Positions 1-64,000 of a DNA stretch of 64,000 nt are shown one piece after another. The stretch is from Dehalococcoidia bacterium. GTDB taxonomy: Bacteria; Chloroflexota; Dehalococcoidia; Lucifugimonadales; VXLM01. The notes beneath the pieces are model-generated. The model did no database searches and was not told the DNA's origin. It saw only the letters and a program-made list of their open reading frames with translations. How positions within the stretch are numbered: position 1 is the stretch's first letter; every line of letters begins with the position of its first letter. The stretch spans positions 969-64,968 of the forward strand of contig DAOUJF010000004.1 in assembly GCA_034423035.1 (NCBI GenBank), read 5' to 3'. A program made the position numbers and the translations under genes.

Positions 1-3000
1 GCTCAGAAGCCCGACAGCGAGGTCTATCCCCGCGTGTGCGGGGGAACCGCTGATAATCGTGTCTGGGAACGCTGACGGCGGGGTCTATCCCCGCGTGTGC
101 GGGGGAACCTACACCACGGTTCGAGACAACCCGGGCAATCAGGGTCTATCCCCGCGTGTGCGGGGGAACCGTTCGAGCCGAACGGCCCAATGAACAGTCC
201 GAAGGTCTATCCCCGCGTGTGCGGGGGAACCCAGCGTGTAAATGCGCGGCTCGGTTCTGTATAAGGTCTATCCCCGCGTGTGCGGGGGAACCCGTTCCGA
301 TGTACTTGGTCTCTCCGCTAGGGCCGGTCTATCCCCGCGTGTGCGGGGGAACCGAGTACAACGATCTGCCAACGGCGGCTGCTCACGGTCTATCCCCGCG
401 TGTGCGGGGGAACCTTGGGTGTGCCGTTGTCAAATCCACATCCCGCAGGTCTATCCCCGCGTGTGCGGGGGAACCGCCGCAGAGTAGGTCAGCACGAGGG
501 ATGCGCCGGGTCTATCCCCGCGTGTGCGGGGGAACCCAGAACGGCTCGCTGTCGACGCCGCTTGGGACGGGTCTATCCCCGCGTGTGCGGGGGAACCTGC
601 TGCGGACGGCCCCCTGCTCGGTTCTGGTAGGGTCTATCCCCGCGTGTGCGGGGGAACCGTGACCGCGTCGCGCTTCGCTTTTCTTCGTTGAGGTCTATCC
701 CCGCGTGTGCGGGGGAACCTAGGCGGGCTGGGCGTGATGTCCGGCAGAATGAGGTCTATCCCCGCGTGTGCGGGGGAACCTGGTAATTCCAATACGCGGG
801 TCGGCGTTCGTGCGGTCTATCCCCGCGTGTGCGGGGGAACCTTCGGTATGTGGATTCTTGGGGCGGTCGTGTCGGGTCTATCCCCGCGTGTGCGGGGGAA
901 CCCCCTCGATGCTCTCGGAGAACGCCCATAGCAACGGTCTATCCCCGCGTGTGCGGGGGAACCACCTGACGCCAATGGTTGCCAGCGTCCGCCCTGGGTC
1001 TATCCCCGCGTGTGCGGGGGAACCGGCGCGTGGGAGGTGGCCTGCGTATGGCTATCGGGTCTATCCCCGCGTGTGCGGGGGAACCTCTCATCCATCGTGT
1101 AGCCCTTGGCGGCAAGCTGGTCTATCCCCGCGTGTGCGGGGGAACCGTCCGTAACGCCCATTTCAAACCCCTCGAAAGGGGTCTATCCCCGCGTGTGCGG
1201 GGGAACCGTGGATACAGTCTTCCGGAACATACCGGGAGCAGGTCTATCCCCGCGTGTGCGGGGGAACCCTGGATCGCTCGGATGCGACGCTCCGCAGCCG
1301 CGGTCTATCCCCGCGTGTGCGGGGGAACCTCATGTTTTCGCAAGTTGCCGCCCGATGATCCAGGTCTATCCCCGCGTGTGCGGGGGAACCGAGTAGCGGG
1401 ACATGGAACTCATGCGCGATGGGGGTCTATCCCCGCGTGTGCGGGGGAACCGAGTTCAAGGTTGCCGGGAGCGGGTAGGTCGACGGTCTATCCCCGCGTG
1501 TGCGGGGGAACCTGCACGGGGGAGTAGTACTGTCCCTCCGGAGGCGGTCTATCCCCGCGTGTGCGGGGGAACCTCCTCGACAGGATACCGGGGGGTATCA
1601 GTATGGGGTCTATCCCCGCGTGTGCGGGGGAACCTCATCAGCCCAGAGATAAATTGCCCCTGAAGATGGTCTATCCCCGCGTGTGCGGGGGAACCCGCTC
1701 AGCGAATCCCGCTGCCTCAACGATGGTGGGTCTATCCCCGCGTGTGCGGGGGAACCCGTTGTTGTGCCGTCCGCGCGTGGTGCTCTCGGGGTCTATCCCC
1801 GCGTGTGCGGGGGAACCGTGAACACTTCCAACGAGGGCATAGTGAACGTCGGTCTATCCCCGCGTGTGCGGGGGAACCCTCACGTTGATTGGGAGCGGCG
1901 GCGTTGTCGTGGGTCTATCCCCGCGTGTGCGGGGGAACCGCTCTTCTGCTGGGGGGCGCGTTCATAGCAATGGGTCTATCCCCGCGTGTGCGGGGGAACC
2001 TACAACAGGTACGTCCAGGCCGCAGCTGGGCGCGGTCTATCCCCGCGTGTGCGGGGGAACCCCTAGATATGAATACAGCGGCTTCTGCCCACAGGGTCTA
2101 TCCCCGCGTGTGCGGGGGAACCATGGATGAAGAATTCAGGACAGCGTGGAAGACGGGTCTATCCCCGCGTGTGCGGGGGAACCTGTCCGGGCGGCGCGGC
2201 CTCGCTGATCAGCCCGGGTCTATCCCCGCGTGTGCGGGGGAACCCCTCAGCAAGATATCATTCAGGTTCAGGAACCGGGTCTATCCCCGCGTGTGCGGGG
2301 GAACCTTTAAGGGACTGGAGGATGTTCTGGGGGCGACGGGTCTATCCCCGCGTGTGCGGGGGAACCCCAGGTGGCGGGTGTGACGTATACGACGTCATAG
2401 GTCTATCCCCGCGTGTGCGGGGGAACCACAAGACCCCTAAGGGGCTGACGGCTGAACAGAGGTCTATCCCCGCGTGTGCGGGGGAACCAAAAGGGTAAGG
2501 GCTGGTGGCACGTCTACCGACGGTCTATCCCCGCGTGTGCGGGGGAACCCAAAAAGGCTTGTTCGGCCTCATAATCCGCAACGGTCTATCCCCGCGTGTG
2601 CGGGGGAACCCCTCCGGTGCGTCCTCCTGGGAGCGGCGCTCCGGGTCTATCCCCGCGTGTGCGGGGGAACCTGAATGGGAACTTTCAAGGCGGGAAGCGC
2701 ATGGGGTCTATCCCCGCGTGTGCGGGGGAACCTTCGCATCCCAAGGGAGCATGGACACGTTCTAAGGTCTATCCCCGCGTGTGCGGGGGAACCTGAGAAC
2801 CGCTTCACTCACCCTGTATGGACACGGGTCTATCCCCGCGTGTGCGGGGGAACCACCGCCGTGCTCTGCAATAACTGTGTGCTCATCGGTCTATCCCCGC
2901 GTGTGCGGGGGAACCGTTCCCAAGCTATTAGTGCCACCAAAGACCTTAGGTCTATCCCCGCGTGTGCGGGGGAACCCCGTCAAGGCTAGGCGTATACGGC

Positions 3001-4135
3001 GAATAGTGGGGTCTATCCCCGCGTGTGCGGGGGAACCTCGAGCTTCCCCGACCAGTTCAACGAGGCCAACGGTCTATCCCCGCGTGTGCGGGGGAACCCG
3101 TCGTCGGCGTCGACGGCGCGTCCTACCATTGGGTCTATCCCCGCGTGTGCGGGGGAACCAGATGTATCGACGGTGCCATAGGTGCCGCTCACGGTCTATC
3201 CCCGCGTGTGCGGGGGAACCGCTCGGTGCGAGTGTCACAACGTACTCTTTCAGGGTCTATCCCCGCGTGTGCGGGGGAACCGGCTTCGGCGGCATCGTAG
3301 GGAATCCATCAAGCGGTCTATCCCCGCGTGTGCGGGGGAACCTTCCTCTGGTGACGGCCTTCACGTCCATGTAGAGGTCTATCCCCGCGTGTGCGGGGGA
3401 ACCACTTCCGGTCTTCGTCGGCGAACTGGATACCCTGGTCTATCCCCGCGTGTGCGGGGGAACCTTCTCAGACACGAGAAAGAGCGCGTCCGAGTACGGT
3501 CTATCCCCGCGTGTGCGGGGGAACCCAAATAGCACGCCATCCAGACGTACCTACCACAGGTCTATCCCCGCGTGTGCGGGGGAACCCGCCATATCAGTCC
3601 TCCTATGACCGAGTGTAAAGGTCTATCCCCGCGTGTGCGGGGGAACCGTAATAGCCCACGTCTCAGAAGCAGTCACGTACGGTCTATCCCCGCGTGTGCG
3701 GGGGAACCAAGCGGTCAGCCGTCTCGACCTCAAATTCAAGGGGTCTATCCCCGCGTGTGCGGGGGAACCAAGTCCCCTTGGTGGACGGTGTAGAGCGGGA
3801 TGGGTCTATCCCCGCGTGTGCGGGGGAACCATGTCGTACCGCACTCGGACGGCGTTCATACCGGGTCTATCCCCGCGTGTGCGGGGGAACCAGCGCGGCA
3901 GATAGACAACGCATCTCTAAACGGGGTCTATCCCCGCGTGTGCGGGGGAACCGCTACAACTATCCGCGCGGGTCTCTCGCGCGAGGGTCTATCCCCGCGT
4001 GTGCGGGGGAACCTGGATTGGTCGTGGTGAGGTTCCTGTTACTGAGGGTCTATCCCCGCGTGTGCGGGGGAACCAGCAAGCGGTTCACGAAGGGATACAG
4101 TGAGAGGGGTCTATCCCCGCGTGTGCGGGGGAACC
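1..4135 (-). CRISPR. Type I-E CRISPR array with 68 identical repeats in the window; the array continues past the left window edge
   Basis: The 28-nt core ggtctatccccgcgtgtgcgggggaacc on + (sense on -: GGTTCCCCCGCACACGCGGGGATAGACC, hairpin CCCCGC-ACAC-GCGGGG) starts at 21+61k for k=0..67. I checked it at 21, 82, 631, 1241, 1851, 2461, 3071, 3681 and 4108. The 33-nt inserts are unique. The cas2 gene and an AT-rich leader at the 4136 side set transcription on the - strand. Confidence 0.98.
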
Positions 4136-4186
4136 TCTTGCTAACATAATAGAGTACGTCAGTTATTATTCACAAATCGAATACTG
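4136..4186 (-). promoter_or_regulatory. CRISPR leader (51 bp between the cas2 stop and the first repeat) with a candidate sigma70 promoter
   Basis: AT-rich stretch. On the - strand, TTGTGA (4170-4175), N18, then TATTAT (4146-4151), ending about 10 nt before the leader-proximal repeat. Confidence 0.45.
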
Positions 4187-4486
4187 TTAGTTGTACTTTA
4201 CCAAGTACACGCCATCGGCATCCACGATGGACTTGGGTGCTTCGCCCAAGAGTCGTATCCGTTGCTCTCCGATAGCTGCGGGATCGCTCCACGTCATAAC
4301 TATCGCGCCTCGACCCGAGTCATAGTGCCACTTGCTCAGGACATCCCAGATTCTGTCTCGAATTCCGCTGGTCATTCGTGGGCTGGTGTATACACCGGGC
4401 GCTATTTCCAACATCACCGACGCCAGGAATCCGCGGTATCGCGCCTCGACGTTAACTGTGACGACTACTGTCACTATGCACCTCAC
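4187..4486 (-). CDS. cas2: CRISPR-associated endoribonuclease Cas2 (type I-E)
   Basis: 99-aa ORF directly leader-proximal, with a 4-nt overlap with cas1. Size and position fit the canonical I-E order. Confidence 0.9.
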   Translation of the reverse strand: MRCIVTVVVTVNVEARYRGFLASVMLEIAPGVYTSPRMTSGIRDRIWDVLSKWHYDSGRGAIVMTWSDPAAIGEQRIRLLGEAPKSIVDADGVYLVKYN

Positions 4487-5406
4487 AAACTCTCGTCCGA
4501 CGGCGCTGCCGCCACATCTTCTAGCGGAGCGACGTCCTGAAAGAGGACCTTGATGCGGTCTATCATCTTCGGAATCACGCGCTCGGCTCGCAGCATCTCT
4601 CCCGTCGTGCGCCGAGTGTGCCTTTCGATATTGATCGTCGGGTTTTCGATGACGGCTTTGGCCGACTTGAACGCGGCTGGAAGCAGAACCGTGTCGCGGA
4701 ACAGATCGGCGATGTCCAACGCGAATGCGTCGCCGCTGTGCTCGTGGATGAAGCCCAGTTGAGGAATAGCCCCCACCGACATCACGGCAATCACCGCTGC
4801 TGAAGTGACCGCGACAGACGCATGATTGATAGCCTGATTCGGAACATCGGCCGCGAGGGGATTGGCCCTGTCATAGCGGCGGCCCCTCCATGTGATTCCG
4901 TACCGCTGAGCCAGGTTTTGGTACGTTCGCCTCATGCGGGCACCCTCGATTCCTCGCAAGGCTTCGATGTTCTGATTCGGGAGCACTTCGCCGAGACGCA
5001 GAGTGTACATCTTGCGGGCCACGGTGATGCGGCTGCCTTCGGCGTCTCCCCATGCGCGCATCTGCCGACGGGCGATGTCGGACGTGTCGGGCATCAACGG
5101 CGGGGCCGTATAGCATCTGACACCGTCCTCGCCGACTGCAACGAGCGCGGTCCCGTGACGCGCCATCAAGCGCAGTGCGTCGTGACTGACGGTGGATCCG
5201 GGACCTAAAAGGATCATGGAAAGGGACTGAAACGGGATGCCGTATTCGCCAGAGTCGAGGGGGCTTCCCGAATCTGCATCGGCCTGACGCTCAAAGCGCA
5301 AAGTGCCGTCTCGGACGGTCAACGCCCCTCGACTCAGCCAGAGGAGCCCTTGCCGGTCGGCATGGGGAATCCTCGCAGTCTCAAGTCCCAGTCTTCCTCG
5401 CAGCAT
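4483..5406 (-). CDS. cas1: CRISPR-associated integrase Cas1 (type I-E)
   Basis: 307 aa with Cas1e-like sequence (…GFIHEHSGDAFALDIADLFR…). Sits between cas6e and cas2. Confidence 0.93.
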   Translation of the reverse strand: MLRGRLGLETARIPHADRQGLLWLSRGALTVRDGTLRFERQADADSGSPLDSGEYGIPFQSLSMILLGPGSTVSHDALRLMARHGTALVAVGEDGVRCYTAPPLMPDTSDIARRQMRAWGDAEGSRITVARKMYTLRLGEVLPNQNIEALRGIEGARMRRTYQNLAQRYGITWRGRRYDRANPLAADVPNQAINHASVAVTSAAVIAVMSVGAIPQLGFIHEHSGDAFALDIADLFRDTVLLPAAFKSAKAVIENPTINIERHTRRTTGEMLRAERVIPKMIDRIKVLFQDVAPLEDVAAAPSDESL

Positions 5407-5480
5407 GTTGGTTCATCCCCCGGTTGTGATATTCGGATGTTAAGGTACGTCAAAGAAGGATGGTCAGCGGCGGAAGATTG

Positions 5481-6221
5481 TCAGCCCGTCGTCCCTGACG
5501 CGGGACGCAGCAGCAGCATCCCGTATCCGTAGGCGCGATGGCGTCCGATCCCGTCGGCTACCAGGTCGGCGAACATTGCAGGGTCGGTCACTTCGATGGT
5601 TCCTTGCATCACTGCGTCGGGCCCTTCCGGAGCGTGCTTGTGGAGTTTGCGGACGACACGCACTCTCTGGAAGGACCGTAGCCGCGCCTCCTCCAGACAC
5701 GCGCCGCGTTGGGCAAGCCTGTCGGACAGCCAGTCCACGTAGACCTCCTCCCGGCCGCGGGGCATTTCCCCCTTCAGGTGGCGCTCTGCCTCGGCCTGGA
5801 AAGCGTCTCGTTCTTTGCCCGGTCTATCGGAACCTCGTCCGCATCTCACAACCGGGCGGATCAGGGTCTCGAAGCCTAGCCGCTGTCCTGTCCGCCATGA
5901 GTTCGGCATTGTCTTGCTGTCCATGGTCGAAGAGGGAAGTATCTTGGACTGCAATGGATCGGCGAAGACGGCATTTGCTTCGCGAAGTTCTTCGGCTGTC
6001 GAGCCAGAGTATGCGTAGAAGGTCCCGCGAACGCGTTTCCGGTCTCGCGGAATGATGACGCGAAAAGGCTTGGGCGCAAGGTCGCGTCCGAAGCTCTCGG
6101 TGAGGAGGCAGTGCATGGCGAACCCGGGATCGAAGGCGTTTCGGCTGATCATGCCTCTCGATCCCGCCCAGCGGTAAAAGGAGCGCGCGTCGATGTCCGC
6201 CCGTATCATGTTGGTGGTCAT
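5481..6221 (-). CDS. cas6e: Cas6e/CasE crRNA endoribonuclease
   Basis: 246 aa with the C-terminal GIGRHRAYGYGMLLL motif typical of CasE. 4-nt overlap with cas5. Confidence 0.9.
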   Translation of the reverse strand: MTTNMIRADIDARSFYRWAGSRGMISRNAFDPGFAMHCLLTESFGRDLAPKPFRVIIPRDRKRVRGTFYAYSGSTAEELREANAVFADPLQSKILPSSTMDSKTMPNSWRTGQRLGFETLIRPVVRCGRGSDRPGKERDAFQAEAERHLKGEMPRGREEVYVDWLSDRLAQRGACLEEARLRSFQRVRVVRKLHKHAPEGPDAVMQGTIEVTDPAMFADLVADGIGRHRAYGYGMLLLRPASGTTG

Positions 6222-6973
6222 GGCTGTTCCTCTTTGGCGTTGAATCGGTATGTTCCTTCATAGACCCGCCGCCCACCGCCGTGAAGCCCGGAGACCCAGT
6301 TGCGCTCGTCGGTCAGCATGAAGTCCCTGTCTATGTGAACACAGTCCACGCCTTCGCCGTCCGACCAGAGCAAGCGGACAGAGCGAACACGGTCGTCACC
6401 CTCTCGCTCCTCGCGTTCCACAGGGAGATTCAACAGCGCGTCGAGTGTGTTGCTCGCATTGCAGTCGATTCCGACGAATAGGGGCGCGGACGGCAAACAG
6501 GGCTTTCGCCCGATGAAGAGTGGACGGGCAGGTTGTTGCAAAGCGTTGGCCAGCTCGTCGAGCGTGGGCGACTCATCTTCCGGCTCCAGGCGCAGGGCGA
6601 CGGTGACGCGCATGTCGGCAAAGTAGTCACGGTAGCGCAGGTGCGGAGCGTCGTACGTGTTCGCGCCCCCGGCGCGGCCCTCGGGCCGGCCCCGGGTGGT
6701 CCACCCCTTGTCGTCTTTGTTCAACTGCGCCGTCTGGAAGTCGGTCAGCCGCACGCCGCCGGCCGGTTCGCGGTCGATGCGGGCGGCGAACACGAGGCGT
6801 TCTTGCAGGCTCTGATGCCGCTCCCGTTCGACGCGCCGCCAGCCGAGCGCGTTGGCAAACACGCCGGTCAGCATGGACGCCGCTGGAAACCAACGGATGA
6901 CGCCGTAGTTGTCGATCGTCTCGCCGCCGAAGGACATCAGCGGCGATTCGAGGTTTAGTATGAGATGTCGCAT
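6218..6973 (-). CDS. cas5: Cas5e/CasD Cascade subunit
   Basis: N-terminus MRHLILNLESPLMSFGG is typical of Cas5e. Start moved to the Met at 6973, which lies just downstream of the cas7 stop (6979-6981); the tracked ORF extends to 7018. Confidence 0.88.
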   Translation of the reverse strand: MRHLILNLESPLMSFGGETIDNYGVIRWFPAASMLTGVFANALGWRRVERERHQSLQERLVFAARIDREPAGGVRLTDFQTAQLNKDDKGWTTRGRPEGRAGGANTYDAPHLRYRDYFADMRVTVALRLEPEDESPTLDELANALQQPARPLFIGRKPCLPSAPLFVGIDCNASNTLDALLNLPVEREEREGDDRVRSVRLLWSDGEGVDCVHIDRDFMLTDERNWVSGLHGGGRRVYEGTYRFNAKEEQP

Positions 6974-6978
6974 GGAGT

Positions 6979-8160
6979 TCACGCCGCTTTCGCATTGCGG
7001 ACCGCGTCCGCGGCCCACGACGCAAGGTCATCGAGATTGCGGCGTTCCGCGTTGGGGATGTCGCAGTCATCAAGGGACACTACCCCGCGAGCTTCCCGAG
7101 GGCCGTACGCATCGTCTAGCTTGGACAGGTGACAGGAAATGGCGTCCGTTGCGTCGGCTATCTGCGCCTTGACGGGAGCGCGGAAAGCGTTGGCGAGGCT
7201 GCGAGGCTGACGCGACCCGGCCTCGATCAGCATGAGGTTGGCGTACTCGTAGGGCGCGGTCGAGCCGAGCTTCGCGCCGGGCGACACCGTGGCGATCAGA
7301 TGGATGAGATGCTCGACCACCTTCGCGGCAAGCTCGCGGTCCGCGCCCTGCGAGTCGGTGGCCTCGCACCCCGTGAGGTTGGAGACGAGGCCGGGCACGT
7401 CGACCACGACGTAGCCGTAGAATATGCCCGCGGTGAGCTCCACGTCGCCGATGTGGTCGGCGCCGGGGTCTTCGTCGGCGGGCTGGAGGTCGTCCACGAC
7501 GGAGAAGTAGTCGCTCTCCGACTCTTCCTGATGCACGGTGAAGGCGTGGGCGACGTGGACTGCGGCTTCGATGTTGGCGGCGGGGTCGGAAGTCACCATC
7601 CTGCCGAACAGTGCGCCGATGAGTCCGCCCGGCAAGGACGCGCTCTGCCTGAACGCACGGAAGTTGTCTCGATGGTCGTTGGCGCGCCGGTCGCTGAAGA
7701 GCTGCGTGGCAGCCTCCACCGCGGCATCTAAATCTCCCGCGTGCGCTTCACATATGGCCTTTGCGTGGGCTTGGAGATATTCGACTTCGGGTAGTCCGAG
7801 CAGAAGGGGCTGCCGTCCGCTTCTGGTCGTCCCACTGGAACCGTACACGCCCTTTTGGAACTCTTCCTCGACTCCGTTGAGGAACTCATCGGAGTATTGG
7901 CCGGTTTCACGGAGCGGCTGCATGATTCGTCGCGTGACGATTTCCCGCGAGCGGACGGCGTCTTGGGAACCCTGAATGTTCGCCACCGAGAACTCGTCGT
8001 CCGCCATGCGCCAATGTCGCTTGAGGCACTGCGACGAGACGCGCGTCCGTGTCGCCCCGCCGAACGGCATCCGCTTGGCGAGGCCGCTGTCGTCGCGGTT
8101 CAACAATGCCGCCGGGTAGGAGTGCAGCGTGTGGATTTGTAGAAATCGTGGTGTGGTCAT
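6979..8160 (-). CDS. cas7: Cas7e/CasC (Cse4) Cascade backbone subunit
   Basis: 393 aa with N-terminus FLQIHTLHSYPAALLNRDDSGLAKR…SSQCLKRHWR, characteristic of CasC. Confidence 0.93.
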   Translation of the reverse strand: MTTPRFLQIHTLHSYPAALLNRDDSGLAKRMPFGGATRTRVSSQCLKRHWRMADDEFSVANIQGSQDAVRSREIVTRRIMQPLRETGQYSDEFLNGVEEEFQKGVYGSSGTTRSGRQPLLLGLPEVEYLQAHAKAICEAHAGDLDAAVEAATQLFSDRRANDHRDNFRAFRQSASLPGGLIGALFGRMVTSDPAANIEAAVHVAHAFTVHQEESESDYFSVVDDLQPADEDPGADHIGDVELTAGIFYGYVVVDVPGLVSNLTGCEATDSQGADRELAAKVVEHLIHLIATVSPGAKLGSTAPYEYANLMLIEAGSRQPRSLANAFRAPVKAQIADATDAISCHLSKLDDAYGPREARGVVSLDDCDIPNAERRNLDDLASWAADAVRNAKAA

Positions 8161-8184
8161 ATCGTTTCTCCTTGTTGGGTTTCG

Positions 8185-8802
8185 CTATTGGTTTTCGGTG
8201 TCGTCAGGCTGCGAACGACGCTGAGCCCGGAAGTATTCACTGGCGATGCGACGGCGCGCGATTTCAGCTGATTTTTCAAAGTCCCCTTCATCCCGAATCA
8301 AGCTTGCCATTTCTTTCCAGTCGAAAGACACGTTAGAGGCGGCCAGCATCCGGAACGTCCTGGCCAGCAGCGAGCGAAACATTGGCCCTCGCGCAGTCAA
8401 GAGACGGTTGAGGCGAATCTCGCTGTAGAAGCCTTTCTCCCTAGTATCAGCGTCCCCAAGGTACAGCGCTCGCCCCACCGGCGTATAAGGGTCGTGAGCG
8501 TAACGCGTGTTCCCATCCCCTCGACTTGTCGGCGTCATCAAGGCAATTCCATGCAAGATCAGACCCCACTTCGGTTCAACCTTGCGGCCCCTGAACCGAT
8601 CTTCATGCTGGACCATTATTTTCCAGAAGACGGGCACATCGTAAGCGTCCGGGTCCATTCGACGGAGCTCGGCGAGGTCACCGGGCCTATACAGTTTTGG
8701 CGATGCTAGCTTTTGCGCAACATCGACAGCGACTTCACCCCAACTCTTAAGTTGTTCCTGCTGTGTTAATGCGCCGTTCCCCGGTGGATAAGTTGTCATC
8801 AT
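8185..8802 (-). CDS. cse2: Cse2/CasB (Cas11e) small Cascade subunit
   Basis: 205-aa helical protein between cas8e and cas7. Overlaps the cas8e 3' end by 56 nt, so the start is uncertain. Confidence 0.8.
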   Translation of the reverse strand: MMTTYPPGNGALTQQEQLKSWGEVAVDVAQKLASPKLYRPGDLAELRRMDPDAYDVPVFWKIMVQHEDRFRGRKVEPKWGLILHGIALMTPTSRGDGNTRYAHDPYTPVGRALYLGDADTREKGFYSEIRLNRLLTARGPMFRSLLARTFRMLAASNVSFDWKEMASLIRDEGDFEKSAEIARRRIASEYFRAQRRSQPDDTENQ

Positions 8803-10396
8803 CTACTCCTTTTTCGGTGAATAAGGAAGGCAGTCCATGGTTCCCGCGTATGCGGCCCTCGAACAGTCCTTCGGCACGGACGCGGGCTTTGTAACGCTCG
8901 ATCTCAGGACACGGGAGGGAGTCCATGGCGTCGGCCAGAACCAAGCGCGCACGGTTCACCACGTCCCTCTGCCAGTTATTGCGGATGCGCTGTCGTTCAT
9001 CCCTGTCATGGGCCTTGAACTCGGCCTGAAGGTGTTCGAAGAATCGGACATCCACGATCTCGTCCAGCTGATTCAGCCAGGGACGTGCGAGATTTCGATG
9101 CTCTCGGCTGACTTTGTCGGTCTCGCCTCTGCCCAAGAATATCTGAATAGCGTGGCTGAGTATTCGTTGAACCTTATCAACATCTTCTATGCGGTCATTG
9201 GCAACCTCACCCAAGGCTCTTAGTGCGCCAGGTCTCCTCATGGCATCCGGGTTTAGCGGGATCACACGCTCGGCATATCCTTCCGTCATCCCGTGCTTCC
9301 AAGTGTTGCGTTTCAAACTCCGTGCTACCAACAGGGTGTGAGAGTGCTCCTCCGTATACGTAGACTCTAGCAATATTGGGTGGTTCCACGAGGCCAGAAA
9401 ATGGGATATCCGCTTATACATGAATCCTGTTGGCCCAACGTTCAAAGCCATTCCCTGGTCATCAACGGGCGTCCATGGGTCGCCCGTTCTGCCTTGTTGT
9501 GTCTTGTTGATCCTCGGCACCTTAGAGTTGGCTAGTACAGCCAGCAGTTGACCATTGTCCACACGCAGTCGGACACGGCGACATATCTCGATGTAAAAGG
9601 GATCAACGTGACGGAGCAACTCGCCTTCATCACCATGCCATGAACAGAGCCAGAGGAGTGCAAGTCCGTTGTCATTGAACTGTCTAGTGTTTAAGACCTC
9701 CCCGCGCCGTTCCAACAGTACTGATATGTCCCGCTGGACATGGAGACCCCATCTAAGGACGCCTTCTTGCTCGCAGGGGGCAAGCGAGAACGCTGGACGT
9801 GCGGAATACGCGCTTCGGATTCTGGAGACTGAATAGTTACCCTTGCCATCCTGAGCGGCCCCTGTCTGGAGACTGATCAAGGTGAATATCCAGTCGTCGA
9901 CTTGGACGGACGATGCGACAGCTGACTTCACGTCGTGGTTCTTGGACGTAACGAGCATGTCTAGTTCGTCAGGAGTATATACAGGCTGTTTTTTGCCGTT
10001 CTCGGGTTCGTATCTCCCCTTCTTGTTTTCGTACAGGTACTCTGACAGCTTATCGGCCGAGAGCGCCGGCGGCTGCATGAAGGCGGGCAAGGTGATGTCG
10101 TCAACCACGAGCTGCCAGGGTTCGTCGTCGGGGTAGGCGGGCGTGAGGCCGCGAATGATCTCAGCCCACTCCGTCGGATCGGCCGGAGGGGCGTTCACGC
10201 CCGCCCTGTGCATCGCCATGACACCGAGTTGTACGAGGAAGGCGTGCCATGTGTGCCGATGGTGCGGCCGGAGGGCGGGGAAGGCGTCCACCTCGTCCGC
10301 CATGAGCGCGGCGTAGACTTCCGGCAGGGAGATTTCTACGCGGGAGCCGTCGGACTTGTCCATCCTAATCAAACGCTCGGTCAGGATGTTGTACAT
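8747..10396 (-). CDS. cas8e: Cas8e/Cse1 (CasA) large Cascade subunit
   Basis: 549 aa with a Cse1-like N-terminus (MYNILTERLIR…FPALRPHHRHTWHAFLVQL). GGAGAGG Shine-Dalgarno site 7-8 nt upstream of the ATG. Confidence 0.9.
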   Translation of the reverse strand: MYNILTERLIRMDKSDGSRVEISLPEVYAALMADEVDAFPALRPHHRHTWHAFLVQLGVMAMHRAGVNAPPADPTEWAEIIRGLTPAYPDDEPWQLVVDDITLPAFMQPPALSADKLSEYLYENKKGRYEPENGKKQPVYTPDELDMLVTSKNHDVKSAVASSVQVDDWIFTLISLQTGAAQDGKGNYSVSRIRSAYSARPAFSLAPCEQEGVLRWGLHVQRDISVLLERRGEVLNTRQFNDNGLALLWLCSWHGDEGELLRHVDPFYIEICRRVRLRVDNGQLLAVLANSKVPRINKTQQGRTGDPWTPVDDQGMALNVGPTGFMYKRISHFLASWNHPILLESTYTEEHSHTLLVARSLKRNTWKHGMTEGYAERVIPLNPDAMRRPGALRALGEVANDRIEDVDKVQRILSHAIQIFLGRGETDKVSREHRNLARPWLNQLDEIVDVRFFEHLQAEFKAHDRDERQRIRNNWQRDVVNRARLVLADAMDSLPCPEIERYKARVRAEGLFEGRIRGNHGLPSLFTEKGVDDDNLSTGERRINTAGTT

Positions 10397-10447
10397 AGGT
10401 CAGCCTCTCCTAATCGCTCATTCGTTTCAAGGAACGGACGTGCTATT

Positions 10448-10627
10448 CTATGGGTATTCTTTCGATCTGTCAAACTTTTGTTCCGCTTTGGGGGCGAGGA
10501 TCTCGATCGTGGACCGGATAGTCCTGCACTCATAGCTGAGTTTGTCGTATCTATCTTTGGCTTTGGCGAGTTGTGCTTCTTTGCGCTGCAAGATATTCTC
10601 AAGTTGATGGGGCGGTGCTTCTGCCAT
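10448..10627 (-). CDS. Untracked 59-codon ORF, possible first gene of the Cascade operon: MAEAPPHQLENILQRKEAQLAKAKDRYDKLSYECRTIRSTIEILAPKAEQKFDRSKEYP
   Basis: Hand-translated from the - strand; it falls below the 60-aa ORF-track cutoff. GGGAG lies 5-6 nt upstream of the ATG. It is ~33 nt downstream of the predicted TSS of a near-consensus promoter and 51 nt upstream of cas8e. Against coding: A/T-ending codons (6 of 7 Lys codons are AAA), unlike the flanking cas genes. Confidence 0.4.
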   Translation of the reverse strand: MAEAPPHQLENILQRKEAQLAKAKDRYDKLSYECRTIRSTIEILAPKAEQKFDRSKEYP

Positions 10628-10666
10628 ATCATCTCCCTAATCTGATATAGTACATTTAGTTCAAGC

Positions 10667-10695
10667 ATTATCTATAATTCTCCGCCCAGAGTCAA
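10667..10695 (-). promoter_or_regulatory. Near-consensus sigma70 promoter for the small ORF and cas8e operon (Pcas)
   Basis: On the - strand: TTGACT (10690-10695), 17-nt spacer, GATAAT (10667-10672). A perfect TATAAT on the + strand (10673-10678) lies directly next to it, giving back-to-back -10 boxes. Confidence 0.6.
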
Positions 10696-10698
10696 GAG

Positions 10699-10775
10699 AC
10701 GTCTCTCGCCCACGCGAGAATAGACCCGCCTGCACCAACCGAACGCAGGTTCCCCCGCACACGCGGGGTCATCGT
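10699..10775 (+). ncRNA. Degenerate mini-CRISPR / crRNA-like unit: psiR1 (10699-10726), 21-nt psi-spacer (10727-10747), psiR2 (10748-10775)
   Basis: psiR2: the first 21 nt equal the sense repeat GGTTCCCCCGCACACGCGGGG and the last 7 nt are unrelated. psiR1: 20/28 identical, the last 7 nt ATAGACC are intact, and the hairpin is kept as TCTCGC-CCAC-GCGAGA through two compensatory pair changes. The unit is oriented opposite to the main array and the cas operon. Confidence 0.6.
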
Positions 10776-10792
10776 CCACTGGGGCTGTGTCG

Positions 10793-13498
10793 TTAGGCGC
10801 GGCGCAGTCCCATACGGTCGTACACGAAGCTCTTGTCGCCGACCGTGAACGTGAAGCCGCCGTCGACAAGCTTGGGCTCTGCGGTAACGTCGCGATTGAT
10901 AGTAACACCCGCCAACCAGCGACAGGGAATGAGTATGGTGTCGATGAGGCCCCGATCGAAGGGACTGATGTGGGGTGGACTCATAAGCACATCAAAGGGC
11001 TCGTCACTTAAACGTGTGCGGATGTTTTCTTCCGAAGAAGGAAAGCGTAGTTTTCGGTTTTCTCTTCGCGGATAGAACGCCTTGTCGCGTGGTATGACGC
11101 TGTAGCGAGCCTCCTGACCGTCAGCGTCACGTCCCCCCACCACATTTTGGCCATGAACTACCCACTCTTGCCCTAGTTTCTCGATTTCTTCCAGCGCGTC
11201 GGGATGGGTCGCGCGCTCGACGAGTTTGCGATTCATTTCTGGGATGCGCCATTCGGGATGTTCGCCGATCAGCCGCCGCGTCGCCTCCAGTATCCGAAGG
11301 TCCTCGTACACGTATCCCTTTGGTCCGAGGCCGTTGGCGTGTTTGCCGTCGGTTAGAAGCGGCTCAAGGTCGTTGTCGGGAGGCGTGAGGACGATACAGG
11401 TGGGGTTGGCGTAGTCGCAGGGCCGGTCGGTGTTCTTGTGTCGGTGGAGGCGTCCGATGCGCTGGAGGAGAACGTCTACGGGGCACAGGTCGGTTATGAG
11501 CAGGTCGGCGTCGATGTCGAGGGACTGTTCGAGCGTCTGGGTGCCGACGACGACGCGGCCTCCTGACTCCCGGCCCTTGCCGAGCATCTGCTCAACGCGC
11601 TTATCGAGCATCGCGCGGTCGCACGCGGCGAACCGCCCGTGATGCAGCGTCGTCTTCCTCCTGACGTCGAACAGTAGTCCCCTATCACCCTCTCCGGCCA
11701 GGTCTTCCAACGCCTGCTGAGTCTTCACGGCGTGGTCGACGGTGTTGCGGACGACCAGCACCTTCGCACCCGTGCGTGCGGCAATTAGCGCGCGTTGTGC
11801 GGTGTCGGCGAAGTCGCGCATGGTCGGGCTCGCCTTGATAGACACGCTCTTTTTCTGGTCGTTCACGCCCGCAGGCACGAGATTTTCGCCCGCGCCGCTT
11901 GGTGTGCTTACGGCGGGGTATCGAGCGCGAATGGCCTCATCGAGAGGGGGACCGCCGCCTTCCGTCCTCTCACCATGATGCAGCCAGCGATGGCGAGCGG
12001 TAGAACCGAGTGTTGCTGACATGAGCAGAGCGTAGCCGCCTGCGCCGACGTGGGCGTCAAGCACCGCTTCGAGAATGACGCTCATGTAGGTGTCGGATGC
12101 GTGCACCTCGTCGATGACGAGCAGATTGCGCGCGAGGCAGGCGGCGCGCATGTGGGCGTTCTTGACCTGGAGCGCGCCCATCATCGCCTGATCGACCGTG
12201 CCGACGGCGATCTGCGCGGCAAGGTAGCGCTTAGGATTCCTTGATGCCCATGGTCTGTCGTCGTCGTGGTGACCGGACGCTGCATCATTGTAGTTGGGCA
12301 TCTCGACACGAGCGGCGTCCACGCCCGGTTCATAGCCGGGCACGGCGAGCACGACCGGGGGAGGACCTTGTGGGAAGAGGTTGCGAGTGAAGCGCTTGAC
12401 ACGTTCGTGAATCTGGACAGCGGCGGAGCGGGTCGGCAGGGCGAAATAGAGGCCGTCCACCAACCCTGCCTCGTACAAGCGGGCGAACCGCCACAGCGCG
12501 GCTTCCGTCTTGCCGGAGCCCGTCTCCGACTCGATGATAACCAGGCGCTGGTCAAGTGGAGCTTGGCGAACGGTCTCCTGAATCGCGTTGGGCGAACCGT
12601 CTATGTTGAACAGATCGACGAAATCGGGCACGCCGTTGAAGGTGCATCTTTGGTCGGACAGGTCGAGGCCAATTCCCGAGATGGCTCGTGACGCACTTGC
12701 GCGGGCGATGTCCATATAGTCGTCACGCGGCTGATCACAGTACTCGAAGTAACGTTCGTCGGAACCGACCCAATCGGCCCAGTTGCACAGCCCAAGGAAC
12801 ATGTGCTGGAAGGCGGGAGCGGAAGGAAGAGGCGATCCTCCCGGAGCGAACGCGGCAGGGAACCAGCAACGCAGCAGCCCCCCGATGTGCCGAACGCAGT
12901 CCTCGGGGTTCAGATCGCCGAACTTCCACCAGATGCGAGGGTTCTCGTTCAGGTCGCCATCCAACTGCAAGGGGCTGCCGTGATGCGAGAGCGTAGCCAC
13001 CAGCATCGCGCAGACCGTCTCGCCAGCGCGGTCGTCCCATGACTCTGTGGCGTCGAACCACCACCCCAGCGCGTCGAAGAACCAATCCGCGGTCATTTCA
13101 TCTTTCTGTGTCAGAACCGGAGTCAAGGCCGAGGTGTGGCCGACGCGACGAAACTCCACAGGCTGCCGCCCACCCGGCAGGTCCTCGGACCTCCATATCT
13201 GTGTCTGAAACCCCATGTTTACCTTGCCGATGTCGTGGAGGGCCGCGAACACGGAGAGTCGGGCTATGAGCGACTCATCGAGGTCGTCACGGCCGCCGGT
13301 TGCCGCAAGCCGTTTTCTGATGGTCGGTTGGCGCATCAGCGCCTGGAAGCAGGCCCCGACGTCGGCGAGATGGTACTCAAGCCGGTGGATGCGTCCGGGA
13401 TTTTCTCGGTCCGACTTGGCCCAGTGGCGTCGGGTATAGGACAGGCGTGGCTTTCCCTCCGTCATCTCGGTATTCCTCTCTTGTCTCATGCGGAGCAT
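10793..13498 (-). CDS. cas3: Cas3 HD-nuclease/helicase (type I-E)
   Basis: 901 aa. N-terminal HD domain (…HLADV…LHDIGKVN…), helicase motifs (ETGSGKT, VIDEVH). An alternative start at 13465 (MTEGKP…) has an upstream GAGAGGA. Confidence 0.95.
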   Translation of the reverse strand: MLRMRQERNTEMTEGKPRLSYTRRHWAKSDRENPGRIHRLEYHLADVGACFQALMRQPTIRKRLAATGGRDDLDESLIARLSVFAALHDIGKVNMGFQTQIWRSEDLPGGRQPVEFRRVGHTSALTPVLTQKDEMTADWFFDALGWWFDATESWDDRAGETVCAMLVATLSHHGSPLQLDGDLNENPRIWWKFGDLNPEDCVRHIGGLLRCWFPAAFAPGGSPLPSAPAFQHMFLGLCNWADWVGSDERYFEYCDQPRDDYMDIARASASRAISGIGLDLSDQRCTFNGVPDFVDLFNIDGSPNAIQETVRQAPLDQRLVIIESETGSGKTEAALWRFARLYEAGLVDGLYFALPTRSAAVQIHERVKRFTRNLFPQGPPPVVLAVPGYEPGVDAARVEMPNYNDAASGHHDDDRPWASRNPKRYLAAQIAVGTVDQAMMGALQVKNAHMRAACLARNLLVIDEVHASDTYMSVILEAVLDAHVGAGGYALLMSATLGSTARHRWLHHGERTEGGGPPLDEAIRARYPAVSTPSGAGENLVPAGVNDQKKSVSIKASPTMRDFADTAQRALIAARTGAKVLVVRNTVDHAVKTQQALEDLAGEGDRGLLFDVRRKTTLHHGRFAACDRAMLDKRVEQMLGKGRESGGRVVVGTQTLEQSLDIDADLLITDLCPVDVLLQRIGRLHRHKNTDRPCDYANPTCIVLTPPDNDLEPLLTDGKHANGLGPKGYVYEDLRILEATRRLIGEHPEWRIPEMNRKLVERATHPDALEEIEKLGQEWVVHGQNVVGGRDADGQEARYSVIPRDKAFYPRRENRKLRFPSSEENIRTRLSDEPFDVLMSPPHISPFDRGLIDTILIPCRWLAGVTINRDVTAEPKLVDGGFTFTVGDKSFVYDRMGLRRA

Positions 13499-13530
13499 CT
13501 CCCCATGCAGGAAGCGTTTGATGCGGGTAG

Positions 13531-14109
<579 letters not shown>

Positions 14110-14353
14110 GGGCGGGCGTAAGTCTCGTTTGACTGGCGACTAATTCTGAAACGACATTTAGCGAGATCCTCGGTCATGAGCCCCCCTGCGTCTCCATATC
14201 CGATGTCGTATTGTGGGCGGTTTTCTGATGCAAACGTTTCCTTCTGCCCTTGGCACTTTATATAGAGCTTTCCCACAGTCGTTCGATGGAACTGCCTATT
14301 ATCGAGTCGAGTTTGTCAGTTGGCTTCAAGTCCCTTTTCCCACGTATACATGA

Positions 14354-14500
14354 GCTCTTGGTGTCGATTGGACAACTGATATCCTTACCCATGAAGTCGT
14401 CCGGGGCATGAGAGAAGCCGCTTCCAGGGGGTTCTTCCTCGGCTTGAAGGCCCCCTTCGGCTACAGGAAGATCAAGGTCAGCGACGGGCGAGGAGCGTCC
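14354..14500 (+). pseudogene. Possible remnant of a serine recombinase gene
   Basis: Open frame fragment …EVVRGMREAASRGFFLGLKAPFGYRKIKVSDG… resembles the resolvase-domain end plus the G-x-x-PFGY motif of large serine recombinases. It has no intact N- or C-terminal continuation. Confidence 0.3.
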
Positions 14501-14660
14501 TCCGGCCCAGACAGTTGTGAGTTCATTGCTCTCTCCTACTACCGGACGTGCGTCTCGTCCCATCCCGCCGGAAAATTGGTCGTGTTCTTCATTTTTCTCT
14601 CCTTCCCATATGCCTCCGGCAGGCGGTGAGGGGTTGCCTCTCAAATTCGTATGCCGCGAC

Positions 14661-14930
14661 CTAAATTCGCCTGAGAAGCCTGTCATACTCGTGGTGCGGG
14701 CCAATCCAGAACCACACGATGTCGCCTCCTTCCAAAACGCCGAGGGCTCGATAGTTGATACTCACTCGCACCGAATACACTGGACGCCGTTGACTCACCC
14801 GCTTGAAGTCCAAGCTGGGATGGCTTGGATTCAAAGCAAAGAAACGGTATGAGTCACGAGCCTGTCGTCTTACGTGGTTGGGAAGAAGTCGATAGGCATC
14901 CCAGAAGCTCTGCTGCGTAAACGAACGCAT
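14661..14930 (-). CDS. RelE/ParE-superfamily type II toxin
   Basis: 89 aa. …YSVRVSINYRALGVLEGGDIVWFWIGPHHEYDRLL is typical of this toxin family. It sits 2 nt downstream of a small acidic partner ORF. Confidence 0.7.
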   Translation of the reverse strand: MRSFTQQSFWDAYRLLPNHVRRQARDSYRFFALNPSHPSLDFKRVSQRRPVYSVRVSINYRALGVLEGGDIVWFWIGPHHEYDRLLRRI

Positions 14931-14932
14931 GC

Positions 14933-15157
14933 CTAAAGTTCTTCTAGATTAAGGGCTCGGGTCAGTCCTGCACGGTGCGCGGCCACAGCCTCATCGGCCA
15001 GCCGCTCCAGCAGATCCTCAGATTCGGGACGGCTGAACAATTCCGCCCACTGACGATCCGACTCCAGTTCAGCCAAAAGGAAGCGCGCGAACTTATCCTG
15101 ATCTTCCTGTGGAAGCTCGGCGGCTCTCTCGAAGGCTTGCTGAAGAAGCTTGGTCAT
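14933..15157 (-). CDS. Cognate antitoxin (small acidic helical protein)
   Basis: Start chosen at MTKLLQQAFERAAELPQEDQDKF… (GGGAG 8 nt upstream). The tracked ORF extends to 15232. Confidence 0.6.
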   Translation of the reverse strand: MTKLLQQAFERAAELPQEDQDKFARFLLAELESDRQWAELFSRPESEDLLERLADEAVAAHRAGLTRALNLEEL

Positions 15158-15430
15158 CGCTTTTCTCCCTCTTACTCGAATAGTCGCTCGCTGCACCGCT
15201 ATGGCCGTCTCCAAGTGCCTACCGGACATCACCTTGAACTCCAGCGCCTCGGATCCGATGGAGGCGGCGTGGTCTGCTATCTGTTCAAATTCCAGATTTG
15301 TAACCTCACGATGCCTTCTGAAGTGCTGAAGACTTATACAACAGGACGAGCGTACAGCTTCGTGTTTCCGTATCCGTTCAACAATTCCCTAAAGAAATCT
15401 TCGTACCCACAAGGACCTCTACGGTCGTTC

Positions 15431-16606
15431 TCAGCCGCTAGGAGCGACATAATCTGCCCATGCCTGCATCAGGGGACGTCGTTCGGTGTACCAGTCCGTC
15501 CTAGCATAGGCCCGTTCGGTTGTGTTCCCTACTTGATGTGCTAGAGCTGCTTCCGACGCTTCCCACGAAGCACTTGTCTTTTCCACTGCCCACGTCTTGA
15601 ACGCGCTACGGAAGCCGTGAGCGGTCGTCTTATCCACTAGGCCCACGTCTCTAAGCACCTTCAAGAGCGCCATGTCCGAAAGCATGCCGCCACGCTTGCG
15701 CGGGGACGGGAAGATTAGGCCCTGTCCCTCGTTTAGACCCCACGCTTCTCTGAGAACCTCAACGGCCTGAGCGCTCAGGGGTATCCGATGCGGCCTTCCC
15801 GCCTTCATCTTGTCTCCGGAGATCTCCCAAACTCGCCGGTCAAGGTCGATTTCTTCCCAGGTCGCGGCCCGCGCTTCCGCGTTTCGGGTAGCGGTCAAAA
15901 CCATGAAGCGGAAGCTCAAGCGAGTAGCGTCGGAGGCGTTCGACCGTTTGACCGTCTCAAGCGCGTCAGCTACGTTGGAGTAGGGAAGTGCTCTAAAGTG
16001 TTGCTTTATCGCGGGTTGGGGAATGAGCGCAAAGTCCAGCGCATCCCCACATGGAGTGTTTTCGATGTACTCATTCCCAACACACCATCTGAAGATAGCT
16101 CGCATCTTTTGAAGCACGCGACGACCCTGTTCAGGTGTGCGTGTCCAGATAGGCCTTAGACACTGGATAACGTCGCGTCGAGTAATTTGGTCGACGGGCA
16201 CACGCCCAAGCGATGGGAAACAGTGCTTTTCGACGGCCTGCAACCACTGCCTAGCATGCTTCTCCGAGCGCCAACGCGGTCGCAAGGCTGCATGAACGGA
16301 GATAGCGGCCTCTCTGAATGTCGGAATGGTCGGAGCCTTTCGCTCCTGCTCGGTTGCTGCCTCGCGTTCTCTTGGGTCGATGCCGTCTGTAATCAAGGCC
16401 CGATTTTCTGCGCATCGTTGCCTTGCCTGAGCAGGTGACACATCGGGGAATCGTCCGAGTCCCAAATCCCGTCGCCGTCCATTAACCGTGATGCGGTGCA
16501 ACCAATTCTTGCTTTTGGTCTTGGTGACTACGAGGTAGAGGCCCGCCCCGTCCGCATATCGCCCCGGCTCCCGGAGCGACCGGATTCGTTTAACTGATAG
16601 CTTCAT
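15431..16606 (-). CDS. int: Tyrosine-type site-specific integrase (P4-like, N-terminal arm-binding domain)
   Basis: 391 aa. N-terminus …YADGAGLYLVVTKTKSKNWLHRITVNGRRRDLGLG…; C-terminal catalytic region …HGFRSAFKTWA…ALAHQVGN…AYAR. Adjacent to the 3' end of tRNA-Trp. Confidence 0.92.
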   Translation of the reverse strand: MKLSVKRIRSLREPGRYADGAGLYLVVTKTKSKNWLHRITVNGRRRDLGLGRFPDVSPAQARQRCAENRALITDGIDPREREAATEQERKAPTIPTFREAAISVHAALRPRWRSEKHARQWLQAVEKHCFPSLGRVPVDQITRRDVIQCLRPIWTRTPEQGRRVLQKMRAIFRWCVGNEYIENTPCGDALDFALIPQPAIKQHFRALPYSNVADALETVKRSNASDATRLSFRFMVLTATRNAEARAATWEEIDLDRRVWEISGDKMKAGRPHRIPLSAQAVEVLREAWGLNEGQGLIFPSPRKRGGMLSDMALLKVLRDVGLVDKTTAHGFRSAFKTWAVEKTSASWEASEAALAHQVGNTTERAYARTDWYTERRPLMQAWADYVAPSG

Positions 16607-16650
16607 CTGATCGGCCTTAATCGTGACTTGATAGACACAATACAGTACGC

Positions 16651-16672
16651 CAACCCCACAGTCAACCCCACA
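16651..16672. repeat. Direct repeat caaccccaca x2 (12-bp period) between int and tRNA-Trp
   Basis: caaccccaca at 16651-16660 and again at 16663-16672. Confidence 0.5.
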
Positions 16673-16821
16673 ATTGGCTCTCGGTTGCCATGATGCCTAT
16701 GGTTTCTCTCACGGTTTTCCTTAAACGCTTATTGAGACTTACACAGCTTCAATACTGGGCGAAAAACAGGGAAACTGAGACAAAATGGGTAGGCTAGAGA
16801 AGCAGTGAGAAAAGTGGTGTT

Positions 16822-16898
16822 TGGCAGGGGTGGCAGGATTCGAACCCGCGGCCTACGGTTTTGGAGACCGTTGCTCTACCAGCCTGAGCTACACCCCT
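16822..16898 (-). tRNA. tRNA-Trp (anticodon CCA), 3' CCA encoded
   Basis: The reverse complement folds as a cloverleaf: acceptor AGGGGTG/CACCCCT, D arm GCTC…GAGC, anticodon arm ACGGT-CTCCAAA-ACCGT, T arm GCGGG-TTCGAAT-CCTGC, then discriminator G and CCA. Confidence 0.9.
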
Positions 16899-17064
16899 GC
16901 GCTCTAACCGCCTATCGATTGTAAGGCCCCCGTCCTCACAGGGTCAATAATGTGGTGTGGCATCATTCCCCAGGGAGAGCCCTCCTCGAACACCGCCACG
17001 GGCCGTTCGACCCACCTTCGATGCGTTATAATCTGCCGACACCAATAGAAGCGAGGTCAACCAT

Positions 17065-18732
17065 ATGCGAGGCGCGGATGCAGTTGCCAGGACACTACAG
17101 GGTGCCGGCGTGGAGCGAATCTTCACCCTTTCCGGCAACCAAATCATGCCGCTATTCGACGCTTGTCTGGACGCCGACATCGACCTTCTGCACGTCCGTC
17201 AAGAGGCTGCTGCCGTTCACATGGCTGACGCATGGGGACGCCTCACCGGCCAGCCAGGTGTGGCTCTGGTCACTGCCGGCCCCGGCTTCGCAAACACCCT
17301 GACCGGCCTGTACGTGGCTACCATATCGGAGTCCCCATTGGTCCTGCTGAGCGGATGCGCTCCGTTGAAACAGCATCCCAAGGGCGCGTTCCAGGCCATG
17401 GCGCAGGCCGAGATCGCAAGCCACGTCTCAAAAGCCTCATGGACCGCCGAGAGCGCGTCCGGCCTTCCCAACGACATCCGCAAGGCCCTCGACATCGCTG
17501 CTTCCGGACGTCCAGGCCCTGTGCACATCGCCCTACCCTTCAATACCGTCGACGATGAAGTGGATTCCCCGGAAGACGCGCTCGTTGCCGAAGATAATGG
17601 CGGGTCCCAGCCACGGATAATCGAAGACGCGGACGCGGCTCAGTTTCTCGCAGAACTCCGCGACGTCAAGAGGCCGCTGATTCTCGCCGGATCGATGATG
17701 ATGCGCGCGGACGGGCCCACGGTGTTGGCCGAACTGTCTGCCGTAACCGGGGCGCCCGTGGTCGAGATGGAGAGTCCGCGCGGAACGAACGACCCTGCTC
17801 TTGGTGCGTTTGCCGAGGTGCTTGCGGAGGCCGATCTCATCGCACTGATCGGCAAGAAACTGGACTTTACCCTCAAGATGGGAACGGAACCTGATATCCG
17901 CCCCGAATGCCGGTTCGTCCAGATCGATCCCGACCGTTCTGCAATCGACCTCACCAATAGGAACGTTGGCAATGCTAACCGGGTCGCGATGAGCGTCGTC
18001 GCCGATCCAATACCGTCCGTTAGCCGAATTGTGGAGCTTGCTACCGGCGGATCAAGTGAGAGCGGCTGGGCGGACGAGGTAACGTCCGCTGTCAGCTACC
18101 GCCCCTCCACTTGGACGGAAATGCGGGCCGAACAAGGACAGCCGCTGCACTCCTATGAGGTCGCGGAGGCAGTCCAGCAATATCTGGACGAAGACCCGAA
18201 CTCGGTGTTCATCTGCGACGGCGGCGAATGGGGTCAGTGGGCGCAGGCCTGCATAAGCGCTCCCACACGGATACTCAACGGCCCCGCTGGCTCCATCGGA
18301 ACGTCGATTCCGTTCGCCCTGGCGGCGCGACTGGCGCGCCCCGAGTCTCGGATCGTCACCGTCCTCGGCGACGGCACGGCAGGATTCCACATCATGGAGT
18401 ACGATTCGGCTGTGCGTTACGGCATCCCCTTCGTAGCTGTGCTTGGCAACGACGCCGCATGGAACGCCGAATACCAGATTCAGCTTCGCGAGTACGGAGA
18501 GGAACGCCTCGTGGGATGCGAACTCTTCCCTTCAAGGTACGACCGAGTTGCCGAGGCACTTGGCGGCCACGGCGAACACGTAGAATCGGCATCCGACCTA
18601 GCCCCTGCCCTGCAACGTGCTGGGTCGTCGAATCTTCCGGCCCTCGTCAACGTCAATCTCGCGCGCGACGCGGCCCCCGTGGTTCGCAGGTCGTCTGACG
18701 CAACTCAAGCCAGTTCCGCGTTTCTGCACTAA
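17065..18732 (+). CDS. Thiamine-pyrophosphate-dependent enzyme (acetolactate synthase large-subunit-like family)
   Basis: 555 aa. N-terminal Pyr domain (…HVRQEAAAVHMADAWGRLTGQPGVALVTAGPGFANT…) and C-terminal PP domain (…LGDGTAGFH…). Confidence 0.85.
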   Translation: MRGADAVARTLQGAGVERIFTLSGNQIMPLFDACLDADIDLLHVRQEAAAVHMADAWGRLTGQPGVALVTAGPGFANTLTGLYVATISESPLVLLSGCAPLKQHPKGAFQAMAQAEIASHVSKASWTAESASGLPNDIRKALDIAASGRPGPVHIALPFNTVDDEVDSPEDALVAEDNGGSQPRIIEDADAAQFLAELRDVKRPLILAGSMMMRADGPTVLAELSAVTGAPVVEMESPRGTNDPALGAFAEVLAEADLIALIGKKLDFTLKMGTEPDIRPECRFVQIDPDRSAIDLTNRNVGNANRVAMSVVADPIPSVSRIVELATGGSSESGWADEVTSAVSYRPSTWTEMRAEQGQPLHSYEVAEAVQQYLDEDPNSVFICDGGEWGQWAQACISAPTRILNGPAGSIGTSIPFALAARLARPESRIVTVLGDGTAGFHIMEYDSAVRYGIPFVAVLGNDAAWNAEYQIQLREYGEERLVGCELFPSRYDRVAEALGGHGEHVESASDLAPALQRAGSSNLPALVNVNLARDAAPVVRRSSDATQASSAFLH

Positions 18733-18752
18733 AGAGACCAACGCCCTGGTTT

Positions 18753-19460
18753 CTAATCCGCGAACCCGTCAGGCCACCATTCCGGCCAAACCGACTCACC
18801 TTGGTAGGGAGATCGAGGATCCCAGAAGCTTCGCGTTTGAATCGTCAGGTCGCGAATGTTTGGACGGTCAAGCTCTTCAGGTAACGGAAGGATCCTCCCA
18901 GGAACGCCGATGACGAAGCTGCGTGGCGGAATGTCCTTCGTTACTACCGCTCCGCCAGCGATGAAGCTGCCTTCGCCGATGGTGATGTCCGGCATTACGG
19001 TAACGCCCCCTCCGATCATCACGTCGTCCTCGATGGTCGCGCCTCTTGGCGTGGGCATCGGCTCGATACGGCCGGGAAAGCGATCGTTGGTGAAGGTGAC
19101 ACCCGGACCGATGAACACGTGGTCGCCAACCCACGTCCGAGAAGGGATGTACACATGCGACATCACCCGCACGCCCTTGCCGAACCTCACGATGCCCTCT
19201 ATCGTCGACTGGTTCATCAGGGTGCAGTAGTCGCCCATCTTGACGAGCGCTCGTACAACCGAGTTGTACCCGGCCTGGAAGTGATCGCCGATCCGCGTGT
19301 CACCGTAGATCACCGATCCCCTTCGGATCATGCAGTCCTTGCCCAGCACGGCAGGCCCGCACTCTTCGTGGTACCGAAATCCGATGTCCACGCCCGGCTC
19401 AATAAGGGTGCCCTCACCTATCTCAGCGTTTACGAAATTGCTTGCGCTTATGGTATCCAT
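18753..19460 (-). CDS. Left-handed beta-helix (hexapeptide-repeat) acyl/acetyltransferase
   Basis: Hexapeptide repeats throughout. Start moved to MDTISASNF… (GGAGGA 5 nt upstream). The tracked N-terminal extension to 19613 runs into a MITE-like repeat. Confidence 0.8.
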   Translation of the reverse strand: MDTISASNFVNAEIGEGTLIEPGVDIGFRYHEECGPAVLGKDCMIRRGSVIYGDTRIGDHFQAGYNSVVRALVKMGDYCTLMNQSTIEGIVRFGKGVRVMSHVYIPSRTWVGDHVFIGPGVTFTNDRFPGRIEPMPTPRGATIEDDVMIGGGVTVMPDITIGEGSFIAGGAVVTKDIPPRSFVIGVPGRILPLPEELDRPNIRDLTIQTRSFWDPRSPYQGESVWPEWWPDGFAD

Positions 19461-19513
19461 CCAGTCCTCCGGATTCCCACTAAGGTAGTTGCGGAAGGAT
19501 ACCACGCGGGCCT

Positions 19514-19673
19514 GTAAGTGTTCAGACTTCGTATGGGCGCACATCGCACACAGCCCACCGTCATTCCGGCGAAAGAACGTCACCCCGTACCCCGATACGG
19601 AACGGGAATCCAATCCCCTCTCCTGTTCGGGTTAGGGTGATTTTTCTTCCCCTTACGAACTCTGAACAATTAC
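19514..19673. repeat. MITE-like element, copy A (inverted relative to copies B and C)
   Basis: TIRs are gtaagtgttcagacttcgtatg (19514-19535) and cttacgaactctgaacaattac (19652-19673). The internal core is caccgtcattccggcgaa…cccgtaccccgatacgg. Confidence 0.7.
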
Positions 19674-19723
19674 ACAGGCATGCCTTTGTTGACTGCCCCC
19701 TACCCCATTGCTACGCTTGACCG

Positions 19724-21193
19724 ATGAGCAATTGGCTTCGCGCGGTGTCGGTGATGTTTCTCGCCCTGATAGTCCTTTCGGGGTGCGGGCAAGAGGAACA
19801 TTCTTTGAGGCCTGTGCCGATCGACCCGTCCGACGTTAAGACAGTCACGTTTAGCGACCAGGGTTTTGCACCACTGCGGCTCGAGATCGAGGTGGGCCAA
19901 ACGGTGCGGTTCCGCAACGCATCGGAGACCTTCTTCTGGCCGGCTTCGAACATCCACCCAACGCACCAGATATACCCGGAGTTCGATGCCGGGGCGCCTG
20001 TCGAGGCCGGCAAGACGTGGACTTTCACCTTTGACCGTCCCGGCTTCTGGCGGTACCACAACCATCTGGGCCCGGAGCGCAGTGGGCTGGTAGTGGTAAC
20101 GGGCGACTCGGTCGAGCCGCCCGCCCCTCTCGTTCTTACCTCCGAGGGACTGTCATTCGGCACGCCGTCTGACCTGTCTCTCTCGCAATACATGGAGCTC
20201 TACGAGAGCGACAACGCGATGAGGAGGTTTCTGCGCGACTACGGACCATCTGAGACCGTGAGGGCGTTGCTGGAAGGGTCCATACGCACGAATGCCGACT
20301 GCCATCAGCGGGCACACGATGCCGGTCGAGTGGCCTACGAACTGTTCGGGGCTGCCGCCTTCTACCTGGCGAGTCACGAATGCCAGGCGGGATCATACCA
20401 CGGAGCGACCGAGGCGCTCTTCCATGACCGTGGAACCGTCAATCTGCGTGAGGACGTTTCCGTGCTGTGCAGCTACGCCAACGTCTCGTTCTACTACCTT
20501 CAGTGTTTGCACGGTGTCGGCCATGGCCTCATGGCGTGGACCAGCTATGAACTGCATGACGCGCTCTCGCTGTGCGAGGAGCTCGACACGCCATCAGACC
20601 ACCGGGCCTGCTACTCGGGCGTCTTCATGGAGAACGTCATCGGGGGCCTTTCGGGACTCATGGGACACGTGACCGAGTACCTGTCCGACGACCCCCACTA
20701 CCCCTGCAACTCCTTGGACGCGAAGTACGTGCAGATGTGCTACTTCTATCAGAGCACCCGCATGATGATCCTCTACGAAAACGACCTTGCCAGAGTGGCG
20801 GAAACCTGTGCCACAGCGCCCGAAGAGGCCCACCATTACTGTTTCCGAAGTCTCGGCCGCGACGTGGGCGGCTTCACGGTCGGTGATCCCGCGCGGGCCC
20901 TGGAACTGTGTGGCCTTGCCGATGATCCGAAGAACCGGGCTTACTGTATCGAGGGAGCGGTGCAAAACAGGTTCTGGGATGTAGCAGGAGCCGATGAAGC
21001 GCTCAGTATGTGCGCGATGTCTTCCGACCAAGGGGACCGCTTTGCTTGCTATCAAACCATCGTCTTCCGCGCTCAAGAGCTCTACGAGAGCGAAGATGCG
21101 TTTGCAGCGTTCTGCAGCCGCGTGGACGAGAGCTTCAGGGCGTGGTGCCTGAGCAAGGAGCTAACCCGGGTTGGAAATGAGACTCGGAAGTGA
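19724..21193 (+). CDS. Predicted lipoprotein with an N-terminal cupredoxin-like domain and a Cys/His-rich C-terminal region
   Basis: Lipobox LIVLSGC. A cupredoxin-like segment (…LEIEVGQTVRFRN…HPTH…WRYHNHL…) is followed by ~350 aa with recurrent C…HG / C…G motifs. Confidence 0.6.
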   Translation: MSNWLRAVSVMFLALIVLSGCGQEEHSLRPVPIDPSDVKTVTFSDQGFAPLRLEIEVGQTVRFRNASETFFWPASNIHPTHQIYPEFDAGAPVEAGKTWTFTFDRPGFWRYHNHLGPERSGLVVVTGDSVEPPAPLVLTSEGLSFGTPSDLSLSQYMELYESDNAMRRFLRDYGPSETVRALLEGSIRTNADCHQRAHDAGRVAYELFGAAAFYLASHECQAGSYHGATEALFHDRGTVNLREDVSVLCSYANVSFYYLQCLHGVGHGLMAWTSYELHDALSLCEELDTPSDHRACYSGVFMENVIGGLSGLMGHVTEYLSDDPHYPCNSLDAKYVQMCYFYQSTRMMILYENDLARVAETCATAPEEAHHYCFRSLGRDVGGFTVGDPARALELCGLADDPKNRAYCIEGAVQNRFWDVAGADEALSMCAMSSDQGDRFACYQTIVFRAQELYESEDAFAAFCSRVDESFRAWCLSKELTRVGNETRK

Positions 21194-21359
21194 AGGAATT
21201 CGCAATCATGAGGTTTATAATCTCACCTATCCGACTACGTGCGATAGAGAACCTGGATGGAATATTGACAGTTCCCCTCTGCGTTCATAGACTTACAGCC
21301 GACTTCGACACTCGTAGTTTACGAGTCTCCCAAGACGGGCAATCTCAACGAGGCCCTCT

Positions 21360-22118
21360 ATGACCGAATACCCTGAGCAAGAGTCCATCGGAAGGAAGAT
21401 TGCCCGGCACATACGCAGCACGCTCATCGCGGGTGTGCTTATCCTCGTTCCCATCGCAATTACCTATGTGCTGGTGGTTTGGGTCTTCAACAGCATCGAT
21501 GGGCTTCTTCAGCCCCTGCTGGAGAGTATCACCGATCGTCATATACCCGGTCTTGGCTTGCTCGCCCTGATCATAATGGTCTATATCCTAGGACTCATCT
21601 GGACCAAGCGACTTGGCCGTCGAACGATCCGTACGCTCCAGCACTTCTTGCTCAAGATCCCCCTGATCGGGGCGGTGTACGGCCCGGCCAGGAAGCTCAT
21701 CGAGTCGTTCACGGGAGAGAGCACGGCGGGATTCAAGAGGGTGGTCGTGGTCGAATACCCGAAGCAGGGCACCTGGATGATCGGGTTCCTCACGGGCATT
21801 GCCAACGTCGTGCCGGGCACGACCATGGGGGTGATTTATCTACCCACGGCGCCCACTCCGAATTCGGGGTGGGTCGCGATGGTGCCAATCCAGAACATCT
21901 ACGACACGACGATGACCGTTCAGGAGGCAATGACGATGGTGCTGTCCGGCGGGATATCATCGCCGGTGCAGATAGACCTCAAGCCGATGGACCCCCTCGA
22001 GGTGGCAGAGTTCGCGATGGTCGGATCGGAAGGAGCCACGCCCACGGTCAGACCCGAATCGGGAGTCTTCAACCTGCCTTTCATCAGCCGTGATGACGAA
22101 AGCGAAGAGAGTAGGTGA
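21360..22118 (+). CDS. DUF502-family membrane protein
   Basis: 252 aa with two N-terminal TM helices and DUF502-like sequence (…LILVPIAITYVLVVWVFNSIDGLL…FKRVVVVEYP…GWVAMVP). Confidence 0.7.
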   Translation: MTEYPEQESIGRKIARHIRSTLIAGVLILVPIAITYVLVVWVFNSIDGLLQPLLESITDRHIPGLGLLALIIMVYILGLIWTKRLGRRTIRTLQHFLLKIPLIGAVYGPARKLIESFTGESTAGFKRVVVVEYPKQGTWMIGFLTGIANVVPGTTMGVIYLPTAPTPNSGWVAMVPIQNIYDTTMTVQEAMTMVLSGGISSPVQIDLKPMDPLEVAEFAMVGSEGATPTVRPESGVFNLPFISRDDESEESR

Positions 22119-22124
22119 CTTAAT

Positions 22125-22721
22125 ATGGGAGTTGATGCCAACAAAGTCCGACTGACGGGAGAGAACTCGTTTCTGCGATTAGGTGAGTCAGCCGAGGCCG
22201 ACCCTACGACCAGCAACAGTCATTGGCGAATCGTTCACTCGCCAAAAGGGCCGGGACACGTCCTTTTTACCAAGGGCGAGTTGACGGGTGATGAGGCCCG
22301 CATCTATTCCGACAACATCGACATGGCCCGCTGGCTTCAGGAAGGTGTGCAAGCCTCCATGGGCGACCAATATGCCGGTGACATACCGATCATCGAGGCC
22401 GACTTTTGGAAGTCGGGCGACACCCTTTCGTTCTGGACCGAGTACGTCGAGTCCCGCGACGATCACATCACCCTGACCTGGTACGACCTCGGAGAGCCGG
22501 TGATGGTTGCCAATCCACCCGGTGAGAAGGAAGGGCAGCCCCACGGAGTGTACGGCCTGCTCATACCGGCAGGACGCGCCCAAATGACGGTGAATGGCGT
22601 CGTTGCATCAGGCAAGGCCCACCCGCGACCTCTCGATGACTCCACCAACATCAGCACCTGCTGCATCGCACTTTCGGAAACGTGGACCATTCCGCGATAC
22701 CACGAGTGGGCATGCGAGTGA
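22125..22721 (+). CDS. Hypothetical protein
   Basis: 198-aa ORF with AGGTGA 7 nt upstream. No recognised motifs. Confidence 0.5.
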   Translation: MGVDANKVRLTGENSFLRLGESAEADPTTSNSHWRIVHSPKGPGHVLFTKGELTGDEARIYSDNIDMARWLQEGVQASMGDQYAGDIPIIEADFWKSGDTLSFWTEYVESRDDHITLTWYDLGEPVMVANPPGEKEGQPHGVYGLLIPAGRAQMTVNGVVASGKAHPRPLDDSTNISTCCIALSETWTIPRYHEWACE

Positions 22722-22731
22722 GGGGTTCGTT

Positions 22732-23925
22732 CTAGGGAGCCACACCAGGGTCTGGTTCTCTATCGGGCCGCCGTCGCTGTGCCTCGAGCCACTTGCGCTT
22801 CTGGTCCCGCCGGGTCTTCTCATCGGGCGGCACAAAACGCGCGTGGAACGCCGCGCGATACCCTTCGAAGGCGCCGTCACGGATGGCCGCGCGCATCTCC
22901 TCCATCAGGCGCAGTATGAACCGTACGTTGTGGATCGTTGCCAGACGGAATGCCAGCAGCTCGTTGGCCCGGAAGAGGTGGTGGACGTATCCTGCAGTGA
23001 AGGTCCGGCAAGCATAGCAGTCGCAGTCCTCCTCTATCGGCGATTGCAGGTCTCGGAAGCGCGCCGAGTCCACGTTAATGCGACCCTCGCGAACGAACAG
23101 CGCACCATTGCGAGCGATTCGGGTGGGCAGCACGCAGTCGAACATGTCGATGCCGCGCGCCACGGATTCGACAAGATCCTCGGGAGAGCCGACTCCCATG
23201 AGGTAGCGTGGGCGGTCCGAGGGCAGCAGCTCCGTGGTGTGCCCGACCGTCTCCATCATCTCGCGCTTGGACTCCCCAACGCTGAGTCCGCCCAATGCGT
23301 ACCCAGGGAAGTCCAGTGCCGTGATCTGCGTGGCAGACCTCTCTCGGAGATCGGGGAATGTCCCACCCTGAACAATGCCGAACAGCATCTGATCGTCTCG
23401 CGCTTGGGCGTCACGGCATCGCTCTGCCCATCGGGCTGTCTGCTCAACGGCGGCAGCCACACCGACGCGGTCGCTGCCTCCCGGAGCGCAAACGTCAATG
23501 GGCATGATAACGTCGGCCCCGATGCCCTCCTGGTGCGCAATGACCGATTCGGGACTGAACATGTGCTTGCTGCCGTCGATGTGGGACTTGAATTCGATAC
23601 CCTCCTCGCTCATGGTCCTCAAGTGCTCGAGACTGAATCCCTGAAATCCTCCGCTGTCGGTCAGCGTGGGGCCGTTCCATGCCATAAACGAGGCAAGGCC
23701 TCCCGAGTCCCGCACTGACTCAACCCCTGGGCGCAGATACAGATGGTACGTGTTGCCCAAGAGAATCGTTGCACCAATCGCGCGAAGGTCATTCGGGTCG
23801 ATGGCTTTCACCGAGCCCTGGGTCGCAACAGGCATGAAGGCCGGCGTAGCTACGTCGCCATGCTGTGTATGGAGCGTCCCAAGTCGGGCCTTGCCGTCCT
23901 TCCTGTGAAGTGTGAAATTGGTCAT
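22732..23925 (-). CDS. tgt: Queuine tRNA-ribosyltransferase (tRNA-guanine transglycosylase)
   Basis: 397 aa. …ARLGTLHTQHGDVATPAFMPVATQGSVK…LGNTYHLYLRPG…DSGGFQ… and the Zn-site C-x-C-x2-C are all typical of Tgt. Confidence 0.95.
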   Translation of the reverse strand: MTNFTLHRKDGKARLGTLHTQHGDVATPAFMPVATQGSVKAIDPNDLRAIGATILLGNTYHLYLRPGVESVRDSGGLASFMAWNGPTLTDSGGFQGFSLEHLRTMSEEGIEFKSHIDGSKHMFSPESVIAHQEGIGADVIMPIDVCAPGGSDRVGVAAAVEQTARWAERCRDAQARDDQMLFGIVQGGTFPDLRERSATQITALDFPGYALGGLSVGESKREMMETVGHTTELLPSDRPRYLMGVGSPEDLVESVARGIDMFDCVLPTRIARNGALFVREGRINVDSARFRDLQSPIEEDCDCYACRTFTAGYVHHLFRANELLAFRLATIHNVRFILRLMEEMRAAIRDGAFEGYRAAFHARFVPPDEKTRRDQKRKWLEAQRRRPDREPDPGVAP

Positions 23926-24182
23926 AGTGCGTTAGCCGTGTGCGCAGCTTCCCTTACGGATGGATACCGTTCGCATTCGTCGTCATTATAGGACAGACGC
24001 GCATGGCGGTGGCGCTTGGAGAAATGGTCGGTAATTCGGTAGATGACGTGGTCTGTGAGGAAAGTTGGTATGTGGGACTATGCGTCAATCGTGTCAAATG
24101 TGTGGCAAGCTAGCTGAGCAATGGCGGGAACGCCGAACCTCCGACAGGATTCCAAGCATAAGCTCTCCCTGGCGGAGGCATT

Positions 24183-24247
24183 ACGTCACCCCCGTATCAA
24201 GTATGGGACAGGCTCTAGCCCTCGCCCACGCCAGAAGAGGGGAGTTG
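24183..24247. repeat. Solo double-hairpin element related to the MITE core
   Basis: acgtcacccccgta-tcaag-tatggg hairpin followed by ccctc…gaggg. It shares the string acgtcacccc(c)gta with MITE copy A. Confidence 0.4.
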
Positions 24248-24320
24248 TAGGAAGGTCTGCGACCGCCGGGGGACTCTCTATTAGGTATCAGACATCGTAG
24301 GATCTAAATTCAGTTTTTTT

Positions 24321-24350
24321 TGTAACATTCTGTAACACTTTGTAACATCT
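24321..24350. repeat. Three tandem 10-bp units tgtaacaYNY (tgtaacattc / tgtaacactt / tgtaacatct) preceded by a T8 run
   Basis: Exact 10-bp phasing at 24321, 24331 and 24341 in the tgt/alaS divergent intergenic region. Confidence 0.8.
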
Positions 24351-24570
24351 CGTAGCTACTTCGGTGAGGGCGCATGGTGGAGAACAACCCTCCGTCCCGT
24401 AAGACCACAGTCTTCGCCGGGTACCCAGTTCCTTGCTGAATACAGGTCAATAGTAGACCATACGTTCTCGTGCGTCAAGTCCGGTGTCTGGGTGTGGGTG
24501 AAAGTAGTAGCAAGGTACGGTTGCCCTTATCTGACGGGGGTAATCGTTTTGGGGCTGAACCTTGATTGAG

Positions 24571-24576
24571 TATAAT
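24571..24576 (+). promoter_or_regulatory. Candidate -10 box (TATAAT) of the alaS promoter
   Basis: Perfect TATAAT 38 nt upstream of the conserved alaS start at 24614; TTGGGG lies 16 nt upstream of it. It sits inside the longer tracked ORF, which argues for the downstream start. Confidence 0.35.
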
Positions 24577-24613
24577 GGTTCTTTCAGATTTGCCATTCAG
24601 AAAGCGAACGCCG

Positions 24614-27274
24614 ATGAACTCGAACGAGATACGCGAACGATTTCTCAGCTACTTTGAATCGCAGGGGCACTCACGGGTTGCCAGCTCCTCGCTGATTCCC
24701 GTCGGAGACCCCACCCTGCTTCTGACCAACGCGGGCATGGTGCAGTTCAAGCCGTACTTTTCCGGTGAGGCAACGCCGCCGAATCGCCGGTTGACATCCT
24801 CTCAAAAGTCCTTCCGAACGGTCGATATCGACGAGGTAGGCGATTCGACCCACCTGACCATGTTCGAGATGCTGGGGAATTTCAGCTTCGGCGACTACTT
24901 CAAGGACGGGGCGATGGGGTTCGCAGTCAACTGCCTGGAAACGGCCATGGGACTGCCGAGAGAGAACTTCGCCGCTACTGTCCATGAGGGCGACGACGAG
25001 GCCTATGAGCTCTGGCAGAAGCACGGCATCCCTGAAGAGCGCGTTTACCGGTTCGGTGACGCCGACAACTGGTGGGGCCCTCCAATTCACGGTGAAGAGG
25101 GGCCATGCGGCCCGTGCGCCGAACTACACTACGACTTCGGCGATGCCCGACCAGGTTGCGGGACGGACGACTGCGGCCCCAACTGCGAGAACGTGAATCC
25201 TGATACCGGCGAAATCTGCGAGCGCTACGTCGAGCTTTGGAACCTCGTTTTCATGCAGTTCTACCGCAATCCGGACGGCAGCATGCCTCCCCTGCCCCAG
25301 ACCGGGATCGACACGGGCATGGGCTTCGAGCGTCTCGTAGTAGTGCTGCAGGACGCCAGGGACATCTACGAGACGGACATTTTCCTACCCTTAATTCGCA
25401 AGGTGGAATCGATTTCCGGTCACAAGTCCGATGAGAGCCCAGAGATGCGGCAGGCGATGCGCGTCGTCGCCGAGCATGGCCGGAGCTCGGCGTTTCTCAT
25501 CGCCGACGGCGTGGTCCCCTCCAATGACGGGCGAGGCTACGTACTCAGGCGGCTGGTACGAAGGGCCATTCGTCACGCCCGAAGGCTGGGAATGGACGAT
25601 CCGTTCCTTGGCGAGATAGCGGACGCCGTAACCGACATCATGGGGGACGCTTACCCGGAACTCCGAAACAACCGCGATTTCGTGCAGACGGTCATCAAAC
25701 TGGAGGAAGAGCGCTTCCTCTCCGTCTTTCAAAACGGCTACGCGATGCTGAACGACGCTCTTGAGGGAGCGGACTCCCTAACTGGAGAGACGGCCTTTCG
25801 GCTGTGGGACACGTACGGATTTCCGATTGAGATGACCCAGGAAATCGCAGAGGAAAGTAGCGTCGGCGTGGACATGGAGGGATTCGAGAGCCACATGGCC
25901 GAACAGCGTGAGCGAGCGCGCGCAGGCGCGACGTTCGGCGCAGACCGCACGAAGATACGGCAGTACGAGAGCCTTGGCGTCGGTGGCGTGAATTTCCTTG
26001 GATACGAGTCGCTGGTGTCTCACTCCGTGGCAGTCGGCATGATTTCAGGCGGCGAGGTCGTGGGTGAAGTCAGCGAGGGAGACGAGGTCGAGATCGCCTT
26101 GGTCGAAACGTCGTTCTACCCAGAGGGCGGAGGCCAGATTGGCGACGCGGGCGAGATGATCGGCCCTGAGGGCAAGATCGTCATCCACGACACGCAGAGA
26201 GTAATGCCCGACCTTATCATGCACTTCGGCAAGGTTACCCAAGGAAGAGTTGCGCTGGGGCAGACGATCGACGCCTACGTCGATCCCGTACGTCGGGAAG
26301 ATACCGCAAGGAATCACACGGCTACGCACCTGCTTCACGCGGCGTTGAGGGAAGTGCTCGGGGCACATGTTCGACAGGCCGGTTCGCTCGTGGCCCCTGA
26401 CAGGCTCCGCTTCGACTTCTCCCATGTCGAACCCGTGACGCCCGAAGAGATGCGGCAAATTCAGTTCCTTGTGAATGAAAAGATTCGCCACAACGCTACC
26501 GTAACCAAGTCGGAAGACAGGTACTCCAACGCCATCGAGCGCGGCGCACTGGCATTCTTCGGCGATAAGTACGAGGACACCGTACGCCTCATCGAGATCG
26601 CAAACGGCGCCACGTTCAGTTTCGAGGTCTGCGGCGGCACGCACGTGGCGCGGACGGGGGAACTCGGCTCAGTCTTCGTGCTTGGAGAATCGAGTATCGG
26701 GGCGGGAATGCGCCGAATCGAGGCCACGAGCGGACGGGGGGCGGAACGCGTCGTCAATGAGCGAATTCATGCGACGAACGCCGTGGCCACCAAGCTCCAG
26801 ACCCCGATAGCCGATATCGAAGGACGAATCGACGGGCTGCTCGACGAACTGTCCCATCTGCGTCGTGAGAAGGAGACACTTGAGCGCAAGCTATCGCTCA
26901 CATCTGCAAGCGACCTGCTGGATGGACAGGAGGAAGTCGGAGGCGTTTCCGTCTTGGCAGCTCAAGTAGATGCCGCGAACGTGGACGCCATGCGGGAAAT
27001 GGGTGACTGGCTCCGAGACAAGATGGGCAGCGGCGTTGTCGTCCTGGGGTCCGTCATAAACGACCGTCCCCTGCTCATATCGATGGTTACCCCCGATCTT
27101 CGTTCGTCCGGGCTGGACGCTTCCCAGATAGTTCGTGGCGCGGCCAAGGTTATCGGGGGCGGTGGAGGTGGACGGCCCGATACCGCGCAGGCAGGGGGAC
27201 GAGACGCATCCAAGCTTGGCGACGCGCTCGGTCTCGTGCCCAGCCTTGTAGAAGAGCAGATGGGCCAAGATTGA
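24614..27274 (+). CDS. alaS: Alanine--tRNA ligase
   Basis: Start at MNSNEIRERFLSYFESQGH. Contains class II AlaRS motifs, the editing-domain HxxxH/CxxxH (…TATHLLHAALR…CGGTHV…) and a C-terminal DHHA1 region. Confidence 0.97.
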   Translation: MNSNEIRERFLSYFESQGHSRVASSSLIPVGDPTLLLTNAGMVQFKPYFSGEATPPNRRLTSSQKSFRTVDIDEVGDSTHLTMFEMLGNFSFGDYFKDGAMGFAVNCLETAMGLPRENFAATVHEGDDEAYELWQKHGIPEERVYRFGDADNWWGPPIHGEEGPCGPCAELHYDFGDARPGCGTDDCGPNCENVNPDTGEICERYVELWNLVFMQFYRNPDGSMPPLPQTGIDTGMGFERLVVVLQDARDIYETDIFLPLIRKVESISGHKSDESPEMRQAMRVVAEHGRSSAFLIADGVVPSNDGRGYVLRRLVRRAIRHARRLGMDDPFLGEIADAVTDIMGDAYPELRNNRDFVQTVIKLEEERFLSVFQNGYAMLNDALEGADSLTGETAFRLWDTYGFPIEMTQEIAEESSVGVDMEGFESHMAEQRERARAGATFGADRTKIRQYESLGVGGVNFLGYESLVSHSVAVGMISGGEVVGEVSEGDEVEIALVETSFYPEGGGQIGDAGEMIGPEGKIVIHDTQRVMPDLIMHFGKVTQGRVALGQTIDAYVDPVRREDTARNHTATHLLHAALREVLGAHVRQAGSLVAPDRLRFDFSHVEPVTPEEMRQIQFLVNEKIRHNATVTKSEDRYSNAIERGALAFFGDKYEDTVRLIEIANGATFSFEVCGGTHVARTGELGSVFVLGESSIGAGMRRIEATSGRGAERVVNERIHATNAVATKLQTPIADIEGRIDGLLDELSHLRREKETLERKLSLTSASDLLDGQEEVGGVSVLAAQVDAANVDAMREMGDWLRDKMGSGVVVLGSVINDRPLLISMVTPDLRSSGLDASQIVRGAAKVIGGGGGGRPDTAQAGGRDASKLGDALGLVPSLVEEQMGQD

Positions 27275-27687
27275 GGATACTGGCGCTTGACGTTGGAGAC
27301 AAACGTATCGGCGTCGCCGTCAGCGACCCGTTGGGCGTCCTTGCGTCGCCCCTGACCACTATCGAACGTAGTTCGGACGCCTCCTCCATCGACGCAATCC
27401 TGGAGGTTCTGGGCCGAGAGGAAGCGGCTGAACTCGTTGTAGGTATGCCAATCTCGCTCAGGGGTGGACACAGTGCTCAGACGAATTCCGTTGCCGCGTT
27501 CGTGCGCAAGCTCGAGGAACGTTCCCCTGTCCCTGTGACCACGGCGGACGAGAGGTATTCCACCGTTGAGGCCGAGCGACTCCTGAGCCAGTCCAAGCCC
27601 ACGAGGTCGCGGAGCCGCGGCGAGATCGACGCAGCAGCAGCGGCGGTCATTTTGCAGACCTATCTCGATAGTCGATCTTCCATCTAG
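27271..27687 (+). CDS. ruvX: Holliday-junction resolvase-like nuclease RuvX/YqgF
   Basis: 138 aa. MRILALDVGDKRIGVAVSD… is typical of YqgF. 4-nt overlap with alaS. Confidence 0.9.
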   Translation: MRILALDVGDKRIGVAVSDPLGVLASPLTTIERSSDASSIDAILEVLGREEAAELVVGMPISLRGGHSAQTNSVAAFVRKLEERSPVPVTTADERYSTVEAERLLSQSKPTRSRSRGEIDAAAAAVILQTYLDSRSSI

Positions 27688-27801
27688 TCGTGGCCAATCG
27701 GCGGGCTGCTTTGGCCCCTACCCCACTCCTTTGAGTCCCAGGGTCCCAAAGTTCGTCGATGCCGTCTGATATACTACGGCCACATTGATCCGGGACACCT
27801 G

Positions 27802-28641
27802 ATGGCCAAGCAACTCGGCGTCATTGGATATCCGCTCTCTCACACCTTGTCGCCCATATTTCAGCAGGCGGCACTCGACTATCACGCGATTCCGGCAACA
27901 TACTCGGCATGGCCGACACCTCCGGAGTGCCTCGATGATGCCGTTGAGAGCTTTCGTGGAAAGGAATATCTCGGTTTCAATATTACGATTCCCCACAAGC
28001 AACGGCTGTTGGAATTGGGCGATGAAGTGGATGAACTGGCCCGTGACATTGGCGCCGTAAACACCGTCGTCAACCGGGAAGGAATGCTGACCGGCTACAA
28101 CACGGACGCCTATGGTTTCGTCAAGAGCCTCAGGGAAAAGGCAGGGTTTGAACCGAGGGGGAAGGTTGTACTTCTCCTTGGGGCAGGTGGCGCGGCGCGA
28201 GCGGCCGCCTACGCCCTCGCAGCGGAAGGCATCGAGGCTCTCACTATCGCCAACAGAACGGTCGCTCGCGCAGAGGCCCTCGCGGAGGAAGTTGCCCTGC
28301 GCCTCAGGGCAGTCAACGCAGTCTCGCTTGAGAACGTGCCATACGAAGTCGATCTGATCGTCAACTCCACGTCGGTGGGCATGGCTTCCGGCGATGGCGC
28401 GGGACAATCTCCATTGCAGGCAGACTCGATTCGTCAAGGAACGCTGGTGTATGACATGGTATACACTCCGGCATTAACCCCGCTGCTGCAATGTGCCCAG
28501 AGGTCGGGTGCGCAGATATTAGGCGGCCTGTGGATGTTGATCTACCAGGGAGCGGCCTCCTTTGAGCTTTGGACAGGCAAGCAGGCCCCCACGGATGTAA
28601 TGTACCGAGCAGCCCAACAAGCGCTGGATAAGAAGCAGTAA
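27802..28641 (+). CDS. aroE: Shikimate dehydrogenase
   Basis: 279 aa. …GVIGYPLSHTLSPIFQQAA…NITIPHK…NTD…LLGAGGAARA. Confidence 0.92.
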   Translation: MAKQLGVIGYPLSHTLSPIFQQAALDYHAIPATYSAWPTPPECLDDAVESFRGKEYLGFNITIPHKQRLLELGDEVDELARDIGAVNTVVNREGMLTGYNTDAYGFVKSLREKAGFEPRGKVVLLLGAGGAARAAAYALAAEGIEALTIANRTVARAEALAEEVALRLRAVNAVSLENVPYEVDLIVNSTSVGMASGDGAGQSPLQADSIRQGTLVYDMVYTPALTPLLQCAQRSGAQILGGLWMLIYQGAASFELWTGKQAPTDVMYRAAQQALDKKQ

Positions 28642-28648
28642 GAGATCA

Positions 28649-30301
28649 ATGGGACCGAATATCTACCTGACAGGATTCTCCGGCAGCGGTAAGACGACTG
28701 TCGGCAAACAGGTCGCGGCCATGACTGGCTGGAAGTATCGCGACACCGACGATGAAATCGTCGCGGCGACGTGCCGGGCCATCGAGGATATCTTTCGTGA
28801 CGACGGCGAGGAGGCGTTCAGGACGCTGGAGCGCGGGGTCTTGGAGTCGGTTTCTCAAGGTGAGCGTCAAGTAGTCTCCACGGGTGGCGGTATTGTGACA
28901 GATGAGCGGAATCGCCGGACGATGGGAGAAACCGGCATTATCGTCTGCCTCGAAGCACGCGCGGACACCATCTACCGTCGACTAACCGGTCCGGATGAGA
29001 CCCATGACGAACAGGTGGTGCGCCCTCTCTTGCAGGACTCCGATCCGTTACGGCGCATCATCAGCCTGAAGGCCGAGAGACAGCCCATCTATGCTCTTGC
29101 TCATTGGACGGTGCATACCGACGATCTTTCCGTCAATGAGGCAGCATCCGAGGTTGTGAGGGCGAGAGATTTGTTCTCGAACAGGGGAATTTCAGGGTCC
29201 GCCCATGACGCCGACCTTGCGGCAACGGTGCGTACGTCGTCGGGCGATTACCCTGTCTGGGTCGGCTGGGGCCTCTCCCAAACGGTCGGCGAGCGAGTGA
29301 AGACGCTGATAGACCCGGGGGCCGCATACGTCATCACCGACAATTTCGTACACCGACACGCTCGGACCGTGCAGATGTCGATGGAGAAGGCAGGAATTCC
29401 GAGTCACATCTTCGTAATGGAGTCCGGTGAAAGGCACAAGAGCCTCGACACGCTGACGCACATTTATCGATGGCTGGCGGAAAGAAAGGCGGAGCGCGGT
29501 CACCTGATCGTGGCCGTTGGCGGGGGTGTCGTTGGTGACGTGGCGGGATACGCCGCGGCCACGTACTTGCGAGGGATGCCGGTGGTGCAGGCTCCAACAA
29601 CCCTGGTGGCCATGATGGACGCGGCAGTAGGTGGGAAGACGGCTGTAGACCTTCCCGAAGGTAAGAACCTCGTGGGCGCGTTCAAGCAGCCGGAGTTTGT
29701 GCTTGCAGACGTGGAGGCCCTTGCCACTCTCCCAGAGCGAGCATTAGTTTCCGGTTGGGCCGAGGCGATCAAGCATGCGCTCATCCTGGATGAACCGCTG
29801 CTGCGCGTGTTCGAGGAGAACGCAGAGTCGATTGGCTCGCTGGAGCCGGAGACTGCAAGCGACGCCCTTCGGCGCAGTGTGGCAATAAAGGCCGACGTGG
29901 TATCGCAGGATGAGCGAGAAACGCTGGGCATCCGCGCGCTCCTGAATTACGGACACACCACCGCTCACGCCCTCGAGGCCGTCACCGGCTACGAACGCTA
30001 TCTGCACGGCGAAGCGGTGTCCATCGGCATGATGGCGGCGGCCGACATCTCCAACCGGATGGGCCTCTTGTCCGATGCCGACGTTCAGCGCCAACGCTCC
30101 GTGCTGGAGGAATACGGACTGCCTCTCACCTATAGAGACGTGGACTCGGTTGCCATAAGAGAGGCAATGAGCATGGACAAGAAGACTGTTGGCGGAAGGA
30201 TACGATGGGTACTATTGGACGGAATCGGCAATGCCATAACAAGAAGCGATGTTCCGTCCGAGTTCATTGACAGAGCACTCAGAGGGGTTTCAGAGCAATG
30301 A
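28649..30301 (+). CDS. aroB: Bifunctional shikimate kinase / 3-dehydroquinate synthase fusion
   Basis: N-terminal P-loop GFSGSGKTTVGK (AroK). C-terminal AroB motifs (…VGGGVVGDVAGYAAATYLRGMPVVQAPTTL…GGKTAVDL…NYGHTTAHALE). Confidence 0.9.
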   Translation: MGPNIYLTGFSGSGKTTVGKQVAAMTGWKYRDTDDEIVAATCRAIEDIFRDDGEEAFRTLERGVLESVSQGERQVVSTGGGIVTDERNRRTMGETGIIVCLEARADTIYRRLTGPDETHDEQVVRPLLQDSDPLRRIISLKAERQPIYALAHWTVHTDDLSVNEAASEVVRARDLFSNRGISGSAHDADLAATVRTSSGDYPVWVGWGLSQTVGERVKTLIDPGAAYVITDNFVHRHARTVQMSMEKAGIPSHIFVMESGERHKSLDTLTHIYRWLAERKAERGHLIVAVGGGVVGDVAGYAAATYLRGMPVVQAPTTLVAMMDAAVGGKTAVDLPEGKNLVGAFKQPEFVLADVEALATLPERALVSGWAEAIKHALILDEPLLRVFEENAESIGSLEPETASDALRRSVAIKADVVSQDERETLGIRALLNYGHTTAHALEAVTGYERYLHGEAVSIGMMAAADISNRMGLLSDADVQRQRSVLEEYGLPLTYRDVDSVAIREAMSMDKKTVGGRIRWVLLDGIGNAITRSDVPSEFIDRALRGVSEQ

Positions 30302-30324
30302 GACTGTGGGCGTAAGTTCGCCAG

Positions 30325-31155
30325 ATGGTTGAATGGCTGGCGCTGGTGATCATTGGCTGCGCGACGGCAGCGTTCGGTGTCATGGTCGGCACCGGCGGCG
30401 GCATTATCTTCGTTCCCATGTTGCTGCTGTTCTTCAATCTCGAACCGGAGATCGCCGCCGGGACATCGCTCACACTGGTTGCCATGAACAGTTTCGCAGG
30501 TACGGTCACCTATACGCGTCTCGGCTTTGTAGACTTGAGAAGCGGTTTTCTCTTTGCCGCGGTTGCGATCCCTGGCTCAGTCATTGCTCCGTTCATGGTC
30601 TCGAAGGTCGGCGGCGAATGGTTTCGCATTCTCTTTGGCATGCTGCTCTTGATTCTCGCCACACAGCTGCTCCTTAGATCCTATATGCCGAAGGGTGTGA
30701 CAAAGCCCAAGAGAATGCGGTCCTTCAGATCGTTCATCAAGGAGCGACGAATAGAGACCAAGCGCGGGCAGCGGTTCCGTTACCACTTCAACGAGCCTCT
30801 GGCGACATCGACGAACTTCGCCATTGGATTCATGTCAGCCTTCTTCGGTACGGGCGGAGGGTTCTTGAGGACTCCTCTACTCGTGGGTATGTTCAACTTC
30901 CCGGTTCGGGTCGCCGTGGCGACATCGGTATTTTCTCTTTCGTTCTACTCGACCGTCGGCTCCATTGTCCATGCCTCCCTATTTCACGTCCAATGGTTCC
31001 CGACGGTACTATTCGCCGGCGTCGGCATACTCATTGGCGGACAGATAGGCGCGCGGCTTGCAGTGAGAGTCCAGAGCGCTTGGCTCGTAAGGCTGCTCGT
31101 CATGCTTCTGTTCGTAATGGGCGGGCAGGTACTCTTCGAAGGCATTCGCGGCTAG
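30325..31155 (+). CDS. TauE/SafE-family anion exporter (membrane protein)
   Basis: 276 aa, polytopic, with a TauE-like N-terminus (…FGVMVGTGGGIIFVPMLL…). Confidence 0.75.
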   Translation: MVEWLALVIIGCATAAFGVMVGTGGGIIFVPMLLLFFNLEPEIAAGTSLTLVAMNSFAGTVTYTRLGFVDLRSGFLFAAVAIPGSVIAPFMVSKVGGEWFRILFGMLLLILATQLLLRSYMPKGVTKPKRMRSFRSFIKERRIETKRGQRFRYHFNEPLATSTNFAIGFMSAFFGTGGGFLRTPLLVGMFNFPVRVAVATSVFSLSFYSTVGSIVHASLFHVQWFPTVLFAGVGILIGGQIGARLAVRVQSAWLVRLLVMLLFVMGGQVLFEGIRG

Positions 31156-31184
31156 AGACCATTCAATTCTGTTAAGGAGACGTC

Positions 31185-32315
31185 ATGAACATAAGTAAAC
31201 GGGCCCATGACATCCACTACTCTTCCCTCGTCGTGGACACTCACTCGGACAGCCTCGCCTGGCCGACGCGACACGGAATCGATATCGGGCAGCCGCAGGA
31301 CGAAACGCACATGGACCTTCCCCGCATGAAGGAAGGCAACCAAAACGTTCAGTTTTTCGCTTGCTTTGCAGCCCCAAGCTGGATTGAGAAGAAGAAGGTC
31401 GTGCAGGTGACCCTGGATTACATGGACTCGTTCCATACTCTCATGAGGAGCTATCCTGAACAGATTGAGCAGGCGACAACGGCTGACGACGTACGGCGCA
31501 TAACCGACGCCGGAAAGCTGGCCGGCATCCTGTGCGTCGAGGGCGGACACTCCATCGACGACGACCTCGGCATTCTGCGTATGTACCACCATCTGGGAAC
31601 GCGTTACATGACGCTCACCTGGAACAACACCAACAACTGGGCAGACGGCGTCCTCGGAGAGCCACGTCACGGCGGCCTGAATCACTTCGGCAAGGAGGTC
31701 GTGCGAGAGATGAACCGGCTGGGAATGCTCGTGGACATTTCACACGTCGCTCCGGCAACCTTCTGGGACGCCATCGCGACCACGACCAAACCCGTCATTG
31801 CCTCCCACTCGTCGGCGAAGGCAATATGCGCCGCTCCTCGAAACCTTGATGACGACCAGATAAAGGCAGTTGCCAACAATGGAGGCGTTATAGGCGTCAA
31901 CTACGAGATTACCTTCGTAGGAGAGGCCTACCGCGTCGCGAAGAATTCCGTCGATGACGAGAAGGCCGAGGAAATCAAACGTGCCGAGAAGAACCATCCA
32001 GCCGGTTCGAACGGCCTGAGCAATTCTCTACGGGATATAGACGAGCGCTACGGCGAAAAGGTCGCGGAGCTATCGAAGCCACACTACACCGAGATCGTGG
32101 ACCACATCGACCACATGGTGTCAATTGCGGGGATAGAGCACGTCGGGCTGGGATCGGACTTCGACGGCGCGACCATGCCCGAGGGTATGGAGGACTGCAC
32201 CAAGGTACCGCTGATTACCGACGAGTTGGTCAGCCGGGGTTACAGCGCGGGTGATATTCGCAAGATTCTCGGCGAGAACTTCATGAGAGTGATGGGAGAG
32301 GTGCTTACGGACTAA
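31185..32315 (+). CDS. Membrane dipeptidase (peptidase family M19)
   Basis: 376 aa. VVDTHSD…, …MTLTWNNTN…, …HVGLGSDFDG… are M19 signatures. Confidence 0.88.
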   Translation: MNISKRAHDIHYSSLVVDTHSDSLAWPTRHGIDIGQPQDETHMDLPRMKEGNQNVQFFACFAAPSWIEKKKVVQVTLDYMDSFHTLMRSYPEQIEQATTADDVRRITDAGKLAGILCVEGGHSIDDDLGILRMYHHLGTRYMTLTWNNTNNWADGVLGEPRHGGLNHFGKEVVREMNRLGMLVDISHVAPATFWDAIATTTKPVIASHSSAKAICAAPRNLDDDQIKAVANNGGVIGVNYEITFVGEAYRVAKNSVDDEKAEEIKRAEKNHPAGSNGLSNSLRDIDERYGEKVAELSKPHYTEIVDHIDHMVSIAGIEHVGLGSDFDGATMPEGMEDCTKVPLITDELVSRGYSAGDIRKILGENFMRVMGEVLTD

Positions 32316-32412
32316 TCCGCCACCCCTCGCAAGAGTTGGCCAATATTCACAGCTGAGCCAGGCATGGTTACATGCTGGCCTGCGAGTCCAGTTTGGTTGT
32401 TGTGTAGCTACT

Positions 32413-32646
32413 CTACCCGACTGTCGCGTGAGGGTTGCGGTCGGCAAGCTCCTTGATGACGGTGTCCTTGTCGGTCTCGCCAGTCCATGGAGTGGGAAGC
32501 CTGTTCGTGCCGAAGATCCGCGTCATAATCGGATCGTCGTTCCCGTCACCGTCGGAGTGGACCGTGTACCAGACGTTCTCACCGTCGTCCAACTCCACCG
32601 CGATGTTTCGTGTTTCGCCCGTCCAACCGAAGCTAACGTATCCCAT
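32413..32646 (-). CDS. Hypothetical small acidic protein
   Basis: 77-aa ORF with GAGGA 6 nt upstream of the ATG. No recognised motifs. Confidence 0.5.
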   Translation of the reverse strand: MGYVSFGWTGETRNIAVELDDGENVWYTVHSDGDGNDDPIMTRIFGTNRLPTPWTGETDKDTVIKELADRNPHATVG

Positions 32647-32687
32647 GTCGAATCCTCAGTTGATATGTGTTCGTCGCTTTCGCCGTT

Positions 32688-34193
32688 CTATGATACTCCA
32701 AGCAGGTTATTTTGAAAACCGGAAGCTCCCAGGGCAGTGAGCCCGCCTCTTGCCTTGTCCAGCGTCTCCTGATATTCGGCTTCAGGATCGGAATCGGCAA
32801 CGATACCTCCTCCGACCTGAAAGTACACCCGGTTCCCCATTTTCAGCATTGTTCGAATGGGGATGGAAAGCTGCATTGAGCCGTCGAATCCGATGTACCC
32901 GATGGCTCCGCAGTACACGCTGCGTTGGACGGGCTCGATCTCGTCAATGATCTCCATGGCCCGGATCTTCGGCGCACCCGTAACCGATCCGCCCGGAAAG
33001 CATGCCTTCAACAGGTCAATTACATCGTGCTCAGAACGAAGCCTACCGGTGACGGACGATACGAGCTGGTGCACGTTCGGGTATTGCTCAACCGAAAAGA
33101 GTTCCGGTGTGAGAACCGTACCTGGCACACATACCCTCCCAAGATCGTTGCGGAGAAGATCGACGATCATGATGTTCTCCGCGCGGTCCTTCCCGCTCAG
33201 GGAAAGCTCCCTGCGCAGTTGTACATCATCTTCCCGTGAGGCCCCTCGAGGTCGGGTGCCCTTCATAGGCCGGGTCTCGACGAATCCGTTTTCCACGTGC
33301 AGGAACTGTTCAGGAGAGGCGCTCAGTATGGTGACTTCAGGCAGATCGAGATAGGCGCCGAAAGGGGCAGAGGTGGACCTTCGCAACGCCTGGTAGAGCG
33401 TCCAATCGTCCGTGTGGATGGTGGCCTCGAAGCGCTGAGAGATATTTGCCTGATAGATGTCGCCCGCGACGATGTACTTTTTCACGCGTTCGACAGCGTC
33501 CATATACTGTTCACGCGTGAAGTTGGAACGAAGATCCGTTGCAATCCCGACGCGCCCGTTCGTACGCCTCAGGGTTTCGTGGCCCACATCAATTCGGTCC
33601 CGCACCCACTTTGCCCTACCCTCCCTACTGAACTGGGTGGTGACTATCCATGCCTTGTCGTCCAGGTGGTCGAATGCGAGGACCCAATCGTAGAGACCGA
33701 TGGTCATGTCCGGCAAGTCGAGGTCGTCGACTGCCTTACCGGGGAGGCTTTCGAGCAGACCGCCCATTTCGTATCCGAAGTAGCCTATTGCGCCACCCTG
33801 GAATGGAGGCCCACTGGGATGACGATTAGCCCTGAAGGCCGAGAGTAATCGCTTTACGACGGAGAACGGGTTGTCCTCGGACAAGGTGACTGCGGTCCCC
33901 TCGATCAACTCGACCGCCCCCCCCTTCGAACGCACTACCAAGAACGGGTCGGCCGTGAGGTAGGAATATCTTCCGAGGCCCGGTCTCAGGAGCGCGCTGT
34001 CAAGCAGGATTGGGTAATCGGCATCCAGAAAGCCGTAAGTCGCCTCAACAGGTTCCAGAGGGAATTCCAGTTCTTCCAACCGAGTTTCGGTTGATACGGC
34101 TTGTTGAGTTTGCAAGGGTGGGCCATTTGACGCGATAGTATCGCGAGCACGACATCTCTGAACGGATGAGTTCGCTGAAAGCGTCGACCGCAA
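32688..34193 (-). CDS. pabB: Aminodeoxychorismate/anthranilate synthase component I (chorismate-binding enzyme)
   Basis: 501 aa with chorismate-binding domain motifs (…SPEQFL…TRPMKGT…DRAENIMIVDLLRNDL…FPGGSVTGAPK…YCGAIGY). The N-terminal ~40 aa may be over-extended. Confidence 0.85.
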   Translation of the reverse strand: MRSTLSANSSVQRCRARDTIASNGPPLQTQQAVSTETRLEELEFPLEPVEATYGFLDADYPILLDSALLRPGLGRYSYLTADPFLVVRSKGGAVELIEGTAVTLSEDNPFSVVKRLLSAFRANRHPSGPPFQGGAIGYFGYEMGGLLESLPGKAVDDLDLPDMTIGLYDWVLAFDHLDDKAWIVTTQFSREGRAKWVRDRIDVGHETLRRTNGRVGIATDLRSNFTREQYMDAVERVKKYIVAGDIYQANISQRFEATIHTDDWTLYQALRRSTSAPFGAYLDLPEVTILSASPEQFLHVENGFVETRPMKGTRPRGASREDDVQLRRELSLSGKDRAENIMIVDLLRNDLGRVCVPGTVLTPELFSVEQYPNVHQLVSSVTGRLRSEHDVIDLLKACFPGGSVTGAPKIRAMEIIDEIEPVQRSVYCGAIGYIGFDGSMQLSIPIRTMLKMGNRVYFQVGGGIVADSDPEAEYQETLDKARGGLTALGASGFQNNLLGVS

Positions 34194-34253
34194 TACTGTA
34201 TAGTATTTCTCGCGACCAACACCACTGAACAGATAGTCTCACACTTCACGATC

Positions 34254-34715
34254 ATGGCCCTCCGACGGCTTCAAGACCGTCCCCGCATTCTCGAAATCGC
34301 CTACGTAGCGACCCTTGCCATGCTGCGTCTGTTCAGGCGTGGCTTGAATCCGGGAGGGTTTGTCGAGTGGTTCTTCGTCAAAGGCGAGAAAGTGTCAAAG
34401 GGCGTCATCTTCAGCTGCCAGATGTGTGGCGACTGCGTACTGCACAGCACCGGCATGACCTGTCCGATGACCTGCCCGAAGAACCTGCGCAACGGCCCCT
34501 GTGGAGGCGTTCGCCAGAATGGCAACTGTGAGATTATTCCGGATATGCGCTGCGTGTGGGTTGAAGCCTGGGACCGGTCACAACGCATGAAGCAGTTTGG
34601 CGGGGAAATCCACACGGTACTTCCGCCTACCGATAGGCGACTCGACGGCACCTCATCGTGGATCAACGACATCAGTCCGAACGTTGTCAAGCGGCCGACC
34701 GGGTGGGCTGAATGA
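34254..34715 (+). CDS. MTHFR C-terminal-domain (MetV-like) Cys-rich small protein
   Basis: 153 aa. CQMCGDCVL…MTCPMTCPKNLRNGPCGG… is typical of the zinc-ribbon-like partner of clostridial-type MetF. 4-nt overlap with metF. Confidence 0.75.
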   Translation: MALRRLQDRPRILEIAYVATLAMLRLFRRGLNPGGFVEWFFVKGEKVSKGVIFSCQMCGDCVLHSTGMTCPMTCPKNLRNGPCGGVRQNGNCEIIPDMRCVWVEAWDRSQRMKQFGGEIHTVLPPTDRRLDGTSSWINDISPNVVKRPTGWAE

Positions 34716-35677
34716 GATCGGGTTCGCGACTCGAACGAGTCCTGCGGTCCGGCCAATTCGCGGTTACGGCAGAGTTGCTCTCCCCCGACAGCGCCGACCC
34801 GCAGGCCGTGATCGATCATGCAAAGATCATCGGCGATTCGTGCGACGCCATCAACGCAACCGACGCTTCGGGCGCACACGCGCACATGTCGAACGTTGCC
34901 GTCGCCGCCCTGCTCCGCCAGGCAGGATACGACGCCGTCGTGCAACTCGCTTGTCGTGACCGGAACAGGATCGCCATGCAGGGGGACCTACTGGGCATTG
35001 GGGCGCTCGACATTCGCAATGTCCTTTGCTTGACCGGCGACGGGGTGGGCACGGGCGATCACCCAGAGGCGAAACCGGTATTCGACATGGACTCGATCAC
35101 GCTCCTCCGGACGGCTCGAATTCTTCGCGACAAGGGACAGTTCCTCAGCGGCAGGCCGATCGACTCCCCTCCCCGTCTATTTCTGGGAGCGGCGAGCAAT
35201 CCCTTCGTGCCACCGTACGACTTCCGCCCTCTCCGCCTGAAGAAGAAGATCGGAGCGGGAGCGGACTTCATCCAGTCCCAGTACTGCTTTGATATTCCCC
35301 GCCTGAAATCGTTCATGGAAACCGTTTGCGACATGGGGCTCCACGAACGCGTATTCATCCTGATAGGGGTGGGTCCACTGCGGTCTGCGCGGGTGGCCTA
35401 TTGGATGCGTGACAACATACCGGGGGTCGTAATCCCAGACTCCGTGATCAGGCGGCTACTCGGCGCAGGGAAACGTTCAAGGACCGAAGGCAAACGTATC
35501 TGCATCGAGATGATCCAGCAGATAAGGGAGATTCCAGGAATCTCCGGGGTCCACCTTATGGCCTACCGGCAGGAAGAGCTCGTGCCGGAGATTCTCAAGG
35601 AGGCAGGTCTGCTTCCGAGGCCACGATTGGACGACTCGGACCAGGCTTTCGACTACGGTGATGCGAGTGTTGACTGA
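34712..35677 (+). CDS. metF: Methylenetetrahydrofolate reductase (MetF family)
   Basis: 321 aa. …FAVTAEL…DAINATD…VQLACRDRNR…NVLCLTGD…. Confidence 0.85.
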   Translation: MRSGSRLERVLRSGQFAVTAELLSPDSADPQAVIDHAKIIGDSCDAINATDASGAHAHMSNVAVAALLRQAGYDAVVQLACRDRNRIAMQGDLLGIGALDIRNVLCLTGDGVGTGDHPEAKPVFDMDSITLLRTARILRDKGQFLSGRPIDSPPRLFLGAASNPFVPPYDFRPLRLKKKIGAGADFIQSQYCFDIPRLKSFMETVCDMGLHERVFILIGVGPLRSARVAYWMRDNIPGVVIPDSVIRRLLGAGKRSRTEGKRICIEMIQQIREIPGISGVHLMAYRQEELVPEILKEAGLLPRPRLDDSDQAFDYGDASVD

Positions 35678-35826
35678 GCCCAGGCGCTTTGCGTTCGAAA
35701 CGCTGATTCGATTCCGTTAGTGCGAATGCGCCTCTTCGTATGGCAACCGTTTTTGGGGCTGCCGGTTCGCGCTCGGTGACCTTGAGACCGAGAAGAGGCT
35801 TTGCCGAGAGATTCCTCCACGGCGGC

Positions 35827-36366
35827 TCACGTGCGAGGGTTATCAACTACCACCTTCGTGCGCGCCATATAATCGTGGACACACCTACGGTTCTTCGCAA
35901 AGATGAATAGGTGATCGATGAGGATGTACGGGGGGATCAGGGTCAGGAGCCAGTTGACGAAATACCTGAGCGCCACGTTGTTGAATACGGTACCTGTCAG
36001 ACCCGATTGCTCGTCAACAATGCGAATACGCATTAGCTGCTTCCCTACGGTCTGTCCGTCACGTCGAAGGAGTACCACCTGGTACGGCACGCCGACAATG
36101 CCGAGCACGAGTAGGAGGATTGTGGCAATCGCCGGAACTCCTGAATCGGCGAGGAGCATTCCTGCGACGAAGGAGGCCGGAGACAGCGGCAAGTCTATGA
36201 TCCAAGCAACCAGACGCTTCCATCTTTCGGCGGGGTACAGTACATCCTGTGGTGCGTAATTCGAACCACCAAGCGGAGCCTTGCACCGTCGGCAAATCTG
36301 CACATTTCGCGCATTCGTGGTCTTACACCGAGGGCAGTTGATGGACTGAAGCGGCTGACGGGTCAA
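35827..36366 (-). CDS. RDD-family membrane protein with an N-terminal zinc ribbon
   Basis: 179 aa. CPRCKT…CRRCKAPL followed by an RDD-like membrane domain (…WKRLVAWIIDL…RRDGQTVGK…). Confidence 0.7.
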   Translation of the reverse strand: MTRQPLQSINCPRCKTTNARNVQICRRCKAPLGGSNYAPQDVLYPAERWKRLVAWIIDLPLSPASFVAGMLLADSGVPAIATILLLVLGIVGVPYQVVLLRRDGQTVGKQLMRIRIVDEQSGLTGTVFNNVALRYFVNWLLTLIPPYILIDHLFIFAKNRRCVHDYMARTKVVVDNPRT

Positions 36367-36451
36367 TGTACCCTCCGCCGTTGTTGACCGGTCTCAGGAG
36401 CGCAAATACAATAACGCCTCAGTCGAGACGCCTGTCGAGAGGAACCCAACT

Positions 36452-36952
36452 ATGCCGGAGCTTACCCTAAGTCCTACCGCCGTTCAAGCGGAGCTGCACA
36501 AGAACGGGGTAACCGATGTAGTGTGGCTGCCTGACACCGAGAGCGGCCACATGTACAACCTTCTACAAGCGGACCCGTCCCTGCGGATCATTCCGATCGC
36601 CCGTGAGGCTGAGGGGATGCCCATTGCGTCCGGCTTGTGGATAGGGGGACGAAAGCCGGTTGTGATGATCCAGAACACGGGATTCTTCGAGTCCGGCGAC
36701 TCGGTGCGAGGTATGGCCGTCGACATCCAGGCACCTCTCGTCATCTTCATCGGGTATCGAGGATGGACACGCCGTGGCGTTACAACCGACTCGGCGGCGA
36801 TCATCACCGAACCGACCCTACACGCCTGGAGGATGAGCTATTACCTGGTTGAGCACGATGGAGACGTGGACAGAATCTCTGTCGCGTTTGAAGACGCAGA
36901 GAGAATGCAGCGTCCGGTCGGAGTGCTCATCGGCGGAGAGTATACCGGGTAG
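36452..36952 (+). CDS. Sulfopyruvate/phosphonopyruvate decarboxylase alpha-subunit-like TPP (Pyr-domain only) protein
   Basis: 166 aa. …IPIAREAEGMPIASGLWIGGRKPVVMIQNTGFFESGD…FIGYRGW resembles ComD-type alpha subunits. No beta subunit is adjacent. Confidence 0.65.
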   Translation: MPELTLSPTAVQAELHKNGVTDVVWLPDTESGHMYNLLQADPSLRIIPIAREAEGMPIASGLWIGGRKPVVMIQNTGFFESGDSVRGMAVDIQAPLVIFIGYRGWTRRGVTTDSAAIITEPTLHAWRMSYYLVEHDGDVDRISVAFEDAERMQRPVGVLIGGEYTG

Positions 36953-36995
36953 GCAAGTTTCCGGTTTCAGGCGGTCTTGACGGCCAGACGTTCGA

Positions 36996-37457
36996 TCAGG
37001 AGTTACGCCGCTCGATGGCGAGCACCTTGTTGAGCCGCCTCACGTATTTCTCTTCGCTCTCTATAAATCTCGCAGAGAGGAATGCCGTAACGATCTCCTT
37101 GGCGAGTTCCTCACCGATGATGCGGGCGCCGATGCAGACCACGTTCATGTCATCGTGCTCTACACCCTGACGCGCTGAGTAGGTGTCGTGGCACAAGCCT
37201 GCCCGGATTCCCTTCACTTTGTTTGCCGCGACACTCGCGCCGACACCACTGCCGCAGACGACCAGTCCCCGCTCGGCCGTACCGTCGGCCACACGGACTG
37301 CTACAGCCTCGGAAAAGTCGGGGAAATCGTCAAGGGCGTCGTATTCGTACGCCCCGGCGTCGATCACCATATGGCCGAGCGACTTCACATGCTCGACGAC
37401 CAGGTTCTTCATCTCGAGACCTGCGTGGTCTCCACCTACGGCGACTTGCATTGGCAC
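36996..37457 (-). CDS. rpiB: Ribose-5-phosphate isomerase B
   Basis: 153 aa. …VAVGGDHAG…VCGSGVGASVAANKVKGIRA… is typical of RpiB/LacAB. Confidence 0.92.
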   Translation of the reverse strand: MPMQVAVGGDHAGLEMKNLVVEHVKSLGHMVIDAGAYEYDALDDFPDFSEAVAVRVADGTAERGLVVCGSGVGASVAANKVKGIRAGLCHDTYSARQGVEHDDMNVVCIGARIIGEELAKEIVTAFLSARFIESEEKYVRRLNKVLAIERRNS

Positions 37458-37515
37458 TCCCCGACGTGGACTGTTCTCGATTCACAGCTTACCACAGAGG
37501 TCACTTGGCCCTCAG

Positions 37516-38337
37516 ATGGTAGAATCGACCAATATTCTTCACGGACATTTCAACTTGGCTAATAGAGGTCCAAGATCGGCAGCCGTAAGTGAGAGGTACT
37601 TTGCCGGTCCAGCACGGGTCCGGCGGCTGCTGGACGAACTCCACCAAGACGATGCCGGCTTCCATTCGCTGTATCTTAAAGCGGGTTCGCCGCTTTCTAG
37701 GGTCACTCATCCTCGAAAGCTGTCGGCAGACGGGATGCCGCTGCCTGACTGGGTTGTAGACGCCATTAGCGCCGTCTCAGACTCGGAGACAGGAGTTGCG
37801 TTGTACTGGAACAGCGAAAAGGTGTGGGGCGTACTTCCGCCCTTCCCAATCGAGGAGGATCTTTTGTCCCGCGGTCTAGACGGCTCGGGAATTCTCGATA
37901 TCTTTGAGCGCAGTATTGTCGTCGGCGTTATTCTCCTTAGAATGGGTCGATACGCAATTGGCGTTGTACGTGACAATGAGCTTCTGGTCTCGAAGACGGA
38001 CACGCGGCTCGTGAAGAACCGTCACCGGGCAGGCGGCTCATCGCAGCGGCGATTCATGCGGAGCCGTGACCGGCTAATCCGGGAGTTGTATGACGAGGCG
38101 TGTGAAGTGACCCGGCGGATATTCGAGCCTCGTCTGAGCTCGATAGACTACGTGCTAACCGGCGGAGAGCGCCAGACGATCAACGGCTTTCTGAAACGAT
38201 GCGGCTTCCTCGAAAAGTCGGGGCTGGAAGTGATGAGTCGACTGCTGTCGGTCGACCGGCCAAATCACAAGGCCCTTGAAGGCATCCACCGAGAGGTCTG
38301 GAAGAGTCGCGTCATCGTCTTCGAAAGGGACGAATGA
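37516..38337 (+). CDS. acVLRF1-type (Vms1/ANKZF1-like, eRF1-fold) predicted peptidyl-tRNA hydrolase
   Basis: Start at MVESTNIL… (37516). The tracked ORF from 37183 is antisense to rpiB. Contains the …KNRHRAGGSSQRRFMRSRDRL… GG-x-Q loop region typical of VLRF1 domains. Confidence 0.6.
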   Translation: MVESTNILHGHFNLANRGPRSAAVSERYFAGPARVRRLLDELHQDDAGFHSLYLKAGSPLSRVTHPRKLSADGMPLPDWVVDAISAVSDSETGVALYWNSEKVWGVLPPFPIEEDLLSRGLDGSGILDIFERSIVVGVILLRMGRYAIGVVRDNELLVSKTDTRLVKNRHRAGGSSQRRFMRSRDRLIRELYDEACEVTRRIFEPRLSSIDYVLTGGERQTINGFLKRCGFLEKSGLEVMSRLLSVDRPNHKALEGIHREVWKSRVIVFERDE

Positions 38338-38340
38338 AAG

Positions 38341-39108
38341 CTACTGAGCCGTATAGCCCCCGTCGACCGGCAGGTATGAACCGGTCATGAAGGACGCTTC
38401 GTCGGAAGCTACGAAGAGGGCGGCATAGGCGACATCCACCGGCTTGCCAAGGCGGCCCATTGGGTGTCGCTCTTCCAGGAAAGCTCGCATTTCGGCATCC
38501 ACGGTAAGGGACCTGGTCAGGGGAGTCTCCGTGAACCCTGGACCGATGCAGTTTACGCGAATGTTCTTCGCCGCCATATCGATGGCAAGGTTGCGGGTGA
38601 ACTGGAGGACGGCGCCCTTGGAAACGGGATAGGGATTGAACCCGCTCTTCCACTCAGGCGGATACCCCACAACGCTCATTATGGAACCGAGATTCACAAT
38701 CGACCCGCCTCCGGCCTTCTCCATCTCGGGTACGGAATGCAGGGCCATGAGGTAGGTGCCTTTGAGGTTTACCTCTATGACCTTGTCCCAAACATCCTCT
38801 TGCGGAGTTGTTGATGGGAGGCTGCGCGCGGTGATACCGGCGCTGTTGACTAGAATATGGAGAGCACCGTACTCCTCGACCGCCTTATTGACGATGCGCT
38901 GGGCTTCGTGGCTGTCGGTAACGTCGCCCGACACGGAAAGCGCGTTCCCTCCCCGTTCGGCGATGGTGACCGCCGTCCTTTCAGAACCACCGGCATCGAT
39001 ATCAGAAGTGACGACGCGAGCCCCGTGTTCAGCGAACAGCAAGGCCGTAGCCTCTCCTATGCCGGAGGCAGCTCCCGTGACTATCGCGACTTTGCCCTTG
39101 AGTCTCAT
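38341..39108 (-). CDS. SDR-family oxidoreductase (FabG-like)
   Basis: 255 aa. TGAASGIGEA cofactor motif, NSAG, and S…Y-x3-K (…YPVSKGAV…). Confidence 0.88.
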   Translation of the reverse strand: MRLKGKVAIVTGAASGIGEATALLFAEHGARVVTSDIDAGGSERTAVTIAERGGNALSVSGDVTDSHEAQRIVNKAVEEYGALHILVNSAGITARSLPSTTPQEDVWDKVIEVNLKGTYLMALHSVPEMEKAGGGSIVNLGSIMSVVGYPPEWKSGFNPYPVSKGAVLQFTRNLAIDMAAKNIRVNCIGPGFTETPLTRSLTVDAEMRAFLEERHPMGRLGKPVDVAYAALFVASDEASFMTGSYLPVDGGYTAQ

Positions 39109-39120
39109 TTCTGCCTCGAC

Positions 39121-40056
39121 CTAGTTGAGTTGGACACCAACCTCGCGAGCTACGCTGCGAATGTATTGCTGTCCCTGGACAGTCAATGGATACGGGAAAT
39201 GCTCCGCGTGGATGGTTACGTCGTGATTAAGGGCGTCCATTCGCTGCAAGATCGCGTGGTAGTCCATAGTGCCCTCTCCGGGGACGGCCTCGCCCACGTG
39301 ACTCACTATCTTGCCACCACCGCTGACATCCACGTCTTTGGCGTGAAGACCAACGATATCGGGGCCAAGTTCGTCGAATATCTCATCGACCAACTCCGTG
39401 GTCCGAAAGGCCATGTGGGGATGTACGAGGTTAACCGGGTCCATGAGAATCTTCAGGCGCGGCGACGCTACGGTATCGAGCATCTGCTTGAGGCGATCCA
39501 CCGAGTAGAGGCATGACATCACGTGTGGGTGTGCGCCGATATCCACTCCCGCGTCCTCCGCGAGGTCGGCCAGTTCTCGTATGCCGTCAAGAACCTGGCT
39601 CCATGTTTCTTCGTCCCACATCTTCGGAGTACCGCGTCCGACAAGAGCGCCGAAACCCACGAGATGAGCGCCCAGGATCTTTGCGTGACGGAGTTGACGC
39701 TCGTACAGGTCCAGTGTGTACCTGTGGTCATCCCGGTCGTAGCCGCCGAGACCACCCCAGGGGCGAGTGCCCTTGTAAAAACCTGTGAATTCCCCGACGT
39801 TCAGGTCGTTGTCGTCGAGAAACGCCTTGAGTTCGCGAACGTCGTCATCGTCGTAGTCGGGCTTGACCCTCTGGACGGTGATGGTGGTTACATCCATCGT
39901 GGCCGCACGCTTAAGTAATTCGGTCCGATCGGCCTCGCCTTCGGGACCGACGGTGAGAAACTCGCCGAGAGGGGGACTCATGATTATCACGGCCATTCTC
40001 CTAGACGCTGGAAGTTGCGGTGATTGTACCGAATTATCGAGTAAGCGTCCGCTCAC
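39121..40056 (-). CDS. Sugar phosphate isomerase/epimerase (xylose isomerase-like TIM barrel)
   Basis: 311 aa with the family-typical …HAKDV…GEGTMDY… segment. The start may be the internal Met at 39996. Confidence 0.7.
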   Translation of the reverse strand: MSGRLLDNSVQSPQLPASRRMAVIIMSPPLGEFLTVGPEGEADRTELLKRAATMDVTTITVQRVKPDYDDDDVRELKAFLDDNDLNVGEFTGFYKGTRPWGGLGGYDRDDHRYTLDLYERQLRHAKILGAHLVGFGALVGRGTPKMWDEETWSQVLDGIRELADLAEDAGVDIGAHPHVMSCLYSVDRLKQMLDTVASPRLKILMDPVNLVHPHMAFRTTELVDEIFDELGPDIVGLHAKDVDVSGGGKIVSHVGEAVPGEGTMDYHAILQRMDALNHDVTIHAEHFPYPLTVQGQQYIRSVAREVGVQLN

Positions 40057-40065
40057 GAAGGCGAA

Positions 40066-41358
40066 CTATATTATTGTTGCCTTCACAGTTTGTCCATGCA
40101 CTTCATCAATGCGTGCCAATGTGATGACGTTTGTCAATTCCTGATCAGAGTTTGCGCCCACTCTGATGTAATTGTCGGTTAGTCCGACCCAGTTTCCCGC
40201 CTTTTGCGTCTCCCAAAGGACGGGGCGAACGGTTCCGATGAATCGGGACCGGTAGGCCATCTCCTGTATCTTCGACAGTTCCAACAAGCGCCCTACCCTC
40301 TCCGACTTGGATTGAGCGGGTACGTCGTCGTCGAAATGCGCGGCGCTGGTGCCGGGTCGAGAGGAATAAGGGAACACGTGCATGGAAGCGAACCCGACCT
40401 CTTCGCACAAGCGGATAGTATCACTAAAATCGGCCTCGGTCTCGCCGGGGAATCCAACAATGACATCGGTCGTGATAGCTGCGTCAGGGAGCAACTTTCG
40501 AATACGTTTTACGGCTTGGCGATACTGAGCACTGCTGTAGCGACGCCTCATACGTTTGAGCACTGTGTCGCTTCCGCTCTGTAGAGGAAAATGGAAGTGG
40601 GGTGCGAGCCGGTCGTCCGTCCAAAGCGCAAGCAGGGGGCTGTCGATCTCGTGTGCCTGCAGGGAGGAGACTCGGAGCCGAGACATGCCACCCTGTTTTA
40701 GTACCTGGTGGATGAGTCCGGTGAGATCGATTCCGTCTAGATCGAAGCCATAGGACCCCAACTGCGTACCAGTGAGTACGACTTCCCTGTAGCCACGATC
40801 TACGTATTCGTTGATTTTAGCGACGATTTCATCCGGGGGGATGCTGCGCTCGCGTCCTCGTACCTTCGGGACAATGCAGTAGGCGCATACTTGGTTGCAG
40901 CCCTCCTGGATCTTCACCATTGCTCGCGTGCGAGCCGCACGGGGATTGATGGCCTGAAGGTCGTCGCCTGTGGCGCAAGGAACGATTTCGTCCCCACCCC
41001 AGTCGACGACGTGCCGAACGAGCGAAGCCTTTTCAGTATTCCCTAAGACGAGATCAACCTCATCGAGCTTCCGAAGAGTCTCAGGCGAGCGCTGGGCGTA
41101 GCAGCCCGTCGCCACGATTGTCGCACTAGGATTGCGCCGCCGCGCTGAACGGAGCGCACGCCTAGCCTTTGAGTCGGCCACGTGCGTCACTGTGCAACTG
41201 TTCAGCACGTACACATCGACGGGCTCATCCTGACCGACAACCTCGAATCCGGCCTCGGCGAACTCTGTCACAAGGCCACCGGTATCGGCCTGGTTCAGCT
41301 TGCATCCATGCGTTTCTATGGCCACTCTCGGCCTTGGTTCCAGTGTGAGGTCGACCAT
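40066..41358 (-). CDS. mtaB: Radical-SAM tRNA methylthiotransferase (MtaB-like)
   Basis: Start at MVDLTLEPRPRVAIETHGCKLNQAD… (41358). Radical SAM motif GCNQVCAYCIVP and a C-terminal TRAM-like region. The tracked ORF extends to 41577. Confidence 0.8.
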   Translation of the reverse strand: MVDLTLEPRPRVAIETHGCKLNQADTGGLVTEFAEAGFEVVGQDEPVDVYVLNSCTVTHVADSKARRALRSARRRNPSATIVATGCYAQRSPETLRKLDEVDLVLGNTEKASLVRHVVDWGGDEIVPCATGDDLQAINPRAARTRAMVKIQEGCNQVCAYCIVPKVRGRERSIPPDEIVAKINEYVDRGYREVVLTGTQLGSYGFDLDGIDLTGLIHQVLKQGGMSRLRVSSLQAHEIDSPLLALWTDDRLAPHFHFPLQSGSDTVLKRMRRRYSSAQYRQAVKRIRKLLPDAAITTDVIVGFPGETEADFSDTIRLCEEVGFASMHVFPYSSRPGTSAAHFDDDVPAQSKSERVGRLLELSKIQEMAYRSRFIGTVRPVLWETQKAGNWVGLTDNYIRVGANSDQELTNVITLARIDEVHGQTVKATII

Positions 41359-41491
41359 GAATTCTCCATTTCCGATTCTACCACGTTCATTCGGAAATCC
41401 ATGGATCACCCAGTCGTTTGATAGTTCAGACTGCCGGGGTGTACGATGATATTTAATCGGTCTCGGTCGTACCTTTCCTGAGGATAAACAG

Positions 41492-41740
41492 ATGGGCCAA
41501 GAAGGCATAACCGTGTATGGGACGAACTGGTGCGGCGATTGCAGGCGAGCGAAACTGTTCATGGATACCCGCGGCATCGGCTACGACTGGCTTGATATCG
41601 AGAACGACACTGATGCGGCCAAGAGGGTCATGGAGATCAATGGCGGGTACCGAAGCGTTCCGACCATTGTATTCGAGGACGGCTCCATTCTCGTCGAGCC
41701 AAGCAATGCTGAACTCGCCCAAAAGTTTGCCGGTCGCTAA
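41492..41740 (+). CDS. Glutaredoxin/mycoredoxin-like small redoxin
   Basis: 82 aa. …VYGTNWCGDCRRAK…SVPTIVFEDGS…. Confidence 0.8.
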   Translation: MGQEGITVYGTNWCGDCRRAKLFMDTRGIGYDWLDIENDTDAAKRVMEINGGYRSVPTIVFEDGSILVEPSNAELAQKFAGR

Positions 41741-41752
41741 GCTCATCGACGA

Positions 41753-43381
41753 ATGACATCAGCGGACCGCACAGTAGGCGATGCCTTTGCCGAGACCCTG
41801 AAGGGCGGCGGAGTGCCTTGTGTCTTCGGCATCCCCGGCGGGGGAAGCGCGATAGACCTGATAGAGGCCTGTCGAGCGGTCGACATTCCCTTCATCCTCG
41901 TTCAACACGAGACCACCGCGGCTATGTCGGCTATCGTCGCAGGCGAACTGACCGGCTCGTGCGGCGTCTGCATCTCCATCATGGGCCCTGGAGCGGCCAA
42001 CCTGGCAGGTGGCGCGAGTTTCGGGCTCTGGGAGCGCCACGCGGTCCTGAGCCTCACGGAGGCCTACCCTACCGCTCAGGCTCCACAAATGTCTCTCCAA
42101 CTCATGGACCATTCGCAGATGTTCATGTGTTTTTCAAAGGCCTCCGAAGTGCTGAGCGTGGACCACCCGGGGAACCAGACCGAGCGGTTGATGAATCTCG
42201 CACTGGCGGAACGTCCGGGCCCCGTGCACCTAGACATACCGAATGACCTGCTCACACGGCCAACGGGGCCGGAAGTGGCTTCCGACGGAGGCTCTTCCGG
42301 CGGCGGCGACAAGATAGTGGGCGATATCGACGCCGTCGCGGACACGATAAACAGTGCCGTGAAGCCTGTACTCGTCGTGGGTCCCGCTGTCGTCAGATCA
42401 GACGCATGTGACGAACTTAGGAAGCTCGCCGAGCGCGTAGGCGCAGCGGTAGTCACGACGTCGAAAGCTCGCGGTGTGATTCCTGAGACTCATCCACATT
42501 CAGCGGGAATCATGACGGGCGCGTATGGCGAGACGACTTTCGAGGGACGAATAGTCGGACAAAGCGATCTCATCGTGGCCGTGGGTCTGGACCGCATGGA
42601 GCTTCTCTCTCCCTGGGACTATGGCCAGCCGATGGTCTGTATCGACGCCATTGACTCGACCGATGAACAGGTGGGAACTCCGGGCCACGTGGTGTATGGG
42701 CCGCTCAAGAGCATTTTGGGTCAACTTACGGAGGCCGTGCAGCCGTCCGAAGCATGGAGCATAAGGGAATTGAGCGAGTTCCAGGACCACGTGCGGTCTT
42801 CACTCCTGGCAAACTCCAGCGAACTGAACTCGGCCACGCTTCTGGAACGCGCTCAGGGCCTGGCTCCGGCCGATACGATTCTCGTGACCGAGACGGGTAT
42901 CTACAACGCGGTGAATCTGTTCACCTGGAAGGTGGCTAGCCCGGGTCTGTACTTCGGTTCAAGTGGGGCGAATACGATGGGGTTCTCCATCCCTGCAGCG
43001 TTGGCGTCAGCGCTGGTTCGACCTGAACAAAGGACGATTGCCCTCGTCGGTGACGGCGGCTTCCTGATGAAGACGTCGGAATTGGAGACCCTATCGCGCG
43101 AAAAGCTGTCTCCCATAATCATCGTCTTCAACGACCGTTCGCTCGGACTCATCCGCATCAAGCAGGCGGCGAAGGGCTATAGTCGAGATGCTGTGGATCT
43201 CGCACCAGTAGATTTCGTCCGGCTGGCTCATAGTTTTGGCGGACGGGGCGAGCGAGTCAGCTCGTTGGCAGCGTTCGAATCGGCATTCAAGGCGGCACTC
43301 GACAGCGACCGATTTACCGTAATCGACGCCCGACTCGACCCGGACGTGTATGCGTCGCACATGCTACCGATTCGGGGTTAG
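41753..43381 (+). CDS. Thiamine-pyrophosphate-dependent enzyme (acetolactate synthase-like family)
   Basis: 542 aa with Pyr and PP domains (…GDGGFLM…). Confidence 0.82.
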   Translation: MTSADRTVGDAFAETLKGGGVPCVFGIPGGGSAIDLIEACRAVDIPFILVQHETTAAMSAIVAGELTGSCGVCISIMGPGAANLAGGASFGLWERHAVLSLTEAYPTAQAPQMSLQLMDHSQMFMCFSKASEVLSVDHPGNQTERLMNLALAERPGPVHLDIPNDLLTRPTGPEVASDGGSSGGGDKIVGDIDAVADTINSAVKPVLVVGPAVVRSDACDELRKLAERVGAAVVTTSKARGVIPETHPHSAGIMTGAYGETTFEGRIVGQSDLIVAVGLDRMELLSPWDYGQPMVCIDAIDSTDEQVGTPGHVVYGPLKSILGQLTEAVQPSEAWSIRELSEFQDHVRSSLLANSSELNSATLLERAQGLAPADTILVTETGIYNAVNLFTWKVASPGLYFGSSGANTMGFSIPAALASALVRPEQRTIALVGDGGFLMKTSELETLSREKLSPIIIVFNDRSLGLIRIKQAAKGYSRDAVDLAPVDFVRLAHSFGGRGERVSSLAAFESAFKAALDSDRFTVIDARLDPDVYASHMLPIRG

Positions 43382-43431
43382 CCAGCCGCCCCACAACCAA
43401 GGTCATTCCCTGCTCCACGGAGGCCAACCCT

Positions 43432-44238
43432 ATGCCCTACGCGACTGTCTCAACGGGAGTGAGGCTCTACTATGAGTGCATCGGCTCCGGTCCACCGTTG
43501 CTGCTCATCATGGGAACGGGGCTTGACCACTCCGTATGGGATGCGCAGGTCGAGGCCTATCGTGGGGAGTTCGAGTGCATCGTCTTCGACAACGCAAGTA
43601 CGGGAAGGTCGAGCCGACCTGATCACCGCCTGACGGTCAAGTCGATGGCCGCGGATACGATCGGTCTTTTGGAAGCGCTCGATATCCAACGCGCGCACGT
43701 TTCCGGCGTATCACTTGGGTCGTGCATCGCACAGGAGGTGACGCTGGCACGTCCGGACCTGGTAGCGTCGCTCCAACTTCATGGAACGTGGGCGCGCACG
43801 GAAGGCTATGTAGGAAGAAAATTCCGCGCTCAGATTCGCCTCATCGAGATGCTGGACATGCGCGACTTCTACGAGATCAATGTTCTGTGGTTCATCACAC
43901 CGGAGTTCTTCGACAGGCATCCGGATAAGGTGAGAGCCCAGATCGACGCAATCGTTGCCAACGCTCCGAGCCGTGAGTCGTTAATTGAACAGTATCAAGC
44001 GGATGTCGAGCACCGCACGCTGGAAAGGTTGCCACGGATAAATGCGCCTACCCTCGTTACCGTGGGAGACTGGGACGTGGCCGTACCGCCGATGTACGGT
44101 AGAGAGGTCGCCGAAGCTATCCCAGGGGCCGAGTTCGTCGTTGTAAGCGAGGGAGGACATCTCTATAACATGGAGAATCCCGTCGAGTTCAACAGGGTGA
44201 CCCTGGAATTTCTACGTCGCGCCGATAGCCCCGCTTAG
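43432..44238 (+). CDS. Alpha/beta-fold hydrolase
   Basis: 268 aa with the nucleophile elbow GVSLGS and C-terminal …GGHLYNMENP…. Confidence 0.85.
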   Translation: MPYATVSTGVRLYYECIGSGPPLLLIMGTGLDHSVWDAQVEAYRGEFECIVFDNASTGRSSRPDHRLTVKSMAADTIGLLEALDIQRAHVSGVSLGSCIAQEVTLARPDLVASLQLHGTWARTEGYVGRKFRAQIRLIEMLDMRDFYEINVLWFITPEFFDRHPDKVRAQIDAIVANAPSRESLIEQYQADVEHRTLERLPRINAPTLVTVGDWDVAVPPMYGREVAEAIPGAEFVVVSEGGHLYNMENPVEFNRVTLEFLRRADSPA

Positions 44239-44366
44239 TTGTGATAGTACCTCAAAAGACTAGCCAACTCAGTACGTAGTTTCATATTCAACGCAGATAC
44301 AGGTGTCATCTGATACGATGTATACGTTAGAGGAAACTGAACTCTAAAGGAGTCGAGAGTACCCAC

Positions 44367-45065
44367 ATGAAACTCGAGAGAAACCTCATTCCAATTGTGG
44401 CAATTGCGGCCATCATTCTATTGGCGGTTCCCGCAGTGGGAATGGTTATAGGAATGGCCATGGCTTCCGAACCGGAGGACGGTTCTTCGGCCGCGACAAG
44501 TGAGCCACCCCTGGAACTCCCGCCACTGCCGGACAAGGAATACCAGCTGGTCGATTCAAACCCACAGCAGACGAACAACGTATCCCGTGGCGACGTGTAC
44601 GGCGGTTCCAGCGTTCAGGGGACGGTCTATAGCTATAAGGACGGCGACCGGACTATAGGAGTCACCCTGCAAGAGGGTATAGTCTTACAGAAAAACTCGG
44701 CTATTTCGTCTAATGACACCGTAATCATCAAGGGCGCCTCTCAGAGCATCATAAGCAAAGGGAATGATGGAGGACAGGGTGGACTTCCGGTATTCCGTTC
44801 CGAGACCGGAGGCGGACTCATGACGCTGCCCGGAGGTGTCCTGCTTGCGTTGGACCCGGAATGGGATGAGGTACAAGTTGACAGCTTCTTCTCCAATAAC
44901 GGCATCTCGCCGGAGCAGGTTTCCGAGCTTGGATTCATACCTAACGGATTCCTCTTAAATACGGATCCGGGTTTTCCATCACTTGAACTGGCCAATGAAC
45001 TGGCGGAGCAGGAAGGCGTCGATATCTCCAGTCCCAACTGGTGGACTGAGGTTGAGGCGAAGTGA
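44367..45065 (+). CDS. Membrane-anchored hypothetical protein; the C-terminal ~70 aa resemble a subtilase propeptide (I9-like)
   Basis: 232 aa with an N-terminal TM helix. The C-terminal …DSFFSNNGISPEQVSELGFIPNGFLLNTDPGFPSLELANELAEQEGVDISSPNWW has a pattern like S8 pro-domains. Located directly upstream of the S8 protease gene. Confidence 0.5.
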   Translation: MKLERNLIPIVAIAAIILLAVPAVGMVIGMAMASEPEDGSSAATSEPPLELPPLPDKEYQLVDSNPQQTNNVSRGDVYGGSSVQGTVYSYKDGDRTIGVTLQEGIVLQKNSAISSNDTVIIKGASQSIISKGNDGGQGGLPVFRSETGGGLMTLPGGVLLALDPEWDEVQVDSFFSNNGISPEQVSELGFIPNGFLLNTDPGFPSLELANELAEQEGVDISSPNWWTEVEAK

Positions 45066-45106
45066 GGATCGAATCATCGACGACCGGCCTATAAGCTCGC
45101 TTACTA

Positions 45107-48100
45107 ATGTCCCGGAGAATATTACTCATGTCCTTCATTTCGAATAAAGCCGTTTCCCCAATCTCTCTAATGTTGGGGACACTCATTCTCGCGATCGCCA
45201 TTGCCTCATTCCTAGCCCTGAATGCGGGAGGGGCCGGGGCCCAGACTATCGAAGACGACCACGGGAACACTTTTGGCACCTCTACGTTGGTTGAGTTGGG
45301 TTCGTCGGTAGACGGGCGCATCGATCCCGGTGACGATCGCGACGTCTTCAAGATTGACCTGTCTGATGCCACGGGACAAACCGATCTTTGGGTTTACACA
45401 CTTGGTGATCTCGATACCTTTGGCGGCTTGTACGATGACGCCGGGAATCTAGTTGAACTCAACGACGACAGCTTCTTTGTGGACAACATCCGTGGGTTCA
45501 GCATACGGAGCGTTGTACAACCAGGAGTTTACTATGTAATTGCCGTCAGTTTCGATGGCGAACCGGGAGACTATACATTTCACGCACAGGCCATCGAAGC
45601 TCCGGGGGATTCTATCGAGACCGCGAAGTCTCTAAGCCTCGACTCACGGGACGGAGGCACGATTGATACGCTCGACGATGTCGACTTTTACAAACTGGAG
45701 TTTACAGAACCTAAGCACGTGACCATCGATGTCGTGACCGCCGATATTTCGCTCATCGACGCGTCCTTGCTTGATGCCGACGGCAACGAGATCTCTGCCA
45801 ATCAAACGCTAATTCGGGTTAGGGGCTTTGGATCATTTTTCCCGATCGGTTTCACAATTGATGAGGACTTCGAACCCGGGACTTACTACCTTAAAGTGGT
45901 CAATCCGCTCGCGCCGGACCCCGATGAGGCCGAGCCCGAAGAGTCCGAGGGCGAGGAGACCGAGGGCGAGGAGACTCTATTTCCGTCCAGACCGGCACCA
46001 TACGCAATCTTCTATTTTGAAGACACTGAATACTCGGAATTCCTAGAAGACTGCGATTCACAGACTGACGCTCTAAACGACCCGGAAATCGGCGACCCAC
46101 TCAATGCGTGCCAGTGGCACCTCCACCATCCCGAGTGGCAGGACATCAATATCGGTTCCGTCTGGGCGGATGGCATTAAGGGAGACGGTGTCAACGTCGC
46201 CATTGTCGATGACGGGATGTACCAAGACCACGAGGACCTAAAGGACAATGTGGACACCAGTCTCAACCTAAACTTCGAAACCGACGAGAACGACATTTAT
46301 GGTCGCTTCGACCACCACGGCACGCACGTTGCCGGGATGGTAGCCGCCAGGGACAACGATATTGGGGTGCGCGGCGTGGCGCCAAGGGCCACGCTTCATG
46401 GGTATAATCTCTTAAGTGGGTTCAACACCACAGGCTTCAATATCGTTACAGCAATGACCAAGAGTGCAGACGTCACTGCTGTGTCCAACAACAGCTGGGG
46501 TTGGAGTGACAGCCCGGGATTCAGTCGACCCTTTTCGTTCTGGAGACAGGCTATAAGAAGCGGTACCACGTTAGGATACGACGGCAAGGGTGTTCTCTAT
46601 GTTTGGGCCGCAGGCAACGGACATCTGGTTGGGGACGACTCCAATCTTGACGAATTAACCAACGACTATGGCGTTACCGCCGCCTGTTCCGTGAATAACC
46701 AGGGCACCAGGTCCGGTTACTCGGAAATGGGCGCGAATCTATGGGTCTGCGCGCCTTCAAACGACCGTCCGCTGAGCCTGGGTGGAGTCGCTGGCATCTT
46801 GACGACTGAGAATTCCGATCGCTATTACCAGGACTTCGGCGGGACCTCTGCGGCTTCACCGATTGTCGCAGGAGTTGCGGCATTGACCCGCGACGCCAAC
46901 CCTGACCTGACGTGGCGGGACGTCAAGGTGATACTCGCGGCATCTGCCCAGAAGAACGATCCCTCCAGCCAGGGATGGGATGCCGGAGCACCTATGCATC
47001 CGGTCTCTTCGGCGGAGAGCTACTCATTTAACCACGAGTACGGGTTCGGTGTGGTCAACGCCGAGGGCGCTGTCAATCTGGCCAAGCGTTGGACAAACCT
47101 GCCAGCCGCACAAGAGGCTACGGTGGTATCGGAAGAACTCGAATCGGAGATTCCCGACGCACCTGCGGTTGGTGAGCCAACGACAGTCACCCATGTGCTT
47201 GCAGTGGACTCGGACATTGAGTTCACCGAGTTCGTCGAGGTCACGGTGGCCTTCGAGCACGATTCCTTCCGGGACTTAGAGGTCCTTCTAGAGTCACCTT
47301 CGGGAGCCATCTCCAGGCTGGCCGTTCCCTTTGATACTTTCAATGGGCTGAACGCCTTCTTTGGACTAGCATTTGTGCCTCTGCACGGTTCATGGCAGTT
47401 CGGATCGGCGAAGCACCTGGGCGAGGACCCCAACGGGGAATGGAAGCTGCACATAACAGATCGCCTTCATGTTGTGGACGGTACCTTCACGGGGTTCGCG
47501 ATCACCGTCTATGGTCACGAGCGGGCGGCCGGCGCCGCCACCTTGGACAGCGTAGCTGTGCATCCCGGTGGTGAGAGGCTGGATGTCGCCTGGTCGGCGC
47601 CCGGCGCAGCCGGGGAATCCGAAATCACCGGCTACGACATCCGATACATTGCGACTGAGGACGACGAGACTGACTCATCGGCCTGGACCGTGCTGGAAGG
47701 TGTGTGGTCCGCCGAAGCCGGTGGGAACTTGACCTACACGGTCTCCGGTCTGACGGACGGCACTCAATACGACGTTCAAGTCCGAGCGGTGAATAGTGTC
47801 GGCGGCGGATTGTGGTCAGAGGTCGGTACCGGAACGCCCATGTCGAGTTCGTGTGCCGCCGATGGAGCCGTGAGCGACAGGACAAATGGCGGTCTGATCA
47901 ATGATTGTGAAGCACTGCTGGAAGCTCGCGACACGCTGGCAGGGAGCGCCACGTTGAACTGGTCGCCGGATACCGATATCTCGACGTGGGATGGTATCTA
48001 CCTCACCGGAGATCCTTCGCGCGTGACGATCGTAACCCTGCTGAACAGTCAGTTGGACGGTTCGATTCCTGCTGCGCTGGGCGGACTTGAAGAGTTGGAA

Positions 48101-49000
48101 ATTCTCAATCTCCGCAGCAATGATCTTACCGGCAGCATACCTGCGGAGCTTGGCAATCTGGCGAACTTGGAGGAACTCCTCCTTCACAACAATAGCCTCA
48201 GTGGGGAGCTCCCGGATCTGAGCGACCTGAGCAACCTCAAGATGCTCTGGCTCTCCGGCAACGACTTGGGCAGCGGTCAAGGCATCCCGACGTGGCTGAA
48301 TTCCATGAGCAACCTGGAGTCGTTGAATCTCTGGGGCAATGACCTTGGAGGGCAGATTCCCGACTTGAGCGGCATGACAAGCCTGAAACATCTGAGGCTG
48401 CACAGCACCGGATTGACAGGGAGCATTCCCGCCTCTCTGGGAGACATGAGCAACTTGCAGGGCCTGTACCTCCATAACAACAACCTGAGTGGGACAATTC
48501 CAGGTGAACTAGGTCAGATCGCCACTTTGACAGGCCTATACCTCCACGGCAATAACCTCAGCGGAACGATTCCGAGCGAGCTGGGCCAGCTAACCAACCT
48601 TCGCCGGATATGGCTCCATAGCAACAGTCTGTCGGGAGCGATTCCTTCGGAATTGAGTGGCATGTCCAGACTTATAGATCTCAACTTGCGCAACAACCGG
48701 TTAAGCGGGTCAATCCCACCGCAATTGGGCACCATTGCAACTTTGGAGTCATTGCGACTACAGAACAACCAGCTGAGCGGCACGATCCCTAGCGAACTGG
48801 GCGACCTCAGCAACCTAACGGGATTGTGGCTCCAGTCCAACAGGCTCACCGGAGCGATACCTGCAGAGTTGGGCAACCTCGGAGACACGCTGACGCAATG
48901 GCGTCTCAGCGGGAATAGGCTGAGCGGATGCGTTCCGGCCGGCCTTGCAGCAGTCGAGGACAACGACATGGCTTCACTTGGTCTGCAGGTCTGCCCATAG
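45107..49000 (+). CDS. Secreted multidomain protein: signal peptide, 2x pre-peptidase (PPC)-like domains, subtilisin S8 (kexin-like) protease, P-domain, FN3, and a plant-type LRR array
   Basis: 1297 aa. Catalytic triad contexts VAIVDDG, HGTHVAG, GGTSAASP. P-domain-like …PNGEWKLHITD…. FN3 (…YDVQVRAVN…). From about nt 47840, a cap (…LNWSP…WDGIYL…) is followed by ~13 24-residue repeats L-x2-L-x-L-x2-N-x-L-(S/T)-G-x-IP-x2-LG-x-L. Confidence 0.85.
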   Translation: MSRRILLMSFISNKAVSPISLMLGTLILAIAIASFLALNAGGAGAQTIEDDHGNTFGTSTLVELGSSVDGRIDPGDDRDVFKIDLSDATGQTDLWVYTLGDLDTFGGLYDDAGNLVELNDDSFFVDNIRGFSIRSVVQPGVYYVIAVSFDGEPGDYTFHAQAIEAPGDSIETAKSLSLDSRDGGTIDTLDDVDFYKLEFTEPKHVTIDVVTADISLIDASLLDADGNEISANQTLIRVRGFGSFFPIGFTIDEDFEPGTYYLKVVNPLAPDPDEAEPEESEGEETEGEETLFPSRPAPYAIFYFEDTEYSEFLEDCDSQTDALNDPEIGDPLNACQWHLHHPEWQDINIGSVWADGIKGDGVNVAIVDDGMYQDHEDLKDNVDTSLNLNFETDENDIYGRFDHHGTHVAGMVAARDNDIGVRGVAPRATLHGYNLLSGFNTTGFNIVTAMTKSADVTAVSNNSWGWSDSPGFSRPFSFWRQAIRSGTTLGYDGKGVLYVWAAGNGHLVGDDSNLDELTNDYGVTAACSVNNQGTRSGYSEMGANLWVCAPSNDRPLSLGGVAGILTTENSDRYYQDFGGTSAASPIVAGVAALTRDANPDLTWRDVKVILAASAQKNDPSSQGWDAGAPMHPVSSAESYSFNHEYGFGVVNAEGAVNLAKRWTNLPAAQEATVVSEELESEIPDAPAVGEPTTVTHVLAVDSDIEFTEFVEVTVAFEHDSFRDLEVLLESPSGAISRLAVPFDTFNGLNAFFGLAFVPLHGSWQFGSAKHLGEDPNGEWKLHITDRLHVVDGTFTGFAITVYGHERAAGAATLDSVAVHPGGERLDVAWSAPGAAGESEITGYDIRYIATEDDETDSSAWTVLEGVWSAEAGGNLTYTVSGLTDGTQYDVQVRAVNSVGGGLWSEVGTGTPMSSSCAADGAVSDRTNGGLINDCEALLEARDTLAGSATLNWSPDTDISTWDGIYLTGDPSRVTIVTLLNSQLDGSIPAALGGLEELEILNLRSNDLTGSIPAELGNLANLEELLLHNNSLSGELPDLSDLSNLKMLWLSGNDLGSGQGIPTWLNSMSNLESLNLWGNDLGGQIPDLSGMTSLKHLRLHSTGLTGSIPASLGDMSNLQGLYLHNNNLSGTIPGELGQIATLTGLYLHGNNLSGTIPSELGQLTNLRRIWLHSNSLSGAIPSELSGMSRLIDLNLRNNRLSGSIPPQLGTIATLESLRLQNNQLSGTIPSELGDLSNLTGLWLQSNRLTGAIPAELGNLGDTLTQWRLSGNRLSGCVPAGLAAVEDNDMASLGLQVCP

Positions 49001-49026
49001 ACTAGGGTTCGACTGAGAGCGAAGAG

Positions 49027-49069
49027 CGCCGCCGGCACGGTTCAATTGAACCGGTCGGCGGTGTTTTTC
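49027..49069 (+). terminator. Rho-independent terminator after the S8-LRR gene
   Basis: GC-rich hairpin cgccgccggcacggttc-aatt-gaaccggtcggcggtg followed by TTTTT (49064-49068). Confidence 0.7.
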
Positions 49070-49110
49070 ATTTGTGGGTGACCATTGGGAATGGCGAAGG
49101 AATTAATGAG

Positions 49111-49247
49111 GTGAGTGTTCAGTCTTGGTGAGGTGAACCTCCCCGCCCCTCTGGATTCCGGCCCCGTACTTGATACGGGGCGGGCTCTTCGCCGGAATGA
49201 CGGTGCGCTGTGTACATTGAACGCTCTCACGAAGTCTGAACAGTTAC
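49111..49247. repeat. MITE-like element, copy C
   Basis: TIRs are gtgagtgttcagtcttggtgag (49111-49132) and ctcacgaagtctgaacagttac (49226-49247), 17/22 complementary. The core is ccccgtacttgatacgggg…ttcgccggaatgacggtg. Confidence 0.7.
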
Positions 49248-49505
49248 TTGATGAGCCGTTCGGATCTCGAAAGACTGATCCTAATCTACAACCGGCTATC
49301 GGGTGAGTAACGGATTCCATTCCTGCAGGCTGATCACCGGGGTGGTATCTGCCGTGGGTAGTTCCGGGGTATTCCTTTCCACTGTGGGTCTCTGAAGATT
49401 GGACTCCCCGTGACAAGATGGCAGATTTCAGGCTTGGATTGCCATTGTCTCAATAACGGGATGGGGATACACTCCGTGCAAGAGCTAGAGATAGGAGACT
49501 CAAAG

Positions 49506-50747
49506 ATGACTCAGACTCTCATTGTCGATGGTCTCAAGCGGCGTCGACTGCCTATCAACCTCCGGCAGAGCGGCAACAGTGATGCCAAGATGCTGATCTC
49601 CACCCGCATTAGAAAGTCCCCCTGGTGGCACTTGTCCAAGGCCGCCGGCTGCTGGGCGTATACAACATACAATCACTTGTACCACCCAAGGGCGTACATC
49701 AAGCCCGAGGATGGGGGACTGATGGCAGAGTACAAGTACCTGACCGAGCACGTCAGCATGTGGGACGTGGCGGTCGAGCGTCAGATCCAGGTCAAGGGTC
49801 CTGACGCCGCAGATTTTGTGAACCTGCTGATCACTCGCGACGTACACAGCGTGGTGCCCACGATGCAGGCCCGATATGTGATCCTCTGCAACCAGTACGG
49901 AGGCGTCATCAACGACCCTGTGCTGCTTCGCGTAGCCGATGACGAATTCTGGTTCAGCATCTCGGACTCCGACCTGCTCCTGTGGGCGCAAGGAGTCAAC
50001 TCCTTCCGCAAGTTGAACGTCGATATTCACGAGATCGACGTGTCTCCGGTCCAGATCCAGGGTCCCAAGTCGGTACAGTTGATGGAAAAGATGTTTGGCC
50101 CCCACATAAGGGAGATACCGTACTACGGCCTGATTCACGACACCCTGAACGGCAATGCCGTGACGATCTCGCGCACCGGCTTCTCCGCCGAAGTGGGGTT
50201 CGAGATCTACCTGCACGACGCGATGCTCAAGGCGGACGATGTCTGGCCTCACATCCTGGAGCAGGGGCAGGAGTTCAACCTGGGCGTAATCGCCCCCAGC
50301 CACATACGTCGACTGGAGGCCGGTATCTTGTCCTACGGCCAGGACATGGATATTGAGAACAACCCATTTGAAGTCCGGCTTGGCTGGCAAGTGGACCTGA
50401 ATAAAGAGGACTTCATAGGAAAGCAGGCCCTCGCAAGGATCAAGGCGGATGGAGTTCAACAGCGCCTCGTCGGTCTGAAGGTGGGCGGCGAGCCAATTGT
50501 CTGGTACAACGAAGATTTCTACCTGGTCAAGGACGAGGACTCGGGCAGCGACGTAGGATATGTGACCAGCGCCTTCTGGTCACCGACTCAACAGTCAAAC
50601 ATAGCGCTGGCCGTCATGCCTCCATCTCACTGGAGACGGGGAACCCGTGTGAAGGTCCAGCTGCCAAAGGACGGCATTGTAGATGCGGAGGTAGTGCGAG
50701 TGCCGTTCGTCGATCCGACCAAGGAGCGGCCCAAGACAGAACTGTGA
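49506..50747 (+). CDS. Aminomethyltransferase-family (GcvT-like, folate-dependent) protein
   Basis: Start at MTQTLIVDG (AGGAG 8 nt upstream). GcvT-like core (…MWDVAVERQIQVKGPDA…ISRTGFSAEVGFEIY…). Confidence 0.78.
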   Translation: MTQTLIVDGLKRRRLPINLRQSGNSDAKMLISTRIRKSPWWHLSKAAGCWAYTTYNHLYHPRAYIKPEDGGLMAEYKYLTEHVSMWDVAVERQIQVKGPDAADFVNLLITRDVHSVVPTMQARYVILCNQYGGVINDPVLLRVADDEFWFSISDSDLLLWAQGVNSFRKLNVDIHEIDVSPVQIQGPKSVQLMEKMFGPHIREIPYYGLIHDTLNGNAVTISRTGFSAEVGFEIYLHDAMLKADDVWPHILEQGQEFNLGVIAPSHIRRLEAGILSYGQDMDIENNPFEVRLGWQVDLNKEDFIGKQALARIKADGVQQRLVGLKVGGEPIVWYNEDFYLVKDEDSGSDVGYVTSAFWSPTQQSNIALAVMPPSHWRRGTRVKVQLPKDGIVDAEVVRVPFVDPTKERPKTEL

Positions 50748-50808
50748 TGCCAATCAATCGAGGTCGAACGGCTCACCCATCGCAGGGACGGTTCGTCCCG
50801 CCGGTCTG

Positions 50809-51582
50809 CTATCGGCGGGGCTCCCACGAGAAGAATCGGACCGAGATTACTGATCCACCCGCCAGCCACGCGGCCAGCACCAGCAGGCTGATCCACTCAA
50901 AGCCACTGCCCGTCTCGAACGGGTTGAACGCCGTATGCATCGCCGACGCGAAGTGCTTAACCGGGAAAATGTCCGCGAAGGTGGTGAGCCAGGCAGGCGC
51001 GTCGTCCAGAGGGATGAAGATGTCAGATATGAACAACAGCGGCAGTATCAGCACATTCACGACGGCCGGAGAGGCTTCCGCGTTCGGGATGACCGCCGTA
51101 ATCGCCAGCCCAAGCGCGCAGAAGCTGGCGGAGCCGACCGCAAGCGTCAAGAGGAATGCGGGCGCCGTGTTGGTGGGCACGTCCACACCGTACAGCAACG
51201 CCCCGGCCGCCGTCACGATAACGACCAGCAGGACGGCCAGGAGCGCGGAGTGGACGATCCTGCCGAACAGGAACGTCCAGCCGGGCAGGGGCGTGCCGCG
51301 TATGCGCTTGAGGAGCCCTTGATCCCGGGCGAAACACACGCCTATAGACACGTTGTTGAAGCAGGTGTAGATCACCGACATCGCAATTATGGCCGGCACG
51401 TAGAACGTGGATGTATTCGTCGTCCCTCCCGGAAGAATCAGCTCTTCGCTGCCGAATAGGAGATTGAAGATTACAAGGAACATCAACGGAAATACGAACA
51501 CGAAGAACGCCGATAGAGGGTTGCGCCAGAAGGCCCGATTTTCATAGCGGATCTGTCTTGTGGCGAGAAAGAAAGTGTTCAC
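50809..51582 (-). CDS. ABC-2-type transporter permease
   Basis: 257 aa with six predicted TM segments. 4-nt overlap with the upstream ATPase gene. Confidence 0.82.
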   Translation of the reverse strand: MNTFFLATRQIRYENRAFWRNPLSAFFVFVFPLMFLVIFNLLFGSEELILPGGTTNTSTFYVPAIIAMSVIYTCFNNVSIGVCFARDQGLLKRIRGTPLPGWTFLFGRIVHSALLAVLLVVIVTAAGALLYGVDVPTNTAPAFLLTLAVGSASFCALGLAITAVIPNAEASPAVVNVLILPLLFISDIFIPLDDAPAWLTTFADIFPVKHFASAMHTAFNPFETGSGFEWISLLVLAAWLAGGSVISVRFFSWEPRR

Positions 51583-52523
51583 TCTGCTTCGTCTCCCCGC
51601 TCAGCGGCTCCGACCAATTCAATGAACACGTCTTCCAGAGTCGGAGTCGATACCGCCAACTCTTCCAACTCGATTCCCGACTCCAGGGCCCAGCCAGTGA
51701 GCCGGTGCAGGCTGCTTGTCGGCGTACCCGTCATGAGAGTGTAACGGCCGCTTTCGCCTTCGCTCTCCACGCGGAGGTCTTCAGGCGGGACACCGGCATC
51801 GGGCCGGATCTTGAACCGAATGATCGTAGAACCACTTCTATGCATCAACTCTTCCGGTGTTCCCTCGGCGACAATTTCCCCCTGCACGATGATCGCCACC
51901 CGGTCAGCCAGGCGCTCGGCCTCATCCATGTAGTGGGTCGTCAACACGACCGTCTTGCCAAGAGATCGGAGGTTTCCGACCATCTTCCAGGCGGCACGGC
52001 GCGCGGCAGGATCGAGGCCCGTCGTAGGCTCGTCCAGGAAAAGCAGTTCCGGGTCTCCCGCGAGGCCGATCGCTACATCCAGTCGCCGCTGCTGGCCCCC
52101 AGAGAGCCGCCGGACCCGTGTTCGGCGCTGCTCCCGCAGTCCTATCACGTCCAATATCTCCTCAAGAGGCAGCGGGTGGGGAAAGTATCCCCGGAACAGG
52201 TCTATCGTCTCCTCTACACTCAAATACGGATCCACGCCCGTCGTCTGCAGGACGATGCCGATTCGCTGCTTGAGAACATGGTCATTGAGCCCCGGATCGT
52301 GGCCCAGAACAGAGACCTCGCCATCTGTCCGGTCGCGATGACCCTCCAGTATCTCCACCGTCGTAGTCTTCCCGGCACCGTTCGGGCCCAAGAGTGCGAA
52401 TACCTCTCCCCTGGACACGCTCAAGTCTATGCCGCGTACGGCTTCTACGTCGCCGTACGATTTCCGCAGGCCACGCACTTCGATGGTGGTCGGCAATCCC
52501 TCAGTAGTGTTGGATGTTGGCAT
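51579..52523 (-). CDS. ABC transporter ATP-binding protein (DrrA-like)
   Basis: Walker A GPNGAGKTT, signature LSGGQQRR, Walker B LLFLDEPT. Start taken at the ATG at 52523; the tracked TTG start at 52559 is alternative. Confidence 0.9.
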   Translation of the reverse strand: MPTSNTTEGLPTTIEVRGLRKSYGDVEAVRGIDLSVSRGEVFALLGPNGAGKTTTVEILEGHRDRTDGEVSVLGHDPGLNDHVLKQRIGIVLQTTGVDPYLSVEETIDLFRGYFPHPLPLEEILDVIGLREQRRTRVRRLSGGQQRRLDVAIGLAGDPELLFLDEPTTGLDPAARRAAWKMVGNLRSLGKTVVLTTHYMDEAERLADRVAIIVQGEIVAEGTPEELMHRSGSTIIRFKIRPDAGVPPEDLRVESEGESGRYTLMTGTPTSSLHRLTGWALESGIELEELAVSTPTLEDVFIELVGAAERGDEAE

Positions 52524-52563
52524 ACGAAAATAATAGACTTGAAAGCAAGCTAAGGTCAAAACA

Positions 52564-52688
52564 GTAATTATACAGAGTTGATGAGGCGAACACCCCTTAC
52601 CCCTGTATCGGGGTACGGGGTGACGTTCTTTAGCGGGAATGACGGTGCTTTGTTCAGCGAGGGTTTCTCACCGAATCTGAACAGTTAC
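52564..52688. repeat. MITE-like element, copy B
   Basis: TIRs are gtaattatacagagttgatgag (52564-52585) and ctcaccgaatctgaacagttac (52667-52688). The core is cccctgtatcggggtacggggtgacgttctttagcgggaatgacggtg. Confidence 0.65.
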
Positions 52689-53038
52689 CGCCTAGGAGTT
52701 CCTCAAGGTCGCGGCAGGTTCCCTTCTATTTTCGCGCAAATCGCATATCGTGGACGAGTGGGGAATCCACGACACGCCAAGCGTTAGTGGCTCTCGATTC
52801 TGCTCGACTCTCAACAATAGTGAAAAACTGCGTCGCAGATTTGCGCCTACCAAGGATCAGGCCGGTTTAGACACCCGCACAACAGAGGATATGTCAGGAG
52901 ACGCCCGGTCCAAGAGGAGAACGGAGAGCTTGGCAGTTACGCTACCAGCATGGGAACGGGGGCGTGAACCCGAAGGAGGGCTCATTTACGCGCGACTACT
53001 CCGTCACGCCGAGCTCTCTCGTGCACGGTATCTGTCCT

Positions 53039-54214
53039 TTAGCTCGACTTTCCGGACAGGAATTGAGGCATCACCTCAGCGGCGAACCACTCCAGATCCT
53101 CGCGCATGACGCGGGGCGGAATCCCAAGACCACCGGCCTGAACAAAGACCCGCTTCAGACCGGGGAAGCGGTCCTGGATGTCGGCGATTGTTTCGCGCAC
53201 GTGTTCGGGCGGGCCGCAGACCCAAGTGCCTCGCTCGACGAGGTCTTCAACAGTCGGCAGGCCTGCAAGAGGGGCTTTGGCCGGGTCCGCTGTGGCTTGT
53301 ATCTGCTCTTTCGACAGGTGAGGCATACGTCCCAGAGGGACCACCGCCTTTAGCCATTCCTCGTGATAGGGAGTTGCCTCGCGCATCGCACGCTCTCGTG
53401 TGTCCGCCATGTGCAGGTTGAACCCAAGAGCAATGTCCTCTCCCAGCTCAGTCTCGCGACCGATCCTCGCAAGGGCGTCACGGTACTGTGTCGCCAATTT
53501 CTCGGCCCGTCCGGCGGTTTCCGTGTCGCCGACGATGACGCCTTTGATGCCGTGTCGGGCCATGAAGTCGAAACCTCGCCGCGTGGCGCTCGTGATCGGC
53601 TGCCAGACCTCGACCGGCTGGGTGATGGGACGCGGCACCAAGGTGATCTCCTCCAGCGTGCCTAGGCGAAGGGGGACCTGCGGAGGGAGGTTGTAGCGCC
53701 TGCCCTCGTGAGAGAACGAGTCCTCGCTGAATGCCTTGAGGATGATTTCGACCTGCTCCTCGAAAAGCTCGCGGTTTGCGTCGTTGTCGATCAGTACCCC
53801 GCCCAGCGTCTCGACCTCGCGGTAGATGTAACCGCGTCCGATGCCAAACCGAACGCGACCGCCGGTCATGATGTCGGCGGTGGCAAAGTCCTCGGCCAGA
53901 CGTAACGGATGCCAGGCCGGTACCGTGTTGAACATCGCCCCGATCTTGAGTCGCTCGGTGAACTGCGCTAGGTAGACCGCCCACATCGGCACGTTCGTCG
54001 TGCCGCCGTAACCTTCTCTCTGGAAGTGGTGCTCCCCTACCCAAAAGGTGTCGTAGCCGGTGCGGTCCATCAGTTCGGCGAACTCTCGCGCCTCGCGGTA
54101 CACGATGACGAGATCGTCATTCGAAGGTCGCCGTTTCTCAACGGGCGTGCCCGCGAAGCCGAGTCCGTCCATCTCGATGTGGCCGCCGTAGAAACTGTCG
54201 AAGTACTCGATCAA
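53039..54214 (-). CDS. LLM-class (luciferase-like) flavin-dependent oxidoreductase
   Basis: 391 aa with a TIM-barrel LLM pattern (…FWVGEHHF…FGIGRGY…). Confidence 0.82.
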   Translation of the reverse strand: MIEYFDSFYGGHIEMDGLGFAGTPVEKRRPSNDDLVIVYREAREFAELMDRTGYDTFWVGEHHFQREGYGGTTNVPMWAVYLAQFTERLKIGAMFNTVPAWHPLRLAEDFATADIMTGGRVRFGIGRGYIYREVETLGGVLIDNDANRELFEEQVEIILKAFSEDSFSHEGRRYNLPPQVPLRLGTLEEITLVPRPITQPVEVWQPITSATRRGFDFMARHGIKGVIVGDTETAGRAEKLATQYRDALARIGRETELGEDIALGFNLHMADTRERAMREATPYHEEWLKAVVPLGRMPHLSKEQIQATADPAKAPLAGLPTVEDLVERGTWVCGPPEHVRETIADIQDRFPGLKRVFVQAGGLGIPPRVMREDLEWFAAEVMPQFLSGKSS

Positions 54215-54636
54215 TTCTCGTTAGACCTCTGGGGTAACGCAGATACTATCAGAACCAACGGCGGATCGACGGCGGTTGGGCTTGGACCAAGCGCATGAAC
54301 TCCCGGCCGGGGAGAATGAACCGCTCCTTTCTGTAGACAGAACTTTCTCGCTAGAGATCAGCTTGGAATTCTCGTGGAAACTGACTTGTTCCAGTCCAGT
54401 CTCGTGGGACGCGGCTAACTGCCCTACACACTCTCCGGCGATTCGCACCACTTTTACAGAACCGCATCGTACTCTTACCCGGCCTCGATTGGTTCCTTCA
54501 CAAAGACTGGCAGCTACCCACTAGTGGCGATCGTTGCAGTCTAGTGCGCGAGTCGAGGTCATCTTCAATTCCAGTTCACTACAGGGTCATCAAGCCGGAG
54601 TCAGGTGACAGTGCTATCGGGTTCAATTGATGATCT

Positions 54637-55680
54637 TCACACTTCGTAGCAGGCTACTAAGTGACCTGCGTTTTTCTCGTCCAATGGAGGGTGCGGGTTG
54701 TCTCGGCAAAAGTCTGTTGCCGCGGAACACCTGTCGAAGAAGCGACATCTGGACGGTGGGTCAATGGGTGCTGTTACTTCACCACTGATGTCCGGACGTT
54801 CGCGATGGTGTTCAGGATCGGGGACGGGCACTGCGGAGAGGAGTGCCTTGGTGTAGGGATGAAGAGGATTGCGAAGCAGTTCCTCCGTTTCCGCCATCTC
54901 GACGATTTTGCCGAGGTACATTACTGCAATCCGGTGGCACATATAGCGGGCGACCGCCAGATCATGAGTAATGTAGAGGTAAGCAACTCCCAAGCCTTGG
55001 GCAAGCTCCAACATTAGGGACATAATGCCGGTACGGCTGGAAACATCCAGCATCGAAGTTGGTTCATCGGCCACCACCAAGGACGGGCCGACAACCAGCG
55101 CGCGGGCGATGGCCACGCGCTGCCGCTGCCCCCCGGAAAGCTCATGTGGATATCGAAACAGGAATGTTGACGCAGGCGTTAGACCGACCAAGGTCAGTAT
55201 CTCGGCAACACGGTCCACTCGATCCAGCACGTTGCCAATCTTTTGGACGGACAGGGGTTCCGCAATGGTGTCGTAGATCGTCCTCCTGGGATTCATCGAC
55301 TCGTACGGGTCTTGAAAGATCAACTGCACATGACGCCGAAAGTCCCGGACCTGACGTTCCGTAATGGCAGCCACGTCGACACGTCCTCCAGGCTCACCAT
55401 CGGCGGAAGCGTTTGGAAAACGGAAGAAAATACTGCCTCCTGTCGGCTCAAGCAGCTTCACGAGGAGCTTGCCCACGGTTGTCTTGCCGCATCCCGACTC
55501 ACCCACAAGGCCCAGACTCTCTCCCTCAGCGAGATGGAAAGACACTTCGTCCACGGCGTGGATGTAGCCGGATGGCTTTCGAAATAAATTACCGGCGACC
55601 GGGAACTGCTTGGTCAAGTTATTCACTTCGACCAGCGGCAAGGCAGACGGTTCTACCGAATGCTCATCAGGATGCATCAT
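54637..55680 (-). CDS. Peptide ABC transporter ATP-binding protein (OppF/DppF-like)
   Basis: Walker [25 protein letters not shown], and a C-terminal oligopeptide-type extension. Start chosen at MMHPDEH…; the tracked ORF extends to 55743. Confidence 0.88.
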
Positions 55681-56686
55681 GATTTCCTGAGGAGGACGAA
55701 TGTCCATCCAAGGGGTGCCAGCATGCAGCCCACTGACCTCCACGGCTTACTTGGTGCGGGTTCTCCCGTCGGCACAATTCGGTGGCGTAGGCGCAACGGG
55801 GATGGAATGCACACCCTGAAGGCGGGTCGAGCAAGTTCGGAGGCTCTCCAGAGAGGGAACCGAGCGGCCGTTTTTCGCCGCTGACGCTCGGGAATGAGGA
55901 CATTAGCGCCGCCGTGTAGGGGTGCATCGGAGCGCGAAAAACGTCGGACGTATTGCCAAACTCCACCAAACGTCCGGCGTACATCACCCCTATGCAGTCG
56001 GTGACCTCGGCGACAACGGCCATGTCGTGGGTAATGTATATGACGCTCATCCGGAGCTTTTCTTGAATGACTTTCAACTCTCTCAAAATGCGGTCCTGCA
56101 CGATCACATCCAGTGCGGTTGTCGGTTCATCGGCGATGATGACGTCCGGATCGCAGGACAGCGCCATGGCGATTACAGCTCGCTGTCGCATGCCCCCACT
56201 GAATTCGTGCGGGTACCGCTCCATCAGTTGAGGGTCCAAACCGACCAATCGAAAGAGACGGGCCACCCGATCCTCGGCGTCGTCGATCGTGGTCTCAACG
56301 CCGTGGGTCTCAATGGCCTCGATGACCTGCTGCCCCACTTTGTAGACCGGATCGAGAGAGTTCATTGCGGCTTGAAATATCATGGCTATCCGCCGCCACC
56401 GATACCTTCTTACTTCCTCATCGGAGAGGGTCAGGAGGTCAGTTCCGTTGAGCAAGACCTGCCCTTTCACCAACCGGGCATTGTCCGGCAATAGCCTCAT
56501 CAGGGAATTGGCGACGGAAGTCTTGCCACAGCCGGACTCCCCTACCAAGCCCAGCGACTGCCCCTTCGCCAACTCAAAGCTCACCTCCTCCACGGCCTTT
56601 ACCTCACCCTGCCGCGTGGAGTAACGCAGGGTGAGGTCGACGACCTTCAGCACGGGGTCGGCCTGAGCTACGGACACGAAACGCAC
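55667..56686 (-). CDS. Peptide ABC transporter ATP-binding protein (OppD/DppD-like)
   Basis: [24 protein letters not shown]. Confidence 0.9.
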   Translation of the reverse strand: MRFVSVAQADPVLKVVDLTLRYSTRQGEVKAVEEVSFELAKGQSLGLVGESGCGKTSVANSLMRLLPDNARLVKGQVLLNGTDLLTLSDEEVRRYRWRRIAMIFQAAMNSLDPVYKVGQQVIEAIETHGVETTIDDAEDRVARLFRLVGLDPQLMERYPHEFSGGMRQRAVIAMALSCDPDVIIADEPTTALDVIVQDRILRELKVIQEKLRMSVIYITHDMAVVAEVTDCIGVMYAGRLVEFGNTSDVFRAPMHPYTAALMSSFPSVSGEKRPLGSLSGEPPNLLDPPSGCAFHPRCAYATELCRRENPHQVSRGGQWAACWHPLDGHSSSSGNHDAS

Positions 56687-56689
56687 CTC

Positions 56690-57700
56690 TCAGGATAATT
56701 CATCGCGCCGCCTCAACCGGGGGTTTACCACCTCGTCCAGAGCGCGTCCCGCGAGATAGAACGCGCTGCAAAGCAGGGTGATGGACGCCCCCGCGGGAAC
56801 TACCAGCCACCAATACCTCGTTCCTCCGAGCAGGTATCCTCCCACGTTCGCAGTATGGATCATGATTCCCCAACTCATTCTCAGGTCGAGTAGTCCCAGG
56901 AACGACAGCACGGCCTCGGCGAAGATTGCGCTCGTAACGGTGAACATCATGTACAGCAGGGAAATGGGCAGCAGATTGGGGACGATGTGTACGAATATGA
57001 TGTGAAAGTGACCCCCTCCGGCCACCCTTGCCGCCTCGATATAGGGCTTTACCTTGATGCTGAGTGCCTGGGACTTCAGGATGATTGCGGTTCCCCCAAA
57101 GCCACCGAGCACACCAATGATCAGGGCAAGGTAGAACAGGTTCAGGTCGAAGAGGGCGCTCAGGACGATCAGAAGAGAGATGCCGGGCAGCGCGATGATC
57201 AAGTCGGCCAGTCGCATGAAGAAAGCATCGATCAGCCCACCGTAGTAAGCGGCAACCGCGCCGACCGTGGTCGCGATGGCGACGGTCACGAGGGCCGCCG
57301 TTATCCCCAGAATGAACTCCGATCCCGTACTGGAAAGCAGTTGGCTTAGCACGTCGCGCCCCAAGGGGTCGGTCCCCAGCGGATGCTTCCAGCTAGGCGG
57401 GGCCGGCTGCTCCGTGCTGTCGAAGGCGTAGCCCGTTACGGGGTCGTAGATCTCAGGGTCCCACACGGTCGCCATGAGTATGGGGTGGGAGACCGCCATC
57501 AGGGCGAAGACGGTGATGGTCAACAGTGACAGAAGGCCAATGCGGCTCTCCAAGAATATGCTCCACCCGTTCTTGAATGAGCGTAGGGCCAGCCGAATCC
57601 GGGCCTGCGCGAGCCGGAATCTTCCCTGAACCGGGGCGACCTCGGGCGGTTCGGGTGATGCGCCCGGCATCGCAGGACTTATCGTTGGAGGCGTCGTCAT
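56690..57700 (-). CDS. Peptide ABC transporter permease (OppC/DppC-like)
   Basis: 336 aa, polytopic, with a BPD-type permease core (…EAARVAGG…). Confidence 0.85.
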   Translation of the reverse strand: MTTPPTISPAMPGASPEPPEVAPVQGRFRLAQARIRLALRSFKNGWSIFLESRIGLLSLLTITVFALMAVSHPILMATVWDPEIYDPVTGYAFDSTEQPAPPSWKHPLGTDPLGRDVLSQLLSSTGSEFILGITAALVTVAIATTVGAVAAYYGGLIDAFFMRLADLIIALPGISLLIVLSALFDLNLFYLALIIGVLGGFGGTAIILKSQALSIKVKPYIEAARVAGGGHFHIIFVHIVPNLLPISLLYMMFTVTSAIFAEAVLSFLGLLDLRMSWGIMIHTANVGGYLLGGTRYWWLVVPAGASITLLCSAFYLAGRALDEVVNPRLRRRDELS

Positions 57701-58848
57701 TGGTAACGAATCCTCGGATCGAGATAGACGTAGAGGACATCCACAATCAGGTGTGCGAGCAGCGAGAACAGACCGATAAACACTATTGCGCCCATGACCA
57801 GAGGCATATCCTCGGTGCGCACGGCTTCGAGAAGGGTCAGGCCGGTGCCGGGCCAGGAGAAGACACTCTCTACTATCACACTCCCGTCGATGGCGAAGAT
57901 GAGGCTATATATGAGACTTGTAGTGACGGGGAGCAGAGCGTTGCGGGCAGCGTGACGGTCACGAACTTGCTTTTCCGGGAGGCCCTTGGCGCGGGCGGCC
58001 ATCACGTAGTCTTCACGGATCGTTTCCAGCATGCTGTTGCGAGTGAGCAACATGGTTCCCGCGAAAGATATGAGGGTAAGCGTGACTATAGGCAGGACCA
58101 TGTGCTTGAGGATGTCCAGCGCCAGCGGGCCGATGCCGGATAGAGCCCAGGCCAGAGGAACGACCAACGCTCCAACCAGGATGATGGGAAGCGCGAAACG
58201 TCTCATGCCGACGTTGCCCGACCTTTTGAGAGCAAACAGCACCCAGAATGCGAAGACGGCAAAGGCGAGTGCGGTAATGAGCATGAGGCTGAAGACGGAG
58301 TTTGCGGTTACGTCCGAGCCACGCCACACGAGAGGATCCAGGAACTTACCCACCGGAAACCAACCTAGCCTGAAGGCAAAGACCCAGATCATCATCAGGG
58401 CGAAGGCAGGGGTGAAAACGGTGAACAGGGTGGTCCCGGAGATTGTTGCGGCGTATTCCAGGAGACCGCCGCGGCGCCACGCTATGGCCTTTCCCAGCAG
58501 GAACCCGATGTAGAAGGACGCGCCAGTGGCCGTAACGAACAGCACCAGCGTCCGTGGCAGCCGCTCCAGCAAGACCTCCATCACCGGGCGGGGGAAATGA
58601 CCGAACGATACGCCGAAGTTTCCCGTAAACGTATTCCTCATGTGTATGAGGTATTGCTGCCACAACGGTCTGTCGATGCCGAACGTCGCCCTGATCTGCT
58701 CCTTTACATCGGAGGGAAGATCTGGATTGAGGACATAGAATGAGGCATAGTCACCGGGCTGGGCCTGCACCAGCAAGAAAGTCACGGTGAGGATCAGAAA
58801 TAGCGTTAGGGCCATCTGCCACATGCGGCGGACCAGATAGCCGATCAT
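57697..58848 (-). CDS. Peptide ABC transporter permease (OppB/DppB-like)
   Basis: 383 aa. N-terminus MIGYLVRRMWQMALTLF… and …YVMAARAKGL… are typical of OppB/DppB. Confidence 0.85.
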   Translation of the reverse strand: MIGYLVRRMWQMALTLFLILTVTFLLVQAQPGDYASFYVLNPDLPSDVKEQIRATFGIDRPLWQQYLIHMRNTFTGNFGVSFGHFPRPVMEVLLERLPRTLVLFVTATGASFYIGFLLGKAIAWRRGGLLEYAATISGTTLFTVFTPAFALMMIWVFAFRLGWFPVGKFLDPLVWRGSDVTANSVFSLMLITALAFAVFAFWVLFALKRSGNVGMRRFALPIILVGALVVPLAWALSGIGPLALDILKHMVLPIVTLTLISFAGTMLLTRNSMLETIREDYVMAARAKGLPEKQVRDRHAARNALLPVTTSLIYSLIFAIDGSVIVESVFSWPGTGLTLLEAVRTEDMPLVMGAIVFIGLFSLLAHLIVDVLYVYLDPRIRYQ

Positions 58849-58897
58849 GGTTGCCAGCTCCTGTTTTCAGCGCCGGAGTGCCGACGCGACTTCAGAG

Positions 58898-60901
58898 TTA
58901 CTTGATATGGACTATCGTCGGCAGTCCTGCGGCTTCTTGAAGTCCCCCTAGGGAGTCCGTGTAGGGAAACTCGATCCGGTCGCTTCGGAATGTCTCAACT
59001 ATTGGCGTGGTGAACAGCACCACATAAGGGAGTTCGTCGGCCAGGAATTCCTGCATTCGGAAGACCTGTTGCTGCGCCCTCTCCAGGTCCGTCTCCGCAA
59101 GCAACTCGTCGGAAAGGCGGTCAAACTCCGGATTGTTGTACCCACCGGGGTTGTATCCCTCCAGGTCGGAATGCCGGCTGTGGAAGAACGATTCGAGGTA
59201 GTCAGGAAAGAGTGAGAGTCCCCATCCCAGAATCCACATGTCAAAGTCCTGTGTAGTGAACACCTTCTCGACGATGAGATTGAATCCGGTCAGGTCGGCC
59301 CTGAGGGGAATGCCCATCTCGTTCATCCAGCGCTCGATCCAGATGGCGAAGGTCGACCGTAGAGGATCGTATCCGGCGCTGGGAGCGATGAGGCTCATCT
59401 CGGGGACCGGGTCTCCATTGGGCATCTTCAATCCCTCCCCCCGCTGCTCAATGAACTTGCCGTCCTCACTGACCCGCGGCTCTTTTTCCCAGGTGAATCC
59501 CGCGCCCTTTAGCAAACTAACTGCTTCTGTTACTCGATCTCCCCTGGAGAGGCCCTGACCGATCATTGGCACGTCGGCATTATGCCACGCCTTGTTGCCT
59601 TCGGGGACCATGGTGTACACCGGTATGGCCACACCCTGAAGCACGGTCTCGGTAATGAATTCCTTGTCGATGAGCGTGGCGACGGCCTGCCGGAAACCCT
59701 TGTTGTCCATTGGCGGCCTGCGGAAATTGAATCCGAGGTATCTGACTCCGGACGACGGATTCTCAATTGTCGTCAGGCCTTCCTGACCCTGCAGCTGCTC
59801 CTGCAGTCCTTTGGACAGTCCAAGGGGATTGAGCATGAAATCGATGTCCCCCTTCTTGAGGGCAAGCACCGTGGCGTCCTGGCTGCCATAGATCGAGTAG
59901 ATGGCGCTGTTGACGTGAGGCCCTACGGTGTATTCCAGGGATTTCTGTTCACCGGGATCTCCATAGGCGGAATACTCATAGACACCCGGTTTCGATTCGG
60001 AATAGGCGCCGTTGGCAAATTGGGTGACGACGCTGTCCCTGAAGTAGAAATCGTCGTTCCTGTCCTTCTCGGCGTATGCTCCCTGCTCCCATCTGTCGAA
60101 CAGGAACCCGCCGGCGGAGGGCTCGTTTTGGGGAACATGTGCGTACAGCAGCTTTTGCTGCTCCGTGGTTCCTTCGGCCTTCTTCGCTTCGGCGACCAAC
60201 GGCTCCCAATAGGACTTCGAGAAAATTGGCATGAACGCCAAGCCGAACTGCCAGCGGGCCAAACCGGGCTTCTTCTTGAAGTAAATTCTCAGCTTGTAGG
60301 GATCGACCGCCTCCGCGTGGTCAAAGAATTCAGGGTCTACTATCGCAGGCCAGCTGCCCGTAAGTTCCAACTCGGTCGCCGTGTGAGCGGTGAATACGAA
60401 GTCCTCGGCGGTAACGTCGTTTCCGTCGCTCCACTTAACTCCCCGCTTCAGGTCTACCTCCGTGCTCCAAAGGGCCTCCTCGTCAACCGATTCTTCCTTG
60501 AGCGGCGAGGGGAAGTCCGAGGCAAGCGAAGGTATCCAGTCGAACCGCTGGTCAGAGTAAGAGTACAGCGTGGGCTTGGTGCCCGACAGGACGTACCGGT
60601 TCCAAGTCGTCCCATCCGGGCCGAGATAAGCCCAATAGTTGGTCGTTGTAAGGTCCGCGGTAATCCCGAGCTGATAGATGCGTTCCTCCTGCGGGGGACT
60701 GGTATCCATCGGTTTCGAGGGTACTGCCGTCGCTTCCCGGTTCAAGGTAGTTTCCGCAGCCGCGGGTTCGGCGGCGTCCGTAGGATCAGGCGTGGGAGTA
60801 ACGACAACCTCCCTAACCACGCATCCCACCTGAACCAGTACAACCAATATTACGAAGAGTGCAGCAGGTCGTCCGAAAGTGTACACGGTCGCTACCTCCA
60901 C
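58898..60901 (-). CDS. ABC transporter substrate-binding protein (family 5, peptide/nickel type), probable lipoprotein
   Basis: 667 aa with signal and lipobox LVQVGC, and a family-5 SBP-like core. First gene of the opp-like operon. Confidence 0.82.
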   Translation of the reverse strand: MEVATVYTFGRPAALFVILVVLVQVGCVVREVVVTPTPDPTDAAEPAAAETTLNREATAVPSKPMDTSPPQEERIYQLGITADLTTTNYWAYLGPDGTTWNRYVLSGTKPTLYSYSDQRFDWIPSLASDFPSPLKEESVDEEALWSTEVDLKRGVKWSDGNDVTAEDFVFTAHTATELELTGSWPAIVDPEFFDHAEAVDPYKLRIYFKKKPGLARWQFGLAFMPIFSKSYWEPLVAEAKKAEGTTEQQKLLYAHVPQNEPSAGGFLFDRWEQGAYAEKDRNDDFYFRDSVVTQFANGAYSESKPGVYEYSAYGDPGEQKSLEYTVGPHVNSAIYSIYGSQDATVLALKKGDIDFMLNPLGLSKGLQEQLQGQEGLTTIENPSSGVRYLGFNFRRPPMDNKGFRQAVATLIDKEFITETVLQGVAIPVYTMVPEGNKAWHNADVPMIGQGLSRGDRVTEAVSLLKGAGFTWEKEPRVSEDGKFIEQRGEGLKMPNGDPVPEMSLIAPSAGYDPLRSTFAIWIERWMNEMGIPLRADLTGFNLIVEKVFTTQDFDMWILGWGLSLFPDYLESFFHSRHSDLEGYNPGGYNNPEFDRLSDELLAETDLERAQQQVFRMQEFLADELPYVVLFTTPIVETFRSDRIEFPYTDSLGGLQEAAGLPTIVHIK

Positions 60902-61415
60902 ATGGCAGTTATTGGCGATGTTCTCAAATGAGGCGGGTTGTTCCGCTCTGCCCCGGTGAGAACTACTCTAATGATACAGCATCTCTACTCCATTCTCGAA
61001 GTCGGCGCATGACTATCGGAGCCGTGTTTATGTCCCAACCGAGGGTACTGACGGCGAAGGAGCTGGAATATGTCACGCTGTTTGCCTGGAGAGAGGGATA
61101 TTTCGAGATTGCCCAGGTCTGAGGCACTAGCATTTCGACCATTCGGAAGCCACATATCGCATATTGGCCAAATTGGGAGTGGAGTTGAAGCGGCGGACCG
61201 TTGTCTGGGCTGTGAAGAACAGCATGCTCGACAACGTGGAGGAGGCGACTTAAGTCGGCCGGCTACCTTCCAGCGAGTATAGAGTGAAGTTACTAGGGGC
61301 TAGCCAAAAATCGACGAAGAACCTTAGCGCAAGGGTCCTCGAATTTGTCCGGTTGAGTGAATTAATATTATTGTCAACTTCGGTTCTGTCTACAGTATGA
61401 CACGCCCGGAAAAAG

Positions 61416-61489
<74 letters not shown>

Positions 61490-61681
61490 ACACAAGTACG
61501 CGGCAGTAGATGTACCTGCCGCGCTATCTATTGTAGCGACGGCAGCTTCGGAGCGTCAAGGAGATTTGCCGTCGTTGAATGGGCATTGCAGGGTGGTGAT
61601 CAGAGTCATTTTGATTCGCGACGATGCAATTGGACGCACTCTGGTAGAATTCTCCGCACCAATTCGCAGAGGCGGACGACG

Positions 61682-63421
61682 ATGAATATTTATCGCCGAC
61701 ATGTTGCAGCCATGGTTGTGCCGCTGCTTGGACTACTTGCTTGTGGCGGCACCGACACAGTCACTCCAACCGCAGAGCCGGAATTGAGCTCCCCTACTCC
61801 ATTGGCGGCGACGGCTGTTCCGGCAACTGAGGTCCCGGCTGAGACGGCGACCTCCACTCCCCTTGCCGGGGCATTTGCAGACGTGACCGAATCCGCCGGG
61901 ATCAGCTTCGTGCATCGTGAGCTGCCGGGGAGGATGATGCCCATCGGAGCGGGCGTGGTGGTGTTCGACTTCAATGGCGATGGTCGAGACGACATCTATT
62001 TCTCCAATACGAACGGCGCGAACCACCTGTATGACAACCTAGGCAACGGGTCTTTCGAGGAAGTGGGGGCGACGGCGGGTGTCGACGATGCCGGCGGCGA
62101 GGGCAACGGCGGGTGTGCGGCCGACTATGACAATGACGGCGACATCGACCTGTACGTGACGAACTTCGGCCCGAGCCGGCTGTTCGACAACAGGGGGGAT
62201 GGCACGTTTGAGGACGTCACGGAGAGTTCTGGACTGGACGACGGCGAGTTGGTGCTGCGTTCAACGGGATGCGCTTGGGGTGACTACGACGGGGACGGGT
62301 TCGCTGATCTCGTGGTAACCCGGCACCTGAACGAGTTCAACCCCGAACTACTGATGAAGAAGGACTTCTACGGATCAGTCGGCGGGATGTCGCTGTTCCA
62401 TAACGTGGACGGAGAGGGGTTCGAGGAGACGACCTCACTGCTGGGTGATACGTCGGGGCCAGCGGCCGGCCTGGACGTGCTGTACGGGAACATTTGGGGG
62501 GCGGGATTCCAGCCTTCGTGGTTGGACTACGACGACGACGGGGACGTCGATCTGCTTGTGATCAACGACTTTGGGCAGGACATTCAGCCGAACGTGCTTT
62601 GGCGCAACGACGGTTCGGACGGCAGCGGCGGCTGGATGTTCACCGACGTTTCGATTGCCACGGGCATCGACGTGCCGATGTACGGGATGGGCCTTGCCGT
62701 CGGGGACCCGAACGGCGACGGTCTCGTCGATCTGTTTGTTACAAACATCAAGAACAACGTGCTCTTTTCGAGGGAGGCGACCACTCCGACCTTCCACGAC
62801 ATTGCAGATGAAACCAAGGCGACGGTCGGGATGATCGAGAACCTCCTCCGTGTCGCATGGGGGACGATGTTCTTCGACTACGACAACGACACGGACGAGG
62901 ACCTGTATGTGGTGAGCGGGTACCTGGGCGGCGATCCCGACGTGATACCGGCCAATCCACTTGAACAGCCGAACGTGCTCTTACGCAACGATGGCGCCGG
63001 AACATTCGAGGACGTATCCGACGGGTCGGGAGCGGATGATCCGGGCATAGGACGTGGGAGCGCATACCTGGATTATGACGGGGACGGATGTCTCGACGTG
63101 GTAGTGGGGAACTTCGGGCAGGCGGCACGGCTGTTCAGGAATGAGTGTTCGGAGGGGAAGCACTGGCTCAGGGTACACCTTCAAGGCGGGGCGAGCGGGA
63201 CCGACGGTCTCGGGGCCAAGGTGGAGGTGACGGCGGGTGGAAAGACGCAGGTGCGCAAGGTCGTAGGCGGGGGGAGCTTCATGGGGCAGAACATGCTCGA
63301 CTCCCACTTTGGGCTGGGAGATGTGGACGTGATCGACTCCGTGACGGTGCACTGGCCGAGTGGGAAGATGGAGCAGCGCGCGGATGTCGAGGCTGACCGG
63401 ACGATTACGTTTGTGGAGTAG
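61682..63421 (+). CDS. CRTAC1-family protein (FG-GAP/VCBS repeats plus ASPIC/UnbV domain), probable lipoprotein
   Basis: Start at MNIYRRHVAAMVVPLLGLLACGG. Repeated D-x-(D/N)-G-D-G-x-x-D motifs and a C-terminal …HWLRVHLQG…GLGAKVEV… UnbV/ASPIC signature. Confidence 0.8.
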   Translation: MNIYRRHVAAMVVPLLGLLACGGTDTVTPTAEPELSSPTPLAATAVPATEVPAETATSTPLAGAFADVTESAGISFVHRELPGRMMPIGAGVVVFDFNGDGRDDIYFSNTNGANHLYDNLGNGSFEEVGATAGVDDAGGEGNGGCAADYDNDGDIDLYVTNFGPSRLFDNRGDGTFEDVTESSGLDDGELVLRSTGCAWGDYDGDGFADLVVTRHLNEFNPELLMKKDFYGSVGGMSLFHNVDGEGFEETTSLLGDTSGPAAGLDVLYGNIWGAGFQPSWLDYDDDGDVDLLVINDFGQDIQPNVLWRNDGSDGSGGWMFTDVSIATGIDVPMYGMGLAVGDPNGDGLVDLFVTNIKNNVLFSREATTPTFHDIADETKATVGMIENLLRVAWGTMFFDYDNDTDEDLYVVSGYLGGDPDVIPANPLEQPNVLLRNDGAGTFEDVSDGSGADDPGIGRGSAYLDYDGDGCLDVVVGNFGQAARLFRNECSEGKHWLRVHLQGGASGTDGLGAKVEVTAGGKTQVRKVVGGGSFMGQNMLDSHFGLGDVDVIDSVTVHWPSGKMEQRADVEADRTITFVE

Positions 63422-63546
63422 TGGGCGGGTGACTGGTCTTGGGGGGCTTGGGCCGGAGACTGTTGGGTAGGGTTCATGGTTCGACAGGCTCACCACGAAC
63501 GGGTTGGGTTGACCTCTTGGATACTTCGATTGGAAAAGGTGCGTGT

Positions 63547-64000
63547 ATGGGTAAGAGTGAGTTCGTGGGTGTGGACGGGTGTCGATCCGGGTGGTTCAGT
63601 GTGGGCTTCGACTCTCAAGGCTGCTATGAGTTGAAGGTGTTTCCGGCGTTCAGCGAGCTTCTTGACTACTACAGGGATGCCAAGATCGTGCTGGTGGATA
63701 TTCCGATAGGGTTGATGGAGGGGCCGGGAGGGCGAGAGTGTGATCAAGAAGCCCGGAAGCTGCTCAAGAGAAGAAGCTCTAGCGTGTTTACTGCGCCTAC
63801 GCGGCAAACGGTTGAACAGGTGGCAAAGTCGTCTGAGGACAAAAGGAAGGCAGCCTATGGTGCAGCCAACGAGAATGAGCGACGAATCGCCAATAGGGGA
63901 ATCAGTTGGCAGGCTTTCGAAATAGCGAAGAAGATGCACGAAGTCGAGGAATTGCTGAAGCGTCGCAATCCGAACGCTACACCCAAGGTTAGAGAAGTCC
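63547..64000 (+). CDS. DUF429-family (predicted RNase H-like) protein, 3'-truncated by the window end
   Basis: Hand-translated open frame with no stop before the window end, so it is absent from the ORF track: MGKSEFVGVDGCRSGWFSVGF…VDIPIGL…RECDQEARKLLKRRSSSVFTAPTR…. Confidence 0.55.
   Translation, partial: MGKSEFVGVDGCRSGWFSVGFDSQGCYELKVFPAFSELLDYYRDAKIVLVDIPIGLMEGPGGRECDQEARKLLKRRSSSVFTAPTRQTVEQVAKSSEDKRKAAYGAANENERRIANRGISWQAFEIAKKMHEVEELLKRRNPNATPKVREV

Follow-up and report, generated by a model that had tools for sequence, protein, structure and literature searches.

A conserved small gene paired with a degenerate mini-CRISPR in the cas3-cas8e gap of a group of type I-E loci

Layout of the cas3-cas8e gap

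The window, by which we mean the whole 64,000-nucleotide stretch of DNA analysed here, comes from a Dehalococcoidia MAG and carries a type I-E CRISPR-Cas locus. Between its cas3 and cas8e genes lie a small open reading frame (ORF) and, back-to-back with it, a degenerate mini-CRISPR. The features of the locus are the following.

21..4135, minus strand (crRNA sense): main CRISPR array, 68 identical 28-nt repeats with a period of 61
8747..10396, minus strand: cas8e/cse1, the downstream neighbour of the small ORF
10445..10473, minus strand: promoter-like site P2, TTGACA-17-TAGAAT (11/12 matches), its -10 box containing the ORF stop codon
10448..10627, minus strand: small ORF with an ATG start, 59 aa, translation MAEAPPHQLENILQRKEAQLAKAKDRYDKLSYECRTIRSTIEILAPKAEQKFDRSKEYP
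10633..10637, minus strand: Shine-Dalgarno sequence GGGAG, 5 nt before the ATG (10627-10625)
10650..10669, minus strand: predicted site for Cascade with the crRNA-like RNA, its PAM AAT being the last 3 nt of the P1 -10 box, followed by GCTTGAACTAAATGTAC
10667..10695, minus strand: promoter P1, TTGACT-17-GATAAT (promoter scan, 10/12 matches)
10699..10775, plus strand: degenerate mini-CRISPR psiR1-psiS-psiR2, creA/creR-like
10699-10726, plus strand: psiR1, 20/28 identical to the repeat, ATAGACC 5' handle intact
10727-10747, plus strand: psiS, 21 nt, CGCCTGCACCAACCGAACGCA
10748-10775, plus strand: psiR2, first 21 nt identical to the repeat (21/21), last seven 1/7, handle lost
10793..13498, minus strand: cas3 (HD nuclease and helicase), the upstream neighbour

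Downstream of cas8e the genes run cse2, cas7, cas5, cas6e, cas1 and cas2, followed by the main array, which served as the source of the repeat consensus and of the PAM inference.

The first-pass annotation had described a 59-codon ORF with a strong Shine-Dalgarno sequence, a near-consensus promoter with its predicted start site about 33 nt upstream and a 51-nt separation from a cas8e gene with its own ribosome-binding site, and this description holds throughout. The minus-strand translation is identical to that in the ORF listing, GGGAG lies where it was said to lie, the promoter scan recovers P1 with a start site about 7 nt past its -10 box and thus a leader of about 33 nt, and the 51 nt between the ORF end (10448) and the cas8e ATG (10396) contain AGGAGAG before that ATG. 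Three promoter-like sites occur in the 650-nt region, compared with 0.3 expected from shuffles. The P1 -10 box reads GATAAT in the window and TATAAT or CATAAT in related loci (each denoted L with a number below), most of which also keep GGAG(G) at a similar spacing, even where flanking sequences have diverged.

The AT-biased codon usage that had been remarked on is likewise present, with AAA at 6 of 7 Lys codons in the ORF compared with 6 AAA and 13 AAG in cas8e, and a GC content of 0.49 compared with 0.56. The suggestion of a recent acquisition does not follow, because the bias is a trait of the entire small-protein family and hence no sign of a recent arrival in the window locus. AGR codons are enriched in the family; they are scattered rather than tandem and show no positional conservation. 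Two other frames were considered and rejected, a 95-aa alternative-frame ORF at 10381..10668 and an antisense ORF at 10208..10645, both of which are interrupted by stops in relatives.

P2 overlaps the last ORF codons and the stop. It is kept in five close relatives, and independent P2-like sites lie between the ORF and cas8e in L012 (TTGACG-17-TAGTAT) and L015 (TTGACG-17-TAATAT), while the promoter scan detected none in L007, L008 or L010. Judging from these sites, cas8e probably does not need P1 for its transcription in most loci. Transcripts from P1 are also likely to run on into cas8e, because the search for terminator-like sites between the two genes of the window found none.

The crRNA-like element is confirmed as lying back-to-back with the ORF. 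Outside the main array, it combines a psiR1 handle with a psiR2 hairpin, the anatomy of a crRNA-like RNA, and in the window the psiR1 hairpin is retained through two compensatory pairs. This anatomy is common to 12 loci with many different hairpin sequences: psiR1 hairpins vary in sequence, with many compensatory changes, and always pair, ATAGACC is invariant, and psiR2 retains the hairpin only. Every family locus that we read also carries a degenerate mini-CRISPR. For the mini-array the promoter scan gave no confident candidate: its only match is a 9/12 site at 10604..10632 on the plus strand, which is not conserved, and a TATAAT at 10673-10678 on the same strand has no -35 box.

Conservation, distribution and predicted structure of the small protein

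Four homologues of the small protein, at 67-86% identity, were found among 5.8 billion proteins, and a profile built from homologues matched 24 proteins at E<=1e-3 among 1.84 billion cluster representatives. All but one of these (23/24) have a length of 49-92 aa and a match that begins at the first residues, and the family comprises about 24 clusters at 50% identity. The alignment is ungapped over residues ~8-46, beyond which the tails are unrelated in sequence and length, and its consensus reads L-x3-L-x2-KE-x-QLAKAK-x2-YD-x-L-x2-EC-x-T-L/I-RS-x-I-x-IL. Mean pairwise identity at codon positions 1, 2 and 3 is 0.58, 0.64 and 0.49, respectively, as calculated for 13 DNA-derived sequences over 50 codons without gaps. 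The check for frame conservation in related loci that the first-pass annotation had proposed also gave a clear outcome, as the annotated frame is open in 12 of the 13 sequences and the other five frames contain 13-54 stops in total. We are highly confident that the ORF is a translated, conserved gene.

The proposed check for synonymous bias is in line with this notion, with dN/dS values of 0.25-0.56 among the six closest loci, where the codon-position signal is weak (22, 23 and 31 changes at positions 1, 2 and 3). A block of high identity in the close loci extends from codon ~15 to ~200 nt into cas8e, which is consistent with a recombination tract. For this reason we do not count the low dS of the close loci as evidence, and we reject it as a sign of an overlapping element. 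Two of these loci are informative in another way: in L002 and L004 only about 50% identity is left in the upstream DNA and over the first ~15 codons. Both still keep the Shine-Dalgarno sequence (AAGGAGG), the start codon ATG and the exact number of codons up to the core, within which QLAKAKD shows synonymous differences. L004 also carries a frameshift, caused by one additional A within an A5 run; its contig bears the label '4x', and a sequencing error is likely.

Could the ORF instead be an untranslated 5' leader with regulatory DNA, its open frame a by-product of nucleotide conservation? Among the six close loci such a reading has its attractions, since there nucleotide conservation runs past the stop through the spacer and on into cas8e, P2 and the ORF end overlap, third-position bias is slight and one frame is broken in L004. 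The distant members argue otherwise, however, as their similarity is in the protein and not in the DNA, position 2 is more conserved than position 1 and position 1 more than position 3, indels are in-frame only, a single frame is open, and the Shine-Dalgarno sequence and start codon persist in diverged upstream regions. The conserved residues, moreover, fall on a heptad seam. A structured RNA as the cause of conservation was rejected, as the predicted mRNA fold is nothing unusual (z=+0.56) and Rfam gave 0 matches on 10300-10900. We therefore consider the untranslated reading very improbable. The 5' UTR and leader-peptide alternatives raised earlier are disfavoured by the same kind of observation, namely an amino-acid core that stays conserved even among proteins of 31-43% identity and a distance to cas8e that varies.

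AlphaFold2, run with a 26-sequence alignment and also with 5 sequences, predicts with the former a single helix over residues 6-44 (pLDDT 97-99) and a low-confidence tail; residues 45-59 are variable and predicted to be disordered. Heptad position a would be occupied by L9, K16, A23, L30, I37 and L44, and position d by L13, L20, Y27, C34 and I41, so that the conserved residues appear to form a hydrophobic coiled-coil seam of five heptads. Because its core consists of one long helix with such a seam, the hydrophilic ~59-aa protein is probably a coiled-coil oligomer, in keeping with the charged and probably helical or coiled-coil peptide of the first-pass annotation.

Sequence searches of Pfam, PADLOC, PHROG, NCBIfam and the PDB gave weak coiled-coil noise and no known toxin, and a KilA-C domain was not found in the protein in Pfam, PHROG, NCBIfam or the PDB. 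A metagenome scan with the ORF alignment returned no match, a viral-contig scan nothing, and tblastn against phages and plasmids nothing meaningful; none of these searches, then, points to an origin in phages such as has been proposed for CreP. The literature on CRISPR-regulating crRNA-like RNAs yielded no name or description for the family.

The genomic position of the gene is as constant as its core. The 13 other loci with readable context are all of type I-E and have the gene between cas3 and cas8e; in 12 of them it precedes cas8e by 38-91 nt, and in one (L032) it is inverted. Besides L032, these comprise the close relatives L001 (=L006), L002, L003 and L004, L005, which is another I-E locus on the same chromosome of the Dehalococcoidia MAG, and members at 31-43% identity (L007, L008/9, L010/11, L012/13, L014, L015 and L096). 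Conservation of the small protein falls well short of that of Cas8e, with 31-43% identity compared with 53-66%. A scan of JGI metagenomes with a Cas8e alignment added 80 further I-E loci, whose Cas8e is 34-53% identical, and the family HMM matched only one of these, L032 (E=6e-6), on the strand opposite cas8e. In many of the 80, cas3 abuts cas8e, the canonical arrangement, which bears out the earlier remark that canonical I-E operons have no gene here. Judged by this distribution, the gene is clade-restricted and dispensable for I-E as such. The family has so far not been encountered outside the cas3-cas8e gap, and the I-E loci in which it occurs are relatives of those of the Dehalococcoidia MAG; no conserved partner gene was seen beside it apart from the cas genes.

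As a separate observation, some related I-E loci have other small ORFs between cas3 and cas8e, including Cys-rich ones in L019 and L030 and one accompanied by a matching mini-array in L025.

Guide-target pairing at the P1 promoter

Over its first ~17 nt, psiS matches a site that is flanked by an AAN PAM. This site is located at the -10 box or immediately downstream of it, 26-54 nt ahead of the ORF start. The example of L003 is particularly clear: the 17 nt after the 8-nt handle (GCCTGCACCAACCGAAC) match TATAAT|GCCTGCACTAACCGAAC at 16/17 with the PAM AAT, and the target begins directly after the P1 -10 box. Mismatches at every sixth position are known to be tolerated by I-E Cascade (10.1101/2023.03.03.530964), and matches were scored over psiS positions 1-17 minus 6 and 12, that is, over 15 positions, as listed here.

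Window: 11/15, PAM AAT, mismatches at 3, 9, 13 and 15
L001: 14/15, PAM AAT
L002: 13/15, PAM AAT, requiring a 1-nt register shift
L003: 14/15, PAM AAT
L004: 14/15, PAM AAG, psiS entirely different
L005: 12/15, PAM AAT
L007: 13/15, PAM AAT
L008: 12/15, PAM AAT
L010: 11/15, PAM AAC, perfect seed, mismatches at 6 and 12 within the first 12 nt
L012: 15/15, PAM AAC, mismatches at exactly 6, 12 and 18
L014: 13/15, PAM AAT
L015: 14/15, PAM AAT
L032: 14/15, PAM AAT, ORF and P1 inverted
L096: 13/15, PAM AAT, scored by eye, mini-array inverted

In a local test that compared psiS with 5000 shuffled spacers over the 120 nt upstream and required an AAN PAM, the observed score was reached by 0-2 of the 5000 shuffles in 12 of 13 loci, and by none in the window. 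Within the 8-12 kb of each locus, this site is the best non-self match of psiS in 8 of the 9 relatives scanned. Guide and target co-vary, as there are about 8 unrelated psiS sequences and each matches its own promoter. The main array offers independent support for AAB PAMs, and so for targets beside AAT, AAC and AAG: over its 68 units, the 29th nucleotide, which derives from PAM position -1, is C in 33, G in 17, T in 15 and A in 3. The first-pass annotation had likened the back-to-back arrangement to CreTA by inference only, and the comparison gains substance from an adjacent mini-array spacer that matches the ORF promoter beside a PAM in the window and in all relatives. We regard it as likely that the ORF promoter is a target of Cascade with the crRNA-like RNA in this clade, and we are less confident that repression is effective in the window.

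This reservation stems from the window match itself, which is the weakest of all, has a seed mismatch at position 3 and is no better than random matches elsewhere in the locus. A naive psiS scan of the 64-kb window found background matches only and missed the P1 site, because the window target is degraded; the site emerged from relatives. Together with the GATAAT box, the weak match suggests that repression in the window may be leaky, which would count against a highly potent toxin or suggest decay of the local circuit.

Two rearranged loci indicate which gene the guide accompanies. In L032 the ORF and its targeted P1 face away from cas8e, which has its own promoter, TTGACT-17-TACAGA, and in L096 the mini-array is inverted while its psiS still matches the small-ORF promoter. 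Because pairing is kept through both rearrangements, they point to a guide that follows the small gene, not cas8e. This also bears on the earlier proposal that the ORF is the first cistron of the Cascade operon. The part of that proposal concerning layout stands, as the ORF is directly upstream of cas8e across a short gap without a terminator. An integral place in the operon fits less well, given that P2 could drive cas8e alone, that the ORF and promoter point away from cas8e in L032, and that only 1 of the 80 distant loci has the gene. The ORF is probably better described as an autonomous guide-controlled gene.

Related systems and the possible role of the small protein

Control of promoters by CRISPR effectors with dedicated guide RNAs, as in CreTA, CreR, CrePA and CRISIS, is a recent and growing theme. 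The closest parallel to our locus is CrePA, the creA-creP pair of the type I-F system of Acinetobacter baylyi ADP1 (10.1101/2024.01.05.574328). It occupies the same slot, the cas3-cas8/csy1 intergenic region, and in it, too, a small protein gene adjoins a degenerate mini-CRISPR with two repeats, whose psiS agrees with the promoter of that gene over about 17-19 nt beside the PAM of the subtype; both gene families are found almost only in the cas3-cas8 slot. The small ORF is thus a small gene in the cas3-cas8 gap with a CreA-type targeted promoter, but its product, a ~59-aa single coiled-coil helix, shows no homology to KilA-C, whereas CreP is a KilA-C protein. The present system is also I-E rather than I-F, its target directly adjoins the -10 box, at a distance of only ~40 nt from the ATG, and its ORF is usually co-directional with cas8e without a terminator. 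Protein toxins under CreA control have been described for I-F only, in the form of CreP (10.1101/2024.01.05.574328).

Within type I-E, the best-studied subtype, only stand-alone autoregulation by CreR had been reported. CreR of Salmonella enterica is a stand-alone mini-array directed against the cas8e promoter (10.1101/2023.03.10.532045), and the I-E mini-arrays surveyed by Shmakov et al. were described as stand-alone as well (10.1101/2023.03.03.530964). These elements share with ours the subtype, the location between cas3 and cas8e, a psiR1 that keeps the 5' handle, a psiR2 that keeps the hairpin, and partial complementarity to a promoter that precedes cas8e, next to an AAG-type PAM, although the PAM here is mostly AAT or AAC. 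CreR is defined without an associated gene, whereas here a conserved protein gene lies between target and cas8e. It stands directly behind the targeted promoter in 14 of 14 loci, and in L032 the target goes with the small gene and not with cas8e, from which its promoter faces away.

The CreTA systems of Haloarcula hispanica (I-B) and of bacterial I-F loci are type VIII toxin-antitoxin systems in which CreA, together with Cascade, silences a strong promoter; downstream of it come, as here, a strong Shine-Dalgarno sequence and a short ORF in the cas operon. CreT acts as an RNA, its mini-ORF sequestering tRNA through tandem rare codons. In our family, by contrast, 45 residues are conserved as amino acids, with a core at 31-43% identity and codon positions ranked 2 > 1 > 3, and the rare AGR codons are neither tandem nor positionally conserved. 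The element would work like creA-creP, yet it lacks KilA-C and is not stand-alone, so that the small gene is neither CreP nor its guide a CreR. The overall design is known from other CRISPR subtypes; it is not known with a small coiled-coil protein or in I-E, and what is new here is a conserved protein-coding partner for an I-E regulatory mini-array.

Gene conservation and position, guide-target pairing and its covariation, and the covariation of the hairpins are directly supported. Processing and repression we infer from how CreA and CreR are described to behave, and a role for the protein by analogy. The small ORF would be transcribed from P1, and the mini-CRISPR on the opposite strand would yield a crRNA-like RNA. 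Cas6e would cut this RNA at both hairpins, and the product, an 8-nt 5' handle, the 20-nt psiS and a 3' hairpin, would be loaded into Cascade. Cascade could then bind the AAT-flanked site, from inside the P1 -10 box across the start site, and obstruct RNA polymerase. It should not license Cas3, since psiS spans only ~20 nt or pairs over no more than ~17-20 nt. Thus, the small protein would be made only when functional Cascade is scarce, be it through loss, through titration by numerous crRNAs or through the action of an anti-CRISPR. Read-through from P1, in the lack of a terminator, would raise Cascade synthesis as well, with P2 serving as a guide-independent basal promoter for cas8e. Upon Cascade failure, the effector may arrest growth or raise an alarm, analogous to CreP and CreT.

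A small protein gene of this kind, repressed by Cascade and the crRNA-like RNA and encoding a CreP/CreT-like growth-arrest or alarm effector, is the reading we favour and consider reasonably probable. The toxin or alarm role taken by itself we put forward more tentatively; it is favoured by the analogy with creA-creP in the same cas3-cas8 gap of Acinetobacter I-F. It is with similar reserve that we propose the family of ~50-68-aa coiled-coil proteins as the I-E counterpart of CreP and CreT, silenced by Cascade and released upon anti-CRISPR action or gene loss to bring about arrest, abortive infection or back-up defence, perhaps through a protein-protein mechanism unlike that of known CRISPR toxins. 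If a toxin or signal role is borne out, the gene would represent an anti-anti-CRISPR safeguard of a new kind, would offer I-E tools a compact switch under Cascade control, and would illustrate how much function can be concealed in ORFs under annotation cut-offs.

Alternatively, the guide may serve plain CreR autoregulation of the Cascade operon, with the small protein a harmless co-transcribed Cascade helper that acts in assembly, in stability or as a regulator of cas genes or arrays. CreR is documented for I-E, and the ORF is co-directional with cas8e, 38-91 nt upstream of it and without a terminator, in 13 of 14 loci; where P2 was not detected (L007, L008 and L010), P1 would be the sole cas8e promoter. 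The tolerance of weak guide-target matches in the window, L005, L008 and L010 (11-12/15) and the hydrophilic character of the protein, unlike that of known toxins, fit this notion as well. Against it, the targeted promoter of L032 drives the small ORF only, away from a cas8e with a promoter of its own; P2 is near-consensus in the window clade and has equivalents in L012 and L015; many related I-E loci work without a gene in the cas3-cas8e gap; and the small protein is much less conserved than Cas8e. We judge autoregulation with a helper to be rather unlikely, though a serious alternative, and an accessory cistron of this kind would still be an unrecognised I-E-associated gene.

A further reading draws on CRISIS, the CRISPR-supervised immune systems of type I-C (10.1101/2024.12.27.630466), in which a crRNA-like RNA in the cas operon represses the promoter of neighbouring cargo, as it would here. 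The small protein might accordingly be cargo that is turned on once Cascade is disabled and is non-toxic to the host, either an anti-phage or anti-anti-CRISPR factor or the activator of a second defence layer. CRISIS cargo consists of multi-domain defence enzymes, however, whereas our locus is I-E and encodes one tiny helical protein, a 39-residue helix with a disordered tail that bears no enzymatic or DNA-binding signature and has no PADLOC match of note. The want of a conserved partner gene also speaks against such cargo, which we consider improbable. The guide-target evidence applies to it equally, the supervision of diverse defence cargo by crRNA-like RNAs is known for I-C, and the slot is shared by the other small ORFs of L019, L030 and L025.

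Small genes and guides between cas3 and cas8e

The slot between cas3 and cas8e is filled by unrelated small ORFs in other type I-E loci that bear a degenerate mini-CRISPR (mini-array).

L019 2731-2925: Cys-rich zinc-ribbon-like peptide ORF
L030 ~193-378: Cys-rich zinc-ribbon-like peptide ORF
L025 2766-3000: another small ORF, unrelated

By eye, the mini-array spacer psiS of L025 matches an AAT-flanked site directly after a -10 box at 13/15, and that of L019 matches an AAT-flanked site ~55 nt upstream of a -35 box, also at 13/15. The cas3-cas8e slot may be home to varied guide-controlled small genes. In four related loci, an RHH antitoxin and a ParE/RelE-type toxin are inserted between cas3 and the mini-array, so that a classical toxin-antitoxin pair adjoins the putatively guide-controlled small ORF in each.

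L008/L009 4194-4653: RHH + ParE/RelE-type pair
L014 206-665: RHH + ParE/RelE-type pair
L096 3225-3687: RHH + ParE/RelE-type pair
L032 1917-2421: RHH + ParE/RelE-type pair

Within the window, a candidate element for mini-array transcription lies beside P1, the predicted promoter of the gene for the 59-aa, probably coiled-coil protein.

10673-10678, + strand: perfect TATAAT, directly abutting the P1 -10 box at 10667-10672 (- strand)

The divergent promoters for mini-array and small ORF could have one AT-rich core in common, which Cascade would occlude; no -35 box fits this plus-strand TATAAT.

Mosaic loci and a split cas3

A single 4.1-Mb chromosome (OY759598.1, a Dehalococcoidia bacterium MAG) carries two I-E loci, L005 and L001/L006, whose psiS spacers are identical and whose small ORFs are nearly so (98% at the nucleotide level), and yet their identity is merely 67% for cas3 and 82% for cas8e. 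The two loci are mosaics, and their guides could cross-regulate both promoters. In the related locus L002, cas3 (3081-5725) is broken into several frames, which points either to decay of the locus or to mistakes in long-read assembly; L002 is also where the fit of psiS to its target needs a 1-nt register shift.

Surroundings of the cas genes

Several further features flank the cas genes in the window.

4136-4186: just 51 AT-rich nt between the cas2 stop and the opening repeat of the 68-repeat array
13567-14109, + strand: DnaQ-like DEDD 3'-5' exonuclease (RNase_T family), 180 aa, divergent from cas3
15431-16606, - strand: P4-type tyrosine integrase, ~2 kb past cas3, adjoining tRNA-Trp
16822-16898, - strand: tRNA-Trp gene, beside the integrase

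By I-E standards this 51-nt leader is unusually short, unless some of its signals overlap with cas2; the array itself continues beyond the window start. The same exonuclease gene adjoins cas3 in L001-L004, L008, L012 and L015. Other I-E systems are known to have a prespacer-trimming nuclease, Cas2-DEDDh, and the DnaQ-like exonuclease may be its stand-alone counterpart. Finally, the entire I-E CRISPR-Cas locus may be carried on a tRNA-integrated island. Such an integrase is likewise found upstream of cas3 in L001.

Follow-up and report, generated by a model that had tools for sequence, protein, structure and literature searches.

Within the stretch of DNA analyzed here (64,000 nt, called the window; its own locus is abbreviated W where loci are compared), a complete type I-E cas locus carries two degenerate copies of its CRISPR repeat between cas3 and cas8e, flanking a short insert on the strand opposite to the cas genes. 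Is this unit the remains of an array, a structural element at the end of cas3, or the gene for an RNA with a task of its own? From comparison of the sequences, we consider that this mini-array probably (at about 0.72) encodes a regulatory RNA that resembles a crRNA and is of the CreR/CreA type. This class is already known for type I-E, and the unit is a well-supported new example of it rather than a new mechanism. The directly observed evidence consists of the anatomy of the unit, the conservation of its position and orientation, the covariation of its hairpins and of guide with target, the PAM, and a mismatch signature at guide positions 6 and 12.

All of the cas genes, which were matched to type I-E families, lie on the - strand (Table 1), and the mini-array lies within the 396 nt that separate cas3 from cas8e. 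The main array contains 68 identical repeats (sense repeat GGTTCCCCCGCACACGCGGGGATAGACC, - strand) and 67 spacers, every one of them 33 nt long; 64 of these 67 “spacers” begin with C, G, or T. This array is the origin of the repeat sequence and of the crRNAs with which a product of the mini-array would compete. A BLAST search of phage genomes with the whole array returned zero matches, so a PAM could not be derived from protospacers. In the Rfam analysis of the window, two tRNAs were identified and nothing else.

Table 1. Features of the cas locus, the mini-array, and the region between cas3 and cas8e (window coordinates).
Feature	Position	Strand	Remarks
Main CRISPR array	21-4135	- (sense repeat)	Extends past the window start
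cas2	4187-4486	-	
cas1	4483-5406	-	
cas6e	5481-6221	-	Presumed processing enzyme of the mini-array transcript
cas5	6218-7018	-	
cas7	6979-8160	-	
cse2	8185-8802	-	
cas8e	8747-10396	-	First Cascade gene; begins 51 nt past the 59-codon ORF
Promoter-like element P2	10473..10445	-	TTGACA-17-TAGAAT, ~50 nt upstream of cas8e
59-codon ORF	10448-10627	-	Next ORF after P1, behind a strong ribosome-binding site (GGGAG, 10637-10633)
Candidate protospacer	10666..10647	-	GCTTGAACTAAATGTACTAT; aligned orthologue of the L005/L006 targets (14/15)
PAM AAT	10667..10669	-	The closing AAT of the -10 hexamer GATAAT
Promoter P1 (predicted)	10695..10667	-	TTGACT (10695-10690), 17 nt, GATAAT (10672-10667)
psiR1	10699-10726	+	ACGTCTCTCGCCCACGCGAGAATAGACC; degenerate repeat, hairpin intact
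Predicted mature crRNA-like RNA	10720-10768	+	49 nt: 8-nt handle, 20-nt guide, 21-nt hairpin
psiS, spacer-like insert	10727-10747	+	CGCCTGCACCAACCGAACGCA, 21 nt
psiR2	10748-10775	+	GGTTCCCCCGCACACGCGGGGTCATCGT
cas3	10793-13498	-	Stop codon 18 nt beyond psiR2

The mini-array runs antisense to the cas operon, in the direction of the cas3 end. A preliminary description of this DNA had placed two repeat-derived units on the + strand, antisense to the cas genes and to the array, and both their sequence and their coordinates proved correct base for base. It had also noted that psiR1 keeps ATAGACC and that its hairpin is preserved by compensatory changes; direct reading bears this out, with 8 mismatches to the sense repeat, the final 7 nt exact, and a stem of TCTCGC/GCGAGA. 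In psiR2, the first 21 nt equal the repeat exactly and correspond to the 3′ hairpin handle, and the last 7 nt, which had been called unrelated, differ at six of the seven positions. When the + strand was searched for the repeat across the 64 kb, with up to 9 mismatches allowed, only one further match was found; given this scarcity and the exact 21-nt match, the units are not chance resemblances. The predicted fold of the + strand RNA shows both hairpins.

In type I-E systems, Cas6e cleaves at the 3′ base of the repeat hairpin, which leaves an 8-nt 5′ handle and a 3′ hairpin handle on the crRNA. Cuts by Cas6e at the 3′ base of both hairpins would thus release a mature RNA of 49 nt. Its register is set by the comparative data: the first base of psiS completes the 8-nt handle (ATAGACC plus one base), and the guide is the remaining 20 nt (10728-10747, GCCTGCACCAACCGAACGCA) versus 32 nt in the array. 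Earlier, the insert had been given as 21 against 33 nt, a difference of two 6-nt steps; the shortening by 12 nt stands, and the lengths are refined to guides of 20 and 32 nt. The unit does not resemble an immune array, with 8 and 6 repeat mismatches, an insert of 21 instead of 33 nt, and placement on the opposite strand. No convincing promoter candidate for the mini-array was found to be conserved in the related loci L005 and L006, a point against a regulatory role; the window has a TATAAT at 10673-10678 (+), which is not conserved. Viral contigs were scanned for exact occurrences of the handle joined to the guide, with no match.

Related loci were gathered in several ways. Cas8e-based scans of genome and metagenome contigs yielded four loci only (L001, L002, L003, and L004, an identical copy of L003), and the useful relatives came from a protein database combined with contig look-ups: L005-L008 through homologues of the 59-codon ORF that lies between the mini-array and cas8e, and L009-L014 through closer Cas8e homologues. 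The nearest named records are metagenome-assembled genomes of Chloroflexota, which is apparently the lineage of these loci, and their Cas8e proteins are 51-63% identical to that of the window. An antisense pair of repeat-like units was found just past the cas3 stop codon in L001, L002, L005-L011, L013, and L014; counted as distinct loci, nine of eleven relatives have such a unit. It was not found in L012, where cas3 is split, or in L003, where the gap between cas3 and cas8e is only 48 nt. Because place and strand are conserved in related loci, the mini-array is not debris of an array. In all of the mini-arrays, the psiR1 handle (ATAGACC or ATAGTCC) and the psiR2 hairpin are the conserved parts; the alignment shows that the psiR1 5′ tail and the psiR2 3′ tail have diverged between relatives, and that the window keeps the handle and both hairpins. 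The guide is conserved among the closest loci, being identical to that of the window at 20/20 positions in L006 and differing solely at guide position 6 in L005.

The hairpins covary. Compensatory stem changes occur in the psiR1 orthologues of L005, L006, L008, L001, and L002. For example, stem pair 6-21 is U-A in four psiR1 units and pair 8-19 is U-A in three units; pair 7-20 is A-U in psiR1 of L008 and U-A in psiR2 of L005, and pair 11-16 is G-C in psiR2 of L006. Across 14 units, 98.8% of cells are paired, and double-sided changes affect four of the six pairs. The covariation score was reached by none of 500 shuffles, and slid controls also fell far below it, although the loci are mutually related and these statistics overcount independent events. 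Since the stems change by paired substitutions, beyond all shuffled and slid controls, the RNA hairpins are under selection. The preliminary description had argued that the conserved segments are those retained in a mature RNA, reflecting selection and not decay, and had suggested comparing the cas3-cas8e gaps of related loci for conservation and covariation. That comparison agrees with it on both counts and, together with the guide-target covariation described below, supports its reading of a processed RNA of the CreA/CreR type.

The lead to a target came from L001, in which the 22-nt insert matches the cas-sense strand 77 nt away, directly after a TATAAT box. When the first base of this insert is counted as part of the handle, the only mismatches fall at guide positions 3, 6, and 12, and the PAM is AAT. 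Targets were scored as matches over the 15 informative positions within guide positions 1-17 (in the window, against GCCTGCACCAACCGAAC). In nine loci (Table 2), within the 8-20 kb fetched per locus, the best non-self match of the guide lies ~50-110 nt from the mini-array, on the cas-sense strand, with an AAN PAM and a score of 13-15/15. Counted as distinct loci, eight of the nine relatives with a mini-array have such a target, at the -10 box or start site of a divergent promoter. No clear target was found in the DNA fetched for L002 and L007, which have inserts of 33-34 nt, and this weighs against the regulatory reading. The PAM forms the end of the TATAAT or GATAAT box in W, L001, L005, and L006; the L013 target spans a -35 box common to two divergent promoters.

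Table 2. Guide targets in related loci (guide numbering starts after the 8-nt handle).
Locus	PAM	Mismatches (1-17)	Pairing
L001	AAT	3, 6, 12	1-21
L005	AAT	9, 12	1-17
L006	AAT	9	1-17
L008	AAG	9	1-17
L009	AAC	3, 6, 12, 16	Partial past 17
L010	AAC	6, 8, 12	1-17 of 32
L011	AAT	6, 8, 12	1-24 (mismatch also at 19)
L013	AAT	6, 12	1-18 of 32
L014	AAC	12	1-18 of 32

Two properties of these matches point to use by Cascade. Type I-E Cascade flips the bases at positions 6 and 12 out of the duplex, and in the relatives, the window being left out, these two positions hold 12 of the 20 mismatches counted over positions 1-17 (P ~4e-7, an upper bound on significance given that the loci are related). This clustering fixes the register with its 8-nt handle and shows that selection acts on Cascade-style pairing. 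In addition, there are two guide families (W, L005, and L006 versus L008), and each of them matches a site of its own, placed equivalently in front of homologous ORFs. The L008 guide differs and yet matches its own equivalent site, so guide and target covary. Relatives with 33-nt inserts pair over the first 17-18 nt only, and the 21-nt insert of the window looks like that 33-nt design with its unpaired tail removed, by exactly two 6-nt steps.

The target site in the window was recognized only after the L001 target had indicated its place. It lies 33 nt from psiR1, at the -10 box and start site of the divergent promoter P1, and matches at 11 of 15 informative positions, with mismatches at 3, 6, 9, 12, 13, 15, and 18-20. 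This is the weakest target of the set, and the mismatch at position 3 falls in the seed. Previously, no PAM-flanked target had been found by eye. A candidate does exist, with an AAT PAM and interrupted pairing, and this interruption is why searches for a contiguous seed miss it: scans of the window that required an uninterrupted seed, in the 21-nt and 20-nt registers, gave chance-level matches only. The search for the spacer-like insert that had been proposed was therefore unproductive across the 64-kb window in its contiguous-seed form, and it was the alignment with relatives that led to the AAT-flanked site. Scores of at least 11/15 occur at 22 of ~128,000 window positions, so that the match is significant for a pre-specified site and unremarkable in a blind scan. 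The poor pairing, with mismatches at the non-flipped positions 3, 9, 13, and 15, and the ~20 similar scores that arise by chance in the window weigh against the regulatory reading.

Downstream of P1, the slot before cas8e is occupied by the 59-codon ORF. The -35 box of P1 is 3 nt from psiR1, the expected start site, near 10660, falls within the protospacer, and the ribosome-binding site of the ORF follows ~25 nt downstream of that start; the equivalent promoter in L005 and L006 is TTGACT-17-TATAAT. No terminator was predicted between the ORF and cas8e. A search of 5.8 billion proteins found four homologues of the ORF product, all between cas3 and cas8e. The 3′ half of the ORF and the leader to cas8e, including P2, are 82-91% identical as DNA, compared with 62-68% for the cas genes. 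A codon-position test found no third-position excess in the variable half of the ORF, and the other half is conserved as DNA; the conserved entity may be the protein, the DNA, or the RNA. A consensus fold from P1 to cas8e gave no convincing structure, and its covariation term was unfavorable. Small ORFs in this slot under the targeted promoter belong to three unrelated families: the coiled-coil family of the window, a 62-aa family (L001, L010, L013, and L014), and a Cys-rich family of zinc-ribbon-like proteins (L002, L009, and L011).

P2 is near-consensus, with a start expected near 10438, and has no match to the guide. Its -35 box is invariant in W and L005-L008, and its -10 box has one-base variants in two loci (TAAAAT and TAGTAT). 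The presence of this conserved, untargeted element directly before cas8e runs counter to the regulatory reading. As P2 is strong and escapes the guide, control of Cascade in this type of locus may be small.

How else might these observations be explained? One suggestion is that no RNA guide is involved, and that the inverted repeats act on the - strand as a terminator or stabilizing hairpin for cas3 or are debris of an inverted array. The proximity of psiR2 to the cas3 stop codon and the G+C-rich hairpin formed by its complement would fit, but the hairpin is not followed by a T-run, no terminator is predicted, and the conservation of ATAGACC, the guide-target covariation, the AAN PAM, and the 6/12 pattern are left unexplained, which makes this account scarcely credible. 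It is also improbable that the guide leads Cascade mainly to a site beyond the 64-kb window, or to the cas3 promoter as well. The target search spanned 64 kb of the genome, distant targets could not be excluded in a published survey of such mini-arrays (10.1101/2023.03.03.530964), and L008 has a second match (13/15) 11-30 nt upstream of the cas3 start. However, that second site has ACG, a non-AAN PAM, the local site is the clear best match in nine loci, and within the window there is no better-than-chance match with a plausible PAM. More can be said for a relic, meaning an ancestral mini-array that was functional, with a circuit broken here by target mutation and persisting for lack of time. 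The window target scores 11/15 versus 14-15 in eight of the nine relatives with targets, it differs from the L006 target at 6/20 positions, similar to the divergence of the flanking non-conserved DNA, and L007, in which cas3 is split, has likewise lost its match. Against this, the guide is still that of L006, the hairpins and handle are intact where the tails have diverged, all of the cas genes are intact beside 68 perfect array repeats, and mismatches 3 and 9 each recur in relatives that otherwise match well. We regard the relic as quite unlikely. That the regulatory circuit is ancestral in the lineage is well supported; since an intact guide now faces a drifted target, repression in the window genome is probably weakened and possibly lost.

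The main rival to the CreR-type reading is a toxin guard similar to CreTA, in which a CreA antitoxin RNA silences a harmful small ORF or its RNA, and loss of Cascade, or its block by an anti-CRISPR, results in death or arrest. This would account for the targeted promoter preceding a small ORF with a strong ribosome-binding site, cas8e having P2 of its own, and for three unrelated families occupying the same slot as if they were interchangeable cargo. The family found in the window is known solely from the cas3-cas8e context, the codon usage of the ORF is atypical and its GC content is 49% versus 59% for the window, and toxin-antitoxin genes have been reported to be enriched between mini-arrays and cas genes, type I-E included. 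However, the ORF product was matched by nothing in Pfam, PADLOC, NCBIfam, or the PDB sequences and so resembles no known toxin in these searches, and AlphaFold predicts a hydrophilic protein with a single long helix (residues 6-57, pLDDT 87). CreT RNAs are short and combine a strong ribosome-binding site with rare codons in tandem immediately behind the start codon; here the ribosome-binding site is strong, but tandem rare codons are absent, with AAA and AGA scattered across the 59 codons. One homologue of the ORF is frameshifted, and the 62-aa ORF overlaps the cas8e start codon in L010, L013, and L014, which suggests an operon partner and not a toxin. The window target has degraded while the ORF and its promoter are intact, a state that a lethal toxin would forbid. 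Taken with these points, a toxin guard is unlikely. A broader idea, which we offer only tentatively, is that the Cascade-guided switch serves as a general sensor of Cascade status, controlling three interchangeable families of small proteins in this Chloroflexota-like lineage and freeing them upon depletion or inhibition of Cascade. If so, the small proteins might serve type I-E systems as anti-anti-CRISPR effectors or as protein-based guards similar to CreT, and the recurring single mismatch in the middle of a 5-nt pairing segment (3, 8, or 9) might be a tuned release threshold.

Among characterized systems, the preferred reading of a CreR-type regulatory RNA finds its closest counterpart in CreR of the Salmonella enterica type I-E system, which was validated experimentally; there, partial matching of a site with an AAG PAM represses PcasA (10.1101/2023.03.10.532045). 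In both, the cas3-cas8e (casA) gap contains a degenerate mini-CRISPR whose psiR1 keeps the 5′ handle and whose psiR2 keeps the 3′ hairpin, and the guide partly matches a PAM-flanked promoter site upstream of the Cascade operon, which in the window is a candidate site at 11/15; the repression by Cascade without cleavage known from Salmonella is a prediction for the locus studied here. In contrast to Salmonella CreR, whose longer psiS has 15 consecutive matches, the guide here is 20 nt, the pairing is interrupted and weak in the window, AAT within the -10 box takes the place of AAG as the PAM, a conserved small ORF and a separate untargeted promoter lie between the target and cas8e, and the lineage is apparently Chloroflexota and not Enterobacteria. 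In a survey by Shmakov and colleagues, ~19% of bacterial I-E loci had mini-arrays that run counter to cas3 and have the cas8 promoter as their target, sometimes with cargo and toxin-antitoxin genes between the mini-array and the cas genes (10.1101/2023.03.03.530964). The position between cas3 and cas8, the direction opposite to cas3, the predicted canonical-PAM target in the cas8 promoter region, the tolerance of mismatches at every sixth position, and the uneven occurrence among relatives, some of which are “empty” like L003, are all shared. In the survey, the upstream repeat was the better conserved one, whereas here psiR1 is the more degenerate overall. CreTA modules, consisting of a CreA antitoxin RNA and a CreT toxin RNA, are listed as validated for types I-B and I-F, with no type I-E case among those listed; CreT toxins of these modules that sequester tRNA are described in PMC8501985. 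The predicted route here from mini-array RNA through Cascade to the promoter of an adjacent divergent small gene in the cas locus is similar, as is the diversity of cargo between related loci. Unlike CreT, the cargo resembles a small protein gene and has no tRNA-sequestering signature, and its toxicity is hypothetical.

For a CreR-type circuit at this locus, we infer transcription, processing, assembly, repression, and read-through as follows. Transcription of the mini-array would follow the + strand, leaving the cas8e side behind and heading for the cas3 end, and Cas6e would cut at both hairpins to give the 49-nt RNA, composed of the handle AUAGACCC, the 20-nt guide, and the repeat hairpin. 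This RNA would load a shortened Cascade, which would read the AAT PAM within the -10 box of P1 and pair with the next 17-20 nt across the transcription start. With pairing that is short and interrupted, Cas3 would remain unlicensed and the complex would act as a repressor. P1 would drive the 59-codon ORF and, with no terminator following, probably add to Cascade transcription. Repression would then track free Cascade, a form of negative feedback that would be lifted by crRNAs that titrate Cascade or by anti-CRISPRs that block it. The preliminary description had proposed that a shortened Cascade would bind DNA without licensing Cas3. Shortened complexes have a precedent in E. coli, where Cas6e processes crRNAs whose spacers lack 12 nt, and the Cascade built on shortened crRNAs has fewer Cas7 subunits (Kuznedelov et al. 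2016, PMC5159557). The point on Cas3 needs qualification: with -12 crRNAs interference was nearly lost, yet a weak level persisted, so that shortening alone is no safe lock (PMC5159557). Those experiments used an artificial system with fully matched targets, as opposed to a natural guide and a partial match here. Relatives with 33-nt inserts would reach the same restraint with pairing limited to 17-18 nt, so that partial pairing, beyond the length of the guide alone, probably spares the chromosome.

The new elements here are the lineage, the truncated guide, the PAM inside the -10 box, the small-ORF families, and the graded series of guides and targets, although the survey cited above (10.1101/2023.03.03.530964) may already include such loci. 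Together, the loci extend the regulatory mini-arrays of type I-E to a phylum distant from the enterobacterial examples and form a natural, well-documented series, with guides that are either truncated (20 nt) or matched in part (17-18 of 32 nt). The pattern of mismatches allows the pairing geometry of Cascade to be read from evolution alone. Three small, unannotated gene families are also brought to attention, whose expression seems to be tied to the status of Cascade. Finally, the graded guide/target pairs, which match at 15, 14, 13, and 11 of 15 positions, could be used to determine the thresholds at which Cascade represses without cutting.

Apart from the mismatches at positions 6 and 12 of the guide, the bases flipped out by type I-E Cascade, most guide/target pairs had a single mismatch, located centrally within a 5-nt segment. 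Position 3 was mismatched in the window's own locus and in the related loci L001 and L009, each time with a C in the guide against a T in the protospacer, while the mismatch fell at position 8 in the L010 and L011 pairs and at position 9 in the window, L005, L006, and L008. For the window's guide, every multiple of three up to position 18 was mismatched with the target (six of six).

In L008, a second match to the guide (13/15) lies at 7066-7085, 11-30 nt upstream of the cas3 start codon, with ACG rather than AAN at the PAM position. This match is a hint that cas3 may be under dual control there. In L013, two divergent promoter-like elements (7743-7796) have a common palindromic -35 box, TTGCAA (7767-7772), one element being directed toward the small ORF and cas8e and the other toward the mini-array. 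Because this common box sits within the target of the guide, Cascade bound there could switch off both elements, and with them the synthesis of the guide itself.

The last three nucleotides of the mini-array insert, directly before the second repeat-derived unit psiR2, are GCA in nearly all of the inserts of the window, L002, L005-L008, L010, L013, and L014, and this ending is kept although the guide sequences differ between those inserts. In RNAs of the window and L008 types, the end of the insert forms base pairs with the first bases of the guide (CCUGC...GCAGG). The ending suggests that the mini-arrays are of common descent, or that GCA has an unrecognised structural role.

Downstream of the targeted promoter, the stretch made up of the small ORF's 3′ half and the cas8e leader (window 10397-10560, minus strand) shows 82-91% DNA identity among the window and the orthologous stretches of L005-L008, against only 62-68% for the flanking cas genes, and its conserved runs include third codon positions. 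The untargeted promoter-like element P2 accounts for only part of this conservation, and no RNA structure was supported in this stretch or its L005-L008 orthologues. Two more unannotated small-ORF families occupy the corresponding slot in other loci, downstream of the guide-targeted promoter. Members of the 62-aa family overlap the start of cas8e in three loci, and those of the Cys-rich family carry CxxC motifs in pairs.

Features flanking cas3 and cas8e in the window and related loci
Feature	Location	Strand	Remarks
DnaQ-like DEDD exonuclease gene, 180 aa	window 13567-14109	+	divergent from cas3
Tyrosine integrase	window 15431-16606	-	adjoins tRNA-Trp
tRNA-Trp	window 16822-16898	-	
62-aa ORF family	L001, L010, L013, L014		between mini-array and cas8e
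Cys-rich ORF family	L002, L009, L011		between mini-array and cas8e

On the other side of cas3, the arrangement of the exonuclease gene relative to cas3 recurs in all 10 relatives with an annotated upstream flank (L005-L014). Fusions of Cas2 to DEDDh domains are known to trim prespacers, and by analogy the exonuclease may be a stand-alone prespacer-trimming enzyme. Just past the exonuclease and cas3 genes lie the integrase and tRNA-Trp, and an integrase is found at the same position in several relatives (L005, L010, L013, L014). The entire type I-E locus may therefore be carried on a tRNA-integrated island, the other end of which would lie beyond the window.

None of the 504 array spacers matched the viral contig L015 (IMGVR_UViG_3300049728_000129), and the 32 nt downstream of its repeat had no target in any fetched locus. 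That repeat, at 5385-5412, is one exact copy of the type I-E repeat of this lineage, with no second repeat visible nearby, and is followed by a ribosome-binding site and an ATG. It may represent a solitary-repeat RNA anti-CRISPR.
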